The translations under genes were made by a program, and so were the position numbers. Below are positions 1 to 64,000 of a DNA stretch of 64,000 nt, one piece after another (the stretch's first letter is position 1; each line of letters opens with the position of its first letter). The stretch is from Pocillopora damicornis (taxonomy: Eukaryota): positions 372,001 through 436,000 of the forward strand of contig NW_020843614.1 in NCBI RefSeq assembly GCF_003704095.1, in the 5' to 3' direction. Below the pieces are notes generated by a model. It saw only the letters and a list, made by a program, of their open reading frames with translations. It did no database searches and was not told the DNA's origin.

Positions 1-328
1 AAATGTTCAGTTTTGTTTGGAGTTGAAAATTTAAATGTGATGCTTACTAACCAATAGCATTATTCAGCAATAAGATGAGCTGTAAGTTGTACCATTACTA
101 CTAGAATAATTTTGCATTCTCATGAATATCTGACTACCTAACCTAATCCGAAATCCACTAGCCCTGGGCTGTAACACGTAACTTCCTTTGCACAGTGATG
201 TTTTGAGAACAACCAAGCAATATACACACACATGCAGTTCAGCACTGTTATTAGATACCCAACTAAACTATCCAAACTGAAATTCTTGAAGAAACTGTTG
301 TAAGATCCAACTGTAACTTGCTTCTTAC

Positions 329-3300
329 CTTCAATGCAGCCTCCGTACTGGCACAGTCATCAAATCCTTGGCACACAATGGAAGCAAGTCTTCTATCCAG
401 GTCAGCTATTCTTTCTCTAAACTGGTTGTAGTCTTCAACAAACTCCTACAGAGAAGTAAAAGGAAAAGAAGCCATACTAAGAATAGAATAAAACCAACCT
501 GAAAATGAAGACCATGATCTTGATAAAATTCTACTCTGTAGAAACTGTAAAAGCTACATGGCTAAGAGGCATTTTTTATTTCCTTTAGGCAAGGTTCAGA
601 AAACTGGCAAACTATGTATATGCTGTTTACATTTACCTCTGTACTATAATCCATTCCAACATTAAAGTGCATCTCAAACTTACCCGGTTGGTTGCATCTA
701 AGCCGTCATAGGTTCGATTACCAAACACGGCAAAAATCTCATTGAATTCTGAGAAGATTTCCACAACTTGATGACTGAGCATCTTTCCCTTGATACCACC
801 CAATTCTACCTTCTCTAGCTTAGAAAATTCCATAGTGGTGGCAAAGAGGTCCTTGATATAGACAAAATAAAATCACACATTACATTAACAACACCAACAA
901 CAAAAAAGCCAGGGTTTGAAACTAAGATTATCAGATTTCAAAGTCAGCAATCTGTTGGAGACATAGTTACTCTACTAACCTCAACAGTTTTCAATCTCAA
1001 GATAAACTGATCCATTCTGGTAAAAACTAGTTCATTGGCAAATTCCCACTGCTTAACTTCTTGCCCCTCCTTGAAGAATTTTTGGATGTTTCCTCTGACA
1101 TCTTCAAAGGTCTCCTTGAAGAATGAACAGATTTGAACTGCCTTCTGGGTTTTCTCATAAGCTTCTTCTGCCTCTGATTTGAAGATTTCTGCAGGATCCA
1201 AGTATGTTCTTGCCTATACAAAGAATTGATAATAAAAAAAATGAAGGGTGTGGAATGGGGGGAGGCTTAAAGATTAGGGTTTAATAGAGAGAGGGGTATA
1301 CCATTATTGATACCATTTATAGTAAGCAACTTACTTCTGGCTATGTTTGTGTGTCTTTAAAACAACTTGCACTAGAACAATTGCACAAAATATGGTTTCA
1401 TCATATCATATGACTCAATAATTCTTTTTTTGATTGCAAAGGTGAAAAAAGTATGTTTTAAGAGTACCCAATTACCAAGAATTGGTCCATATCCAGTTGC
1501 AGCAACAAATCTCAATTTAGCTGATTTTTCCTGACTAACTGTGACTGACAAGCATTGTTTTAAAAAAGATCATAAAATATTTGGACAAGGGCCAAACTCT
1601 ATAATTATGTACATTTTTTTTTCAAAACTGACAGTCAAATGGTAAAAACAGAAATACACAGTACAAAATCAATTTTTCACCCACAGAAAAACAAATTTAA
1701 TGACTGAAATCACTTGTAAAAAAATACAATTAAAAGTTTCTTTAAAAGTTACTTACCATTTCAATCAACATGTTGCAGAGCTCTTGCAAAAGAACAATCA
1801 TTCTTGGAGCTCTGCAGTAGTACTTTGAATTTGCCCAGATGAGACCAACTGTGTGTAGAATGGCAGGAATAATCTTATCCAACTCTGAAAAATCAAACTG
1901 CTCCATGTCATCGAGCAGGCGACGCAAAGGCTTCAGGTGAATGTTGATGTCTCTGGCTTCTTCAAGGGCTAAGAAAAACAAAAAAGTTAACAAAATTATT
2001 AAGTACAGATAAGTACCTTGCACTACTCATGGCATTACTTTGAAACAGTTGTGTGGTTAGAAAAATATCAAAAAAGTTGCAACCTTGGCAAAAATTCACT
2101 TACCAGCAACAACATCCTTATAGATTTTCTTGAAGGCTGGAAAGTAGCTGCTCTGAGTTTTTTCCAACAGTTCAGCCATTCTTCGAACTTTCACATCATG
2201 GAGCTACATGGGTAATGAAAAAGCAAATTGAGAATTTTTTTAATAAAAAAAAAACTCTAAAACTTTAATTTACTTTCTTCACTTGTTTACAGAGAATAAA
2301 TTATCGCTTTCTAAAACCCTAGTTATATGTCTATGTAAATTTCTCTTGAAAGGTGTTTTTTTTTATCAGCAGAGAAATCAAAAGAGCTGCAATTTTACTC
2401 TCTGTAATTGCCTCAAGTCTCCATTATCTTAGGAACCTCATTTTTCAGATTTGAATGCACTGACCTGTTCAAAGATGCACTCCAAGTTATTGGCACGAGC
2501 TCTCCAGAAGTCAAGTTCTACCAGTGGTCCAGGATTACGACCTTCTATCAGTGGCTGAGCTGAATTTCTTTTCAGAACACTCTGTATCTGATGTGTCCAT
2601 TCAATGATTACTGATTCAATAGAATGAACCAAACCACGATCAAATGGTTCACCTCTAGTTAAAAAAAGACAAAACAAAATGGTTAGTTACATATCAGGCT
2701 CCAGTTGACTAAAGTTTGGACATTTCACTGTTAACATGTAACAAACCATTGGACACTGAAGGATATGCAGAAATTTTCTCTTTGTGGATGGCTTACAGCT
2801 TGCAAACAACTCCAGTGTGGCACACTTCTTGTTATCTGTAGTTTTTCAGTTTGCCATGGTAAGAATTTAAATATTTATCACAAGTGCTATGAGTATACTG
2901 TGGGTGTGACTCTTAACCCTTTTAAAACTTTTAAGATCCGATTCTACATCTTCCCTCTAACTGCTACACTATTCCCTGTAAATAAATTACATGAATGTGG
3001 TATTAGATAAGTTTGAGTTTTCTTATTACCCATTTGCTGAATAATGTGTTGACATTATCAGGACAAAATTAGATGTTAATCTTTTCAAGGAGTTAAAGGG
3101 ATCCACAATTCAAATCCTAACAATTAGCTTCACCACCACTTTGGTGGAGGAAGGGTGAAGAGGGGGGGGAGGAAAGGGGGAGAGAGGGGTTTGGGAGGCT
3201 GAATACAGTTAGAATAATTCAGTGCATTTTTTCCTTCATAGTTTACTACTTTGATTTTGCTTGTGTGATAAAAAAATCGTGCCTTTGTTTGACTAAGTGG

Positions 3301-4645
3301 AGTAAAAAATAGCATTACCTGGATGCATTCTTATTACAAAATATATCTACATGTAAAAGGAGCATCCAAAGTCAACAATGCACTAAATATTTATAACAAC
3401 ATCAAAATTACATGATCCATAGACTAACTTTTCTTCAGCTTCCACAGCATCAGAGACCTGCTCTGAACCTACTGGAAGTGGTAATAATGTCTTTCCTTTC
3501 ACTTGTCCAGCAATGACAAAGACATTACTTTTGAGCTGATGGACATGGCGCAAGACATCTTGAGACACAACTGCAGGCCACTGTTCATGATTGCGAGAAT
3601 TGGACAGCAAAGGGACCAAAATCTGACAGATTTCGAAGAGAAAACATTTGATTAATAAGAGAAATTTTCTTACCCAATGTAAACAATGAAATTAATCCCT
3701 GACTCAAGTGATAGCCTCCAGGGATTTACATATTAACTAAATTAAAGATTAGCTTGAAGTCCAACCCAAAACTTTTACTGAGCACAGTTTTCTGCCATTT
3801 TTTTAAAAAAAAAAAGGTCAAACTTAATTCCTTCCTCAGTTTTCTACTCCTGGGAACAGTTGTCTATTTTCAAGTTTCATGTTATGTTAGAGTAAACTTC
3901 ATGGTCACGGTTGGTTAGTTGTTGCGCAGTTTATTTTACGACAATCGAGAAATTTTCACGACGTGAAAACCTGCGAAATGTTTGGGGCATAACAGTTTTC
4001 TTCGATTAGGATAGTAAAAATGAAATTACAGATACGAAAAATGTGTACCGGTATGCTGTAATGTATCTGTTTTGAGCAAGACTTGCAATCAATCTAATAT
4101 AACCATTAACAACTGTGGCGCTCAAACACGAGTCTAAAATTTCCCGGTTAAGCTAGGATCTTTCAGTGTGCATGCAAAATATAGTGCTTTAAACCCTGTT
4201 ACTTAACAAGTAATAAGTTAATTTGTAAGTTTCATGGTTCCCAGGGACCGATCCATCGAACTACCAAAATGCAATCACTTGCTAAGTTTGCAAAACAAAC
4301 CTCGTCTACAAGAGCTGACAATTGTTCCAAGGGGGAATAAGACAAATCTCCATAAGTTAAAGCTGTTTTGTAATTATCTTTTCCAACATTCATGCCTTTT
4401 TCCTTCTTGGAGAAATAAACAGCTTTTGCCTTCATTGCCGACGGAAAATCAAACGTTGGTTGAAGCTGTCCTGCATTATTCTGATAGATGACGAGAATAT
4501 TATTCTCTGGCTTTTCAAAGAAGTCCAAAATAGTTTGTCTGTATTCATCGTTTCCTTGTAACTTAGCCCATTTGTCTGCTTTCAGTTTCATGGACTTTAA
4601 GGTGTATTCTGATATGAACTCGAAACGAACGTCGTTGAACTCCAT
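329..4645 (-). CDS. Axonemal outer-arm dynein heavy chain beta (DNAH9/11/17-like), first 8 coding exons; gene continues beyond the left edge
   Basis: Exons with GT-AG borders and consistent phase: 4645-4301, 3622-3429, 2654-2465, 2203-2104, 1968-1757, 1213-980, 851-684, 445-329. The translation carries DHC N-terminal tail motifs: GDLSYSPLEQLSALVDE, GQVKGKTLLPLPVG, VHSIESVIIEWTHQI, NPGPLVELDFW, ALEEARDINIHLKPL, EFSKLEKVELGGIKG, DLDRRLASIVCQGFDDC. Confidence 0.93.
2913..3100. mobile_element. Degenerate TTAA-CCCTTT (piggyBac-like) MITE in a dynein intron
   Basis: Starts ttaaccctttt and ends ggagttaaaggg. Internal similarity to the 18775-18979 copy. Confidence 0.55.
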
Positions 4646-5245
4646 CCTCTTTCTGTAGCTTGACTAGTTGTGTCTGTGTTAAACGTATTTACAAATTTAC
4701 AATCTTTTGAGGTCTGGAGATCAAAAGGACTTTTCCATAAATATCACTTGTATCGTATCTGAAGGATTTCTACACGCATTTGTCGGATTTTAGCCCTCCA
4801 AACTGCAAAATTTCTGGAAAACTTGCGGCTTCGTAGGCCAGCCCTTCGTCCTTGCCCGAAATCTGCAAATACTCTTGGCGCAAGGTTACTATGGAAACGT
4901 AATGTTTACCGCTGTTCCTAGGGCCGCCATTTTGGACTTTTCCTCCAAACTAAAGCATGGGATTTTGCCCTTTCATTCAAGTCGTTAAGTTCTCGTTTTA
5001 CTTCCTCACACCCAAATTTATTCTTCTGATATTATAAACCTTATTTTTTTGAAGATTCAAAAATAAGAACTTGTGAAAAATCACTAGAAAGTTTTCAGGT
5101 CAAGTTTCCGAATCCTCTCTCCCCTGGATGGTAAATTTTCGTGACATTCCCATGATGCAGGGCGGTCAGAATATAAATAAACATGGCTACATTGTTAGTC
5201 GCTTAACAAAATGTTCTAACCGCAATAAGGAACATATTTTATTTA
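4646..5245. promoter_or_regulatory. Putative bidirectional promoter, dynein / ASB-like gene
   Basis: Divergent ATGs 600 bp apart. Contains YY1-like GCCGCCATTTT (4923-4933) and ZNF143/Staf-like TTCCCATGATGC (5147-5158). Confidence 0.55.
4885..4909. promoter_or_regulatory. RFX X-box plus forkhead (FoxJ1-type) site upstream of the dynein gene
   Basis: GTTACTATGGAAAC (4885-4898) fits the X-box consensus GTHNYYATRRNAAC exactly. TGTTTAC follows at 4903-4909. Both lie about 240 bp upstream of the dynein ATG. Confidence 0.7.
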
Positions 5246-8042
5246 ATGGGTAACATAAGCGATGTCGAAAAGACCATTGAACGAAAGCCCAAAGAAGCAC
5301 AATTATTATATGCCGCTGAAAATGGGCAAGTTGATAAGTTACAAGCCCTTCTTTCCGAGAAGGACGTTCAGGTAGACTGCCCAAATAGTTCTGCTGTTAC
5401 AGCTTTATTTCTGGCAGCGAAAGAAGGACACGATGAATGTCTCAGGCTGTTACTTGAAGCTGGAGCAAAAGTAAACGGCATCGGGCTTGGTAACACAGCA
5501 CTAACGCCGCTGTGGGTAGCGACTTACGCCGGTCATAAAAACTGCGTGGAAAGATTGGTAAAAGCAGGTGCCGATCTCAATACAAAGTTTCCTGAAACAC
5601 CTTTGTTTATTGCGGCACGTGAAGGAAAGGCAGACTGTCTCAAGATTCTAATAGAAGCTGGTAGTAATGTTAATGTTAAGAACAATCGAGGACAAAATCC
5701 AATGCATATTGCTTGTTCAGAAGTTCACGAGAGCTGTGTAGAACTTTTGGTAAGTGCAGCGACTTTGAGTGACTTACAATAATCAAATATTTGGCTCGGA
5801 CTGCGAAATTATTACACCATAGAGTGGCAAAGTAGCAGGGGGGGGGGGGTGCACTGCACTCAGGGAGGGCTTGTGGCCAGTAGTTGATCATTGTAACCCG
5901 GAATAATCCTATGGTTAGCTTTACGTAAAATATTTCTTTTAAGGCAAGGGGTCCTGGCTTGTCATCCTAAGGCATCGTTTAATCTATCAGCATCTTGGTA
6001 TCTTGCTCTGAGTAACTTTATCAGATCAATATTAGTATCTGGGAAACTACCCACCTACCCCTCCCCTAACCCAGCAACAGTCTATCGATAACAACTTCGG
6101 GTTAATGTTGGGTTAGGGGAGGGGTAGGTGGGCAGTTGCCCAGATACTGATATTGATCCACTTTATCCTTACAACTTAAATTTTTCCCTGTTTTGCATCA
6201 TCATAGGCAAACACAGAATGTGAATTGGATGCTATAGATCAGAGTGGTTGTACTCCTTTGCACCATGCATGTATCAATGCACCAGATGGTCACAGTTCAG
6301 TCAAGGTATTTATAGTTACCTTTCGAACTTTCTTTTAATAAATCATGCATGTGAAGCTCGGTTTAAGAAATGAATTTGAAAGTGATCTTTGCAGTAATGA
6401 ACACTGTCTAGGCAGTATTTAAAATAAGGCCTGAAAAAAAATTCAGGTCTGTATGGGATTTGAACCCAAGACCTTTGCAATACTGTTGCACTGCTCTACC
6501 AACTGAGCTAACAAGCCCACTGGGAGCTGGTCATTATGTTGGTTCATATTAAACCTGTGAAGTGATGACTAAATGACTGTAAGTATATGAAAATCATACT
6601 TGTCAACTGCAGTTTAAGAATTGAATTTGAAAGTAACATTTGCAGTAAAAGTTACCTTTTTATTGGCAATAGTTACATTTATACTACTGACTTTAAAAAA
6701 TAATTATAATAGAAGCAAAGTACTTTCAAGAGTTTTTCTAGACAGCTTAAGAAGTAAGAAAAGCCCTCAACAAGAAATTCTGATGTACATGCCTTGGATA
6801 AGAAGCTATGACATACATTACATGCTTTTTCTTTTACTTGTTGATAATATTCAATTGTTGCACAAAAGCTTCACATCAAATCCCTGGGGTTCATTCAGAA
6901 TTTATAACTCATGTAAATTTATGAAAGAAAATTACAGAAGTCCATAACTATGCTAGTATTTTTAGACAACTATGCTTTGATACTTTAAAACTTGGCACAA
7001 TTGCAAAAGAAAGGCATCTGTGCTGGACTTCATCAAACTCTATAGAACTCTTTGGTAGGGAAACATTTGACTGTGATCTTTATTATAGTGGTCATGTATG
7101 ATGAAAACATTGCAAAAGTTTCAAGACTTTTTAAGTTGAAAGGTTGTAAAATTTATGCGAAGGTTTTTTTCAACATCTTACTCTAGGAGTTTTCAGTTTG
7201 TGTTTTTATGTGGAATATTTTCAACAAAGCAGTTACTATGCAAAGTAATTAGAGCTGATCAGAAGCATTTTAGACCTTAGAAAGGAGAATGGTGTAATGT
7301 GTCCTTTCAAAATTTACTGTGTACAGGTAACACAAGAATATTCTCTCAATTGTCATTTAGATGCTTGTGCAAATGGGAGCAGCAGTAAATATTTCTTCTA
7401 GATGTTGGAACCATGCCACATCCTTGCACTACTGTTCACAACTTGGAAAAATAGAAAATGTCAAACTTTTAATAAAATATGGTGCGAATGTGTTCATAAA
7501 AGACAAATGTGGTCAGACGGCAAGAGACAGGGCTCAGAAATACCCAGAATGTGAAAAACTTCTTCAACAACAAGAAGGTGTTTCAAAACCTTATCCTATT
7601 ACTCATTGCATATATTTTGTACATTTTTGTGTAATTTTTGTTTGTGGTAGAGTAAACCTCACTGTTTTCCTTTTTAATCCACTATTTTTATGTGTGTTTC
7701 CTTCTGAAGCAATTGTTATAATGGTTTCTCTAAGTTATCCACAAATCTTCCCATAGAAGAGAATATCATTGAAATGCTCTTTCCCAAATCTCATACAGAA
7801 ACCACTGAGAAGGACCTTACTAATATCATATACTGACTACCTGACGAATTTGATTATTATTATTATTATTATTATTGTTTGTTATTATTATTAATCAATA
7901 ACTTTTACCCTGACACACAGCTAGACCATCAAGCTTGCTCCAGTTGAGTTGCTGGTCACTCAGAGGAACCCTGGGAACTAAAGGTCTCAAGAAAGTACAT
8001 GAACTGCCAATACCACTGACTCTCAAACAGTTTTTACTATAA
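5246..8042 (+). CDS. Ankyrin repeat and SOCS box (ASB-family) protein
   Basis: Exons 5246-5749, 6207-6305 (99 nt, one ankyrin repeat), 7361-7577, 7921-8042. Multiple ankyrin motifs (TALFLAAKEGH, TPLWVATYAGH, TPLFIAAREG, TPLHHAC, TSLHYC). The last exon encodes a SOCS box, PSSLLQLSCWSLRGTLG...VHELPIPLTLKQFLL*. Confidence 0.9.
6024..6158. mobile_element. Palindromic MITE with long terminal inverted repeats
   Basis: gatcaatattagtatctgggaaactacccacctacccctcccctaaccc at the left end is near-perfectly inverted as gggttaggggaggggtaggtgggcagttgcccagatactgatattgatc at the right end. Confidence 0.85.
6350..6650 (-). repeat. tRNA-derived repeat flanked by direct repeats
   Basis: The minus strand of about 6445-6520 reads ggcttgttagctcagttggtagagcag...gggttcaaatccc (Pol III A and B boxes). 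gtttaagaawtgaatttgaaagt...tttgcagtaa is repeated at 6361 and 6612. Confidence 0.7.
7852..7893. repeat. (ATT)n microsatellite
   Basis: Direct inspection. Confidence 0.9.
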
Positions 8043-8537
8043 AAATGGAATATTTTACACAGCATGTAAACAATTTGTAATTCAGGTGAAGACTGATGCA
8101 TCACTGCAAAGTCTATCTCCTGTTACACAAAGTCATAGTAAAAACAGGCAGAGTGAGGTAAAACAAAGCTGATACTGTCGCACCGTTTTGTAGTTTATGT
8201 AATCTGAACGGAAGGTCTTCTGAGATAGTAGTGGTTAAAATGTATTGAAGCAACGGGTAATCCAGTACAACACAGAAAACGGTTTCATTTCCGTTATCTT
8301 TCGAACCATGTTCACTACTGCGTTCCCTTGAACTTTCTTGGCTACGAGACCTGCAGTCGGGCACGTTTACAAAATGACTGAACCTCTGGCTGTCAAATTT
8401 TACTTTCACAGAATTTCCACTAGGAGGTACTTTTAAACTTCTTGAGTGTATCAGATGTTAATTAAGAAGTGTTACTTTATGACAAAAATTGACGGTTTTC
8501 TTTTTTGACGATATATCAGAAGTTGGATATACTGTAA

Positions 8538-9042
8538 AGCCCTGTTCAAACGGTCATGATAGTTGATGAAAGTTTCAACTACCACGCGCTTGAACACGAA
8601 CTATCATGCACTGTCATCGACTATGATGTAGTTTGGACATGTTCCAATTCGACATGATAGTTGATGATAGTTTTTACCGTTTGAACGAGCGGGTGATTGT
8701 GAATGATAGTTTTTACGGCAAGCAGTTAGTCAAAGTCAAAGATGGGCCCAAACCGAAATAGCAAAGGGTAAAATGACTACGGTAGTTGTTAAAACTTCGC
8801 AGAATGTCTCGTAGTTCATTCTCATCATCCCCTGGTAGGCTTCAGTATCTTCAACTCGCAACTTATTGACTGAAATTTCAAATGCCACCGAAGTTGCAGA
8901 CCTCAGCACGCGCGATACTTTTTTACACTTACGCGATCCCATTGCGTGATTTTGTCAACTATCATGAACCGTTTGAACGCAAACCTGATAGTGGATGATA
9001 GTTGAAACTATCGTCGACTATCATGACCGTTTGAACGGGGCT
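8538..9042 (-). mobile_element. Non-autonomous PIF/Harbinger-like DNA transposon with a transposase remnant
   Basis: TIRs of about 45 bp (agccctgttcaaacggtcatgatagttgatgaaagtttcaacta / tagttgaaactatcgtcgactatcatgaccgtttgaacggggct), flanked by TAA and TAG. The internal minus-strand ORF 8736-8942 (KLRVEDTEAYQGMMRMNYETFCEVL) resembles the N-terminus of Harbinger/ALP1-like transposases. Confidence 0.75.
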
Positions 9043-9076
9043 TAGAAGACATGTAATTGCATCAATCTCGACGCTT

Positions 9077-9215
9077 TAGCCTTATTCAAATGGTTATGAT
9101 AGTTGATGTTAGTTTCAACTTTAATTCACTATCTTTGACTATCATGTTTGCGTTCAAACGGTTCTTGATAGTTGGTGAGAGTTGACAAAATCACGCAATG
9201 AAATCGCGTAAACAA
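9077..9215 (+). mobile_element. Truncated second end of the same Harbinger-like element, inverted
   Basis: agccttattcaaatggttatgatagttgatgttagtttcaact matches the TIR. gttgacaaaatcacgcaatg..atcgcgtaa is the reverse complement of about 8929-8960. Confidence 0.65.
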
Positions 9216-9726
9216 GTAGGGGCGAACGAATCGTGTTATCACGGAAAGCAGTATTTATGCTTCTTTTTTGAAGATTTAGGTCTTGTTCACAATAGAAGGC
9301 AATGAAATACAAGAATAAACATTAGAGAAGGGTCGTCGTGTTCATATTACTCTTCCTAAGCAGCAAATAGAACAAGATAAGGGGCTTATCTGGAAAACGA
9401 GTCGGTATTCGCCTTTTTTTTTAAGTTTTCATATTAAAATATTGAATGGAGTCAGAGAAATGTTGTCTTACTCTGTATCTGGATATTTCTTCCCTTTCAC
9501 CAGCTCTATCAGTTACAGTTCTCATGAACGACGGTCAAATAATAACATTTTCTTTTTACGGGTTTTCGCTTTCGTCGCCCAGCACGCGCCATCACTAAAA
9601 ATAACGATCTCTGTTTTGAAAACATAACGGATTAGGTTAACGGACAGTTCACGCGAATTGTAATAGTGGTTATTAATGAAAGGTACTTAGTGGTGATCTA
9701 GAAATTGAAGGAAATATCTGTCTACA

Positions 9727-11630
9727 ATGGATAATGATAGCTCCCCGGTTTTATTTGAACGTAACATAGAGGACAACGGAACAGCAACGGAGGAATGTGC
9801 GATTGGTTCAAACCCAGTTTCACCGAATTCAAATGATTCACTGATACCTGAGAAAAAAGATCAGCAGGATTCAAAAACTGACCAGAAACCTTTGAAAAGC
9901 TCAGATGTAAGCTTGATTTTGAGTGATGATGTCAACGGAGACCCAGTTTGGCTGCAAATCGATGAAGAAACTGTATTAAAAGTCGAAGAGCATCGTGAAA
10001 TGGGATGGAAACAAGAGTTTGTCGAGAGGGTAAAGAGAGCATGCATCCTCGGTATAGGAGGAGTGATTTTCGTTCCTATTATCACTGGTGAGACACTTCT
10101 TTAAAAAAATTGTTTTTTCTTATACTTTCAAATACTAATTTAGGAATTCTTTAGTTCTTGGTCACAAACTGAAGCTAATTTGACCGACTGTCGAAAAACC
10201 AGAAGAACGAACAAAAAAGTTGCTCTATTCCGCAAATTTCAGAAGCACATTAAATTTTTTCATAACCAGAAAAATCATATACAACTTTAATCTGAAACGT
10301 GACAAATTTTACTCTAACAGCAGCTGGCGCAGTCAGCCCTCCTGTTCTCCTTGCACAAAAGTGGACGAACGGACGAGAAAAAGGTAGATACTCTACCATT
10401 GGCTTGGGCGTTTTGGTTGGGACACTATTTCTCCCGATCTTGGCACCTTGGGGTATCTACAAGCTGTTTAAACGTTTTTATACAATATTACCGAAGAAAG
10501 TTGATTATTGGATAAATCGTTGGAACGGCGATGTCACAAGCCCCCTTGGGAAACACCACTATGAAAATGGCTCAGTAGAGTTCAAAATTCCAGAAAGCAT
10601 TGTTATTAACACTGATCGGGCTCAAGTCTACAGTCCTGATCTAGGAGTTCCGAGCACAAGTCAGCTTGTGACACCTGATAGTCACATAAATGTGGATTGG
10701 TCAAATGTTAGCGACCAAGAAGATGTAAACGAAGCCCAAGTAGAACGAGTCAAGGCGTTTTTAGAGGGATTAGAATACAACATCGGGCATTTCGACAAGG
10801 TGGAAGAATATTACCGAGAATGCTGGTTGAATGAAGGACAGGAAGTTTTATCTGACGTGGAAGACGACGACGGGCGCCTTGACACTCAGCTGTTATGTGT
10901 CAGAAAAGTTGTGTCCGACACTTTTGTCAATGCAAAAACAGCTGAAGTAGATTTTAATATGTGCGAATTTGCCGCCGGCCTCTGCAGTAGTAGGTGTTTA
11001 ATTAATCAAAGACCTCATGAAGTGAGTCAAGCATCAAGAGGAAAAGATACTGATGGAACTTTAAAAGGCGGAAAATCTCCAGGCAATTTAGAAGAGAACT
11101 TTTCCGAAGCTCAGATAACAACACAAGTATCGGACAAAAGTTGTGCTCCTCTGAATGAAGATGTCGAGGGCCTTCCTGAAATGAGACCAAAAGATCAAGT
11201 ATCAGATGGCAGCGGTGCTCCCTTGTGCACTGGCACAAAGGACCTCCCTGAAAAGGGACCTAAAAAGAAGGCCAAACGAAGACGCAGAAAGCGAACTGGC
11301 GAGCAAGTGTCGACAAAAAATCACACCAGTTCTACGACAGGCGAAGATAATGACACATCGCATTCAAACCCTACGACACCGCTCTTACAGCAAGAGGACA
11401 AAGAAACAGAGAGAGCCACTGAAGTACAAGAGGACAAAGAGATAACACCTGAAAAGAAGCTTGGAAAAACTGGAAATGCAGCCCGAGAAGCCAACACTCC
11501 TTCCACAAACCAGTTGGTCACAAAAAATGAAATGTCTGAAATACTCAGAATTAACGGGCAGTTTGAACTAAAGCCGAGCGATGAACCAAAGCGCTGTCTT
11601 TACATGGCTCACTTTAATCACATTGATTAA
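9727..11630 (+). CDS. Uncharacterised protein of about 556 aa with two hydrophobic segments and a basic NLS-like tract
   Basis: Exon 1 is 9727-10087 (G|GTGAG). Exon 2 is 10321-11630, or starts at 10324 (CAGCAG acceptor). The join is in frame (PIIT-AAGAVSPP). Long open frame; no family recognised. Confidence 0.7.
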
Positions 11631-12889
11631 AGACAAGACAGAGAGGCACATAAAACTGATAAATATCGTAAAAAAATCGTAAGTTTGTTGGAGCGTGACT
11701 TGAGCGTGATAGGTCTAAAAGTTCGGTCACAACGTTTAGTTTGTGATCATTTTTCAACGATACTTTTTGTAAAACTTATCTTCAGCAATGTAAAGTCGCA
11801 TTTGCTAGCAAAATTTTGTCATCTACGAAACGGCAGTAATTTGGAATTTTTTATCTACACAAGTTTGAGTTATATCTACTTTGATTGCGTAGGTTCATAA
11901 TTATTTATTTTTGGTGTCATCCTGCATTCTCAAAATTTGGAAAAAAAATGATCAGAGTCTAAGTATAAGTTCTCCAAAGTACCAAACGATTTTGACGCAT
12001 AAAAAAAGCTTCAAAAGCCCTCAAAAATTGCTAAGTGGTTTATCTTTGGAAAATCAACTATATAAGGGGATTTTCTATGAAAGCCAAAGTTGCAAGGTTA
12101 GGTAAAAATAAAATAGGTAAAAAAGATGGTTTGATTTCTAGCGTTCGAAAGTGAAACAAACTTAAACGTTTCTGAGTTAAAACTCTCATGCAAAGAACGC
12201 TATGTTGGTACACACGCCTGGCTGTTGGTGCGCTGAGAGGACTGGTGACTAACCTAACGTTGTGTTTTCATCCATAACTATTGAGACACCTGTAACGCGC
12301 AGGTACATCGGCAGAACTCTAAGCAGTAACTAAAAGAGATTCCAGAGTAACATCATGTAAAACTTTACCATTTGTCTCTTCCTCTTTGGACTGAACAGAC
12401 ATTGATTATAAAAGACTCTCCCTCAAGAAGAAGGATTCCTCAACAGAATAAATTAAGAGAGTATATTAGAGAGGGAAGTCCGATCGCCTGTTCATGCAGG
12501 TAAGCGACACTGTTCAGGTTGACATCACTCGAAGTTATGAGCTGTTGATCTTGTTATTTTTCTTAGCGGGTAAAAGGTGCTATTGTCATATATATTTCTA
12601 TCATATTTACCTTCACTGCGTTATTGAATAGCTTATCAAAAGCGAAGTTTTTCTTACTTTTGTGGAAATGTAACAACAGATGAGATGTTTAATTGGCAGT
12701 GATTTCTAATTTGTCTCCTAAAAGAGCTTATTGGGTTAATCTCTTGATTTTTCGGGTTGTTTCATGGGCAATTGAAGCCATTTTTAAAATCAACGGCAGA
12801 AGAAGAGCTTGCAGAGAACAGCTCTTGTCAAACACCTTAGATTCATATTGATCTGTCAATGACAGTACGAGTTACAGGTTGTACGTCGC

Positions 12890-13140
12890 CGCAGTTTATC
12901 TGACCGGGCAATGACTCAAGTTTCTACAGCGTGAAGCGACAAAAAACATGGTTAATCTTCTCAGACGGGATTAGTGCTAATTCATCGCAGATTATCCCTT
13001 GGTGAGTCCATTTTTAACTCCAGGATGGAGAAAAGCACTGCGAGAGAAAAGTAGCTCGGCAATAAACGCAACTACTTAACTCGGCTTAGGCTCGAGCCCG
13101 CAGATGTCGATCATGAGTCCAGCACACTTACCACAAAATA
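12890..13140 (-). mobile_element. Degenerate SINE-like repeat
   Basis: The minus strand has a degenerate tRNA-like head followed by ttctccatcctggagttaaaaatggactc, similar to the tctccacccag...atgggt core at 46208-46240. Confidence 0.4.
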
Positions 13141-15024
13141 TTCCCGTCTCCCTCGGTTAGTGAAAAGGGGTTGGAAAACCTTTTCCAGCTTGGAGTCAAG
13201 CGTTTAAATAACTTGGAATTTACAAAGGGACCATTCAATATACGTGAATTTTATGAGACATACAAACAATATAAATTGACACCGTGAGATACCTATCGAT
13301 ATCTAAATTGATTTTTTAAAGAAAGATTGTTTACTTTAAAAAAAAGATACCTGATTCACATTTTTATTCTGGTCACAATTTTTTTTAAGTTGGAAGTCAC
13401 ACCTGAGAGACATTGTCTTGGTAGTGTTTTCTCTTGTATAAAATAACATGCAGGGTACAAGGCATCCACAGTCGTAAAAAAAAAATAACACCATTCATCT
13501 GCGTTCCCCTTGACTTTATAGAGCCATATTTTGGGTTAAATACAATCTAATAAAACGTAACTGATTTGCGTGATTTCGTTTGCCTGATTTCGTTATATTT
13601 CAGTGATCGATGTATATTTATGTTTGCTTAGGACATAACTATGCTCGCGCCTGCTCTGATTGGTCAAAATTTTGTCATCGTGACTCGCAAACGTTTCTTT
13701 TGTTATCATAACATTCCGCGTGACTGAACACGCTGGTTAACTTGTGGAAAGGGTGGCTCGAAGTTCAAAAATATATACATATATGTTTGTCTATTCAGGT
13801 GCTGTTTAAAATTATGGTGCGGTTAAATTTCGGTCTACATTTCATAGGAGTTTCTGGACTGAAATTTTCTTTTTACTCCAGGAACGTCCGTTTAACAAAA
13901 GATCCGCCCCTTCATTGTCAAAATAAAGAATTACAACCTCTAATCAACAACCCACTTGATTTAATTAATCTGAACCTCTCAAGGTACAGTACGGCTCCTA
14001 TGATTTACATGATGTAATATCTTGACTTCTTAAGTTGCATTTTCATCGAAGGGATTTCCTTTTCAGGTTGTTTTCATTTATAAAATACTTTTTTGATCAT
14101 GATCTATGTAAAACAAACCTGTTGGAAGCGCTTGGCCTAGATTAATACAAATAAGTCAATACATGATTTCCTTAAAAGGCGTTTAGTGTAGATTTTGAAA
14201 AGCAAAAGAAAACTTGTAACTTTGATTCAAGGTTTACTATTTTCAAAATCACTGAGTAATAGAGAGAGTACTATCTTACTTGATTCGAACATAAAACACT
14301 CAAGCACAAATTAATCACGGCCACTTGAAAAGTAATTTTTTTGAATGAGCTGCTGGGCAGAGATTACGAAAGTGTATAGAAAAGTTTATATCATGAGAGT
14401 GCAGAAAGTAAAGACTATTCATGATGAAAAAAAATAATCAGATGAGAATTATTGAACTAAAAGGACTATTTATATGAAGGCAACAAATTTCCGTAGGTGG
14501 ATTTAATTCAACAAGTACAGAGCATTAGCCAATTATATTTTAACACACCCGTTTGGCCACCTGTTAAAATGGTCAATTGGTCATCTTCTGAGAATGTCGT
14601 GCATTGGAAGGTGTCAATTGAAAAAGGTCCCTAGCATATCATTATTATGTGCTCGCGGTTTATATATTCATTCACTTGCTCGATTCTTCGCTAGAATTTA
14701 CACAAGAACAAAACACTTTTCTTGAGTGAAGGCCAATGGTAAATGCTTTCAGCAACGATTTTTCCTGAGAGATCGATTTTTTTTTCGTCGGGGCGTTGAA
14801 CTCAGAAACTGAACTTTGAGTTAAAATTGAGGTCAACAATGTTTGATACGGTGATTATTCTATGCGGGGCGTGACAAAATAAGGTCAAGGCCGCAGGCTG
14901 AGTTGTCTGACAAGAAAGTTACAGGTGTGAACGAGGTTATGTTTCGGGATTTCGCTCAGCAAGCTCTAAATGACACACATCTAAGTGAAGTATGATATGT
15001 TTACCGCGATCTAACCAGTAAGAT

Positions 15025-16341
15025 ATGGATCTGGTGTACCATGATAGCTCTCTATCACTCGTCGCTAACGAGGAGTGTGGAATAAGATCCTGCAGGCCTC
15101 CAAGAATTGAAGAATTCCCTCCTGATCTGTTCAACCAGGAGCAGAGATTTTACGGTGGAGTTACGTTTCATCTTCTAGTTTGCCTCCATATCTTTTGCGC
15201 TTTGACTGTTGTCTGCGACGACTACTTCGTGGCATCGCTGAACCGAATCACCAAATGTTTGGGTCTTAAACCAGATGTGGCCGGTGCTACCTTCATGGCT
15301 GTGGGAAGCTCCGCACCGACACTCTTTATCTCAATAATATCGACATTTTTCACAGAAGGAGACATCGGCCTCGGAACAATAGTTGGCTCGACTATATTCA
15401 ACACACTTTTCATCATAGCCTTGTGTGGTATTGGCGCTGGTTTGACGATGCGTTTGAAATGGTATCCGCTTTTTAGAGATTCTACCATGTATGTAATTAG
15501 CGTGATCATCTTGATGATTTCGATTTACGATCGGAAAGTTCATTGGTATGAAAGCGCCGCGTTTTTCATCTCATACTCTGTTTACATTATTGTGATGTAT
15601 TTCAACTCAAATATTGAGGAATGGTCCATGAAACTGAAAGATCGGATAATAAAACCCAACGCCGAAGCAGATTCTGAAGTTGATGAGAAAGGTCAAGATA
15701 CTGAAGCTGAAACTTTAGAAAATGATTCCTCCCACGAGGAAGAAAATCGTTTTAAAACACCAAAAGGATTTTTCTCAAGGATAGTTTGGATTTTCACTTT
15801 ACCTTCCATAGTTTTATTTTATATAACAATTCCAGATTGCCGTAAGAAGGAATGGCGAAAATTTTACTTGGTAACATTCACAGTTTCGGCCTTCTGGATG
15901 GGTGGGTTATCGTACATTTTAGTCTGGATGGTTTCCCTCGTGGGATTCACTTACAATATCCCAGAATGCGTCATGGGTATGACATTCCTTGCTGCGGGCA
16001 GCAGTCTCCCAGACGCCATCGCTAGCTTGGTGGTCGCTAAACAAGGAAGCGGAGATATGGCTGTATCAAATTGTATTGGCAGCAATGTTTTCGACATGTT
16101 ATGCCTTGGAATTCCATGGATGATCAAAACTACTATAATCACTCCGAGCAGTGTAGTTCACATTCAAAGCGAGAACATATTTTTTACTTCAGGGATTTTG
16201 ATAGCTAGTATCATTTGTACAGTGTTACTGATAGCTCTTAACAAATGGCGGTTAGACGAGAAACTAGGCGTTATTTTTCTTGTTATGTATTTGATTTTTC
16301 TTGGTATTGCTACATTTATCGAAGTGCTGCCTTGTTGCTGA
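15025..16341 (+). CDS. SLC24/NCKX-like K+-dependent Na+/Ca2+ exchanger, intronless CDS (paralogue A)
   Basis: EFPPDLF, VCDDYFVASL, alpha-1 DVAGATFMAVGSSAPTLF, GTIVGSTIFN, PLFRDS, TIPDCR, alpha-2 GMTFLAAGSSLPD, GDMAVSNCIGSNVFD. Confidence 0.92.
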   Translation: MDLVYHDSSLSLVANEECGIRSCRPPRIEEFPPDLFNQEQRFYGGVTFHLLVCLHIFCALTVVCDDYFVASLNRITKCLGLKPDVAGATFMAVGSSAPTLFISIISTFFTEGDIGLGTIVGSTIFNTLFIIALCGIGAGLTMRLKWYPLFRDSTMYVISVIILMISIYDRKVHWYESAAFFISYSVYIIVMYFNSNIEEWSMKLKDRIIKPNAEADSEVDEKGQDTEAETLENDSSHEEENRFKTPKGFFSRIVWIFTLPSIVLFYITIPDCRKKEWRKFYLVTFTVSAFWMGGLSYILVWMVSLVGFTYNIPECVMGMTFLAAGSSLPDAIASLVVAKQGSGDMAVSNCIGSNVFDMLCLGIPWMIKTTIITPSSVVHIQSENIFFTSGILIASIICTVLLIALNKWRLDEKLGVIFLVMYLIFLGIATFIEVLPCC

Positions 16342-16843
16342 GCACAGAAAAACGGGTTTTGAAATAACCCATGCTAGCCGTAGGTTAACAGATATGGCTC
16401 AGTGGCGGAAATCGAGAAGATTTTGATATGTGTCAATAAATCAACTGTTCATTTAGTGGCGGAGTATTCTATTATCTTTTCCTACCATGAACCCTCAACC
16501 ATGTTAACCCCTGAATACTCAGAAGGGATTCACATCTAAGGCGTATGATTTTCGCGATCTTTGGGCATTTATCGAATCATGATCACCTGCGATTTAAAGC
16601 TTTCGTCACAAATTAACGAAAACCAGGCATAACTTAGCAGCTCATTTGTTGAAAGCGATGAAAAAAACCGCAAGGCAGATTTATGTCTCTAATTCTCTTG
16701 ACTTCCCTTAAAATTGTTCGAAAGTTTAAACCACAGCTGATCGAGACTAAGGTATCAATTGTGATCCGTTGTCTTTCAAACTTTTCTTCATTTCAGGTGT
16801 AGCTTGTCCTTAGAAACAGATGACAAGATAAAACCTTACAACA

Positions 16844-18736
16844 ATGGATCGACTTCCCAGGAAACTCAGCGTCCTTCATCATATTCGTCACGTTAAACGG
16901 CACTTCTTCAACTGTAGCAGCCACAATATTATCAATGTACTGCAATATGAAACGCTGTTCTCACTGCAGCAGAGGCGAGAAGGAGCCGTTGTTATACACA
17001 CCCTGGTATGCCTGTACTGCTTTGGGGCACTAGCAGTTTTGTGTGATCATTATTTTTGCGCGTCACTTGAAAAACTATGCAAACGGTGAGTAGTATAGTT
17101 ATCTTTGGTTTTTAGAGATGAACGAAAGGGATACGTTTTTGCATGATGTGTACATTTCAGCCTTTTTACATCTTTAGATTCAGCAAGCAACTGAAATCTT
17201 TTAGGGCACACAGTGTCTGAAAACAATTGTAACTGGCTAACATCACTACACTTTTTGCTTCTAGAGTTCACAGATTAACTGTAAAAATGTCCAAAAAGTA
17301 ATAAAAAAAACTGTTTGCGTTAATTTGGGAGGTACATTTACTAAGCTTTAGAAGTCAAAAACTGATGTTTTAAACTGATGTTCAAAATACTTTTTACTCG
17401 CTTTAGACTACGTATCCCGACAGACGTTGCAGGCGCAACATTCATGGCTGCTGGTAGTTCTATGCCCACACTGTTCATCGCAATTGCTTCCGTATTCATG
17501 GGTGAGGGTGATATAGGCCTGGGTACTATTATTGGTTCAACTATGTTCAATATCCTCTTCATATCGGCCATTTGTGGGCTGTGTTCTGGTATCTCTATAG
17601 CTCTTCGGACGTGGCCGCTTTTGAGGGATTCTGTGGCATACACTATACATCTGACCGCTCTGTTAATTGTCATAGAGGATAACATAGTTCACTGGTACGA
17701 AGCCTTGGTGTTTCCATTCTTATATCTTGGTTACATAATAGTTATGTGCTTCAATAAGAAACTCGAAGGTTTGTTTGAGAGAGTTTGCGAAAAGTTTTTC
17801 CATTTACGGAAGGGATTTGAAATGGTCTCAATGGAGGACCCCCACGAAAATGCCGTTGGGAAAGGCAATGGTCAGGAAGCCCTGGAAAAATCCGGGGAAG
17901 AGGATTTAAGAAACAACGAAATTATTACCGACAAAAGCAAGAATGAAATGAAAGACACTGACTGCGGTAGAGAAGGAAGGGGAGTCAATGATCCCGATAC
18001 CTCCTCTTCTCAAGCTCATGGTTTTTCAGAAAAATCTCCGTTCGAAATTCCCAAGAGTTCTTTTCAATTAGTGATCTGGGTGATCATGTTACCTGTCCAC
18101 GCCCTTTTCTTCCTCACAATGCCCGACTGTCGCAAGAAAGGTTGGGAGAACTGGTACCCAGTCACGTTTGTAGTATCCATCCTATGGATGGCCCTCATAT
18201 CATACGTACTCGTGTGGACTGTGTCAGTCATAGGCGAGACTTTTGATATACCAGAATGCATCATGGGACTGACACTATTGGCAGCTGGTTCTAGTGTCCC
18301 GGATGCTATTGCAAGTCTTGTAGTCGCTAAACATGGAATGGGAGACATGGCTTTGGCTAATTGTGTTGGTAGCAATATCTTTGACGTCCTCTGCTTAGGT
18401 CTTCCATGGTTTTTAGCCACGACTGTTGTTCATCCGAAAAGCGTCGTTTTAATTCACAGTGGACATGTAGTTTATACATCTTTGTGCCTGTTTGGCACAG
18501 TTTTAGCAACATTATTCGTGATACACCGAAATAGTTGGAGATTGGATAAACGTTCGGGAGGTATACTATTGTTAACCTATATTGTTTTCTTATCAGCGGC
18601 TGTCATTTTAGAAGCTCTTCCCGGGGGGCCTGGAGGTCAGGGGGATGGTCCTAAATTAAGTCCACATCACCCGGGTCACCTGCCAAATAAGGGCCTAGGG
18701 CATCACAAAAATGCTCATTTAAAGAAAGTCACGTGA
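16844..18736 (+). CDS. SLC24/NCKX-like exchanger (paralogue B)
   Basis: Exons 16844-17085 and 17407-18736 (CG|A join, CKR-LRIP). Same alpha-1/alpha-2 motifs (DVAGATFMAAGSSMPTLF; GLTLLAAGSSVPD; GDMALANCVGSNIFD). An upstream acceptor tttcag ending at 16796 suggests a 5'UTR intron. Confidence 0.92.
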
Positions 18737-18774
18737 CAACCGATGGTTACTGAGTGAATTATTGCGGGCGTTTT

Positions 18775-18979
18775 TTAACCCTTTAACTCCGAAGATCTGA
18801 TTGTTAATTCTCCCCTCTAACACAATTCTTGTGAATAAGTTATGAGAATTTGGTGTTATATCAAGATAACAACTTCTTCCAACTAAGTTTGAATATTCTC
18901 ATTACCTGTTTGCTGGATAATATACAGACATTATAGGGAGAAGTTACAAGTTAATCACTTCTGGGAGTTAAAGGGTTAA
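18775..18979. mobile_element. piggyBac-like MITE (TTAA target, CCCTTT termini)
   Basis: ttaaccctttaactcc ... ggagttaaagggttaa, perfect terminal inverted repeats; about 205 bp. Confidence 0.85.
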
Positions 18980-19269
18980 AAGATTCCTCTTGGGAGGTCG
19001 ATAATCTGCTCCCGAATAGAATCTTTGCTTAGCTACAGTCATTGCACCACGGCTTAGATGCCAAAATATCAATATCAAATAAGTTGCTCGAAAAGAGTCA
19101 CTCATAAAATGCATCAACTGCTGCGAACCTCAACGGTATTATAACAGTAAAATTTACAAGAAAACTCGAAAGCACCTAGAAAAAAGAAGTACCGGTATTG
19201 TTTTGGCCAGTGGAAGGGTCTGTGTATCAACTGGAATTGAAGCAAGGCTCAGTTGGTATAACATAATCA

Positions 19270-19274
19270 ATATT

Positions 19275-19312
<38 letters not shown>

Positions 19313-19358
19313 TATTATTACTATTATTATTATCAGCATCATTACAATTTTCATTATT
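19270..19358. repeat. (ATT)n microsatellite
   Basis: Direct inspection. It generates the spurious poly-Ile ORFs. Confidence 0.92.
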
Positions 19359-19838
19359 ACACAGCTGGAGGTATGGGGCAAGCAACTGCGAAATCTATGT
19401 AATGGGTAGAACCAATGTATTAGCCGGAGTTAAATTTAATGAAAGAAGAAACAGGTAGCTTAAAGTATTTATTCGGATTTTTTTTTTTGCACATTGACAA
19501 CCTAATATCTCTTCGTATACTCTTTACAAATTCCTTACATTGTTTTTCGAATGAATTTCCTAGAAATTATAACATACTTTGTTGTTGCTTTTTTTTTTTA
19601 CTCTCTGTAAGTCAAGTTAAATTAAATGTCTATGTTCTGCGCATTCGTTAAAAAAATGGAGAGAAAAAAATAAATTATTTTTACCATCAGATTCAGACAT
19701 TGTAGTTAAATACAAAACTATAGCTTAGGAGAAATTCTACTGAGTTTCCCAAAACTATTCTAACGCTCAGAGGTTCTACATAGTCAAACCTTCTGATTCT
19801 TGTTATAAAAGCCATGTGTTTCTATGATACTTTGGAAT

Positions 19839-22800
19839 TTACGAGGAGAGAATGGTGTCACAAGTTCGTAACAGGAGAGATAGAGAAGCGTTTCGGTCTC
19901 TGTGCCACCTGAAAGAATGAAACAAAGTCACATAAAGAAAAGCTACAAAGCAGGAAACACTGTTGTGATAAACGTCAGACACTGAGTCATCGTAACGGCA
20001 AAGGGGGCTGTTCTTTGGTTCTAGAAGACACGCCCATTTCTAACATGGTTTAGCGAGAACGGGAGGCTTGCGAGAGGCTTCAAAAATTATTTCTGACATA
20101 CCTTCCGCTGTAAACTTCTGAATCCGGGCTTAGGATCACAGGTGCCACACTAAAAATAGTGCAGACAAAGTTTTCTGGTTAGTTCATGAAACGAAGAGCC
20201 TTGTGAGCAAAGCTTGGTCGCGAAACGTTTTCACTCCCTATGTGCAGTGCGCGAAATTTCAATACTGCGCTCCCAGGCACGCAAGTGTTTATTTTGCGGT
20301 CCTCAGTAAGAGGAAGTGACTGCCTGGTAGGTAATAATGTGACACAGAAAGGTTCAAACGTTGCAGCCCTTGTAAACAAGATTCAAACACATCAATCGAG
20401 CCAAGGCTCGAAATAGGATCTTGCGATCCGTAGAACAGCGCGTGAACCGTATGACCATGGCGATTCTTCTTAGATTTTGGTAAAGGAAGGTAAGAAAATG
20501 GAGAAAACGTTGAGCAATAAAAGGCAATATTAGCAGCTCTTACTTGGGTAGTTTTAAAAGGTTGATAAGTTCTTGCGCTCGCAACAGAAGATCTGGGTAG
20601 CAGTCCGGGTCTGAAAGAAGGTCCTATCAAAAACAGGAAACATTTTTGTTAAGAGACAAAGGTCCGTCCAAACACAGATGAGGTAAAGTGCAGTATTACT
20701 TAAAAAAGCAAGAGAGGGCGACGAGCATTCCACCACAACAAGTAGAAGACGAAACAAAACAAGAACCAACTCACGGGTTTTTGCCGCACCACTTTGCTCA
20801 AGCATAAAATAGCTCTTTGGATCACATCCTGACATCTCGAAGCAAGCTACAAGAGAAGAAAACAAGAATAAAACAAGAATCTCTTTCACTCCTACAGCTA
20901 AGGCCGTCATAAGTATTCTTTACAACAGACAGTGTATTTTTAAGTAATTATTTCTGGTTTCGTCGATTAACTTACATCAAATTATCAACAAAGATTGTAT
21001 CTGCTTGCCATCCAGGATTCAATTGTATGGATAAAGAATACTAAAATCTATATGACGATGTCCCAGTGAAACATCCAATTCACCTTACTTCACAGTAAAG
21101 CAAGAATAGTGAAAAGTCATAAGAATACCTCGAAAAAAAACTACATTGATACAATTAAACTGATGAGGTACATTATCATTTGGCTCGCAATACACTCATT
21201 CACCTTAGATCATGAAGTCGAAAAGTGATCATCAAAGGAAAGCCATAAATCAGTTCTTGAGAGAACCGAGATACAATAAAAAAACTAATAATAACTCAAA
21301 TCTCACCTTGGCGAGTGTTGTCATTAAAACTGAGACAAGTCTTCCGCTAAAAGACACCTGAGGAAAGAGAAACAAACTGTTGAATGGCAAAAGAGAAAGG
21401 AGAGCTGATTTACTATTTACACTTCGCAGCTCATTTCCTCAGTCCTTAGTAATTACGGGGGAGGTACTTTGCTAAGAAGGGACAAGTTCACTAGAAACGA
21501 TGACACATACCTTTCGTGGTGCGCTCTGCCCTAAAACTTCATACGTCAAAGCTTCAAGTGCCTAGTAAATAAAAAAATAAATAATTAAATAAAAACAGTG
21601 GTAGTTAGAAAAGCATCTAAATATTGAGTTAAGATGAGCTGCGCCTTTAAAATAGGCAGAGTTGAAAAGTTCTACAGATGAAAGAGGCAATATTATTCGC
21701 TTAGTCATCAAACAGAAAATAATAAAGTACCTCAAAATATTGGACGATGTGTTGCACCGTGCATCCACCATCATGTGAGGACGACGCAAACTCGCCAATC
21801 ACCCAAACCTATTGATGTCCAATAAAATTATGTCAAGTACGTCTTCTTCTTTAAGGCAGCAGCAAGATAAAAAAAGCTCTTAAACAGAGACATAACAATA
21901 ATAATAGCCGCAAATAAGCTGATTAGAGTGCTTTCAATCTGCTGTCAAACAACTTGAATGGATTTTTCTTCATCAGCTAAAGTTCCCTTTTTCTTGCTGT
22001 TCTACTCACCAAGTGAACAAAGAAGTTCTCTTTGGACGGCCCAAGGTTCTTAAGGCCGCTGACAAAGTCCATGATGTCCTGTTGAAACCTGACAATCAGG
22101 TTTGGGTATTTTTGACACAATTGTACCAATCTCTCTGATAGCAACCTAGTAGTAAGTATATCACTGGTGTGAGCACCGGCGTTAATCAAGATTTATCAAG
22201 ATTTCACGACATCTATAGCATTAATGGACGGCTTGGACCAGCGGATAGGAAAGTCTTATCACGCGATTGAGTTCATCCCTCTTAACTCGTTCCTGAGTGA
22301 CGTCACATTGCTTTAAAGCCGAGCGAAAAACATACAGTGATTTGACACAGGCTGTGTAAATATTTCCTATATATATCAATTTTTGATTGGTGTCGTAAAA
22401 CGCAGCCAAAGTTGGTCCAAAGTCCCATCATTACAAAGGAAAATATCACATGTCAACTTCCTAGAGCGCGGGAAAACAGCAAGGACAAAAACACAAATCT
22501 TTTCAGCTTTGCATGTGATTGGATGAGGGGGGACCCGTTTTCCAAGAAAATTGCAGGGCTTAATTAAAAAAATAAATATCTCGGAATACTGTCGACACTA
22601 AATTGAAAATTGCTCAAAGCACAAAGAATACTCACTCGTGAATCTCTTTGCGGTAGTTTTTCACATGATAAAGAAGGCCGACTCTCTCCAATATAACTGG
22701 TACCATTCGGCTAGCAGTCTCTTCGTCTGCCTCTTCCAGGATAGTCGAAAACATCACGCTAAGGATAATTAAATTGCAAATATTATAAAAAAACATACTG

Positions 22801-25800
22801 AGGAAAAATAAAATAAGGGAGGAAAACGCATGACTGCGCTCAAAATTATAAACCTCCCTGCATGATTGGTTCTAAATCAACTGCAACTTGGCACGACTCT
22901 TTAATATATTTTTTAAAAAAATCAATGTGTCAAAACAAATTCAAAGTGAAAAGAATTTTCATATTCACGGTATGGCCTGCGGTAATGATTTAAGGGGAGG
23001 GGGATGATGTGAGGATTATTTCTAAGATCAAAATTTCATAGGCTCGATACGTTTTAAGCCAGAATCGAGAGCTCCTTACTTCAATAAAACCGGAGAAATT
23101 TGAGCAGATACCACGACGCGAGGTTGCTCCAGCCTGTCTTGCAACAAATGGTGAAGTGTCGAAAGTCTGCAAAACAAAGGTTAATATGTCAAATAATAAA
23201 ACAACATCCTAGTTTTCTACCAACAGCTTTACATAAATGTCTAATTTCCTTTATTGTACGGCTTTTGGAGCCGGCGCATTCTTAAAATCACTCCGATAGT
23301 TTTCTCTTTAAATCAAAACTAGCACCAGTCTTGGACGTGTCATCATGCACTGCTGGGCAGTAACAACCCTGAAGAAAAGCCACTCGTCCTCAAAGCAGTA
23401 AAATGCATTGGTAAACGTTCCTTCATCTAAATATTAATAAATTTGTTCTTACCTATCTATAGTATCGCCCTGTCCAGCTTCAAGTCTCATGATAAAACTA
23501 AACAGAGGTTTGTATTCCGGCTCCAAAAAATAATCCACAGAAGACTGACTGAACACCATCTTATCCCCACTGTTTGCTCTTGCTGCCGGTACCAAACAAA
23601 AAATAAGAAATTAATTCTTCGAAGCGTTCTTCTCAGTACATTTTTTGATATAATACAAGGTCCCTTTTTGTTTCGTTCATGGAAGCGGACCTCCTCCTCT
23701 AATGGCACACTTTTTCCGTTGAGGTTCTACTATACTTTTCAAGAGCGGGGTTCTCTATGATAATCTTTGTTGTAGCACCTGTAATGTGTTCATGGGCGAG
23801 ACACTTCATTCTATTATTTCCCCTCTGTGTGCGAGAGAACAATGCAAGAGCTTTATTTCCATCGTAACCCATTATACTGGAAGAGCCCTCTGATTGACTT
23901 GGGTTACCCACTTGAGTGAAAGTTCTATGAATTATCAGGCGCAGATCAGTATGTTGGTAAAAAAGACCACTGTCACATACACTACTGACATACTGTACCT
24001 TTTGTAGCCCATGATGTACACAGAGCAGCGGACAAACAAGGCAAATCCAGCAGTGTGTGAAACATCTGTAAAAAAAATCAAACATTGCTTAATGACTTTT
24101 AATATATTTCTTGATTGAACAAGGGAAGAAATTTCTACAAAAAGTACCTCAACAGCTGTGTTTTCGTTCAGCATGGCTGGAAGCATTTCCATGAATTCCT
24201 TTACATACGTGCGAGGATGCCAGGCCAAGATCTGCACAGAAAAAGACAAACACAGTCACAAGGGGGTTTTTTAATTGAGTGTCGAAAGTATTCTGGGATT
24301 GCTAAAAGATTGCAATTGTTCTGCTTTGCTAGGCTTTGTAATTGGCCCAGAAACCTCGTGCTAAAACGACAACCAATCACAGTTGTCTTCCAACGTTTAA
24401 GGTTGGTCATGGGTATCTACTTCTTACTGTCTCCTTGTGATATTCCCCTTCAACTTTTGATCGAACGTTGTAATTACCAGGGCTTTGGTTCTTTATTCCG
24501 AGTCGTTGAAAACCATTTCTAGTAGTCTCAAGCCATTTACTTAACTTTTTACACTACCAGACGTGACCACAAAGGGGTTTTTTTTAAAAATATCACAATC
24601 TTTTCCAGCGGGAAAATGATGAGAAGAAAGAATATCTATCCATTAAGGAAATTGTCAGATTTAAACACCAATCTGACAGAGTGGAATTCGTGGAAAATCC
24701 ATGACAAAAAGAGCAGAAAATCGATAGGGTTAGGGTTAGGGTTTGCAGTGTACCTTTGAATAGAAAGGGATACTGTAAGCATCTCCACTTACCTTGAACA
24801 AGTTTGGAAAATACTTTGGAAGAATATTGGTTGAAATACAGAGTTTCCTCAGGTTTTCCAAGCAGAAGAATACAACATCAAATGATAGAGAAGAACTACA
24901 GAGAAGACAAAAAGATGTAGCCATTCTTAAAGTCAGACTGATAGACCTTTAAAATTACTCAGAACTGGTCAGTGAAAACATTCAATTTATAAATCAACAT
25001 GCCTTTTTGCAGAACTTCTATGTAATTTTTTCTCGTGACACAAAATAGTGGATAAAGTTTGGAATTTTTTTGTTCTGGTTGGTCAGTTCTGATTAATAGC
25101 AGGGTTACCCTTATGACAAAGAGTCACTTTTAACAGCTGGTAAGTACTCTTGACTAACATTCCCAAACAATACTAACATGACCTGTACATATGATCATAT
25201 TTATCTAAATCAGACTTGTCCCTGACAGTGAGGAAAACAAAACTACCACGCATAAACTTAACCCTTTAATTCCCAGATCAAAATTGTAATTCTCCTTACT
25301 GTCAACCATACAATTCTTTTAATGTTAGTTCAGAGAATTTAGTATGGGATCACCTAATTATCCCCAAATTGATATTTTTCTTTATTCTTATTACTTATCT
25401 GGTTGATATTGTATGGATATTGTGAGAATAAGTTCTATCTTTGTCACTCATGGGAGTTAAAGGGTTAATCATTACCTTGGAAAATGTTCTAACAGAAAAT
25501 CTTTATGAAATAAGGAAATTATTTGGCCCAAGAACAAGTTTCAAATAGCCATGATGAAATCAAAGTTTCTTTTTTTATTTTGTCTTATATACTTATGAAA
25601 ATCATCTCTTTGCAAGATCTTAGGTAACCAATGATCTTATTGTTGGTCCAATGATTCTGTGAATACATGGCACAACATACTTTGCATAATAGGAACTTAA
25701 CACTGGACCCAGCAGAGTCTTACAGGCAGGTTCAGGATCAAAAACAACTGTCTCACCTGCAACAAAAAAGAATAGAGAATAGGAAAGCCATTTGAGAAAT

Positions 25801-28800
25801 CAAATAATTTTTGATCAAACAATTTTTGTACTGCAGGGTCAAAAGAGACTCAAATTTCATTTGTTAAATTCTCACATTGGAGCTACCATATAAGTCTCAT
25901 TTTGATGACCATTTTTGTGCTTGGTTAAACCACACTCCTCTCCTTTCTTCTGAGCCAAACTGACAGATGTCTGTCCAACTTACCATGGTTCAGAAGAAAC
26001 TGTACCACAGGAATCAACACTCTTTTCCATCTGTTGAAATCAGAGGTAACTCGAGCATAAAGTCTTCTTATAATCTCAATAAGTTTGGGAATCAAAGACT
26101 TGTCCATGGAGCATAGAACATCCAAATTGTAGATAACTTCAACCAGACACTGTTAAGATAATCAAATGATCAAAAGACACCCAAAATCATTATTTTTCCT
26201 ACTGAAATCTACCAGTTATTGTAGAAAATCATTAGATAAAAATAGATTCTAGTTTTAAAGCCTCTAGCAAATGTTCACTTACAGCTTCAATTAACATAGC
26301 ATCCTGTTGCTTGCTTGGTTCTATTGGAAAAAATAATAAATTTTACACGATACTTTTATCATATTGATAAAATCAAACATAGCAACAAAGAGTTTAATCA
26401 TGGTAATCCTGTATGCAGTTTGGTTTTTCATGGTAAAAAACTACCCTTACTTCTTTCACTTTGTTCCAGAAGCCTCAAGCAGTATTCACAGGCCCTCTCT
26501 TTCAGTTCTTGTTCACCACTTTTCACTCCATGAGGACTTGACGGGAATAATTTTGAGAAACTTAAAGTTGACAGACTTCTTTTATGTTTTCCTCTCTTTG
26601 ATGTATGCTGAGCCTGGTCCTTGGTACCAGGCTCTTCAGGATCACATGAAAAACTTAAAGGAGTCTGGGGTCTAGAATCACTACCACTTGACAATGACTG
26701 GTCATCTGTGGGGATAGTCAGGGATTGGCCAGGCATAGGGGACTGACTTAGCAACTGGCTCTCAGAATCTTGTGGAGAGGATCGCGACAAAGGAATAATA
26801 AAACCAGTGGATGACTGCGAATCAACAGAGATATTATCCATACTTGACTGACTTTGGTTCAAGGCATTTTGAGAGGGTGAGCTAGAGCGATAACCTGGCT
26901 GACTGAGATTCTCCACAGAGCCTGAATTTGAGGCAGTTGAAAAGATCAGTGGTGATGCACCTCCCCTTGGAGAATTAGAATTTGAGATGGTATTTATAAA
27001 CTTAAGATGACGAAGCCATGATCGCAACATGGAAAAGCTGTGGATGTTTAAGATTTGGTCAGGAAAAAAGTACTGTGCTGTGGAACAGAGTAAACAAACA
27101 AACAATGATTAGTTAAATGTAGGTCTTTTTCCCATGACTGCAACCAAAATGTTTGCTGCATGGATTGCTGCTCTCTCAAAAGCTACTGATAGATATAACA
27201 GATAAACAAAATTGAATATGGACCAACTGGAATTTAATTAGGCCCCTTTAGACCAACTGGCCTAAGTAAGTAGGAATTAAGGAGGTAAGTTTCTAAAGAA
27301 ACTGTGGTGCTGTGTCAATGGGGGAGTATAACAAGATAATTTTAGTTTAATCAACTGAGTTGTAAAGATGATGTACATTGGCTACATGAAGAGTTTCATA
27401 TCTGACATTTTGAGGGTTAGCCCTTTGTAATTCACTCTCATAAAGGGCTAACCCTCGAAATGTCAGCTTTGAAACACTTAAAGGTGGCCAATTTACATTA
27501 TCAACTCAGTTGATAAAATCAAATTAAGTGGGAACTAGTTTGGGGTTTGCATTATTAGGTACTAAAAATAGACTCATGAGGTATCTTTAACAGTCATGTA
27601 ACCACTTAGACTGCTAGATGGAGAAAGTAACACAGGCACTATGGGTCAGAGTAAGTCTCTTTTCCAACAAAATAAACTACACCATGTCCTTATATCAAGC
27701 TACACAGTGAAGCTTGGTGCTCAGTTTATCAGGTAGCCTCTAGATAGACAGCAGTTAAACTTGAACATGTTCGTGAACAGACTTTTATTAGATTAAAGCA
27801 CTACAAGCGCATTATATAAAAAAACAACAACAAATTATTAATAAATTTAGACAAATGAGCTTACCAATACTCAAGACTGTAAAAAAGTATCTTGATGATG
27901 TTCCATCGACCTCTGTAACAAGTTGGTACTATAAAAAAAATGACAGGTGTTTCATTCTTTACAATAGCTGAACCACATACATACCATAACAAGGAAATAC
28001 CAAAGACTGTCATTTTAATAGAAGGTACTTAAATTAAATAAAAGTTTAGGCTTATAAATCCTCTCAAAAGACACATCACACAAAGGTTGTAGTTTTATGT
28101 TCAACTAATGATGAATGACAACAATAAATTGATACAGATCTATTGTATAAAAATAATACAGTTTCTTTCAACATTAATTTTGTTCAAATTATACTACCAA
28201 CCCCCTTTGATTTTCCTCCTCCAAAAATCTGTCTCTGATAAGGATTTGGTGCTGATACTGTGCTAGCATTTTTCAGCCAATTTGCCATTTGACGACTCAC
28301 TGCTCCAGCATCATCTGTGACATCAAGTAAACATGTCAAATATTTCATTGTTTGCTCATTTTCAAGTTAATCTACTCCCTTTGCAAATACAGTTGAATTA
28401 CTGGAATGAGTTTTGTAAGGTAAAGATCTTGTAGCTTGTAGTTTTTCTAACTATGATAAAAAACTTTCTGCTACTCAATACACTATTTTTATCATCTTCA
28501 TGAAGTGTTTAAAGGAAAGTTGCTCAAATTGGATTCTGTGTGTTCATTACAAATTGCAAGTCAATTGTACTATATACAAACATTTTAAAATACCAAAAAT
28601 AGCAAATGAATTAAGAAGAATAAAAAATATTTTGGATAAAGAAGCATTTCACTTCCAAATATATACTGATACAAACCTTGCGATATCAAGTTATCATCTG
28701 CATTTATTAATAATTGTAAAGAACCAAGTGACAATGTTTGTAACTCCACAGGCACCGCAGGTTTTGTTAGCCATCTGCAAGTTAAGAACATAACAAGTCA

Positions 28801-30344
28801 TATCAAGCTACTTAAGTACATGTCTTAGCATCACTGAATCACAGAAATATTAATGAACAGAATGAATCTTATACCATCACTTGTTATCATTAGTTTTTGT
28901 TACTTACTGTACAAGTTGTGGAATGTATTTTGTCCAAAAGCCTCGCTCCTGGCCCTAAATAGTGAAGCACATATATGTCCAAAATAACAAGTGACAAAGG
29001 CTTTCACTTAAATCTAAAGCCCTTATAAAATTTGTTGTGAGGGGGGAGGATTAGAGTTCACTCTGATTAGTGTGTTAGTACCAGGGAAGTGCATGAGTTC
29101 TTGAAAGAACGTCTATTAAAATAGCTTAACATAACTAAACAATTAGGAACTATCAGGGAAACTTAAAAAATGGCTGAAGCAGGGAAGGGAGTGGTCCTGT
29201 TTTAACTTGCACTCAGTTCTAGAGGAGAAGAAAAACAGCTAAACAGCTTATTCCTGCAAAACCATTGAGAATTGAAGATAACCTCTAACAACTGTACTAG
29301 TCAGTCTCAAATTCAGACATTTTGGCAACAGTCAGATGTTTATCCAGTTTTTTTCAGTTTGATGAGAAGAGTCTACTACCATTCATTGTTCACATTCACT
29401 CACAAGAACTGATCCATAAATTGATACTGGGATCTTAGAAGTGATTGGGTAATATACTGCTTCATTGAATCACTCACTCTTTTACAACATACCTGAACCC
29501 ATGCCAAGGGTAATATTATTGGTATATTCTTCTGCTCCACTGGTGGTTCCACATTAGCAATAACAAGCTGACTTGTTGGAGTTATCTCACGTAATATAGC
29601 ACTGCACAGAAGTCGTAATCTTTTGGGACCTTGTTGAGGTTCGCCAGCAACACTTTGTAGCTCATTAATTAATTGATTTGACAAACTGGTGGAAGGAAAA
29701 GCACATCAAATAATCCTGTTTTACTCTATTGCTCCCAAGATCTAATTAGAAATTCTCCCTTCGAGATGTTAGACCAGCATATTACATGAAAATAGTTCGG
29801 AGAATTTTGTAGTACATCAACATCACACCCCTCCCATTGATAAATGTGTCTGTTTCCAACGATTTTTTTTCCGAATAATTAATCGATGTGGTAAGGATTC
29901 GGTAAGTCACATGCTGACGTAAAACTTAGATTTGAATAATTGTATAAGCTTAGGTACAATTCAAACAAAGTTCGACTGACATCGTTCACAATCTTTAACT
30001 TGATTTCCATCAAATGAGTTGAAATAGAGATAAAGGACTATTTGAAAGGAGGATTATTTTACAGTAATTACCTTCTCCTTTTTCTGGTGGCAGCCAACAA
30101 CAAATACAGTCGCCTTAAAGTGTTTAAACACTCATTGCCCCGGTCACGACTCTGCAAAATTCCAAGAACTTTAGCGCAGAATTCTTTGAAGTCAGTGTCC
30201 TGTAACAGCCTATAAAATGGACATGACTCTCATAAATACTTAAAGGTATCGAACGATACATGGTTTATCCAGCATATATTCAATCATCATATGTTACCGT
30301 GCTTGTTTCACTACGGTAGAAGGATCTTTAAACTGATCCGCCAT
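19839..30344 (-). CDS. AP5Z1: AP-5 complex subunit zeta-1 (SPG48)
   Basis: Multi-exon. Starts MADQFKDPSTVVKQAR|LLQDTDFKEFCAKVLGILQ...LNTLRRLYLLLAAT. Internal motifs DQILNIHSFSMLRSWL, CEYCLRLLEQSER, FPNLFKILAWHP, MFHTLLDLPCLSAAL, KLASRCQDVIQRA, RAQELINLLKLPNVAPVILSP. Last exon WHRDRNASLSLLLRTCDTILSS* (stop 19839-19841). All match my recollection of AP5Z1. Confidence 0.93.
25258..25468. mobile_element. piggyBac-like MITE in an AP5Z1 intron
   Basis: ttaaccctttaattccca ... tgggagttaaagggttaa. Confidence 0.85.
27282..27526. repeat. Long inverted repeat, probable Penelope-like element terminus with a degenerate minimal hammerhead motif
   Basis: atcaactgagttg..tgtacattggctac..ctgacattttgagggttagcccttt is mirrored by aaagggctaaccctcgaaatgtcag..gtggccaatttaca..caactcagttgat. 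Confidence 0.55.
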
Positions 30345-31020
30345 ATTGAAAACATCTGGTTGGGGATAGCCGCTGGCTATTACAAAGCATATTCCAAGGC
30401 CCGTAACACGGGTCTGCAATGCGTTCAAAGAAGAAAGGGTTATAAAATTTACCCAGTCATTAAACTATGAGGTTTAGAACAAATAAGGTTTAGTGGGTAC
30501 TTTAATGGTTAAAAATTTAAAATCCAAGAACTCAAATGCAGGATATGATACACACATTTACCAAATGTCCATCGATTTATCCTTCCACCTTCTCATTTAC
30601 AGTCCCCCGCCTACCAAACACCTTCATAGATAACTCGTCCCCAAGCCTGAGGGGTTTTTGTTGTGGCTGATACTCGACAAGCTTTGAAATAACAGAAAGT
30701 GGTAAGTGTGCAAAAGAAGGCTTATGATTTTATAAACTCAGCTTAGCCATTTTCAGTTCATTTTTCTCGTTGCTCAGTTATAGCAAGCTGTAGTTCTACC
30801 AATTTATGATAAGCATCCATTCAAATTGTTTCGAAAACGAAACCGTGAATGTATTCTCCTGTATAATAACACCAAATTTTCTTGACTAATGTACAAAACT
30901 ACCTCACCCATTTCATCTTAGCTTAGTCATGACAAACCCCATTCATTAAATTTGTCATGTATTTGAGATTTGTTTTGTTTGTCCTTACTCAGCCGGAGTG
31001 ATTCTGTGAGACAAGAAAAG

Positions 31021-32653
31021 ATGACTAGTAATTTGCCCTCCCTTCCCTCAGAAGTAATTGAAAAGATAGTTGCTTTCTTGCCGCTGCCAGACGTCTGCAT
31101 CTGTATGTTGGTATGCAAAGAATGGAAAGTGAGTAAAGACTGTCCATATGAAAACTTTTGGTTTTAAAAGTCTCCATGGCAATTATTAAGATGTGACAAA
31201 AATTTGACATAAGTTTTCCAAATCCCAACAGGCAAGTAATCTCTCTATGGGATACATTTGTCTCTTGTTCTGTAATAATAGCAGAAGATCTTACTATCTT
31301 ATTTTAAACTTCTTTGATGTACCTCTTCAAATCATCTATGAACTGTGTCAAAAGAAATAACAAAACAATTACTACTCACTTAAAATTAAAGACTAGCCAA
31401 AATAGTCATGAATTTTTTTTGTGTTTTATTTTTTATACATCAGGAAATGTTTTCATCAGAGCAGTTTAGTAAAAATTATGTGCTCAACCATTACAATTTT
31501 GATGATGAAGAACAACCTAGTGGACATCTTTATGCGTGGTCTGACCCAGAGGAATGGTTTCATTACTGGGATGACAATGAAGATAATTCCAATGTGTGGG
31601 TGTTTTCTAATCCTCCAAAGCGCTGGAAATGTGGCATTGTTCATTTAGCAAGTTACTCACTTGTCTCAGATAAACAGCTAAAGTATAAAAGTTTCCTCCG
31701 GGCTGTGTACATTTTGAGCAGAATAAAGAAGGCTGCAGAGGAGCTTGGACTGGATTGTGGTAAGTAAGACTAGGAGGATTCAGGGTTCATTTCCAAGTGG
31801 ATGCCCCAAATATTCCAAGATTAAATAAAAAAAAAAACAAATCACAACAACTATACTTAGTGATTGGCTGTAACCTTTTCACTCCTAAGAGCTTAAAGTT
31901 GATTTTCCTTGCTAATGGGTACATTTCTTTGTTATCTGGTTCTGAGTCAAGAGTATTTCCCTAGTCAACAATCTTCTCAGTTTATTCTCATTGCCTGCCA
32001 GTTTACAATGTATTAAAAAAGGTAAGGATAATTTATATGGTGGATACTCCTAGTGTCAAAGGTTTATAAACTTGTGTCCCTTTCATTTGTGAATATAACA
32101 CCATTTGTGATTTTTTAATGTGGATCTTTTCTTGCTGAAGTGTTAGTCAAATTGTTATGGCTGCTTTGCTTTTTGTTTTAACTTTTTCTTTATAGAAAAT
32201 GAGCAGTGAACATTGTCTTATTCAATAAGGTATGTTTTTTCTGTAATAGGTGCTTGGGCAAATGAAGGCTCTGGATTGATAGAAACATGCTTATTTCCTT
32301 GGGATAAAGATTCCCTCCCCACAGCTACAGATATAATTTCACTTTATGGTTTCAATCCTGAGATGCAAAAGAACCCACTGGTGAGGGGTGAAGGTGAAGA
32401 CAAGGATAGTGGTGATGAAAGTAGTGATGATGAGGAAGATGGAGGCTGTGTTCGTTGGAAGTCTTTAAGTACATCATATGATGTTGATGTGAAGAAAGCT
32501 CATGCTTTCTTTGACTGGATGAAGGAAATTTTTTCCCCTTATATTCAAATTGGTATAGGTTGTGATGCAATGAATCCAGTTCCTTGTTTCATTTTGGCAA
32601 AACTTGCTCCAGGTTGGGTGGGGGGTTTACTTTCTTCATTGGCTCTGACTTAG
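31021..32653 (+). CDS. F-box protein with an atypical (possibly NuiA-like) C-terminal domain
   Basis: Exons 31021-31128, 31444-31759, 32250-32653 with consistent phases. N-terminal F-box LPSLPSEVIEKIVAFLPLPDVCICMLVCKEWKEM. Likely 5'UTR donor at 30702; head-to-head with AP5Z1. Confidence 0.85.
31870..32066. mobile_element. Degenerate piggyBac-like MITE in an F-box gene intron
   Basis: taaccttttcactcctaaga ... tagtgtcaaaggttta; about 200 bp, same layout as 18775-18979. Confidence 0.5.
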
Positions 32654-33270
32654 TCTAGTTTGTGCATGTATTATTCATTAAATTGAAAGAATGACATTGT
32701 GAATTAGATAATTAATTTAATGCAAAAATACTTCCCATTGAGAGAAGTTACAGCTAGAGTTAATCCTCACTAACAGACAAAGACTAATGTGTTGAGGAAG
32801 CAAAATACACTACACTGCAAATAAATACTAAATAAACACATACTATAACAAAAAAGACATATGCACATTATACAGTTACTGGAAATACATAAATCTATAC
32901 TTTACCCCAATGCATTCATATTTAATCTAAGTGAATCACATGCAATTTCTAGGGGGGGGAGAGGGGGGTACAATTATATTATAGAAAATCATGAGACCAT
33001 GAGCACTTTACCAAATAGGTTCTACATGTTGTTAAAGTTGTTTCATTGAATAAATATTGAGAAAAGATTATTTCTGAAGCTAACAAAATTTTGTAGGCTA
33101 GATTAGTCAAAATGCTAAAGGCAAAAGGCAGATAACATAATCAGGATAACCACATGAGGTGATGTACCATATGAGGTAAATATTCTACATCTAACTTCAC
33201 AAACTAAAATATTTAAAATGAGGATATCCATTGGGCCTCAGTTTCTCTTAGTGTTTTAAATGTGTTTGTT

Positions 33271-33418
33271 AAAAAGCAACCAGGAGCTGCCTTTCCCTAC
33301 CACAGGTTCATTCCGAAACTCGAAAATAAATATTTAGGCCTCTCAAAAAGCAACCAGGAGCTACATTTCCCTACTTCAGGTTCATTCTGAAACTCAAACG
33401 TAAATATTTAGGCCTCTC
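33271..33418. repeat. Tandem duplication, 2 x about 74 bp
   Basis: aaaaagcaaccaggagct..tttccctac..caggttcatt..gaaactc..taaatatttaggcctctc occurs twice back-to-back. Confidence 0.85.
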
Positions 33419-34358
33419 TAGGTTTAAAGTAGACCTTTTTTTAAGTTAGACAAATCTTATTTAAAAATTGCTGGTGACTGAATGTAGTAAAAACTAGATT
33501 TTGATACATTAAAATATTTAGATATTCCCTTGAAATCTTAGATGGAAACCATCCAAATGTTGAATAAATAAAATATACCTGTTATAGATTTTGCACAGGG
33601 TGCAACAGTGCCCACATTTCCATAATCTTAATAGTTAGGTTTATTTTTGTGTAGTCTTGCTGTCAGGGTTAGAAAGCTGTCAGCTCCTGAATTATTTTGG
33701 GAATTTTGGGCAAAATTTGACCAATCTCCTGTCAGATTGGGGATTGACCACTGGTGTCAGAAGTGATTTAAAGTCTAACGACATGTCAATTTGATTGATG
33801 TTTTGTGGAATTTAGATCAATATTTTGCAAAATAAAAGCTTCTTTCCTCTTTAGTTTATACATTAAGTCTTTTATGATTGTGTAGTGTTGAAAATCTCTA
33901 CATTTTATGAAATCACATATACCGCTGCACGCCGCAGAAAAGGTGCTGCTTTTTCTTGCGTAACATGGATTATCATGGCTCTCCCAGCATCACTTTTATG
34001 GCTCCATAGTGTAATATAAAAAGTATAGTTTTCAATACTTTTTATCTTACAGCGCAAGCTTTCACTTTACGGTAAAAGTAATACTCCCTGCGCGCAAAGC
34101 GGAGGCCCATTACCTCGGAAATATGACAACTCAGCAAGCTATGAAAGTAGGTTGTAACGCGTGATTACCGTAAGTCAGTCCGAATTAAAAACCGAATTTT
34201 TTAGCGCGGGAACTTGTATTGTGGGAAATTCGGACAAAAAGAGGCAGTGAAAACAAATAAACCTATCAATCACTTCAGGTATGGCTAAATTTGTAAATAT
34301 TGAAGCAAACTCGTTAACGAACAAGAACGTGGGGAAAAAACTCGCCCAATCGCATTTC

Positions 34359-35297
34359 TCAGGGTTGTGAAATTTTTCTCTCAACGGTATAGTCAGCAAT
34401 TGATACTTTATTCGTCGGTAACCAGCAGCAAATATACATTCGCAACTCCTGCCTGAATCTTTGACTTTGAAGAGTGTAAATGATCGGATTCAAACACGAG
34501 CTTAAACCAACAGGTATCACACAGGCGTGGTAAATAATGGACCCATATTCCACCAAGCCAGGAACGTGATAGGCAAGCAAGTATGAAGTCACATCAGGAA
34601 GCCAACACAATGCGTGAAGCACCGTCACTGTTACTGCAATTTTCGTGATTCGCTTGCGTGATTTGATTACGACTAATGAAGTGCCCGAAATTATAGATGG
34701 GCCCCAAAGAGTTTTCAGAGTCTTGGCGTATAGAACAGCCATCAGTACAAGAGGAACTGAAAAGTCCACAACGAAGGTAAAGACGGTGTAAATCTTGCCA
34801 TATACAAGTTTAGACCAGTTTTCAAAGCATGATGAATGATTTTTGTCATAAATCATTACGGTCATTGGAGGAATCTCGGAAAGAATGGCAAAAATCCAAC
34901 CACATACAATAACCATTATTAGTTTTCTCTTTGATAATTTTCGTGCAATGTTGCCAGTTCGAGTGGCATAGAAGCGTTCGATGGCGATCACAACATGCAT
35001 GACAGTAGCAGTACACCCTCCAACCCACATAGTGAACCCCCCAGTAAACAGCTTACAAAGCAAGGTTCCAGCCCATCCATCAGGGTGGGTATATACAGGA
35101 CGAAGCACATATTGAGGGATCAGAGATGTTGCCACCAGAATGTCGGCCAGTGCTAAGTTGAGGAAAAGGTAGTTGATTGAAGTCTTGAACTTCGAGCGAA
35201 TCAAAGCAAGTACTACTAGCAAGTTTGGAATCAAATTTAAGATCATTAAAAGGAAGAAAACCCCCGACAAAATATTTTGCGTCCTATCATTTACCAT
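34359..35297 (-). CDS. Class A (rhodopsin-family) GPCR, neuropeptide-receptor-like, single coding exon
   Basis: Seven hydrophobic segments; NLALAD (TM2), LCK, IAIERF (DRY-equivalent), CFENW, CWLP (TM6), NPIIY (TM7). Splice signals at about 35329 and 35560 suggest a 5'UTR intron. Confidence 0.93.
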   Translation of the reverse strand: MVNDRTQNILSGVFFLLMILNLIPNLLVVLALIRSKFKTSINYLFLNLALADILVATSLIPQYVLRPVYTHPDGWAGTLLCKLFTGGFTMWVGGCTATVMHVVIAIERFYATRTGNIARKLSKRKLIMVIVCGWIFAILSEIPPMTVMIYDKNHSSCFENWSKLVYGKIYTVFTFVVDFSVPLVLMAVLYAKTLKTLWGPSIISGTSLVVIKSRKRITKIAVTVTVLHALCWLPDVTSYLLAYHVPGLVEYGSIIYHACVIPVGLSSCLNPIIYTLQSQRFRQELRMYICCWLPTNKVSIADYTVERKISQP

Positions 35298-37568
35298 CGT
35301 GGCTCAGTTCAACGAAAGTCTTTTTTTTCTGTAGAGAGAAATATATGATTAGTTCTGGGTAAAGGATTGGAAAATCTGTGCAGCGCTCATGTCTAAAGGG
35401 GAAAATTAGACTGAGTTTTTTTTCGGATCAACTGAAAACGATTTCATCGAAAAACTTCTGTTGTGTCTGTCAAATTGAAGCGAACGATTTACGACATTTG
35501 ACACTTAATATGTCCACGCTCTTCCGCTGGCGAAACAAAAAGTTTGATGGTAAACCTTACCTTCTCGATCAGTGATTGCAGTTGAAAGATAATTTTGATT
35601 TCTTTCCTGCCGTGTCAAAGATGAAACAATTTGAGAAATAATCCCAATCAGCCGGTAAGCCTCCAATATATTTTTCAATTACTAAAAAGTTAATGTACAG
35701 GACAGGTGTTAAAACAAAAGGCTGTCTTAATTCATCAAACGCAAAGTAAATCTTTTTAAATAAGGAATGAGTAATGAAATAAAGATATGGCAAGCAAATT
35801 TTGTGGACATTTTAAAATTAGCGATGAAGCTACGTCAGTTTTGGATCGAATTTTCAAGTTTTTTTTTTTTATTCATTACATCATCATATTACATTTCTCA
35901 AATTATTCACAAATATTGTTCTGTTTAATTTTTGAAAAGTAAAAATTGGAAAAAGAAACTTAGCGCTTGCATCTGTTAAAGGAGAGAGGTGTGAAATAAA
36001 TGTTTGGGCGGTCGTGTACCATCCTGTGACTCCCTTACCCTACGAGCGAGTCTTTGATCACACTCATTAAAAACCAACCTGACATATTACAGAACGCGAG
36101 TTGCCAATTAACACTTTCACGACTAGAAACGTTGCGTGTGATTTAAGACTAATATACTATGTAAGTATCATGAGTGTATTACCATAGAAGATCATTCGCA
36201 AGTGCATTTCATCGTTCACTTACTTCACCTATATTTTAAACGCGTTTGAATAAAAGCGAACGGTTTGATCCATCAATGCATTTAAAAAATGAAGTTACAA
36301 GTTTTCTATAAACCATTGTCTCTATACAGCATGGCATTGGTGCACTAGTAACAAGGCTAAGCTAAATCAAGCAGAGGCTCTTTTTATCAATTCTTACCCC
36401 TTTAGGACTGGTACAAATGCGTATCTTGGCATCATTGCCGGTTACGGTGTTATCTAGGGACTAATTAAACTATTAATGAACAGAACATGTTAGGACCCCG
36501 TGGCGGGTCTTTCGTTTGAGAACCGTCGCTTCCAATGCATGGTTCAAACCACCCCATCGGCTTCACAGCTTTGACACCTATCGTAGCTAACAGAGCATTT
36601 GATTTGATTTTGCTCGAGTAACTGTTTCCCCCGCAAACTTCGGAAATTAATCAACCGAACCAAGTTATTATTAATCAACCTCTTTCAAGTGACAGCACTT
36701 CATAAAACCATAAAAAAAATTAACTATATCAATATCGTTTTCTCTACAGGAAGTCATTCAAAAATGCGCACTTAAAGAAACTTGACAGGGCTTGAGTTTT
36801 TCACTTCCAGACCGGTAAAGAGATTATAAAACACAAAAAACTAAGAGTGTCTTTGAAAAACACAGAGCTGTCCCTGGGCGTTGAAAAGCGACTAGAGACA
36901 TTACGATTCTCTGAGAATATGAGTGCGACCTTCTATTAATGAAACAATGGGCAAATCGGAAATGTGATGTAAAAAAACGCAATAGCCATCGTCATTTCAG
37001 TGCGAGATTCTGCAAGAATGGGGTAAGGTGGAGGAACAAACAAGTTACCTTCACAGTAGCCACAGTTTTATCACTTTTCAATCAGAAAGGTACCTATCTG
37101 GTTATTGTTACCAAATACAATCGTGCTCCATTTTTACAGTCATTAACAGGACCATGAAGCTTTCCAGAGTATACATCTTTTCTAAGTAATTCCTTTGAGG
37201 ATTACCGACTACAACTTCTCTCTGAAGTCATACACTCTTCAAAGAAATTGTTTAAGTCTCCATTGTTTGAACACACTTATGCTCAAAGAGTCGCTTTTAG
37301 GAGAAAGTGATTCCGCGGGAATACAGCGCGGTATTTTTTCTTGTAAGTCAAAGTCAATAAAAGCGTCCTACACTATGGAATACTCGAGGGATTTTACATA
37401 AATCCCTGTTGTATCTACAGATCCCCTCTATGCGGACGAGATAGAATTTTTTTTTTAATAATCTGTTAATGAGGCTGTAATCAACTCTCTAAAATAACGC
37501 CGTAATTTCTTATCAGTAATTACACTTTTAGTCATGGAATGAAACCGTTGCATAGGACGAAGGAACAT

Positions 37569-40500
37569 TTAAATTTTCGTTTGTAGGTTCATTTTCTGTG
37601 CAATGGCCGCATATTCCTTGTGTCCCGAGGAACCTTTCTGTTTGACGTACTCAAGTGTGCGCATCTGTTGAAGTAACAAAAACAAAGAAATTAACAAGGC
37701 CATGAAGATTTCCACACATTGCCGATGGTCATTTGGGGGTTTGCGAAGATTACTAGGGATTACCGAAGTTTTTAAACGGAAAAGTAATTGTACTTGCGTC
37801 CATCGACCTAAATGACAGACTAGGAAATGAATTTTTCTTGGACGTAACATGTTATTCATCAAGTTAAATCTACGCGTGGATGCAGCGATCATCTAATTTT
37901 TGCTCTAACACTTTTATGGCGCGTTGCACTAACGGCTGCGGTCAGCGGTCATAGTAAGCAACTATGTCCACTGGTCTATGAGCTCGAAGTCTCTTTTAGT
38001 TATCATGTGTAGTTAGAGTTCTGATAGTATTTGTACTTACTGTGTATTTTGTGTTCCCATAGCCATGTTTCTGAGCGAGATTCCACAAGTTAAGGGCCAG
38101 TGTAGCTAACTGAGGTTGTGAGAGATCAGCATGACACAACAGCCTTGAAAACAATACAAAAAAATTGTCCAGTGAAGTATTCTAATGAAAAAGATTTATA
38201 TCCTGTTGAACAACACTGACATCCAAAATAGCTCAAAATATTTCTAACCCAACAAGAAAGCATCGCATTTCTTTTGATAGTAAACATGGACAAATTCAAA
38301 GCGTTTTCCATCTCTACCTCAGAATAGACGAAAAACATACGGTATTTATAAAAGTTTTTTTTTCTGGTTTCAAAATTGTGCTTCTCCTGTCAATAGATGC
38401 ACCATGAAAGAGACCTTTAAGATCCACTGCGACGAAGTTAATTATCATTCAAAGACAAACATATAAACTAGGTTCACTTTTGCTGACCTGTTGAAGAACC
38501 CAATAGCTATAGCGGCCTGCTTTTTGAGCTCCTAACAATAAAGGACATAACAAGACTGTTATAGTATCTGTACAAACACTGTTCCTGCCTCAGCACAAAC
38601 AAGGTTTTTCTTAGTGTTGCACAGAATTTTACACCTGCATCACTAAATTAGCATGGGAAGAAAGAAAAGTTTTAGGACGTAAATAATTTTTTGATTTTAA
38701 CAGAATCAATAAAAAATTAAGACTAACTGTATGTAATAAAGAATCCCTTAAAGTCATGCGATGGTTATAAAATGCTCAGTTAGCGAGGCCTTTCAGCGTG
38801 GAAAATGTCAAGAAGACTTACCTCTTCGGAGGTCAAGGACTTTAAGTGTTCAAACACAGCCTCCATTAACGTAAAAACTAGTCGATTTATCTCTGCTAGA
38901 AATTTCTTATCACAACCGTACAATCTGTCATTCGAATCCACTGAAAACAAACAAACGAATCAATACATGAAAAAAGAAACAAACAAATTATCTTATAAAA
39001 TTAACCTAACTCGCTTTCTTTACGGTAAAGTGGAAAATTTTTTTCAACAAGCAACAACTCTTCCTTGTACTTTCAAATTCCTTGTTATCAAACCACGATA
39101 TTGTTTCATACTGAAAGAGAAAACGGGTGGAAATAGAGACGTTTAGATTAGGAACTTAATAACCTACCTTTATCAACATGATAAATGAAATATTCCTGCA
39201 AAGAGAGATGAAAATTTCAGCCATACTTCTTTTCTATGAATGAATGTTTGCAAGGAAAAAGGAGTAAAAGCCTTTTACGAACAAATCGCGCGAGACTCGC
39301 GTGTATGCTCGTGAAGACCACGTGAACTTGAACGATCATACAGATACAATAACACACAAACCCACCTGACTCATGGCGGAGAGAAGGCAAACGGCATTTA
39401 GGTAAATACTCATTTTGGCGCCGCTGTTTATTTCCCAAGTGTACTCTTGTACAACATTAAGCAGGCCTCGAACAAGATGCAGCGCGCCTTGATCTGGCGA
39501 GTCCTGAAAAAAAAAATTAGAAAAGTACCACATGAGTTGAGTGCACTCTGTAACAGAGCAATGATAAGGTGACAAAGGTAATACGGGACTGTATTGGTTT
39601 TGCCTCATTTCGAACTGTGATTGGTCTAGAAAAGTCAAGTCATCTATTCACCCAATCAGATGCAAGCCTAAAATAATAGCGACTTGGTGATTGGCGTTTC
39701 CCGCGCTTCTCTTAATTTTTCATTGGTTCCTAGTTACATCTACCGATTGTAATGACTACACTTTGGTGCACTCACTCACAGTTATCATTACCAACAAGAG
39801 CTGCAGTCATTATATCGTACAAACGTACCGGTACTACCAACAACGTGGAGAAAAAGCTGTTCATGTAGGCAAGAAGGTATGGCTCCGACGATTTCACCTT
39901 GTGGTCAATTTCTAGAAAAACAACGAAGAAAACACACAAACAAACATCACAGTTTTCGCTTGTTTGATCTCTTATTTCGGAATAATTCGACTTACATCCC
40001 TCTGACTTTTCTACGCTAAATATAAATATACAGGTGTTGTATTCGGGGGAAAGGATCTACAGGAACTATAAACTGAACGTTACCCCAATCAAACAAAACA
40101 CCTTAGAAAAATAATGTTATCTATAGTTTTCTTTGTTTGTTTGATTCATTGTTACTTTCTCATTCAGAACATTCCTACTACGAGCACGTACGAGGTAGAT
40201 AGTTTGTTGTTCTGAATCAGTGATCTTACCAATCGTTCGTGGCACTTCAGCAACAAGACTGATCGCCGCTCTAAAAAATGCATCCGCTGAAACGTGAAAT
40301 GCAAATGGCGTTACATCGTTTGGTTCTAAATGTTTCATTCCAATCAACAACAATTTTCCGTGACCAATGAAACGAATAAAACCATCGCTAAGAAGCATTG
40401 ACTTCAAGTTGAGTTTAACGGTTGCTGTCTAACCAGATGCGCATGCCTATCCCATAGAGATCTACTGACCTTGACTGAGGGCTTGATTTGCCATGGCAAC

Positions 40501-43500
40501 CTGTCCTGACAGGAGGTAGAGCTTGAGGCGAGAGAAAACGTCATCTATGGAGGGGATGGTAATGAAACAGTAGGCAACACAAGCCTGTAGGAGACAGGGC
40601 AGAACAATGTTTAGTCAAATTATTGTAAGCACTGAGAGATAAAATCAAGCAAATCCTCTCCTCTTACTCTGATGAAGGACGCAGTCTTTCGAGTGTGGTT
40701 CCCTTTGACTACTTCTCGTGTTTTCATGGCGAGAAGATTAACACTCTGTTAACAAAGGCAAAAGGTACAAGAGCACCGTTATGACTACAGTAAACGATTG
40801 GGTGTGTCTATGACGCACGTGTGTCCTGGCAGATCTGATTTCATGAATTTCTGTGACCCTAAAAATGTCTCAAATCGAATACAAAATTTAAACCGAATCT
40901 AAAACCAAGCAATTCGTTTTTTGTATTTTGAGCTCCATCGACACCGTGATATTTTCCTTTGCTATTAGCCGTTGTGGATATTTTAGTGTTTGCTTGTCGA
41001 CAATCATCGACGCGCGCTCAAAGTAAGATTTAATTACCTGCACAAGCATCACAAGAACAGCTTCTAGACTGGAGAAAGAGGAACGTGCATCCACAAAAGA
41101 ATCCAGTTGCCTCTCAAAATCACGGCCAAAGTCAATCTGAAACGGTAAGTAAACTTCTCAAGATCAAATGACTTTGAAATTGAAGATAAATCCTTATGAT
41201 ACTCTTCTCAAAGCAAAATTTCAGATATTTTTCTTATCAAAGACAAGACTCTTCGTGTTCTATCAGAACTTCAATATCGGCTTCCGGACACAATTGAAAA
41301 CAAATTGGTGCAAATCATTGAAACGAACTACAACCAAGATTCGTACCTTACGTAGGAATCCTGTGATCAGATGACCAATGACTCTCCTCTCGTCTATCAA
41401 GGTCAATGCACTGATGAAAATAAAGACAAGCATCTCATTAAAAAATGCTATTTTTTTCATCTTCTACAATAGAAGAATCATATTTTTTTTTACTAAGAAT
41501 AACTACTGTGATGACAAACCGTTGGGCACTTACTTTACAGAGTCGTGCATCGTTTTACAAACATACAGCAAAGAGTTCACAACCACCGGGTCATTCGTAG
41601 GTTCCTCTTGGTATCTGTCAAGGTGACCATAGTTTTTTTAATGCTCACATGTTAAATTAAAGTTATGCAAACAATTTGGATTACCTTGTTGAACAGGGGT
41701 AATTCTTTGGCGATTTTCAGTCGAGCGGTGATAGGCACGACGGAAACGCGAGAAGAACCGAGGCGAACGCAAAGGGCGAGTCACTCCAGAAAAAACAACA
41801 ACGATCAGAGGTTTAACGAATAGCAAAATTAGATTTGTTGCTGCAGAAACTCACATTAGCATGCCTTTAAAAAATGCCACTCACTTCACAAAAGCTTCCA
41901 CAATCAGTTTGCAAACATCCACTCTGATTGATTCTTTTTGAAACATGTCCAAGAAAGGAAGAAACTTTTCCTGGAGAAAAAAGATACACACATAGAAAAC
42001 CGATTTTAGTAATTCTACACGAAAGATATGTTTGTTTGGTTGGAAAGGAAACTAAATCAAATGTTCAGGAGTGAACTTACCATTGATACAAGAACAGAGA
42101 AGTCGTGCATGTGGTCTAGTACTTTGGAAATAATCGACTGAAGCTGTTGGAAACAGAGATAACTTTTATCATTATTATCATTATTATCATCATCATGATC
42201 ATCATTTATATTTATTTTGCCATCTTGAAACTATTAATACTATATTTTCAGTTTAGAGAAAATACCAGGAAGCCCAGAGAAACCATGGGACTCGTTGAGT
42301 ACGGGCTTCCTTAACTAGTAGTATATATAACTAACAATAAAGGAGCGACAGCGGAGAAATAGGTAAAATGATATGATGAAAATAGCTAACCAAACAAAAA
42401 CAGAGTAAAGCAAAACAATAAAAGGAAAAAAAATGAATCAAAGCAGAGTAGAACCTAATAAAAGAACGTATTTTGAAATTTTTATTAAGACTTGTTACAC
42501 TTGTTGAACCAGAGATTTTGAATGTCTATGCTGAATGTCTGAGGACCTTGATACTAAAGTGAAAAAAGCTTTAAGTTGATCTTGTACGGAGGAACTTGAA
42601 AATAACTTTTCGGTTAATCAAGTTTTTACAATGGCAAAGGGTTTGACAAAGCAAGGTTATTCCTATGTAATGAAACTTTCATGGAGATTTAATTCTTTTG
42701 CTAGTGCATGGGTTGTTTATCTTACCAAGGATCATATTTTGCAGCAATACCTGAGGGTAGTGTTGTTCAAATGCCCTTTCCGGGGTCAGGTGCTTGATAA
42801 CGTCTCCGATGAGGGTGTTGACTTCGCGTTTCTAAAGAGGGTTTTCAGTCATATACACATACTTTGATCATTGACAGTCCTTCAAAAATTATTGAATGCA
42901 CGATTCAAGGATTGAAAATTTGTCTCCTAGATTTATCTCATGGTCGACATTAAGAGATAGAGATTCGACTTTTGCGCCGAGATGTTCTAACGGAGCCGCA
43001 CGAGTTTTTAAGACGAGCAACCGTATTCTTTTTTTAATGCAATTAACTTAAGATTGGTGCTGGTTGGTTATCGTACAACTTTGATCGGTTTCCGACCCAG
43101 AGATACATAACTTTAAGTAAGACAGTAACACTTACCGTGAAGTTCTTACAAACGTACTCTATCCAGGCCTCCGCACAGCCTATGTAGTCCTGAGAAAATC
43201 GGTGAAACGAGAGAAAGTTTTTGTAAACAAAAGAGGAATATTGATTAGCTCTTACAAAGTTGAGTGACACAGCAGATTTTTTTTTTCGAATTTAACTACA
43301 CTTACCTTACATCTGTTATGAAACCCTTTTAAACAATAGAACTTTAAAATGCTCTTATTACACAAAGTCAATAAATTACAGACGCTAGAGAAGTTTAAAG
43401 TAAGGCTACTCACAGGGGGATGTTTCATTTTCATTACAACCTTCCAAACCTTCAAAAGATAAAATATCACCACTATTAGTAACAAAGAAGTGTTTAAACA

Positions 43501-46500
43501 TTGAGAGTTCTAAATAATTCGATTTCACACATCTTGTATTCGCTTTCTCTTGCTTTTTTACTTTATTCTATTTACTACATTTATCTTTAATCTTATGTCT
43601 TTCAGAATTGTCATGAAAAGTTTTAATTTCGGATGCTGAGTAACAAATTACGAATTTACAGAGTTAGCGGTAATTGATGGTTGAAGCATCTAACCTCGCT
43701 AAGAATTTGTAGTCTCTGTGCTTCAGGCGGATCACATTGGCTCAAGTTCATCCCAAGTGATTTGTACAGGTGATGCTGAAGATGACAAAATAGATGCATT
43801 GTTATAGCGTAATTCCACGTTCAGCAGGTCGCCATTAAGAGATTGGTAGTGTTTATAGGGACAAATATTCAAATGACGTTAAAAGTAAATGAATTCCGGG
43901 ACTGCATTCGTTTTGAGTTACTTTCGTGTTACAAAGCTCTCTAATTGGTCTAGAAAACTCCCGCCACTCTCGCAGCCAATCAGGGTGCAGAATTTAAGTA
44001 ACCTGCTCACTTTCCCGCGCGGAAGGTCGCCTTAATGTACGTGTGCATAAGTTGAGTTTTGACTGTCTCCTGACAATGAGATGAGATGTCTTATAATACT
44101 TTGATTCGTCGTTGTGTACACTTGGGTTTCAGTTAAACTACACTCAGTTGAAAAGAGCTCTTCCTCACGATCAAGCCACAGTTACCTTTGGGAATCCTGC
44201 CTCCTCACAATTTCTTATCAGTTCAGTGAACTGCAGAGCCCTAAGGTGACACAAACAGGAAAAAGTAAAAATACACTGAGGAAAATGTCTTAAGAAATGT
44301 TTGCAATCTTGTTTCTAGAAACCAAATCGATTCCGTGTTTATCATTTTCACAATAATAATTTATTGTTTTATACTCCACTTTAGACCAACCTCTCAGCAA
44401 TGTATTCTGGCTTAAACTCTGTGATGATTGAGTTCAGAAGTAATGCACTGCAAAAAAAAAACAAACAAACAAACAAACAAACAAAACAAACAAACCTCAG
44501 CAAAGTAATAATTCAAACTTGGTTCTCTCTCAATAAAATACACCACTTCACGCACCTGTTGCATTCCTTTTGGCAACGATTTAAGATATCTGTAAGTGTA
44601 GACTAAGGAAGAAAACAGATTTATTAGGGAAAAAAGGTACTGGTGACTTTATCACAAACTAAGTCCACCAAGCTAAACGTATGATACCCAAAGCACAAGG
44701 TCTATATATTTATCTCACCTCTGGGCTCTTCTCTGCAATACACTGTAGGATCCAGTCTAAAGCTGGCGGATACAACTGAAGGTACTGGTGCATTTCTGGA
44801 GAATTCACAATTAAAACGGATGGTTGATTTCTTTCAGAAGAGATAAAGTAGGAGCGATAACAGATGATGTGGGTTGGTGATGTCTTTGAGGTCAAATGGA
44901 TTAAGGTGGTAAACATATATCTCATAGGAACCTAATATATGGCTAACATGTAGCTTGGAAGCAAGCACTACGTTAACTGTACTTGGATTTTAAAAAAGCT
45001 ACTGAAAGAAACTAACACGTTTCCTAAGGAAGTGTTACTTACCAAGCCTCTGCTCTGCCAGAATATTCTGCACTGTATCACCTTGAAGCTGAAACAATGA
45101 AGGGAGAGATAAAGTCACTTTCATGTCATAATCATCACTTCCATGAGCCAATTTACAGAGATGACCATAAGACAAGTTTCCAAAGCTTTTACCAGTACTC
45201 TAATTCAGCAGTCACCTGTTTATAGCTGACTATGAAACTGAACAAGTTTTCAATCAAATGATCACACACATCAGGTGCCACAAGGATACCAACCTAAAAT
45301 AGTAGTGAAGAGAATGAAAAAATAATATTGTCTATAATAACAGATCTTTCCGCATCAGTGCAGGAATACATATGTATAGGAAATCGTATGAACTNNNNNN
45401 NNNNNNNNNNNNNNNNNNNNNNNNNNNNNNNNNNNNNNNNNNNNNNNNNNNNNNNNNNNNNNNNNNNNNNNNNNNNNNNNNNNNNNNNNNNNNNNNNNNN
45501 NNNNNNNNNNNNNNNNNNNNNNNNNNNNNNNNNNNNNNNNNNNNNNNNNNNNNNNNNNNNNNNNNNNNNNNNNNNNNNNNNNNNNNNNNNNNNNNNNNNN
45601 NNNNNNNNNNNNNNNNNNNNNNNNNNNNNNNNNNNNNNNNNNNNNNNNNNNNNNNNNNNNNNNNNNNNNNNNNNNNNNNNNNNNNNNNNNNNNNNNNNNN
45701 NNNNNNNNNNNNNNNNNNNNNNNNNNNNNNNNNNNNNNNNNNNNNNNNNNNNNNNNNNNNNNNNNNNNNNNNNNNNNNNNNNNNNNNNNNNNNNNNNNNN
45801 NNNNNNNNNNNNNNNNNNNNNNNNNNNNNNNNNNNTATAACTTTAAACTATGTTTACATGTTGTCTGACTGTGCCCCTAAAAAAATGCTATCTGGTGAGG
45901 GGTTTGGCTTAGTTTTTCCTGGACAAGTTTGGTGTGAAGTTCAAAACAAATAAAGAAACAGAAGCTGTTGATAAATATTCTAGAGAGACTGTATGAGAAA
46001 ACTTATCTTGCTCAAGGAGAGCAACACAGTGGTGACAGTAAAGACTTACCCACTAAGCCACTGAATGTTACTTTACATGTATCTATAAAATCTTTTTGGG
46101 GAGACCTAATGATTAAAATGATTTACTCTGGATATAGAGGTCCAATTTCATGTCCCAGCTGGGGTCACTATGTCATGTTCTTGGATGAGACATTCCCTTA
46201 TTGCCTGTCTCCACCCAGAGGTAAATGATATGGGTTCCTGTGAACATTCAGAGAAACCTAACATAATGAGAAGCAGTAAACTACAAGAGAAATGTATCCT
46301 GTCTAAGGGAAATAGAATTACTAGTGCAGTCTGGTCACTTAGTATAATGGAAACTGGAATAAGCTCTGGTTATGCAGCTACTCTTCAGTCACTTACCCTA
46401 CAGATGTAAGTTCTTGCATACACAGCAACCAGAGGGTCACCAATACCTCGTATCATCTTGGTGAGGCGAACAAGAGCTTGTGAAAACTCACTGGAATGTA

Positions 46501-49500
46501 AAATTAATTTGTAAATAATCAATGCGTAGGCAATTATGAGTAAAATATTTCAATTCCAAGATCAATATTTCTGGAAAAATGTTAAAGGTCAAATTTGTAA
46601 ACAGGATTCAAAATTCAAGCATTGGAAATTAATATACCTATCTATTTTTACTAAGATAAAATTTTGTTGACCTGAAACAGGAATACAACTAACTTTTAAG
46701 AGCAATTTTTAGAGTTGAATACCAATAAACATCTCTACCTTCAAGTGCTATGTACATAGAGAGTAAATAAAAAAAAACATCAAGAAACTCCATGCAATGT
46801 AACAGAACTTTTAACTCCTGATCACATGCATACTTACCCAGTTGTAAAGAAATTATAGCATTTCAATATAGCTGTCTCCACATAGCTTCAGTGTGTCAAG
46901 GAATATAAACTTTGTGCTGATGAGGCAAAAGTCAAAAGCTGTGAGATAATCCCCACAGTATTTAAAGCATTATTTTAACCTTGAGACTTATAATGAGGCA
47001 AAGGACAAGAATCAGTACTTAAAAAAAAGCAAACTATAATTCCTACTTCTGACATGATTCCTATCTCAAGTATCATGATAAAGGAAATTTCAAGGATACA
47101 ACCGAGGAATAAGTTCTCGCACTGAAGCAATCTTGTAAAACCAGTTCCTACAAGTTTCCTTGGCTGAGTCTGGCACCTGGTCAGGTGTGAAGTTTTCTGA
47201 AAAAAGAGAAATGAAAATTACAAATAAGAGTTGTTGACTGCAATTAACTAAATCTAGAGCTGTTCATGAAACTTTAAGCTGTGAGCCAAGTTTTGAATAA
47301 AAGCTGGGAAGTGGCTTAACTGAGGGAAAGGAACACTTTTTTCTAGAAGAGTTTGAAATTGAAGGTCCTTAGGAGATTACTGGGTTAAAGTATTTTCTGA
47401 GCAAATATTTTCAATATAGGGATACATGTTGTTTGCAAACAAAACATGTTTGTGTTATATCAATACTGAAAATAGTGATAGTGTGTCATGAGGACAAGTG
47501 GACTTAGAAGTTCAAAAGAATGTGAATAGTGGCAACAAAGACAACTCAGATATGATATACCATAAGTTGTGGACTGTGTAGAACTTCCCTTCTGAAACAA
47601 ATGTAAGCTCCACTTGGCTAGCTGTTTATTGTACCCAAAAACCATTAGTGAATGGTTATAGAGTCAAAGTGATCATTTGAAGTAACATGCACAGAGATCA
47701 TATTCATGACAGATTTTAAGTATCACTTAAATAGAAATGGTTTTATTGGTCTCAAAATCCTTACCTGGAAGCATGGTGGGTATATTACTGCCTGGTGTAA
47801 AAGTACTTGATTTTCGGAAAATTCTTTCATACACAAGCTTCCCTGTGAAAGAACATTCACATTTTTTAAGACAATCCAACCAGAGTTCATGCTTACTCCA
47901 GACAACCCAGACCTTGACTCCTTGGACATACCAGAGGAGCACATGTACATGTAATATGTCAGAAAAAGATTATAATTGCAAAACTGAATTCACTCCTTGA
48001 GAACTTTAATCTAACTTACCAAATGTGTCCAGTATGTCAGTCACAAGCACAAACTTGCTTGGGTAAAACTGAATTACAGACACATCAGCGAGAAGCTTTG
48101 CACACTAAAAGAAAAACATCAATTAGACATGAACTCAAGAGACCAGGAAAACAGAACACTCTGCTTTTCAGGCACCCATTGCAAAACTTTTCCCTGTGAT
48201 CATTACGCATGAATTTAAGAACTGTGTTTAATGACACAGCTCAAAATTTCCCTCATGAATTGTTCTCACTCTACCTCTACACAGGATCCTTTCAATACTT
48301 TGATCAATAATGGTAGCAACACATTAACCTTTTTTTCAAATATGTGTTCTTAAATATCTTGTGTCTTTCTTGGTGTTTAATATAGTTAAACTGAGTTGTA
48401 CAGACCTGAATGGCAATCTTGAGAGCCTTCACCCTCTGATCTGATTCCCAAGCAGTGATCAAGGCCTATTAAGAAAAATAATCCACAAAAAATGAGTATT
48501 GCAATGGAATGTTTTCGGAGAGCAGCCTAATCAATCATCCTTCAAGATTAAATAATGATACAAAATAGCAATACAACTTAAAGTAGATAAAGACATATTT
48601 GTCTTGTCATAAGCCTGGGACAAAGAAAAAATTCTGAGTCCCTATGAGGAATCAAACCTCAGATCTTTGAATTCTGCACTCCAATGCTCTACCACTGAGC
48701 CTCAGAGACTCTACAGCGAGTGAGGTCTACTACAAAATTCATATGACACATCTGCTAACTGCTAGGATCAGCTTTGTCAATAGCATCATGTTTGTAAATA
48801 GAGTAAGAGAAATGGTAAGTTTTGAGCTTGGTAAAGAAATAGAAAAAGATCTGTTTTGTCTTTTCACTAGTGTGGGACAAAGAAAAATTCAGAGTTCCTA
48901 TGAGGAATCAAACCTCACACCTGCAGTAATAGACCTCGTTCGGCATAAAGTCTCTGTGGTTCAGTAGTAGAACATCAGAGCCCAGAATCCAAAGATCTGA
49001 GGTTTGATTCCTCATGGGGACTCAAAATTTTTTATTTGTCCCATGCTTGTGACAAGAGGAAAAACATCTTGCTCCATTTCTTTACTGAGCTCAAAATATT
49101 TGAGCTCAGTAAAGAACTATTTTTCTATTTTTAACTTGAAGTGTTAAAAGATTGAGATTACTCATTGAGGTGAATTCATGAGTGATTAATTTAGCAGTCT
49201 TGTTTGTATCACAATGCTGTTTCCTTAATGTAGACCATGACATTTTCACAGTATACTGCAAATCCTCTGAGGGTGCCTGGTTGTTTGTCACATTGTGAAG
49301 CATTACTTTCCACAAAGATCAACTGATTTTCATCAACATTCCAACTGATCCTGCATTGAGATGACTTGGATGAGGGATGTTATGAAAGAGACCTAGGTCA
49401 GTAACAGTTCCTCAGTACCCTGAGTAGAAGGCATCAGCCAAGCCAAGATATGGCATTGTGTTCTCTGATAATGACTTAAGTTTAGTGTGTCTGGACATAA

Positions 49501-51840
49501 CTTTCTACAATCCATAACAATCCTTTCTACATGTAAGACAACATACTTCCATGCAAATACATTGTATGACTGAGTTTAACCCCCTAATTCAAACCATTAG
49601 TTGTAAGAACAAAAAAATAAGCTTTTCACCTGATTTAGCTCTTCAATTCTCTTGACATAATCCTGCTGACTCAGATTCAGCATTTCTTTGACTGAGCCCT
49701 ACAAAATATAGCAGAGATTTCTTTCACATGTTGCATACATGTTGTAGAGAAATGGAAATCAAACTAGTCAGAATCCTTAAGATTCACAAATGAATAACAT
49801 CAGTAGAATAAGTATTGGAAGAACTAGGAAAGATGATAAACACACTCCTATAAATAGAAACCTCTCCTATCCAATATCTCTGTGACAACATAATTTATTT
49901 GAGAAATTATTATATTACGTTTGAGATAAGTTTCTTCCTTTCAAACATTAAATGATACAAAACTTTTCTTTCACGACCCATTCCTAGCAACAAATACTGT
50001 GTTTCACTAAATATATTTTGATTCAATCTTCTTCCTTACTTCTTCAAAGTCATCTAACTGTTCTAGTCTGTGCTTGACTTTATCTGCAACTGTTGTTTGC
50101 TGCTTGATTACCACTGAAAAATATTGAACAAAAAAGATACTTATTTTTTGTTGATTTCTACAAATTAATTTTGCACTCTATGAATTTATTACATTTCAAA
50201 TTCCAGACATTCCATTTCTAGCATTCTGATTGGTTCACTCAGCTTCGGTTATCAGCCCATATACAGAATCATCTCATTTGAAAAAAAATTTCCCCAAGTG
50301 TTGCTAAGTTGGATTTACCTAGGCTGGAAAAAAAATACTTCTATTAAGCATTGTGGACAATTTAATATGATAAAACACTAACTACATTTTGCACTTGTTG
50401 GGTGCAAGATTTGTTGCAGCCAGTTTGGTGCTATGCATCTTGTTGGCTATCAACCATCTCATATCTGACATTATTGTTAAATATCATTGACAACCTTCAT
50501 TAAACATCAGTTCCCAATGTTAGCATTATTAAAATAGTACAAGAGAAGGATAGTTATTTGAACAACTCACTCTTTTCAGATTTTTCAGATGATGACAAGA
50601 AACTCTGCCAAGAAAAATAAATTTATAACTATTAGTAGATGGTACCGAAAGTAAGATCAGCAAAATTATGCAACACTGAAAATAAGTGAATCCCTAAACA
50701 CTGAACTGCAACATGTAGTTAGCTTACCGTGCTAATGGACAGTTTTTGTGAGGTTGTATATTTAGCAAGGATTCCTACTCTCTTCTTGAGCCATGGTTTA
50801 AAGTCACTTTGGCTTTTTTCTTTATTAGATACAGAGGATGACTGAGGAAACAAAAAAGTAATAAGACTGTTAGTAAGTCATTTCGCCGGTCTAAAGTCAT
50901 CCCCTTCTGATTTGATTTTATGGTAAAAACTACATACAACAAAAACTTGATCTGTACAAATTTATTGCAGTAAAACATAAAGTAAACACAATGAGTACAA
51001 ACCTGTTCTTTCTTTGATGCTGGTGCAGAAACTGATGATGTTTTCTTTGTACTGGCTTCCTGAGCAGCAAACATTGACAATGGATCCAGCCCATCAAACG
51101 CGTCAGGTTTTGCTTGAATCAAACTCGAAGGATCAGCTACAGGAGTGCCTTTGGATAAACTATCAGAAGGAGTGCTCGATTTTTTGCGACTGTTATCAAC
51201 GTTCTGCAAGAAACGTTTTCAAGTGTGAAAGAATTGTATACTTTTAAATCACATCGAAAACAAAGGTTACTGGGTTGGTTGACTGCGAAGTCTACAAAGT
51301 TTTTTCCTGTTTTTCGTTTAAATATTTCATAAAATTACTAAGAAGGTAGCTAAACATTTCACTACTTAATTTCTGCCATTACAAGAGTAAAGAATGACAA
51401 AGTGTTGATTTCTCTGGATATAAATTTAACCATGGGTATGGGGAGCTGAGGAGATCAGCTCCGGCAAGATTAGTGTTTTGTCTTAGCTTCATTTTCTCCT
51501 ACTTACAATCACAGAACCCAGTTTCAGTGGGTGATCGATTGCTGTCTCACTCGGAAGCACGTTTTTCTCCCTTTCATATTTCCTGGTACGAGCAACCCTG
51601 TGGAAAGGAGAGCGAGATTGTTAACTGGGTAAATTAGCAGTCTCCCAGTATCATGTCTATCTTTCCAACAGTTTACTATAAAAATTATGATTGTCTCTTA
51701 GAAAAAAAGTTTTATCACCCAATAGTGAAAAATCAATGTTACAAAGTAGGTCTAAAGGAAGAAAACAGTTGAAAAGGTTGAAAATTGTCCAAAAGCGAAC
51801 TATTTCCCCGTGATATCACTTACCATTCGCAGGCCGCCAT
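37569..51840 (-). CDS. VPS35L: VPS35 endosomal protein sorting factor-like (C16orf62, Retriever subunit)
   Basis: Many short exons. Starts MAACEW|[13 protein letters not shown]. Motifs [130 protein letters not shown]. Ends [10 protein letters not shown]...NLQTKI*. Confidence 0.95.
45395..45835. other. Assembly gap (441 N) inside a VPS35L intron
   Basis: N run. The flanking exons (..ARTYICR | VGILVAP..) join without obvious missing protein. Confidence 0.98.
46100..46385 (+). mobile_element. Degenerate SINE-like repeat
   Basis: ctggatatagaggtcc..ctggggtcactatgtcatgttcttgg..tctccacccag..atgggt..gaaactggaataagctctgg, a layout I recall from cnidarian SINEs; related to 12890-13140. Confidence 0.5.
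46886..47099 (-). other. U12-type (minor spliceosome) GT-AG intron in VPS35L
   Basis: 5' splice site GTATCCTTG. Branch site TTCCTTGAC lies about 10 nt before the AG, with no polypyrimidine tract. The spliced frame gives IPRF-YVET. Confidence 0.88.
48590..49095. repeat. Cluster of tRNA-derived repeat units in opposite orientations
   Basis: About 48600-48712 (minus) and about 48948-49060 (plus: gtggttcagtagtagaaca..gaggtttgattcctc) are reverse complements with A/B-box-like motifs. A third partial unit lies at about 48850-48918. Confidence 0.75.
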
Positions 51841-52687
51841 GTTGTTTTCGCTTAGACACCGCTCCTTCCCGGGCGGTGTCTTAGACGGGATCATGGTCAC
51901 GCAAAAAGTCATAACACAATCTTCCCTGAACGGTGTTTGAAACAGATATAAATATTATGAGCAATACATTGGACATGCAAACATCTATAAGCAAGAGTCG
52001 TTATTCTAGTCGAGTGTGCTGTGCCTAATTGGAGATATCATAACCATTTGGATTGTTAATTTTTTTGCAGGATAATAAAAGGAAGGTCTGCAGAAGTACA
52101 AAGACATTTCGCATACTGTCACGTTTTTAGAATTTTTTAGAGGCCAACCTGGACTAATTGAGCTTGGCCTTTAAATTTTCGAGTGTTTGTTACATGCGAC
52201 TATCTACATAATTTTAGAAAATTATCGAAAGAATAATGAAGGAGTTCAGGAGTTGTTGCATTAGTTGTTGTTACTTTTGAGTGCATCACGCAACGCGGCT
52301 ATACCTAGTCTTTGTCTCACCTTTTTAGGACAAACGCTTTATGTTGGAGGAAAAGGATTCCTCAGGCAGAATGAAAGTGTACAAGTGGCTGTAAGTGCTA
52401 CTTTACTAATTTCGCCCTCTCTTCAACACTCCAAACAGCCAACAACCGCAGTCATTGTTTCTCATTTGTATATTTATTCACAATAATTACATCACGCATA
52501 TTCATCGCGCGTACAAGAGTTCTTTGGTAAAAATCATTAAAAACGAAGGCTCTTAACTGATATCCGAAATGAAAACCTACGTTTTTAATGATTTAAAACC
52601 AGATAACGATTTTTGCACAAGATATATATCTTTTTGTACTTGTTAGGCTTCTGGTTAAATAAATAGCAAGGCCACATTCACGATAAT

Positions 52688-53330
52688 TTATTCCGACATT
52701 TCCTTATCGTTCAATTTATCTTCTTCTTTGTTGTCGTCTTCCATCCATGACCAGAGCATATCATTCAAACCTTCTAAAACACAAAGGGAATATGTAAATT
52801 AATGTTTTTTTTCTATGATTCAGATACTCGCTACTAATTTATCAAGACTATGATCATTGAGGCATTAAACTTTTCTTCTTTATTCATAGNNNNNNNNNNN
52901 NNNNNNNNNNNNNNNNNNNNNNNNNNNNNNNNNNNNNNNNNNNNNNNNNNNNNNNNNNNNNNNNNNNNNNNNNNNNNNNNNNNNNNNNNCTATCAGTACG
53001 ATATCAAGCAGACAAGTAATGAGAATAAAGAAAAATATCAGTTAGAGGATTATTGGTTGATCCAATTCCGAATTCTCTAAACTAACATCACAACTAAATT
53101 GTATGGTAGAAAGTAAGGAGAATTACTAATGAAATCTTGGGAGTTAAAGGCTTAAGTCAAGTCCACCATCAAAACATCTCGGTGATGATCAAGTAAGTTC
53201 TCACCAAAATTTTCTACGAGCAAAGAAAATCAAAGCTCAAAAGCTCGGCTGAGACATTTTTGGTTGGCAGTTTTATTTCTCGGTGGGGTCGTTTTAGCTG
53301 AGCGCTTGCTTTACCATCGTTCCGCTCCAG
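52688..53330 (-). CDS. Candidate 3' end of an unannotated small acidic protein gene with micro-exons
   Basis: Putative exons 53330-53315 (16 nt), 53213-53205 (9 nt), 52773-52688, all with AG/GT borders and consistent phase: LERNDENFEGLNDMLWSWMEDDNKEEDKLNDKEMSE*. No start identified. Confidence 0.3.
52890..52989. other. Assembly gap (100 N)
   Basis: N run. Confidence 0.98.
52990..53155. mobile_element. Right part of a piggyBac-like MITE abutting the gap
   Basis: Ends tgggagttaaaggcttaa, as in the 18775 and 25258 copies. Confidence 0.65.
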
Positions 53331-54920
53331 CTGCATATTAAAGGTACACAATTCCAGTTTACATATCTGAGACCTTAGTAGGATAGTAATAGGAAAAAAC
53401 TGCATTTACAGTGTGATAGTTTCTGGGTACGTCAGACTTTCGCACTTCACACAAAAGTCCATATTTTGATCAAATACAATTTGTGCCACAATGCAATATA
53501 ATCTCGAATCCCTAAAACAAGTACCATATTGGAAGTATGATGACATCGTTAACTGAAACATTTCATATTTTGATCGCCTTCTGCTCTAATCTTCTGTTAG
53601 GTTAACAAAGATGACAGTTTTTTTCTTAGATCTTTATTAGTTTATGTCCAAGGCGCGCACAGAGGTAACATCAAAGATAATTCAACACATCAATCAATCA
53701 AGCTTAATTGCATATAAAATTATGTCAAACTAATAAGACAAATTAAATAATTCCTTCATCAAAATGTCAAAATAATTCCAAACCACGAAAAGGACAAAAG
53801 TTTGACTTGTGATGCTTCAACTTTGTTGAGCTTGGGAATGCGTGTCACACCTAATTTTTCAAAGCGGACTTTTTCCACTTGTAAGCGCGGTAACAAAAGC
53901 AATTAATGGTATATTCAATTTGCAGTGAGAATTCGTTAAGTATTTGTCAATTCGCAAACAAAGTTATCGACAGCTGAGGAAATGAATCTCCATTTCAAAG
54001 TTTCGCTAATGGTTTAGTCTACGCCTTCCGGCACAACTAATCTCGCTGTTGACAATACAGTTAAAACTCCTGTTTTATGCAAACAAGTTAATTTCCTCTT
54101 GGAAAATAAGAGACAGGAAAGATGGAACAATTTAGTTTGCTTTTTAAAGTGAAGCAGCTGCATCAATGGTTACTAGATAAGGAAAGCGTGGTGAAGCCTC
54201 ATTTTGCCTCGAATAAGATTTTGAAGACTGGGTAGCAAAATCGTAAGCCGGCACAGCTATAACCTAAGGTAAAAAACTAATTTGAGAACTAGTTTTGGTA
54301 AACTCATTCCAGTTCTACAAGCAACTTATACGCTTTACTTGCTGGTTATTCTTAGAAGGAACTTGAACAACTTCGTGTAATGACTACTGTTAACTAAAGC
54401 CCCAGCTAAGAGCTTGAGAACTCACCATCAAAACTGAAGAATGCCAAATTTACAAGTTGGATGCTACCATCTTTCCTATATCCGTTATGACAAGCTTTAG
54501 TTTCTCTCTCTGAGCAGGTTCTCTAAACGATATGCCCGCTTTTTGGAGAATATTTCCTCTTGTCACTTTGCGGTTATAAGAATTCCAGTTTCTTAATATC
54601 TCCGTACGCGCCTGAGTATCAAGCAGTCTGGAAAGTTAAAAAGGCGTTTAATCCAAAGAGTTAATCATCCTTCTTTCTTACAGTTAAAGTGCGGCCAAAA
54701 GGAAACCTTTCGTTTTGAAAGCACGCATGACGAAATACCCTTTTCTTGGTTGCTTTAATGACCATTGCTCTGCTCAACTGTTACGTAAACTTTTATTTTG
54801 ACTACTTAAGTCGGAATTTATCAATTCTATGGATAAACTGTTAGGAAATATTTTATGGCTCGGGTCATGGTTATGGAAGTTTACTCAGATATTCGAATAT
54901 CGGCCATAATCCTGAGCAAA

Positions 54921-55020
54921 NNNNNNNNNNNNNNNNNNNNNNNNNNNNNNNNNNNNNNNNNNNNNNNNNNNNNNNNNNNNNNNNNNNNNNNNNNNNNNNN
55001 NNNNNNNNNNNNNNNNNNNN
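54921..55020. other. Assembly gap (100 N)
   Basis: N run. Confidence 0.98.
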
Positions 55021-55731
55021 TGGTAAGATTGGCACCAAAAATACCCTCTTTGCGGCTGTCTGATCGCAGATTACTTCGAAATCTGTTTCAGAAAACTGCA
55101 ATTACCACCAATGATTTGATGCGTATTTACACTTTCATGCTGAAACTTGTAATCGATTTAAAGCCAATTAGATTTGTCATACATTTGCCCTTGAATTCTT
55201 TACCAAACTTGCTCCGGCGAGATATCAGGATGCAAAAATGTTTTATAAGAATGAAAAGTGAATATCACAGTTTTAAACACCTAACAACAAAAGACCACCT
55301 GTTGACTGCTGCAATTTGCTTGGCTTATCGGCAACATATTCATTTATTATTCCCTTTGTAAACATCCATTCTCAAGTGACATGACGGTGATGGCTCAATG
55401 TTATTCAAATCGAGCGCTCGCCGGTCACTGTTATTATTCTTTTAGTTGGCAGTGAGTGTCAGTACGAGCGCGGTTTGTGGACGTGAAGCACTTGAAAAGT
55501 ACGGATGCCCAGATATTGCAATATCTGAGATCCGTTACGGGGAATTGACGGAGCGCGATCGACGGAAGATTTTAAAAGGTTCTTAAAATAGAATCAGAGC
55601 TGTGACCCTGAAGTATCACGCCATCTCGTTACTCATTTGATGCAATCGAGGCTGATGACTAACTGAGAGCTGTGGTTGCAAAGAAAATCGACTGAAAAGA
55701 CTTGAAATTGACGAAACCTCAAGCATAGTGC

Positions 55732-58691
55732 ATGATGCAGAGGTAAGTTTTCGAAACTGCTGTGATTGCGGATGAGTCTTTTTGTATGATTATTGCGCTT
55801 CGTTTTCTTTTTCTTGAGACGCTACTCGCTAAGGAATTCGCTTACGATCATTAGGAGATATGAAACATGTTTGAGACTCACAACAGTGTAACTAATTTTT
55901 TCGATCGCTGGAACGGTTCATAGGAAATTTTGCCTTCTTTTGTGCTTTCGTTTCGACAGGTTATAATGCGTACGACGAGAAATTTCCTGTGCGGCAAATA
56001 TGTCATCATGTTTTCTACAAAATTTATGTGCAGGCCATTCTCGCCAGACTGTTTCATTACATGCTACGAAACCAGCACAGTTGATCGAGAATTTGTCAGG
56101 GCTTAGAAGAAAATCGTATTTATGTAATCTAAGAATAATTTAATTCTTTCCGGAGAAGCGGTCGATTTTGTTTTCATCTTGTCTTACTGATCCATCTACC
56201 GTGACACGGCGACTGAATTTTCCCACGGCAATATTAGGCTAATCAACTGACATTTACAATAAATTCCTCGCAGTCTTTGCTATGAACCCGCGAATTAGCA
56301 TTTCTTTGTCAAAGTGTTAAATTTGCCGTCTTCTCTGCCATTTCCGGGCCATTTTCGGTTCACGAGTTTGGGTTATCGGAACTCTTTATTGTCATAAATT
56401 GCAACGCTAGAATGAACAACGTGCGACTTTCCCGATAAGTGGTGTTTGGTAACATTACCAGGCCAAACACAACATATATCAAAGGATTACGGAGTAATTT
56501 TTTTGCATCAGAGCGTAAACCTCCAAGACCCACAGTAATGTTAAGATGGCGGGCTGTCTATGTAGATCACTCACGTATATTGAGTATATTATCTCCGCAC
56601 ATGGAATAAATTTTAGTCTAAAATATACCACCCTGATTGTTTGATTACATATATTGTCGATTTCCATCGAAAATGGCTCCTGGAAACAAAGGCAAAATTC
56701 TTAATTACATTACCTCATTATAGATTGTTATCACAGTGTTCCTCAATAGGCTTTTATTGCTAATAGAGTCGCTTTTCTGTCTTTGTTGTGAAAATTAAAC
56801 AATACCCTATAAGATCGGCGGAATATTTCTCGAAACAGCATGGTAACTGGTTTGACTGAACACGTGGTTTACCTTGACCTCGTGTCATGTTTTCAAAATT
56901 GATGGAATTCAGTTCACGATTAAACCGCTAATCTGAAATTCAACAGATTCAAGAGATTTTCGAAAAATTTCTAGTGATCACTCCCAAACTAAACACCAAC
57001 GCGCACAACGAAATTACAGCGTTTTAAAAATATCGTCAATGAACTTCTCTTGTACAACTCAACTTATTAGGAAGAACTTTTTGCTTTGTTTCTTCTCGTT
57101 GAGTTTTAGTATGCACTGATATATCAGTCTTCACAAACGCTTTGACTTTATTGCTTGAGTATTGACGTACAAATTACACTCCACAGCGGCCACGGTTAAG
57201 CGATATTCAATTGGCTTTAAATAATCTTCTTTGTGCTTGTGCGGCCCGTTTTTGACCAATTTAAGGTTTTTTTGAAGGTAGGTAACCATTTATATTTCAA
57301 AACTAGTTGACAAAGAACTTCTGCTTGCAACATTAAACGATTATCAACCAGATAGGCTTAGGGAATAGAAAAAAATATCTGCTAAGTGATACTTCAAATT
57401 ATCTTAACGAACACACAATAAAATACATAAAAACTTATGATTCGAACAGATATGGGGAGTTGAAGGTCAAAGAGGTTTTTAGATATAAACAAGCTGATTA
57501 GGGGAATGTGGCCATGTTTGACCTGTCAGGTTTTCGATCTCTCTCGATGGGTTAAATGGGGTATAAAAAGGATGAGGAATTATGAAGATTTTCCTATTAC
57601 TATAATAGGATTGATGTCTCATTCCACAATTTTATTACGTGCATATACACTTCACCGCCCGGAAATAAGTTTAATATGCTTCGGTTATAACTAGCCTTAA
57701 CTGTTGGGAAAATTTGACGAAATGCTGGAAGGAAACTTGCGACTGAGTAACCAAATATTTCATGATATAACTGATCATGGTTTATTTGGTTCCATGATAA
57801 ATCGTCTCCATCAAGTATTTGATTGTGCAGACTTATCTCTAAACCAAGAACCTTCAACATAGATACTTGTTCAAATTGGATTAAAAACTTCGTTAGCCAA
57901 GAATACCCGTTTCTAAATCACTTTTTACATGCAATGTGCGAGTAAAGTAGAGTTATTTTAGTGCTCAGTGAGGGGCATTTGACTCTCTGATAAATTCACA
58001 AAGCCGGAAGTTTAGTCACGTTAAGTGCCGGGTTTTCCCGAAAACCGCTTTTAGAAAAGTGGTAGGCTGCAAGCACGATTAGGCTAGTCTCGAACCTAGA
58101 CCTTTCACGGCCCACGGCCATGCGGTTGTTTCAGTTGTACCGTTGTACTTATGTCCCCTTATTTTAGGTATGTCCTCTGACGTAATGTGATACAGTGGCC
58201 AATCATATCTTGTGATCTNNNNNNNNNNNNNNNNNNNNNNNNNNNNNNNNNNNNNNNNNNNNNNNNNNNNNNNNNNNNNNNNNNNNNNNNNNNNNNNNNN
58301 NNNNNNNNNNNNNNNNNNTTCACGTTTTTAATCGAACATTTCTCATTTTCCATGTAGGCAAAATCTAGCAACTGCATCCTTAGATGATACAAGAGAGAAA
58401 CAAAGGGAGAAAAAAATTGAGAAACAAAGGGCTTTTCAAGACGCCGTGAACAGAAAAGATCGTGAAGAAGTTCATCGACTACTGAGTATCGGTATGGATA
58501 TTAACGCATTGAACGAAGCCGGCGATACTCCATTGCATCAGTGTATACGGGATGGTAGAGTTGATTCTGCAAAGCTACTGGTTGAGTTCGGTGCTGACAT
58601 CAGAAGAACGAATCGCGATGGTTGGTCCCCAGTCCACCTAGCAACCACTCTCGGTCAAAGAGATCTGGTGATGTTCTTGCTGGACAAATAG
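55732..58691 (+). CDS. NRARP: Notch-regulated ankyrin repeat protein-like
   Basis: Main exon 58358-58691: QRAFQDAV..GDTPLHQCIRDG..KLLVEFGADIRRTNRDGWSPVHLA..G.RDLV.FL closely follows NRARP as I recall it (QRIFQEAV..LHQSVIDG..KLLVKFGADIRLANRDGWS). Proposed first exon 55732-55742 (ATGATGCAGAG|GTAAGT) is phase-compatible but less certain. Confidence 0.8.
56220..56227 (-). promoter_or_regulatory. CSL/Su(H)/RBPJ consensus site CGTGGGAA in the proposed NRARP intron
   Basis: ttcccacg on the plus strand. Confidence 0.45.
58219..58318. other. Assembly gap (100 N)
   Basis: N run. Confidence 0.98.
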
Positions 58692-59016
58692 GTTGTCATG
58701 GATGAAGCTTGGAGCAAGTGGAATTGTTTTTGCATGTACACACTCTTAAGTTAAATATATCCGCAAGAACAATGTGAAATTCTACATTTTGATTTGCTGC
58801 GCAGAACTATGAACAATGTTGCAAGCGCATGTAACAACAAAGAAAGCAAATTATTTGCTTGGCACCGTGTACAGATGACATAATTACCCATAACAGCTCG
58901 TGGCTTGAATGCCAATGACACCTCAATAAAGTTTATAATAATCTGATTGTATTATCACCAAAATATATTATCACTAAAATAAATCCTCTCAAATGAGCCA
59001 TGTTCTATAATGCAGT

Positions 59017-59205
59017 TTACCCTTTGCACCCCAACATCAGTATGCATATTCTTCTCACTAATCTCCATAATTTCCTAAGGTGCTAAAAAGGAAAATTTTC
59101 TAAAAATCAAGAGCTTCTAAAGCTGATGATCATTTCCTTTCCCACTGCAACCTTAATGTGTGATTCAAAGGAGAAATTAGAAGCTAATATAATTCAAAGG
59201 GTCAA
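59017..59205. mobile_element. Degenerate piggyBac-like MITE
   Basis: tttaccctttgcacccc ... ttcaaagggtcaa termini; about 190 bp. Confidence 0.55.
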
Positions 59206-59947
59206 AACGTCACACGAGTCTGGTAACGGATTAATTCGTCAACCCTTTCTTTAGCATTACATCTCAGTACCTCTCTTACACCACCTCGAGGCAAGATTTC
59301 TGTTTAGTGAATGCTTTGTGCTTTTAACCTCTTGAGTTCCGGACCTAATTTCACCCAAACACCCAGCAATATGCAGACACCAGTTTAAGTCCCCGATTTT
59401 CTCTCTCATATTTACCATAAAACAAACCTGTGCTGGTTGTCAAATAGTGAGCACACACAGACAACAAAATTGAGCACATTTCTGTTCTAATCTGACCACA
59501 AAATTCAAAATGTGAGTTTCACTTTTACATGATTACAGTTTGGGCTGATATTTTTTTTACTTTTTAAGTGTTTATTTAACTTTAACAGTGTTTATTTGGT
59601 TTATTCTATATCCAAAATGTTTTTTTTTCCTGATTTCTCACTCTGATCCCTTTGGATTGAACAATCAACAACTGAACAGCAACATTACACATTATGCTTA
59701 ACCTACAATAGGCTGGCACTAGCAAGAGTCCTGTGGTTGTATTTGCCTTTGATGGCAAAAAGACATAACAAGTTGAAGCCAAATTCCTAAGGTGAAATTC
59801 TATCAAAACTTCCACTGTGGAAGTTTCGGTTCAATGTGCTTAGTTTGTAATTTCATACAGAGCCAAACACACTTTAGAAGTTTAAGGTACAGTTACATTG
59901 TAAGCTGTGTACACTGATAATTGTTAATAGATAATGAACTGGTTCAA

Positions 59948-62156
59948 TTACTTTGTCAAAAGTCCAGGAATCCTCATCATCCATTTCCTCACATCATCAT
60001 GTACATGATCTGCACCATTCTGCTTAACAATGCTACAGGCAAGTACAATATCAGCCAAGGTCATTTTCCCGCCAAGAATCCACTGTTTTGCAAGCTTTAA
60101 TTCAGGACTTTTTAAGGCAGCAGTTCGCTCTTTGCTACTTGCTAGTGATTTGTCAATCCAGTTGTCCACACATGCAGACTCTTCAGGTGTTAAATTACCA
60201 TACAAGTCAGGGAGAAATGTGCGGCAGAGGAAGCGAGCAATTGTTATTTCACCAGTCAACGGATTGTGGCCAGATGGAGACACTACTAGAGAAGGAAGAT
60301 CTCCCACTGAAAGGAACAAAAGATAAAGAATCTTAGTAATACGTTACAGTGTTCACTGGATGAACTTTAAATAACATTTGATCTCATTAACAAGCAAAGA
60401 CTTAGCCTAGTACTATAACTGTCACAATACTACAATTTAATCTCATAAACTAGCAAAGACTTAGCCTAGTACTATAACTGTCACAATACTGCTATTGACA
60501 ATCCATTTAACAAATTGATGTGGACTCACGAGGTGCAGCCGAGTAGGTTGGCAACAAATTTTGACCATTGTGATGACAAATATCTATGTTGATATGAGTA
60601 CAGACCATGCTTGACCACTGTTGATTTGTTTCTTACCACAGTACCATGTAAAATATAAAGATTCTTTCAGTGCATGACCAAGATTGTGATGGGAGCAGCA
60701 TTGTCTTTACTCTTCTCAACAATAGCAAATTGGCCAATCAGACTGCAACATTACTGCCAACTGTGGTAAAAACTGACTTGGAATCTTGACAGAAAGATTA
60801 AACTTTTCTCATTGAACTTTTACAATGAGAAGGAACACTTGAAACATGTCAATAGTTTCAGAAAAAATCAACACACTTTAGCCTTGCTCCAAAATAACAC
60901 ATAGCTAAAGATTTTTGTCTTTGACACAATTTTGCTTAGTAAAAAATGTTGGTCAATTGAGAGGTTGCATGAAAGGTAACTTAAATATTTACCTTCTTTC
61001 CAAACAATAGTTAAAATGATTGGGGCACGCCCAACTCCTTTACTACATTTGGAGAAGTTCTGAAACTGCATTCTGACAGCATCAGGAATAGGTTGTTTCA
61101 CTGACGAGTGGCTGAACATGGCTGTTGTATGGGCAAGCCCTCTCTGCTTCATAATATGTTGTAGGGTGCTGATAATAAGTGGAGGGTCACTCGGTGAAGC
61201 AGACATCACAAAATCACATGTTGTTGGAGAAACCTGTGTGGTTATCAACAGTGATTAATGCTTTGTCAATCAATCAATCAATTACTCATATGTAAGTCCT
61301 TTTGTGGTCAATCAGTCAGTCTTCTGGGTTGGTCCATCAATTTATGATCAGTTAGCAAGTCAGAGGTCGGTCTGTCAATCAGTCAGGCAGTCATTCAGGC
61401 TGGTAATAGAGTGTTATCAAAATGAGAAAAGTAACCTGTAAAAAGGAAACATTAACTGCTTTTTCACTGACAAAAAACCTTTGTTTACTGGTTTTCAAAA
61501 AAGCCCTTTTTACATTTTTGTGCAATTCTTATTCCTGACCTCTCCCGGCCTTTGGAAAAAATAGTGTTATTACCAGCACATTTAACTTTTATTTTTTCGA
61601 ACCCAACGGTTAGAAAAAAATTAAGAAGCATCCCTGCTAGAGGTGCGGTAGCCCGAATCTTTCACTGGCCTCATAATGGCTGCAGATCGACATCTAGTAA
61701 TCTCCTGTAAGGATTTTTATTATTTAGCCTAAAAATGTAGTAATCATTGAAGTGCACTCTGCTTACTTTCCCTTTTGGACGCGGAAGAGAAACTCCCAAT
61801 AGCTTGGCAACTTCTTGAACGGAAGTTTTCAGGCCATTCAGTTCACGAAGAATATCCTCTTGTTTTCTTTCGAGACTCTGAAGACTCGATGACGGCAGCT
61901 GTGCCTTGCGGTCCTAGAATTAAAAATTAGATGAGTGATCGCTGCGTAGGCGAAAAAAAGCTCACAAGCTCGAACACGTGATGCAATAAATTGTTTTATA
62001 CACTGAACACCATTCAGTTTCACGATCTACCTCAAGTTTTGAACTCGTCGGATAGTAGCTGGGCAGGCCATACATACAATTTGGAAGCGGTACAGCCGTA
62101 TCTTCGTAATATGTCGGATGGTGATACATAGAGATTACGGAACCTGCAGCCGCCAT
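59948..62156 (-). CDS. AIMP2: Aminoacyl-tRNA synthetase complex-interacting multifunctional protein 2 (p38/JTV1)
   Basis: Exons 62156-62031, 61913-61767, 61233-60993, 60306-59948. Motifs LPNCMYGLP, LQSLERKQEDILRELNGLK, DFVMSASPSDPP, HSSVK, LTIVWK, P.TGE.TIARFL, and a GST-C-like WILGGKMTLADIV. Confidence 0.92.
60380..60490. repeat. Tandem duplication (unit about 59 bp, 39 bp identical core)
   Basis: agcaaagacttagcctagtactataactgtcacaatact at 60393-60431 and 60452-60490. Confidence 0.88.
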
Positions 62157-62559
62157 TTTAGAAAGACGCCGTTTGCTAGTTGCAAGGCATTATGGGAAGG
62201 GCCTCGAGGACAACATCGATGGCAGCGTCCCATATTAAATTTATTATTTTCTCGAACTTTTAACTGGTTTAATCAGCAACATGTAATGATCACTTGATGC
62301 CGATTATCTTTCGAATTTAAACCAGAATTAAGTTATAATCCCTCACTGATACATTTCAAGAAATTTTTTAATCATGCATGATGCATTTTGGGTGGTCACG
62401 TGACCAACTAAGAGTTCTTTCCCCGCGAAGTAAAAATGTGGCTTGAGGAAAATGAAGTGACAAAACAGAGTGGAATATACCGGTGAATGCGAACAGGAGA
62501 GGGCTAAATGCACTTCATTTCAAGTGCTTTAGCTGGGATCTGTAGATTTAATCGAGAAA
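62157..62559. promoter_or_regulatory. Putative bidirectional promoter AIMP2 / BPTF
   Basis: Divergent ATGs about 400 bp apart. ZNF143-like GCATTATGGGAA (62187-62198), palindromic E-box/CLEAR GGTCACGTGACC (62394-62405), and YY1-like AAAATGGCGGC overlapping the AIMP2 start. Confidence 0.6.
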
Positions 62560-63614
62560 ATGAAGAGAGGAAGGGGACGGCCACCTAAAAATAAGGTTCA
62601 AAGCTCAAATTCGCCAGATGTCTCGAGTGCAATCAACCAACATGGCGGACACCGCAGTCCGCGTGTCTCTTCTTCTATGGCCATTAAAACTCGAGGTTAT
62701 AGCGGAACAACACCACGTAAATACTACGGGATGGAATCTTCCGATTCCGATAGCGACAATGAATCTATTTCTAGTCATGGATCTTCCATTTCAAACACTA
62801 CCAGCTCTAAAACTCGTTATGTCGAGCCCTTGAAAGTGGTAACTCCTCTAATTTTACCGCCGTCATCTGACGATCTATTGCTCGAGCCAGAGTGTATTTT
62901 GCAAGCGTTAGGGATTTACGAGGTTTTAAGACATTTTAGTCGCATAGTACGACTCTCCCCCTTTAGATTTGAAGACTTTTGCGGGGCAATCCAAACTCCG
63001 GAACAATCTTCGTTACTTGCACAAATTCACATCGCTCTACTACGCTTTTTGTTGTCTGAGGATGATGCGAGTGGCTTGACATTCGTTGCTACCGACGAAA
63101 AAGACAGCTTCAACATTCTCTCCTACTACTTAGGTGACTTTACTTGGCCTGAACTTATTAGAAGCTACATCTCGTCAGATAAGACCGAATTTGGAGACAC
63201 AGTTACGGCTGTTAGTGGACATGATGAAGATCCGTTCCCTTTTACAACAGTCGAGAACAGATTGAAGGTTCTCCAGCGACTTTGTGATCAATTCTTGGCC
63301 TCTAATTCAGTCAGATACGACATAATGAATGAAGGAATAGTCGAATCAGAGGATCATTGTCGCAATTGCTGCAAAATGGGCGATTTACTGTGCTGTGAAA
63401 GTTGTCCTGCAGTTTACCATCTTCACTGCCTGAAGCCGCCGTTAGAAGTGGTTCCCGAAGGCGATTGGCTGTGTCCCGTATGCGAGGCTCACCAAATCAA
63501 AGGTGTCACGGACTGTTTACCTGATTGGAACAGAGAAGGTTGGCTAAGAAACGCCCCTTTAGGGGTAGACAGGGAAGGAAGAAAGTACTGGTTCTTAGCC
63601 AGACGTTTGTTTGT
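62560..63614 (+). CDS. BPTF: Nucleosome-remodeling factor subunit BPTF/NURF301, first exon; gene continues beyond the right edge
   Basis: AT-hook RGRGRPPK, LPPSSDDLL, DDT domain (ALGIYEVLRHF..VRLSPFRFEDFC), PHD finger (DHCRNCCKMGDLLCCESCPAVYHLHCLKPPL..VPEGDWLCPVC), LGVDREGRKYWFLARRLFV. Donor GT|GTAAGT after 63614. Confidence 0.95.
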
Positions 63615-64000
63615 GTAAGTATTTACTTCCAACATGGTTGACATGGTATATTTTCATCAGAACGATTGCAGTGGTCTTTACCTTTCGTTGACCATCTTTG
63701 CATGGCTAACTACTGACTTCCTTCACATTTGTACTTTTTTGATAGCTGTTTTTGGCATGATGAAGTATGGTTGAACTTAATGCATTTGTTCTTTGTTCTA
63801 TTTTTGCAAGCTTTTTTTTTTTTTAATTAAAATCAATTTTATTATTTAGGGCCACAGCCATCACATCGCTTAAGGGGATCAAATAATAAGCTGGATATAA
63901 ATTAAATAGATTAATTTTTTCTATTTTCCTGCACCACTCTGATTGCAAATAAGCTTACATGCCAAAGTGTAGGATTTGAGTAGGCTTATTAAAGTGGGTC

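What the first reader, a model, noticed from the sequence alone, without database searches (positions are those of the whole stretch)
15283..17476. Both tandem NCKX paralogues replace the essential alpha-1 glutamate with threonine
Seen: alpha-1 reads GSSAPTLF (ACA at 15319-15321) and GSSMPTLF (ACA at 17468-17470). Established: SLC24 proteins have GSSAPELF or GGSAPELF, and this Glu (E188 in human NCKX2) is a principal Ca2+ ligand with the alpha-2 Asp (D548). Here the alpha-2 Asp (SLPD/SVPD) and the K+-dependence Asp (GSNxFD, D575) are both retained. The same change in two diverged, intact ORFs argues against decay or sequencing error. Inference: a subfamily with altered ion selectivity or stoichiometry (for example monovalent or H+-coupled exchange), or a non-transporting role. 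This matters because such genes would be auto-annotated as calcium exporters in a probably calcifying animal.
Basis: partly seen in the sequence, partly recalled or inferred. Interest (0 to 1): 0.78.

Follow-up and report, generated by a model that had tools for sequence, protein, structure and literature searches.

The report
Threonine-for-glutamate NCKX subfamily of cnidarians
Two neighbouring, expressed coral genes belong to an old, apparently undescribed branch of the NCKX calcium-exchanger family, found in corals, anemones, hydroids and jellyfish, in which the glutamate that normally holds the calcium ion is always a threonine, so their annotation as calcium exporters is untested.

Summary
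ACA (Thr) lies at 15319-15321 in GSSAPTLF and at 17468-17470 in GSSMPTLF, where SLC24/NCKX proteins have the alpha-1 Glu (E188 of human NCKX2).

- **Both genes are real.** They are intact, transcribed (gene 2 spliced GT..AG in four polyA RNA runs) and under purifying selection (dN/dS 0.06 and 0.15-0.24).
- **The Thr is inherited, not local.** All 87 proteins of one clade carry it. Named members are hexacorals, an octocoral, hydrozoans and scyphozoans. The split from Glu-type NCKX has support 98/84.
- **Five more fixed changes accompany it.** These are T191I, G195S, A212T (GSAVFN becomes GSTxFN), an L-to-F and an I-to-M change.
- **The rest of the pocket is kept.** Every other ion-site position is at least 97% conserved, including the alpha-2 Asp and the K+-site Asp.
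- **Canonical copies coexist.** Glu-type NCKX genes are present in the same genome.
- **Range.** Among the 150 best clusters of a 1.84-billion-protein search, Thr occurs only in this clade.

Best reading: an active cation exchanger whose pocket has lost one negative charge, so its selectivity or stoichiometry is probably changed. That step is inference.

The clade also occurs in non-calcifying cnidarians, so no link to calcification is shown. No paper describing it was found.

The parts
14778..16416 (+). Gene 1 transcript, unspliced
   Evidence: One RNA contig of run X6 covers 14778-16416 without a joint. X7 reaches back to 14626.
15025..16341 (+). Gene 1 CDS, 438 aa, Thr-type NCKX (g1 type)
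   Evidence: ORF; Pfam Na_Ca_ex x2; 99% identical protein in a coral metagenome contig.
15319..15321 (+). Gene 1 Thr99 (ACA), at the place of NCKX2 E188 and NCX_Mj E54
15328..15342 (+). Gene 1 Ile102 (15328-15330) and Ser106 (15340-15342). Glu-type proteins have Thr and Gly here. The positions are i+3 and i+7 from Thr99, which would face one side if this stretch is helical.
   Evidence: Fixed in 100% of Thr-type rows, against 95-96% Thr/Gly in Glu-type rows.
15391..15393 (+). Gene 1 Thr123 (ACT) in GSTIFN. Glu-type proteins have Ala (GSAVFN). It is the residue after the ligand Ser (NCX_Mj S77).
15898..15900 (+). Gene 1 Met292. Glu-type proteins have Ile.
   Evidence: 100% against 100%.
16012..16014 (+). 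Gene 1 Asp330, the alpha-2 Asp (NCKX2 D548), retained
16093..16095 (+). Gene 1 Asp357 in GSNVFD (NCKX2 D575), retained
16844..17085 (+). Gene 2 coding exon 1 (ATG at 16844; RNA contigs start at about 16794-16806)
   Evidence: ORF; tblastn; splice joint.
17086..17406 (+). Gene 2 intron, GT..AG, 321 nt
   Evidence: The joint is present in contigs of all four RNA runs. Depth is zero at 17218-17371.
17407..18736 (+). Gene 2 coding exon 2, up to the stop codon. Thr-type NCKX (g2 type).
   Evidence: A contig of run X6 runs 17406-18801 without a further joint.
17468..17470 (+). Gene 2 Thr (ACA) in GSSMPTLF
17540..17542 (+). Gene 2 Thr in GSTMFN (Ala in Glu-type proteins)
18302..18304 (+). Gene 2 alpha-2 Asp (GSSVPDAI)
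18383..18385 (+). Gene 2 Asp of GSNIFD

Best explanation
The two genes are the anciently duplicated, still tandem members of a cnidarian SLC24/NCKX subfamily, called 'Thr-type' here. They keep the CaCA architecture and nearly all ion-ligand residues, so they most likely still work as alternating-access cation exchangers. Their central pocket has been rebuilt. The alpha-1 carboxylate (E188 of NCKX2) is replaced by a Thr hydroxyl. A second hydroxyl is added next to the ligand Ser of GSxxFN (Ala to Thr). Two positions at i+3 and i+7 from the Thr (T191I, G195S) are also changed. The pocket therefore holds two acidic side chains instead of three. This should change which cations, or how many, are bound per cycle: for example weaker or lost Ca2+ binding, loss of K+ co-transport, fewer Na+ ions, or monovalent or H+ exchange. 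Shown: the subfamily, its signature, its conservation, its expression and purifying selection. Inferred: that it transports, and that selectivity or stoichiometry differs from canonical NCKX.
For: - **Thr is fixed in the clade.** It is present in all 87 clade members and in none of 80 Glu-type hits.
- **Few, sharp differences.** Only six alignment columns separate the two types, and four of them are 100% against at least 95%.
- **The tree agrees without those columns.** With the six columns removed, the Thr/Glu split is one branch with support 98/84, and 98% of bootstrap trees need a single change. FastTree on 165 rows gives 99.
- **Wide cnidarian range.** Named members come from Oculina, Montipora, Stylophora, Nematostella, Actinia, Actinostola, Dendronephthya, Hydra, Hydractinia, Clytia, Rhopilema and Sanderia.
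- **The rest of the pocket is kept.** In gene 1 numbering, A92, S95, S96, P98, S122, N126, A323, S327, P329, D330, S353, N354 and D357 are at least 97% conserved in both types.
- **Purifying selection.** dN/dS is 0.06 for gene 1 and 0.15-0.24 for gene 2.
- **Expression.** Both genes appear in polyA RNA of three studies, and gene 2 is correctly spliced.
- **Canonical paralogues coexist.** Glu-type NCKX genes are in the same genome on contigs C3416, C2045, C472 and C3419.
- **The Glu matters in the reference protein.** In human NCKX2, E188C, D548C, S211C, S545C and S571C abolish Ca2+ transport, to under 1% of wild type (PMC12150658).
Against: There is no functional or structural datum for any member. 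A Thr hydroxyl can ligate Ca2+, and the five accompanying changes could be compensatory and restore ordinary K+-dependent Na+/Ca2+ exchange. The NCKX2 evidence is for a Cys substitution, not for Thr in this background. The positions of residues 102, 106, 123 and 292 relative to the pocket come from sequence alignment to NCX_Mj, not from a model with coordinates. Restriction to Cnidaria rests on the best 150 of 19,843 hits.
Confidence: 0.6

Rival explanations
1. Canonical function is retained. Thr-type proteins are ordinary K+-dependent Na+/Ca2+ exchangers. Ca2+ is held by the alpha-2 Asp, the Thr hydroxyls and backbone carbonyls, and the five linked substitutions compensate for the lost carboxylate.
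For: All other ligand positions and the K+-site Asp are conserved. The proteins are closest to NCKX3/4/5-like sequences. They hit the K+-dependent exchanger model TIGR00927 at E 4.6e-97, though below its cut-off.
Against: Glu is kept in 141 of the 150 best clusters. E188C is dead in NCKX2. Canonical Glu-type paralogues coexist in the same genome. No member of the clade has reverted to Glu. These points fit a separate function better than redundancy.
Confidence: 0.25
2. Non-transporting role. The proteins have lost ion exchange and act as a sensor, scaffold or regulatory partner.
For: A residue is missing whose substitution kills NCKX2 transport.
Against: Near-invariance of the remaining ligand residues and of the Gly/Pro framework of both alpha repeats across the sampled cnidarian classes, together with low dN/dS, is what a working binding pocket predicts. 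A scaffold would not need it.
Confidence: 0.07
3. Artefact or decay. The Thr is a sequencing error, a strain variant or the first step of pseudogenisation.
For: None found.
Against: The same codon is seen in independent DNA and RNA assemblies. Both ORFs are intact. Selection is purifying. Thr is present in all 87 members.
Confidence: 0.01

Closest known systems
SLC24 / NCKX K+-dependent Na+/Ca2+ exchangers (human NCKX2 as reference; nearest named hits are NCKX3/4/5-like)
   Same: Two Na_Ca_ex repeats. Alpha-2 GSSxPD Asp (D548). GSNxFD Asp (D575). The ligand positions G184 (Ser here, as in most Glu-type hits), S185, S211, N215, S545 and S571. 42-50% identity to Glu-type proteins in the identity columns.
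   Different: E188 is Thr, T191 is Ile, G195 is Ser and A212 is Thr. There is also one L-to-F change and one I-to-M change outside the repeats. The hexacoral g1 type is short (437-450 aa in most members) and has only about 45 residues before its first membrane segment.
NCX_Mj (Methanocaldococcus jannaschii exchanger; solved structures 3V5U, 5HXE and others)
   Same: A gapless alignment of alpha-1 matches S77 and N81, and the GxSxP frame is the same.
   Different: NCX_Mj has Glu in both repeats (E54, E213). Here the E54 position is Thr and the E213 position is Asp. C78 corresponds to Thr123, T57 to Ile102 and A61 to Ser106.
NCLX / SLC8B1 (CCX branch)
   Same: Same superfamily, and the best-scoring solved relative by sequence (E 2e-20). 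It is another branch with a non-Glu residue at the alpha-1 position.
   Different: NCLX keeps an acidic residue there (GNGAPD, alignment). The Thr-type has none. The tree places the Thr-type with NCKX, not with CCX.
Isolated Glu-less NCKX-like genes: Varroa jacobsoni XP_022704503 (Ala), Ptychodera flava XP_070563658 (Gly), and one copy in this genome on C3416 (Ser)
   Same: Loss of the alpha-1 Glu inside SLC24.
   Different: In the alignments made here each of these is a single cluster or a single genomic copy, and its repeat motif is otherwise degraded as well. None has the six-residue Thr-type signature or its wide conservation.

Membership tests
CaCA superfamily (Pfam PF01699 Na_Ca_ex) | Two Na_Ca_ex domains, each holding an alpha repeat | tested here: met
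   two stretches in each protein, E 1.6e-51 and 1.1e-47, against a cut-off of 24.9 bits.
SLC24 / NCKX | Sequence kinship: nearest relatives are NCKX rather than NCX, CCX or CAX | tested here: met
   TIGR00927 is the best NCBIfam model (326 bits) but lies below its full-length cut-off of 710. NCX1 and CAX models score far lower.
SLC24 / NCKX | Alpha-1 signature G(S/G)SAPE with the Ca2+-ligating Glu (E188 of NCKX2) | tested here: not met
   Thr in both genes and in all 87 clade members.
SLC24 / NCKX | Alpha-2 signature GxSxPD with Asp (D548) | tested here: met
   GSSLPDAI and GSSVPDAI. The column is at least 97% Asp.
SLC24 / NCKX | Asp of GSNxFD (D575), the residue tied to K+ dependence | tested here: met
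   GSNVFD and GSNIFD. D575 is listed as a cation-site residue in PMC12150658. Its role in K+ dependence is from my own knowledge of the NCKX2 mutagenesis literature.
SLC24 / NCKX | K+-dependent Na+/Ca2+ exchange activity (4Na : 1Ca + 1K) | not testable with these tools
   Needs flux or current measurements.
Thr-type subfamily (defined here) | Signature T99, I102, S106, T123, (F180), M292 together with D330 and D357, and placement inside the clade | tested here: met
   Gene 1 and gene 2 both read TISTFMDD at these columns. Clade support is 98/84 with these columns removed.

The most novel reading that the evidence does not exclude
The Thr-type proteins are a cnidarian invention. They would be a CaCA exchanger that no longer carries Ca2+ with canonical NCKX stoichiometry and instead moves other cations: monovalent ions or H+, or Ca2+ without K+. 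They would serve a cnidarian-specific task. One speculative example is cation loading or unloading of the cnidocyst capsule. This task is untested here. The only support is that the clade was found only among cnidarians, that calcifying and non-calcifying species alike have it, and that it lacks the alpha-1 carboxylate.
Probability: 0.35. Interest if true: 0.78.

Novelty: new variant of a known kind. Interest (0 to 1): 0.6.

Why it matters
The alpha-1 glutamate is treated as indispensable in NCKX and NCX exchangers. Here evolution has removed it and held the replacement, plus five linked changes, fixed across the sampled cnidarian classes, while the rest of the pocket stayed intact. This is a ready-made natural experiment on how the charge and hydroxyl content of the CaCA pocket set ion selectivity and stoichiometry. 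It names a small set of residues to swap in both directions between a Thr-type protein and human NCKX2. In practice, cnidarian genomes label these genes 'sodium/potassium/calcium exchanger 3/4/5(-like)'. Studies of coral calcification or of phototransduction that count NCKX genes may therefore include transporters that do not export Ca2+. One public Stylophora model even fuses the two genes into a single 946-aa protein.

Tried and rejected
- **Decay or error:** rejected.
- **Two independent substitutions:** rejected; the Thr is ancestral to both genes.
- **Link to calcification or symbiosis:** not supported, since the clade is present in non-calcifying species.
- **Solved NCKX structure to map the residues:** none was found in the PDB copy. 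The best hits are NCLX, NCX1 and NCX_Mj.
- **Literature:** seven searches and five papers opened found no description of a Thr-type NCKX. Supplementary tables of two Hydractinia papers were not held, so no cell-type expression could be obtained.
- **ESM Atlas:** returned only generic Na_Ca_ex clusters and no taxonomic limit.
- **Earlier scan notes:** nothing on these genes.
- **Rfam on the high-depth stretch 18600-19300:** no match.
- **Steps not run:** no structure was predicted, because the tools return no coordinates and residue distances could not have been measured. The third word-index protein search was not spent. The joined (spliced) gene 2 protein was not searched or aligned. Its exons were used separately by reference.
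- **Unresolved:** the organisms of P0208 and P0215 could not be named. The label 'Porites' that I gave P0018 in the trees is unsafe, because its cluster also lists a g2-type Porites lutea protein.
Full report
**What is in the sequence.**
- Gene 1 is a single ORF at 15025-16341 (+), 438 aa.
- Gene 2 has a first coding exon at 16844-17085 and a second at 17407-18736.
- RNA contigs of four polyA runs from three studies all carry the joint 17085|17407 (GT..AG, 321 nt skipped).
- Those contigs cover gene 1 without any joint, from 14778 to 16416.
- They leave most of the intergenic stretch and the intron empty, so both genes are transcribed as modelled.
- Each protein has two Pfam Na_Ca_ex domains.
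- Codon 15319-15321 is ACA in GSSAPTLF, and codon 17468-17470 is ACA in GSSMPTLF.
- The alpha-2 Asp (GSSLPDAI, GSSVPDAI) and the Asp of GSNVFD/GSNIFD are present.
- No variant at either Thr codon appears in the RNA contigs.
- The two proteins are 45% identical.
- The joined protein was not built or searched.

**Residue mapping.**
- A gapless phmmer alignment to NCX_Mj puts gene 1 Thr99 on E54, Ile102 on T57, Ser106 on A61, Ser122 on S77, Thr123 on C78 and Asn126 on N81.
- In human NCKX2 numbering these positions are E188, T191, G195, S211, A212 and N215.
- PMC12150658 lists E188, S185, S211, A541, T544, S545, P547 and D575 as cation-site residues.
- The same paper reports that E188C, D548C, S211C, S545C, S571C and G184C have less than 1% of wild-type Ca2+ transport.
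- It works from homology models. No NCKX chain was found in the PDB copy.

**It is a subfamily, not a local oddity.** Two word-index searches returned 167 proteins.
- 87 of them read GSSxPT(L/M)(F/C) together with GSTxFN.
- 80 read G(S/G)SxPE together with GSAVFN.
- On a 165-row alignment only six columns separate the two groups, as follows.

| Gene 1 position | Thr-type | Share in Thr-type | Glu-type | Share in Glu-type |
|---|---|---|---|---|
| 99 | T | 100% | E | 100% |
| 102 | I | 100% | T | 95% |
| 106 | S | 100% | G | 96% |
| 123 | T | 100% | A | 99% |
| 180 | F | 86% | L | 91% |
| 292 | M | 100% | I | 100% |

- All other ion-site positions are at least 97% identical in both groups. These are A92, S95, S96, P98, S122, N126, A323, S327, P329, D330, S353, N354 and D357.
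- FastTree puts all Thr-type rows on one side of one branch, with support 99.
- A careful IQ-TREE run on 48 rows, with the six columns removed, gives the same split at 98/84. In it, 98% of bootstrap trees need a single change.

**Who has it.** The named members fall into three groups.
- g1 type: Oculina patagonica, Nematostella vectensis and Actinostola.
- Medusozoan group, sister to the g1 type: Hydra vulgaris, Hydractinia symbiolongicarpus, Clytia hemisphaerica, Rhopilema esculentum and Sanderia malayensis.
- g2 type: Stylophora pistillata, Montipora foliosa and M. capricornis, Actinia tenebrosa, and the octocoral Dendronephthya gigantea.

If the root lies among the Glu-type proteins (Glu is the state found in 141 of the 150 best clusters), the Thr-type ancestor and the g1/g2 duplication predate the split of Anthozoa and Medusozoa.

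The tandem order g1 then g2 on one strand is kept in another hexacoral contig (L003). In Stylophora the public model PFX19496.1 (946 aa) is simply g1 fused to g2.

**Range outside Cnidaria.** A full HMMER scan of 1.84 billion representatives found 19,843 hits at E-value up to 0.001. Among the best 150 clusters:
- 141 have Glu.
- Six have Thr. Four are the cnidarian clusters above. Two are unnamed transcriptome contigs, P0208 and P0215, which sit on long branches as sister to the medusozoan group.
- One has Ala (Varroa) and one has Gly (Ptychodera). Both have otherwise degraded motifs.
- One is a fragment.

No Thr-type protein was therefore seen outside the clade. Hits below about 277 bits were not inspected.

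**Selection and the genomic background.**
- dN/dS is 0.06 for gene 1 against an Oculina-like orthologue, though dS of about 1.1-1.3 is near saturation.
- It is 0.16 for gene 1 against the 99%-identical Tara coral-metagenome copy (L001), probably the same species.
- It is 0.15-0.24 for gene 2 against a Stylophora-like orthologue (dS 0.23-0.31).
- It is 0.08-0.09 for gene 2 against L003.
- The same genome (234 Mb, 4393 contigs) also holds Glu-type NCKX genes on C3416, C2045, C472 and C3419, and an NCX on C2022.
- The Thr-type genes are therefore additional to the canonical ones, not replacements.

**The organism.** It is a pocilloporid coral by similarity. Gene 2 is 90% identical to the Stylophora protein, and gene 1 is 99% identical to a Tara coral-metagenome contig. 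The assembly size and contig number match what I recall for the published Pocillopora damicornis assembly. That is memory, not a test.

**How it most likely works.**
- Shown: the framework of a CaCA exchanger and 11 of the 12 positions equivalent to the NCX_Mj ligand set are conserved under strong constraint. The list of 12 ligands is from my knowledge of the NCX_Mj structure papers.
- Shown: the pocket lacks one of its three carboxylates and has gained hydroxyls at 99, 123 and 106 while losing one at 102.
- Positions 99, 102 and 106 are spaced i, i+3 and i+7, so they would face one side if this stretch is helical.
- Inferred: the protein still binds and exchanges cations, with a pocket charge of -2 rather than -3. 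This should alter Ca2+ affinity, K+ co-transport or the number of Na+ ions, or shift it towards monovalent or H+ exchange.
- I put 0.6 on 'active exchanger with changed selectivity or stoichiometry'.
- I put 0.25 on 'ordinary NCKX activity through compensation'.
- I put 0.07 on 'no transport'.
- I put about 0.01 on 'artefact'.

**Comparison with the known, and novelty.**
- By kinship these are SLC24 proteins.
- By the family's own alpha-1 signature they fail one defining feature, so the label 'K+-dependent Na+/Ca2+ exchanger' is not justified without an assay.
- Seven literature searches found no description of this clade. The library does not cover most subscription journals, so prior mention cannot be excluded.
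- I class it as a new variant of a known kind.

Noticed in passing
window 18775-18979: A roughly 205-bp MITE lies about 40 nt after the gene 2 stop codon, apparently inside its 3' UTR. It has perfect 18-nt inverted arms. Read by eye, these resolve into CCCTTTAACTCC / GGAGTTAAAGGG ends flanked by TTAA on both sides, a piggyBac-like hallmark. The genome search gave 4951 first-look candidates, and the scored copies are 84-88% identical. The element explains the very high RNA contig depth at 18758-19065. Rfam gives no match.
   Followed up: partly
L005-L007 (G000:C3416:3060-18144): Three tandem NCKX genes, each a single uninterrupted reading frame, belong to the cnidarian Glu-type clade. The middle copy (L006) reads GGSVPSLFTS, GSGIFN and GSSGPDVT, so it has Ser in place of the alpha-1 Glu. 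This is an independent and apparently more recent loss of the Glu, without the Thr-type signature.
   Followed up: partly
P0358 (Stylophora pistillata PFX19496.1): This public 946-aa model, named 'Sodium/potassium/calcium exchanger 5', contains both GSSAPTLF...GSNVFD and GSSMPTLF...GSNIFD. It is the g1 and g2 genes fused into one protein, probably an annotation error.
   Followed up: partly
P0250 (Varroa jacobsoni), P0272 (Ptychodera flava): These are lone NCKX-like proteins with Ala or Gly at the alpha-1 Glu position and otherwise degraded repeats.
   Followed up: no
L023 (SRR10257944), L024 (SRR31175926): Two fast-evolving Thr-type proteins, P0208 and P0215, come from unnamed transcriptome runs and are sister to the medusozoan group. 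They might come from parasitic or otherwise divergent cnidarians. The organism was not identified.
   Followed up: partly
window 9727-11630: Two ORFs of 125 and 443 aa lie upstream of gene 1. They are also called, in the same order, on the Tara metagenome contig. They had no Pfam hit on record and were not studied.
   Followed up: no

What the first reader, a model, noticed from the sequence alone, without database searches (positions are those of the whole stretch)
31700..32653. F-box protein whose substrate-binding half looks like the bacterial nuclease inhibitor NuiA
Seen: after the F-box, the protein has no LRR, WD40 or Kelch repeats. It ends in ILSRIKKAAEELGLDCGAWANEGSGLIETCLFPWDKDSLPTATDIISLYG ... 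acidic loop ... VKKAHAFFDWMKEIFSPYIQIGIG..NPVPCFILAKLAPGWVGGLLSSLALT*. Recalled from memory: Anabaena NuiA reads ILEQLKQASDGLLFMSESEYPFEVFLWEGSAPPVTHEIVLQQTG ... AKFQKLLEVIKSNLKNPQVYRLG..DVYVIGETPAGNLAGISTKVVET*. The segments correspond in order along the whole domain. The two residues that engage the NucA active site (Glu24 of the SE motif and the C-terminal Thr) have apparent counterparts here (NE, terminal T). Inference: an SCF adaptor that uses a nuclease-inhibitor fold to bind, and possibly ubiquitinate, a beta-beta-alpha-metal nuclease (EndoG/EXOG-like or microbial). The domain could be of ancient or horizontally acquired origin.
Basis: partly seen in the sequence, partly recalled or inferred. 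Interest (0 to 1): 0.85.

Follow-up and report, generated by a model that had tools for sequence, protein, structure and literature searches.

The report
Coral F-box protein with NuiA fold
An expressed stony-coral gene encodes a ubiquitin-ligase adaptor (F-box protein) whose target-binding half is predicted with high confidence to have the fold of NuiA, a bacterial nuclease inhibitor. It keeps counterparts of NuiA's two active-site-plugging residues, so it may inhibit and destroy a DNA-cutting enzyme, but no binding has been tested.

Summary
Window 30672-32966 (+) holds a four-exon, polyA-expressed gene. Its splice joints appear in RNA contigs of four studies. It encodes a 275-aa protein with an N-terminal F-box (Pfam E 5e-10) and no LRR, WD40 or Kelch repeats.

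Sequence methods do not support the link. Pfam NuiA and NuiA_2, a profile search of PDB, hhalign (P 0.065 and 0.66) and a profile search of 5.8 billion proteins all find nothing. This is therefore a NuiA-fold domain, not a demonstrated member of the NuiA family.

The loop Glu (N-E) and the chain-ending Thr are kept in four deep clades. Thr never occurs without Glu (67/24/11/0 of 102 sequences), but a tree-aware test is not significant.

The closest precedent is the F-box plus SUKH immunity domain of FBXO3, so I rate this a new variant of a known kind.

The parts
30672..30700 (+). 5' untranslated exon. Its true 5' end may lie further upstream.
   Evidence: The transcript contig L160 aligns here at 100%. 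The joint 30700>30992 (GT..AG) appears in one RNA run.
30992..31128 (+). Exon holding the start codon (ATG 31021-31023) and residues 1-36. This is most of the F-box.
   Evidence: Pfam F-box E 5.2e-10 and F-box-like E 8.2e-9 on window:31021-31128. A GT donor follows at 31129. The joint 31128>31444 appears in four RNA runs.
31444..31759 (+). Exon encoding residues 37-141 plus the first base of codon 142. It holds the end of the F-box and its linker helices, a family-specific W-rich segment (conserved P-x-R-W-x-C-G) and helix 1 of the NuiA-like domain.
   Evidence: 100% identical to residues 42-146 of the transcript-derived protein P0076. The secondary structure comes from the AlphaFold model.
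31690..31759 (+). First part of the NuiA-fold domain: long helix 1, residues ~119-141 of the 275-aa protein.
   Evidence: VIA-align matches model residues 124-280 of P0076 (119-275 in the 275-aa numbering) to NuiA chain 2o3b_B residues 1-135.
32250..32653 (+). Coding part of the last exon: residues 142-275 and the TAG stop. It holds the rest of the NuiA-fold domain.
   Evidence: ORF and translation. It is preceded by an AG acceptor at 32248-32249. The joint appears in four RNA runs. ESM Atlas hits for this exon are all NuiA or NuiA_2 clusters.
32261..32266 (+). Asn146-Glu147, the N-E motif in the loop between helix 1 and strand 1. It is the proposed counterpart of the S-E motif (Glu24) of NuiA.
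   Evidence: Both hhalign runs place N-E opposite NuiA's invariant S-E, although neither alignment is significant. A loop Glu is present in 78 of 102 family sequences.
32384..32446 (+). Acidic, low-confidence insertion (R-G-E-G-E-D-K-D-S-G-D-E-S-S-D-D-E-E-D-G-G) between strand 2 and helix 3. It may act as a DNA-backbone mimic (inference).
   Evidence: pLDDT falls to 51-73 here. D/E-rich insertions of varying length lie at the same place in all subfamilies.
32648..32650 (+). Thr275, the chain-terminal residue. It is the proposed counterpart of NuiA Thr135, which coordinates the nuclease's Mg2+.
   Evidence: ACT is followed by TAG at 32651-32653. The model's C-terminus aligns with the C-terminus of NuiA (280<->135). 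67 of 102 sequences end in Thr exactly 13 residues after the first Gly of the G-W-V-G-G motif.
32654..32966 (+). 3' untranslated region. It runs at least to 32966, and RNA contigs continue to 33000 and beyond.
   Evidence: L160 aligns to 32966. RNA contigs cover the stretch up to 33000.

Best explanation
Shown: this is an expressed four-exon gene of a Pocillopora-type stony coral. It encodes a 275-aa protein with three parts. The first is an N-terminal F-box, the module that docks on SKP1 in SCF ubiquitin ligases. The second is a family-specific W-rich linker. The third is a C-terminal ~155-residue domain predicted with high confidence to have the fold of NuiA, the intracellular inhibitor of the Anabaena nuclease NucA.

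Inferred: the NuiA-fold domain is the substrate receptor and binds a beta-beta-alpha-metal nuclease of the NucA/EndoG/Endonuclease_NS family. The target is most likely one of the coral's own enzymes. The coral has EndoG, EXOG and a large set of secreted paralogues. Binding would follow the NuiA mode: the terminal Thr275 reaches the catalytic Mg2+, the loop Glu147 occupies the scissile-phosphate site, and the acidic insertion lies in the DNA groove.

The F-box would then hand the blocked nuclease to SCF for ubiquitination. The outcome would be an 'inhibit and destroy' safeguard against nuclease activity in the cytosol or nucleus.

My odds: F-box 0.97, NuiA fold 0.9, nuclease as target about 0.45.
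For: Gene and expression: the exon joints appear in polyA RNA contigs of four studies. A spliced transcript contig matches the model. P0076 is identical in exons 1-2 and 131/133 in exon 3. The NCBI protein P0080 is 275 aa with 4 differences.

F-box: Pfam 39.2 bits. Foldseek matches SKP1-bound F-boxes with probability about 1.0.

Functional residues: S-E and the terminal T are invariant in 13 cyanobacterial NuiA sequences. The family has N-E in the equivalent loop and ends in T at the equivalent position in four deep clades. T never occurs without the loop E. NuiA's terminal Thr binds the Mg2+ of NucA (PMC5587815, PMC2790893).

Context: the genome holds at least 32 Endonuclease_NS exon matches. 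These include EndoG, EXOG and single-exon secreted forms. One relative carries a WGR domain, the DNA-break-binding module of PARPs, in front of the F-box.

Precedent: a bacterial nuclease-immunity domain (SUKH) serves as the substrate-recognition part of the F-box proteins FBXO3 and SKIP16 (PMC3113570).
Against: No sequence method links the domain to NuiA. Pfam PF07924 and PF23151 were not hit by any of 45 members even at E 10. Profile searches of PDB did not find NuiA. hhalign gave P 0.065 and 0.66. The family profile finds nothing in genomes that carry NuiA. A profile search of 5.8 billion proteins returns only family members.

The shared fold could therefore be old divergence with a change of function, or convergence. 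The tool itself warns that a shared fold shows no function.

E and T are lost in several subfamilies, including the coral's own second paralogue. The E/T coupling is not significant once the tree is considered: 2-3 concordant pairs of 5, p about 0.25.

No residue-level superposition was available, so the equivalence of Glu147 with Glu24 rests on loop position and on a non-significant alignment. The structures are predictions.
Confidence: 0.45

Rival explanations
1. The NuiA fold is kept only as a scaffold. The domain is the substrate receptor of an SCF ligase, but its target is not a nuclease. In the same way, the eukaryotic SUKH domains of FBXO3 have moved away from nuclease immunity.
For: There is no detectable sequence similarity to NuiA. 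Several subfamilies lack both the Glu and the terminal Thr yet keep the rest of the domain, notably the very conserved P-G-W-V-G-G strand. So the fold is under selection for something other than the NuiA plug. The authors of PMC3113570 argue that eukaryotic F-box-SUKH proteins took on new targets.
Against: The polypeptide ends at exactly the NuiA position, in Thr, in four clades that are only 25-35% identical. These clades always also have the loop Glu. That is hard to explain without a NuiA-like use of the C-terminus. The acidic insertion and the WGR fusion point to DNA-related partners.
Confidence: 0.33
2. The mechanism is the same as in the best explanation, but the target is a foreign nuclease. 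The protein would be an innate-immunity adaptor that neutralises and degrades nuclease toxins or effectors of bacteria, symbionts or viruses that reach the coral cytoplasm.
For: NuiA-type and SUKH-type proteins act against bacterial nucleases. The family has a patchy distribution across Anthozoa, Branchiostoma, Lingula and one euglenid transcriptome entry. That pattern is typical of conflict-driven genes. Corals live with dense microbial communities (general knowledge).
Against: The gene is single-copy for this subtype, with no lineage-specific expansion. Its sequence is well conserved among coral genera at 55-85% identity. This fits a housekeeping target better than an arms race. The host itself has many candidate nucleases.
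Confidence: 0.1
3. The resemblance has no biological meaning. It would be either a small alpha/beta sandwich that AlphaFold or the aligners match to NuiA by chance, or convergence, and the domain would have an unrelated origin.
Against: Two independently modelled members, about 30% identical, both put the two NuiA entries at ranks 1 and 2 of 350,542 chains. Coverage is 96-97% of NuiA and runs terminus to terminus, with a gap of 4-5 Z units to the next chain. A search that does not rely on Foldseek also ranks NuiA first. Language-model features independently return only NuiA families.
Confidence: 0.08

Closest known systems
NuiA, the intracellular inhibitor of Anabaena/Nostoc nuclease NucA (PDB 2O3B chain B, 1J57; Pfam PF07924). 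Also the Pfam family NuiA_2 (PF23151).
   Same: The predicted fold and order of secondary-structure elements are the same, aligned over 130-131 of 135 residues from first to last. There is an acidic residue in an x-E motif in the loop between helix 1 and strand 1. The chain ends in Thr directly after the last strand.
   Different: No significant sequence or profile similarity exists, and neither Pfam model is matched. The coral domain carries a ~25-residue acidic insertion. It is fused to an F-box and a W-rich linker, whereas NuiA is a free-standing ~135-aa bacterial protein. It is encoded in an animal genome with introns. Nuclease inhibition is unproven.
FBXO3, SKIP16 and fungal F-box-SUKH-4 proteins: F-box fused to a SUKH (SMI1/KNR4) domain derived from bacterial nuclease-toxin immunity proteins (PMC3113570).
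   Same: The same architectural idea applies. A domain that neutralises nucleases in bacteria sits where an F-box protein carries its substrate-recognition module.
   Different: The fold is different. No SMI1_KNR4 Pfam hit was found. The SKP1-FBXO3 structures 9kbf/9kbd match only the F-box and linker part of the model, residues 9-134. FBXO3 also has an ApaG/DUF525 domain and is widespread in eukaryotes. This family is small and patchy.
Drosophila EndoGI, the nuclear protein inhibitor of EndoG (PDB 3ISM; PMC2790893).
   Same: The proposed role is the same: an animal protein that guards the nucleus and cytoplasm against a stray NucA/EndoG-family nuclease, using acidic residues in the DNA groove and contact with the metal site.
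   Different: EndoGI is an all-helical tandem-repeat protein, unrelated in fold, and works by stoichiometric inhibition without a ubiquitin-ligase module.

Membership tests
F-box proteins (SCF substrate receptors; Pfam PF00646/PF12937) | F-box motif scoring above the Pfam gathering threshold | tested here: met
   window:31021-31128 scores 39.2 bits (cut-off 20.5) and 35.5 bits (cut-off 24.3). 17 of the 45 sequences in alignment A1 match both models; many of the rest are fragments without an N-terminus.
F-box proteins (SCF substrate receptors; Pfam PF00646/PF12937) | Three-helix F-box structure like those bound to SKP1 | tested here: met
   Foldseek matches SKP1-SKP2, SKP1-FBXO31 and other F-boxes with probability 0.98-1.00 and rmsd 1.2-2.6 over 38-49 columns.
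F-box proteins (SCF substrate receptors; Pfam PF00646/PF12937) | Binds SKP1 and assembles with CUL1-RBX1 | not tested
This needs a pull-down or co-folding.
NuiA (Pfam PF07924) / NuiA_2 (PF23151) | Match to the family's profile HMM | tested here: not met
   No hit for the exons or for any of 45 family members, even at E 10. There are no PF07924 or PF23151 matches anywhere in this genome.
NuiA (Pfam PF07924) / NuiA_2 (PF23151) | Profile-profile or profile-sequence similarity to bona fide NuiA | tested here: not met
   hhalign against 13 cyanobacterial NuiA sequences gives P 0.065 (A1) and 0.66 (A4). Profiles against PDB sequences do not find NuiA. The profile finds no hit in NuiA-bearing genomes. 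None of 97 profile hits carries a NuiA Pfam domain.
NuiA (Pfam PF07924) / NuiA_2 (PF23151) | NuiA three-dimensional fold over the whole domain | tested here: met
NuiA (Pfam PF07924) / NuiA_2 (PF23151) | Glu of the S-E motif (Glu24) in the loop before strand 1, which enters the nuclease active site | tested here: inconclusive
   N-E lies in the equivalent loop, and both hhalign alignments put it opposite S-E, but neither alignment is significant. It is conserved in four clades and absent in others. No residue-level superposition was available. The role of Glu24 comes from my own knowledge of Ghosh et al. 2007, which is not held in the library.
NuiA (Pfam PF07924) / NuiA_2 (PF23151) | Thr as the C-terminal residue, coordinating the nuclease's Mg2+ | tested here: met
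   This covers presence and position only. The chain ends ...A-L-T followed by a stop. The model's C-terminus aligns with residue 135 of NuiA. 67 of 102 family sequences end the same way. Metal coordination itself was not tested.
NuiA (Pfam PF07924) / NuiA_2 (PF23151) | Tight 1:1 inhibition of a NucA-type nuclease | not testable with these tools
   This needs biochemistry.
SUKH / SMI1-KNR4 F-box proteins (FBXO3 type) | SUKH (PF09346) domain after the F-box | tested here: not met
   No Pfam hit. The FBXO3 structures align only with the F-box and linker region of the model.

The most novel reading that the evidence does not exclude
Some animals have a dedicated SCF ubiquitin ligase whose receptor is a NuiA-type nuclease inhibitor of bacterial descent. 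It would plug the Mg2+ site of an EndoG/NucA-family nuclease with its C-terminal Thr and a loop Glu, and at the same time mark the enzyme for degradation. This would be the first eukaryotic NuiA-type inhibitor and the first 'inhibit-and-destroy' control of a beta-beta-alpha-metal nuclease. The WGR-bearing relatives would be recruited to DNA breaks.
Probability: 0.4. Interest if true: 0.8.

Novelty: new variant of a known kind. Interest (0 to 1): 0.62.

Why it matters
F-box proteins are defined by what their variable half recognises, and this family is annotated only as 'uncharacterized protein'. A NuiA fold in that position gives a concrete, testable guess at the substrate: a NucA/EndoG-type nuclease.

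It would be a second, independent case, after SUKH in FBXO3, of a bacterial anti-nuclease module being recruited into the eukaryotic ubiquitin system.

If the mechanism holds, it would show how an animal with dozens of non-specific nuclease genes protects its own nucleic acids. It would also provide a natural protein that both inhibits and degrades EndoG-like enzymes, which take part in cell death.

If the target proves not to be a nuclease, the finding still adds a new substrate-recognition fold to the F-box repertoire. It would also extend the NuiA fold to animals beyond the reach of sequence methods.

Tried and rejected
Sequence routes to NuiA all came back empty. These were:
- Pfam and NCBIfam on the exons.
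- Pfam on 45 members at E 10.
- phmmer and profile searches of PDB sequences. The only weak hits were unrelated (4r8o at E 0.049, and a CWC22 acidic stretch).
- hhalign against 13 NuiA sequences.
- The family profile against five NuiA-bearing cyanobacterial genomes.
- The family profile against 5.8 billion proteins.

My starting guess, that the C-terminal half would be a SUKH/SMI1-KNR4 domain as in FBXO3, was rejected.

Complex prediction: I submitted the secreted coral nuclease L142 (residues 46-396), Mg, and the NuiA-fold part of P0076. 

The E/T co-occurrence looked striking in raw counts but is not significant with independent pairs on a tree. I do not use it as proof.

Literature searches for NuiA with F-box, and for 'nuclease A inhibitor', found no description of this architecture. 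The key NuiA-NucA paper (PMID 17138564, PMC2072808) is not held.

Exons were searched by reference. The database proteins P0076 and P0080, which are near-identical to the window's product, stood in for the spliced product.

Full report
**1. What is in the sequence**

The window is AT-rich animal DNA (GC 0.29-0.42). Around the finding lies a gene on the + strand. I first modelled it from ORFs and splice signals. Its exons are:
- Exon 31021-31128: 36 residues from the ATG, with a GT donor at 31129.
- Exon 31444-31759: 105 codons plus one base.
- Exon 32250-32653: residues 142-275 and a TAG stop.

Two sources confirm every joint:
- A 1210-nt transcript contig from a public run (L160) aligns in four blocks. 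It adds a 5' untranslated exon ending at 30700 and a 3' UTR reaching at least 32966.
- Contigs from four polyA or oligo-dT RNA-seq runs of four different studies carry the joints 31128>31444 and 31758/9>32249/50, both GT..AG. One run also carries 30700>30992.

The gene is therefore real, spliced as modelled, and expressed.

For steps that need the whole chain I used two database proteins:
- P0076 is transcript-derived and 280 aa. It is identical in exons 1 and 2, matches 131/133 in exon 3, and has five extra N-terminal residues from an upstream non-ATG start.
- P0080 is an NCBI 'uncharacterized protein' of Pocillopora verrucosa, 275 aa, with four differences from the window.

The host genome is 234 Mb in 4393 contigs. 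I infer that it is a Pocillopora stony coral.

**2. Checking the observation**

- The F-box is confirmed (PF00646 at 39.2 bits, PF12937 at 35.5 bits).
- Neither the exons nor the full-length proteins match LRR, WD40, Kelch or any other Pfam or NCBIfam model after the F-box.
I fetched 13 NuiA genes from cyanobacterial genomes. They read ...L-K-Q-A-S-D-G-L-L-F-M-S-E-S-E-Y-P... and end ...T-K-V-V-E-T. In these 13, the S-E pair and the terminal Thr are invariant.

**3. Is the C-terminal half NuiA-like?**

Sequence methods say no:
- No Pfam NuiA or NuiA_2 hit in any of 45 members, even at E 10.
- No NuiA hit from family profiles searched against all PDB sequences.
- hhalign P-values of 0.065 and 0.66.
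- No hit of the family profile in five NuiA-bearing genomes.
- A profile search of 5.8 billion proteins returned 97 hits, all family members and none with a NuiA annotation.

Structure says yes:
- An AlphaFold model of P0076, built on a 45-sequence alignment, has mean pLDDT 90.1 and pTM 0.88.
- Foldseek against 350,542 PDB chains ranks the NuiA chain of the NucA-NuiA crystal (2o3b_B) first, with E 1.3e-2, probability 0.99 and target TM 0.61. It ranks the NuiA NMR entry (1j57) second. Nearly all the remaining high-probability hits are F-boxes matching the N-terminus.

Protein-language-model features for exon 3 alone, and for the whole domain, returned only NuiA or NuiA_2 clusters. The scores were 0.89 and 0.81, so these are leads only.

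I conclude that the NuiA fold is well supported (about 0.9). Membership of the NuiA sequence family is not shown. Common descent is plausible but not demonstrated.

**4. The two functional residues**

In the NucA-NuiA complex, the C-terminal Thr of NuiA coordinates the catalytic Mg2+ directly (PMC5587815 and PMC2790893). That Glu24 enters the active site is from my own knowledge of Ghosh et al. 2007, which the library does not hold.

In the coral protein:
- Asn146-Glu147 sits in the loop between helix 1 and strand 1.
- The chain ends in Thr275 directly after the last strand.
- In the superposition, the model's C-terminus coincides with that of NuiA.

Among 102 family sequences with both regions complete:

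| Loop Glu | Terminal Thr (13 residues after the first Gly of G-W-V-G-G) | Sequences |
|---|---|---|
| yes | yes | 67 |
| no | no | 24 |
| yes | no | 11 |
| no | yes | 0 |

On a tree of the domain core, the E+T state occupies four deep clades: hexacorals, a clade holding the named octocoral members, the P0024/P0133 clade, and P0056. The states without E and T form other clades.

The tree-aware test has too few independent contrasts to be significant. In 2-3 of 5 pairs the two traits change together, never in opposite directions, and p is about 0.25.

They are not invariant across the family. Their coupling is suggestive, not proven.

All subfamilies carry an acidic, disordered insertion at the same place. 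This resembles the DNA-mimicking acidic surfaces of other nuclease inhibitors such as EndoGI.

**5. Family and distribution**

The family is small: 52 representatives at E <= 1e-3 among 1.84 billion proteins. Named members come from:
- Hexacorals: Pocillopora, Stylophora, Montipora, Oculina.
- Octocorals: Paramuricea, Dendronephthya.
- Amphioxus (Branchiostoma).
- The brachiopod Lingula.
- One euglenid transcriptome entry, whose origin I did not verify.

All are labelled uncharacterized, hypothetical or 'F-box domain-containing'.

Wherever the N-terminus is present, it holds an F-box.

One transcript-derived relative (P0033) carries a WGR domain in front of the F-box, at E 8e-22. WGR is the DNA-break-sensing module of PARP1-3 (established knowledge).

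The coral genome has one copy of the E/T type, which is this gene. It also has one distant paralogue on contig C4129 whose chain ends ...G-V-W and lacks the terminal Thr.

**6. Candidate targets**

The genome gives at least 32 exon-level matches to Endonuclease_NS (PF01223), the family of NucA, Serratia nuclease, EndoG and EXOG. They include:
- An EndoG-like gene on C2891, with the motif D-R-G-H-L-A-A-A.
- An EXOG-like gene on C4204, with the motif S-R-G-H-M-A-P-A.
- Tandem clusters of cysteine-rich paralogues. Some are complete single-exon genes with signal peptides (L142, L148).

None lies in this window. The neighbours are Na/Ca exchangers, a GPCR, an ankyrin protein and a DDT-PHD protein.

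It gives no verdict either way.

**7. Mechanism**

Shown:
- An expressed F-box protein.
- A predicted NuiA fold.
- Counterparts of NuiA's plug residues at the expected places.

Inferred:
- The domain binds a beta-beta-alpha-metal nuclease in the NuiA manner.
- The F-box delivers that nuclease to SCF for ubiquitination.
- Together these act as a cytosolic or nuclear safeguard. This parallels NuiA's role against mis-sorted NucA and EndoGI's role against stray EndoG.

I put the nuclease-target step at about 0.45.

Rivals:
- A non-nuclease substrate on a retained scaffold (0.33).
- A foreign nuclease as target (0.10).
- A resemblance without biological meaning (0.08).

**8. Comparison with what is known, and novelty**

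The closest structural relative is NuiA. The closest conceptual relative is the F-box plus SUKH architecture of FBXO3, SKIP16 and some fungal proteins. There, a bacterial nuclease-immunity domain became the recognition module of an E3 adaptor (PMC3113570).

I found no paper describing an F-box-NuiA architecture or an animal NuiA-like protein.

I rate this a new variant of a known kind. It is interesting because it names a testable substrate class for an orphan F-box family and extends the NuiA fold to animals. It is limited by the absence of any interaction evidence.

Noticed in passing
G000 contigs C3583, C3984, C1952, C2502, C4204, C799, C3469 (loci L142-L153): The coral genome has a large expansion of Endonuclease_NS (PF01223) genes: at least 32 exon-level matches, several in tandem clusters. 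Some are complete single-exon genes with signal peptides and many cysteines (L142:1363-2553:-, L148:1360-2643:-). EndoG-like (C2891, L156) and EXOG-like (C4204, L144/L146) genes are also present.
   Followed up: partly
G000:C4129:93587-96457 (-) (loci L164-L166): This is a second, distant paralogue of the F-box/NuiA-fold family in the same genome. Its chain ends ...G-W-C-G-G-V-L-T-G-V-W and lacks the terminal Thr. It is the counterpart of Montipora P0046/P0179.
   Followed up: partly
protein P0033 (Logan transcript contig, 431 aa): A relative has the architecture WGR domain (PF05406, E 8e-22), then F-box, then NuiA-fold domain. A related Paramuricea fragment (P0135) is named 'PARP3' by its source, yet has no Pfam hit itself.
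   Followed up: partly
window 31540-31690 (residues ~70-118): Between the F-box and the NuiA-fold domain lies a conserved W-rich segment (W-x-x-P-x-x-W, then P-x-R-W-x-C-G-I-V). It is modelled with high confidence but matched no known fold. It may pack on the NuiA-fold domain.
   Followed up: no
window 15025-16341 and 17378-18736 (+): Two tandem long ORFs each carry two Na_Ca_ex (PF01699) halves (E 1.6e-51 and 2.9e-48). These are the paralogues that another first-stage note calls NCKX.
   Followed up: no
window 34359-35297 (-): A single-exon rhodopsin-family GPCR ORF (7tm_1, E 1e-34) lies about 1.4 kb beyond position 32966 of the F-box gene's 3' UTR, on the opposite strand, so the two genes converge.
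   Followed up: no
window 62560-63618 (+), 5246-5782 (+), 26428-27105 (-), 10299-11630 (+): Other coding pieces are present. One exon carries DDT, WHIM1, PHD and WSD domains and resembles a BAZ/WSTF chromatin-remodelling subunit. There is an ankyrin-repeat ORF and a fragment matching the AP-5 zeta TPR region. A 443-aa open frame has no Pfam hit.
   Followed up: no
window 31097, 31707, 31718, 32323, 32369, 32467, 32627: RNA contigs from different studies differ from the window at several exonic positions. The database proteins differ at 2-4 residues. This is probably allelic or between-species variation within Pocillopora, not editing. No DNA from the same individuals was checked.
   Followed up: no
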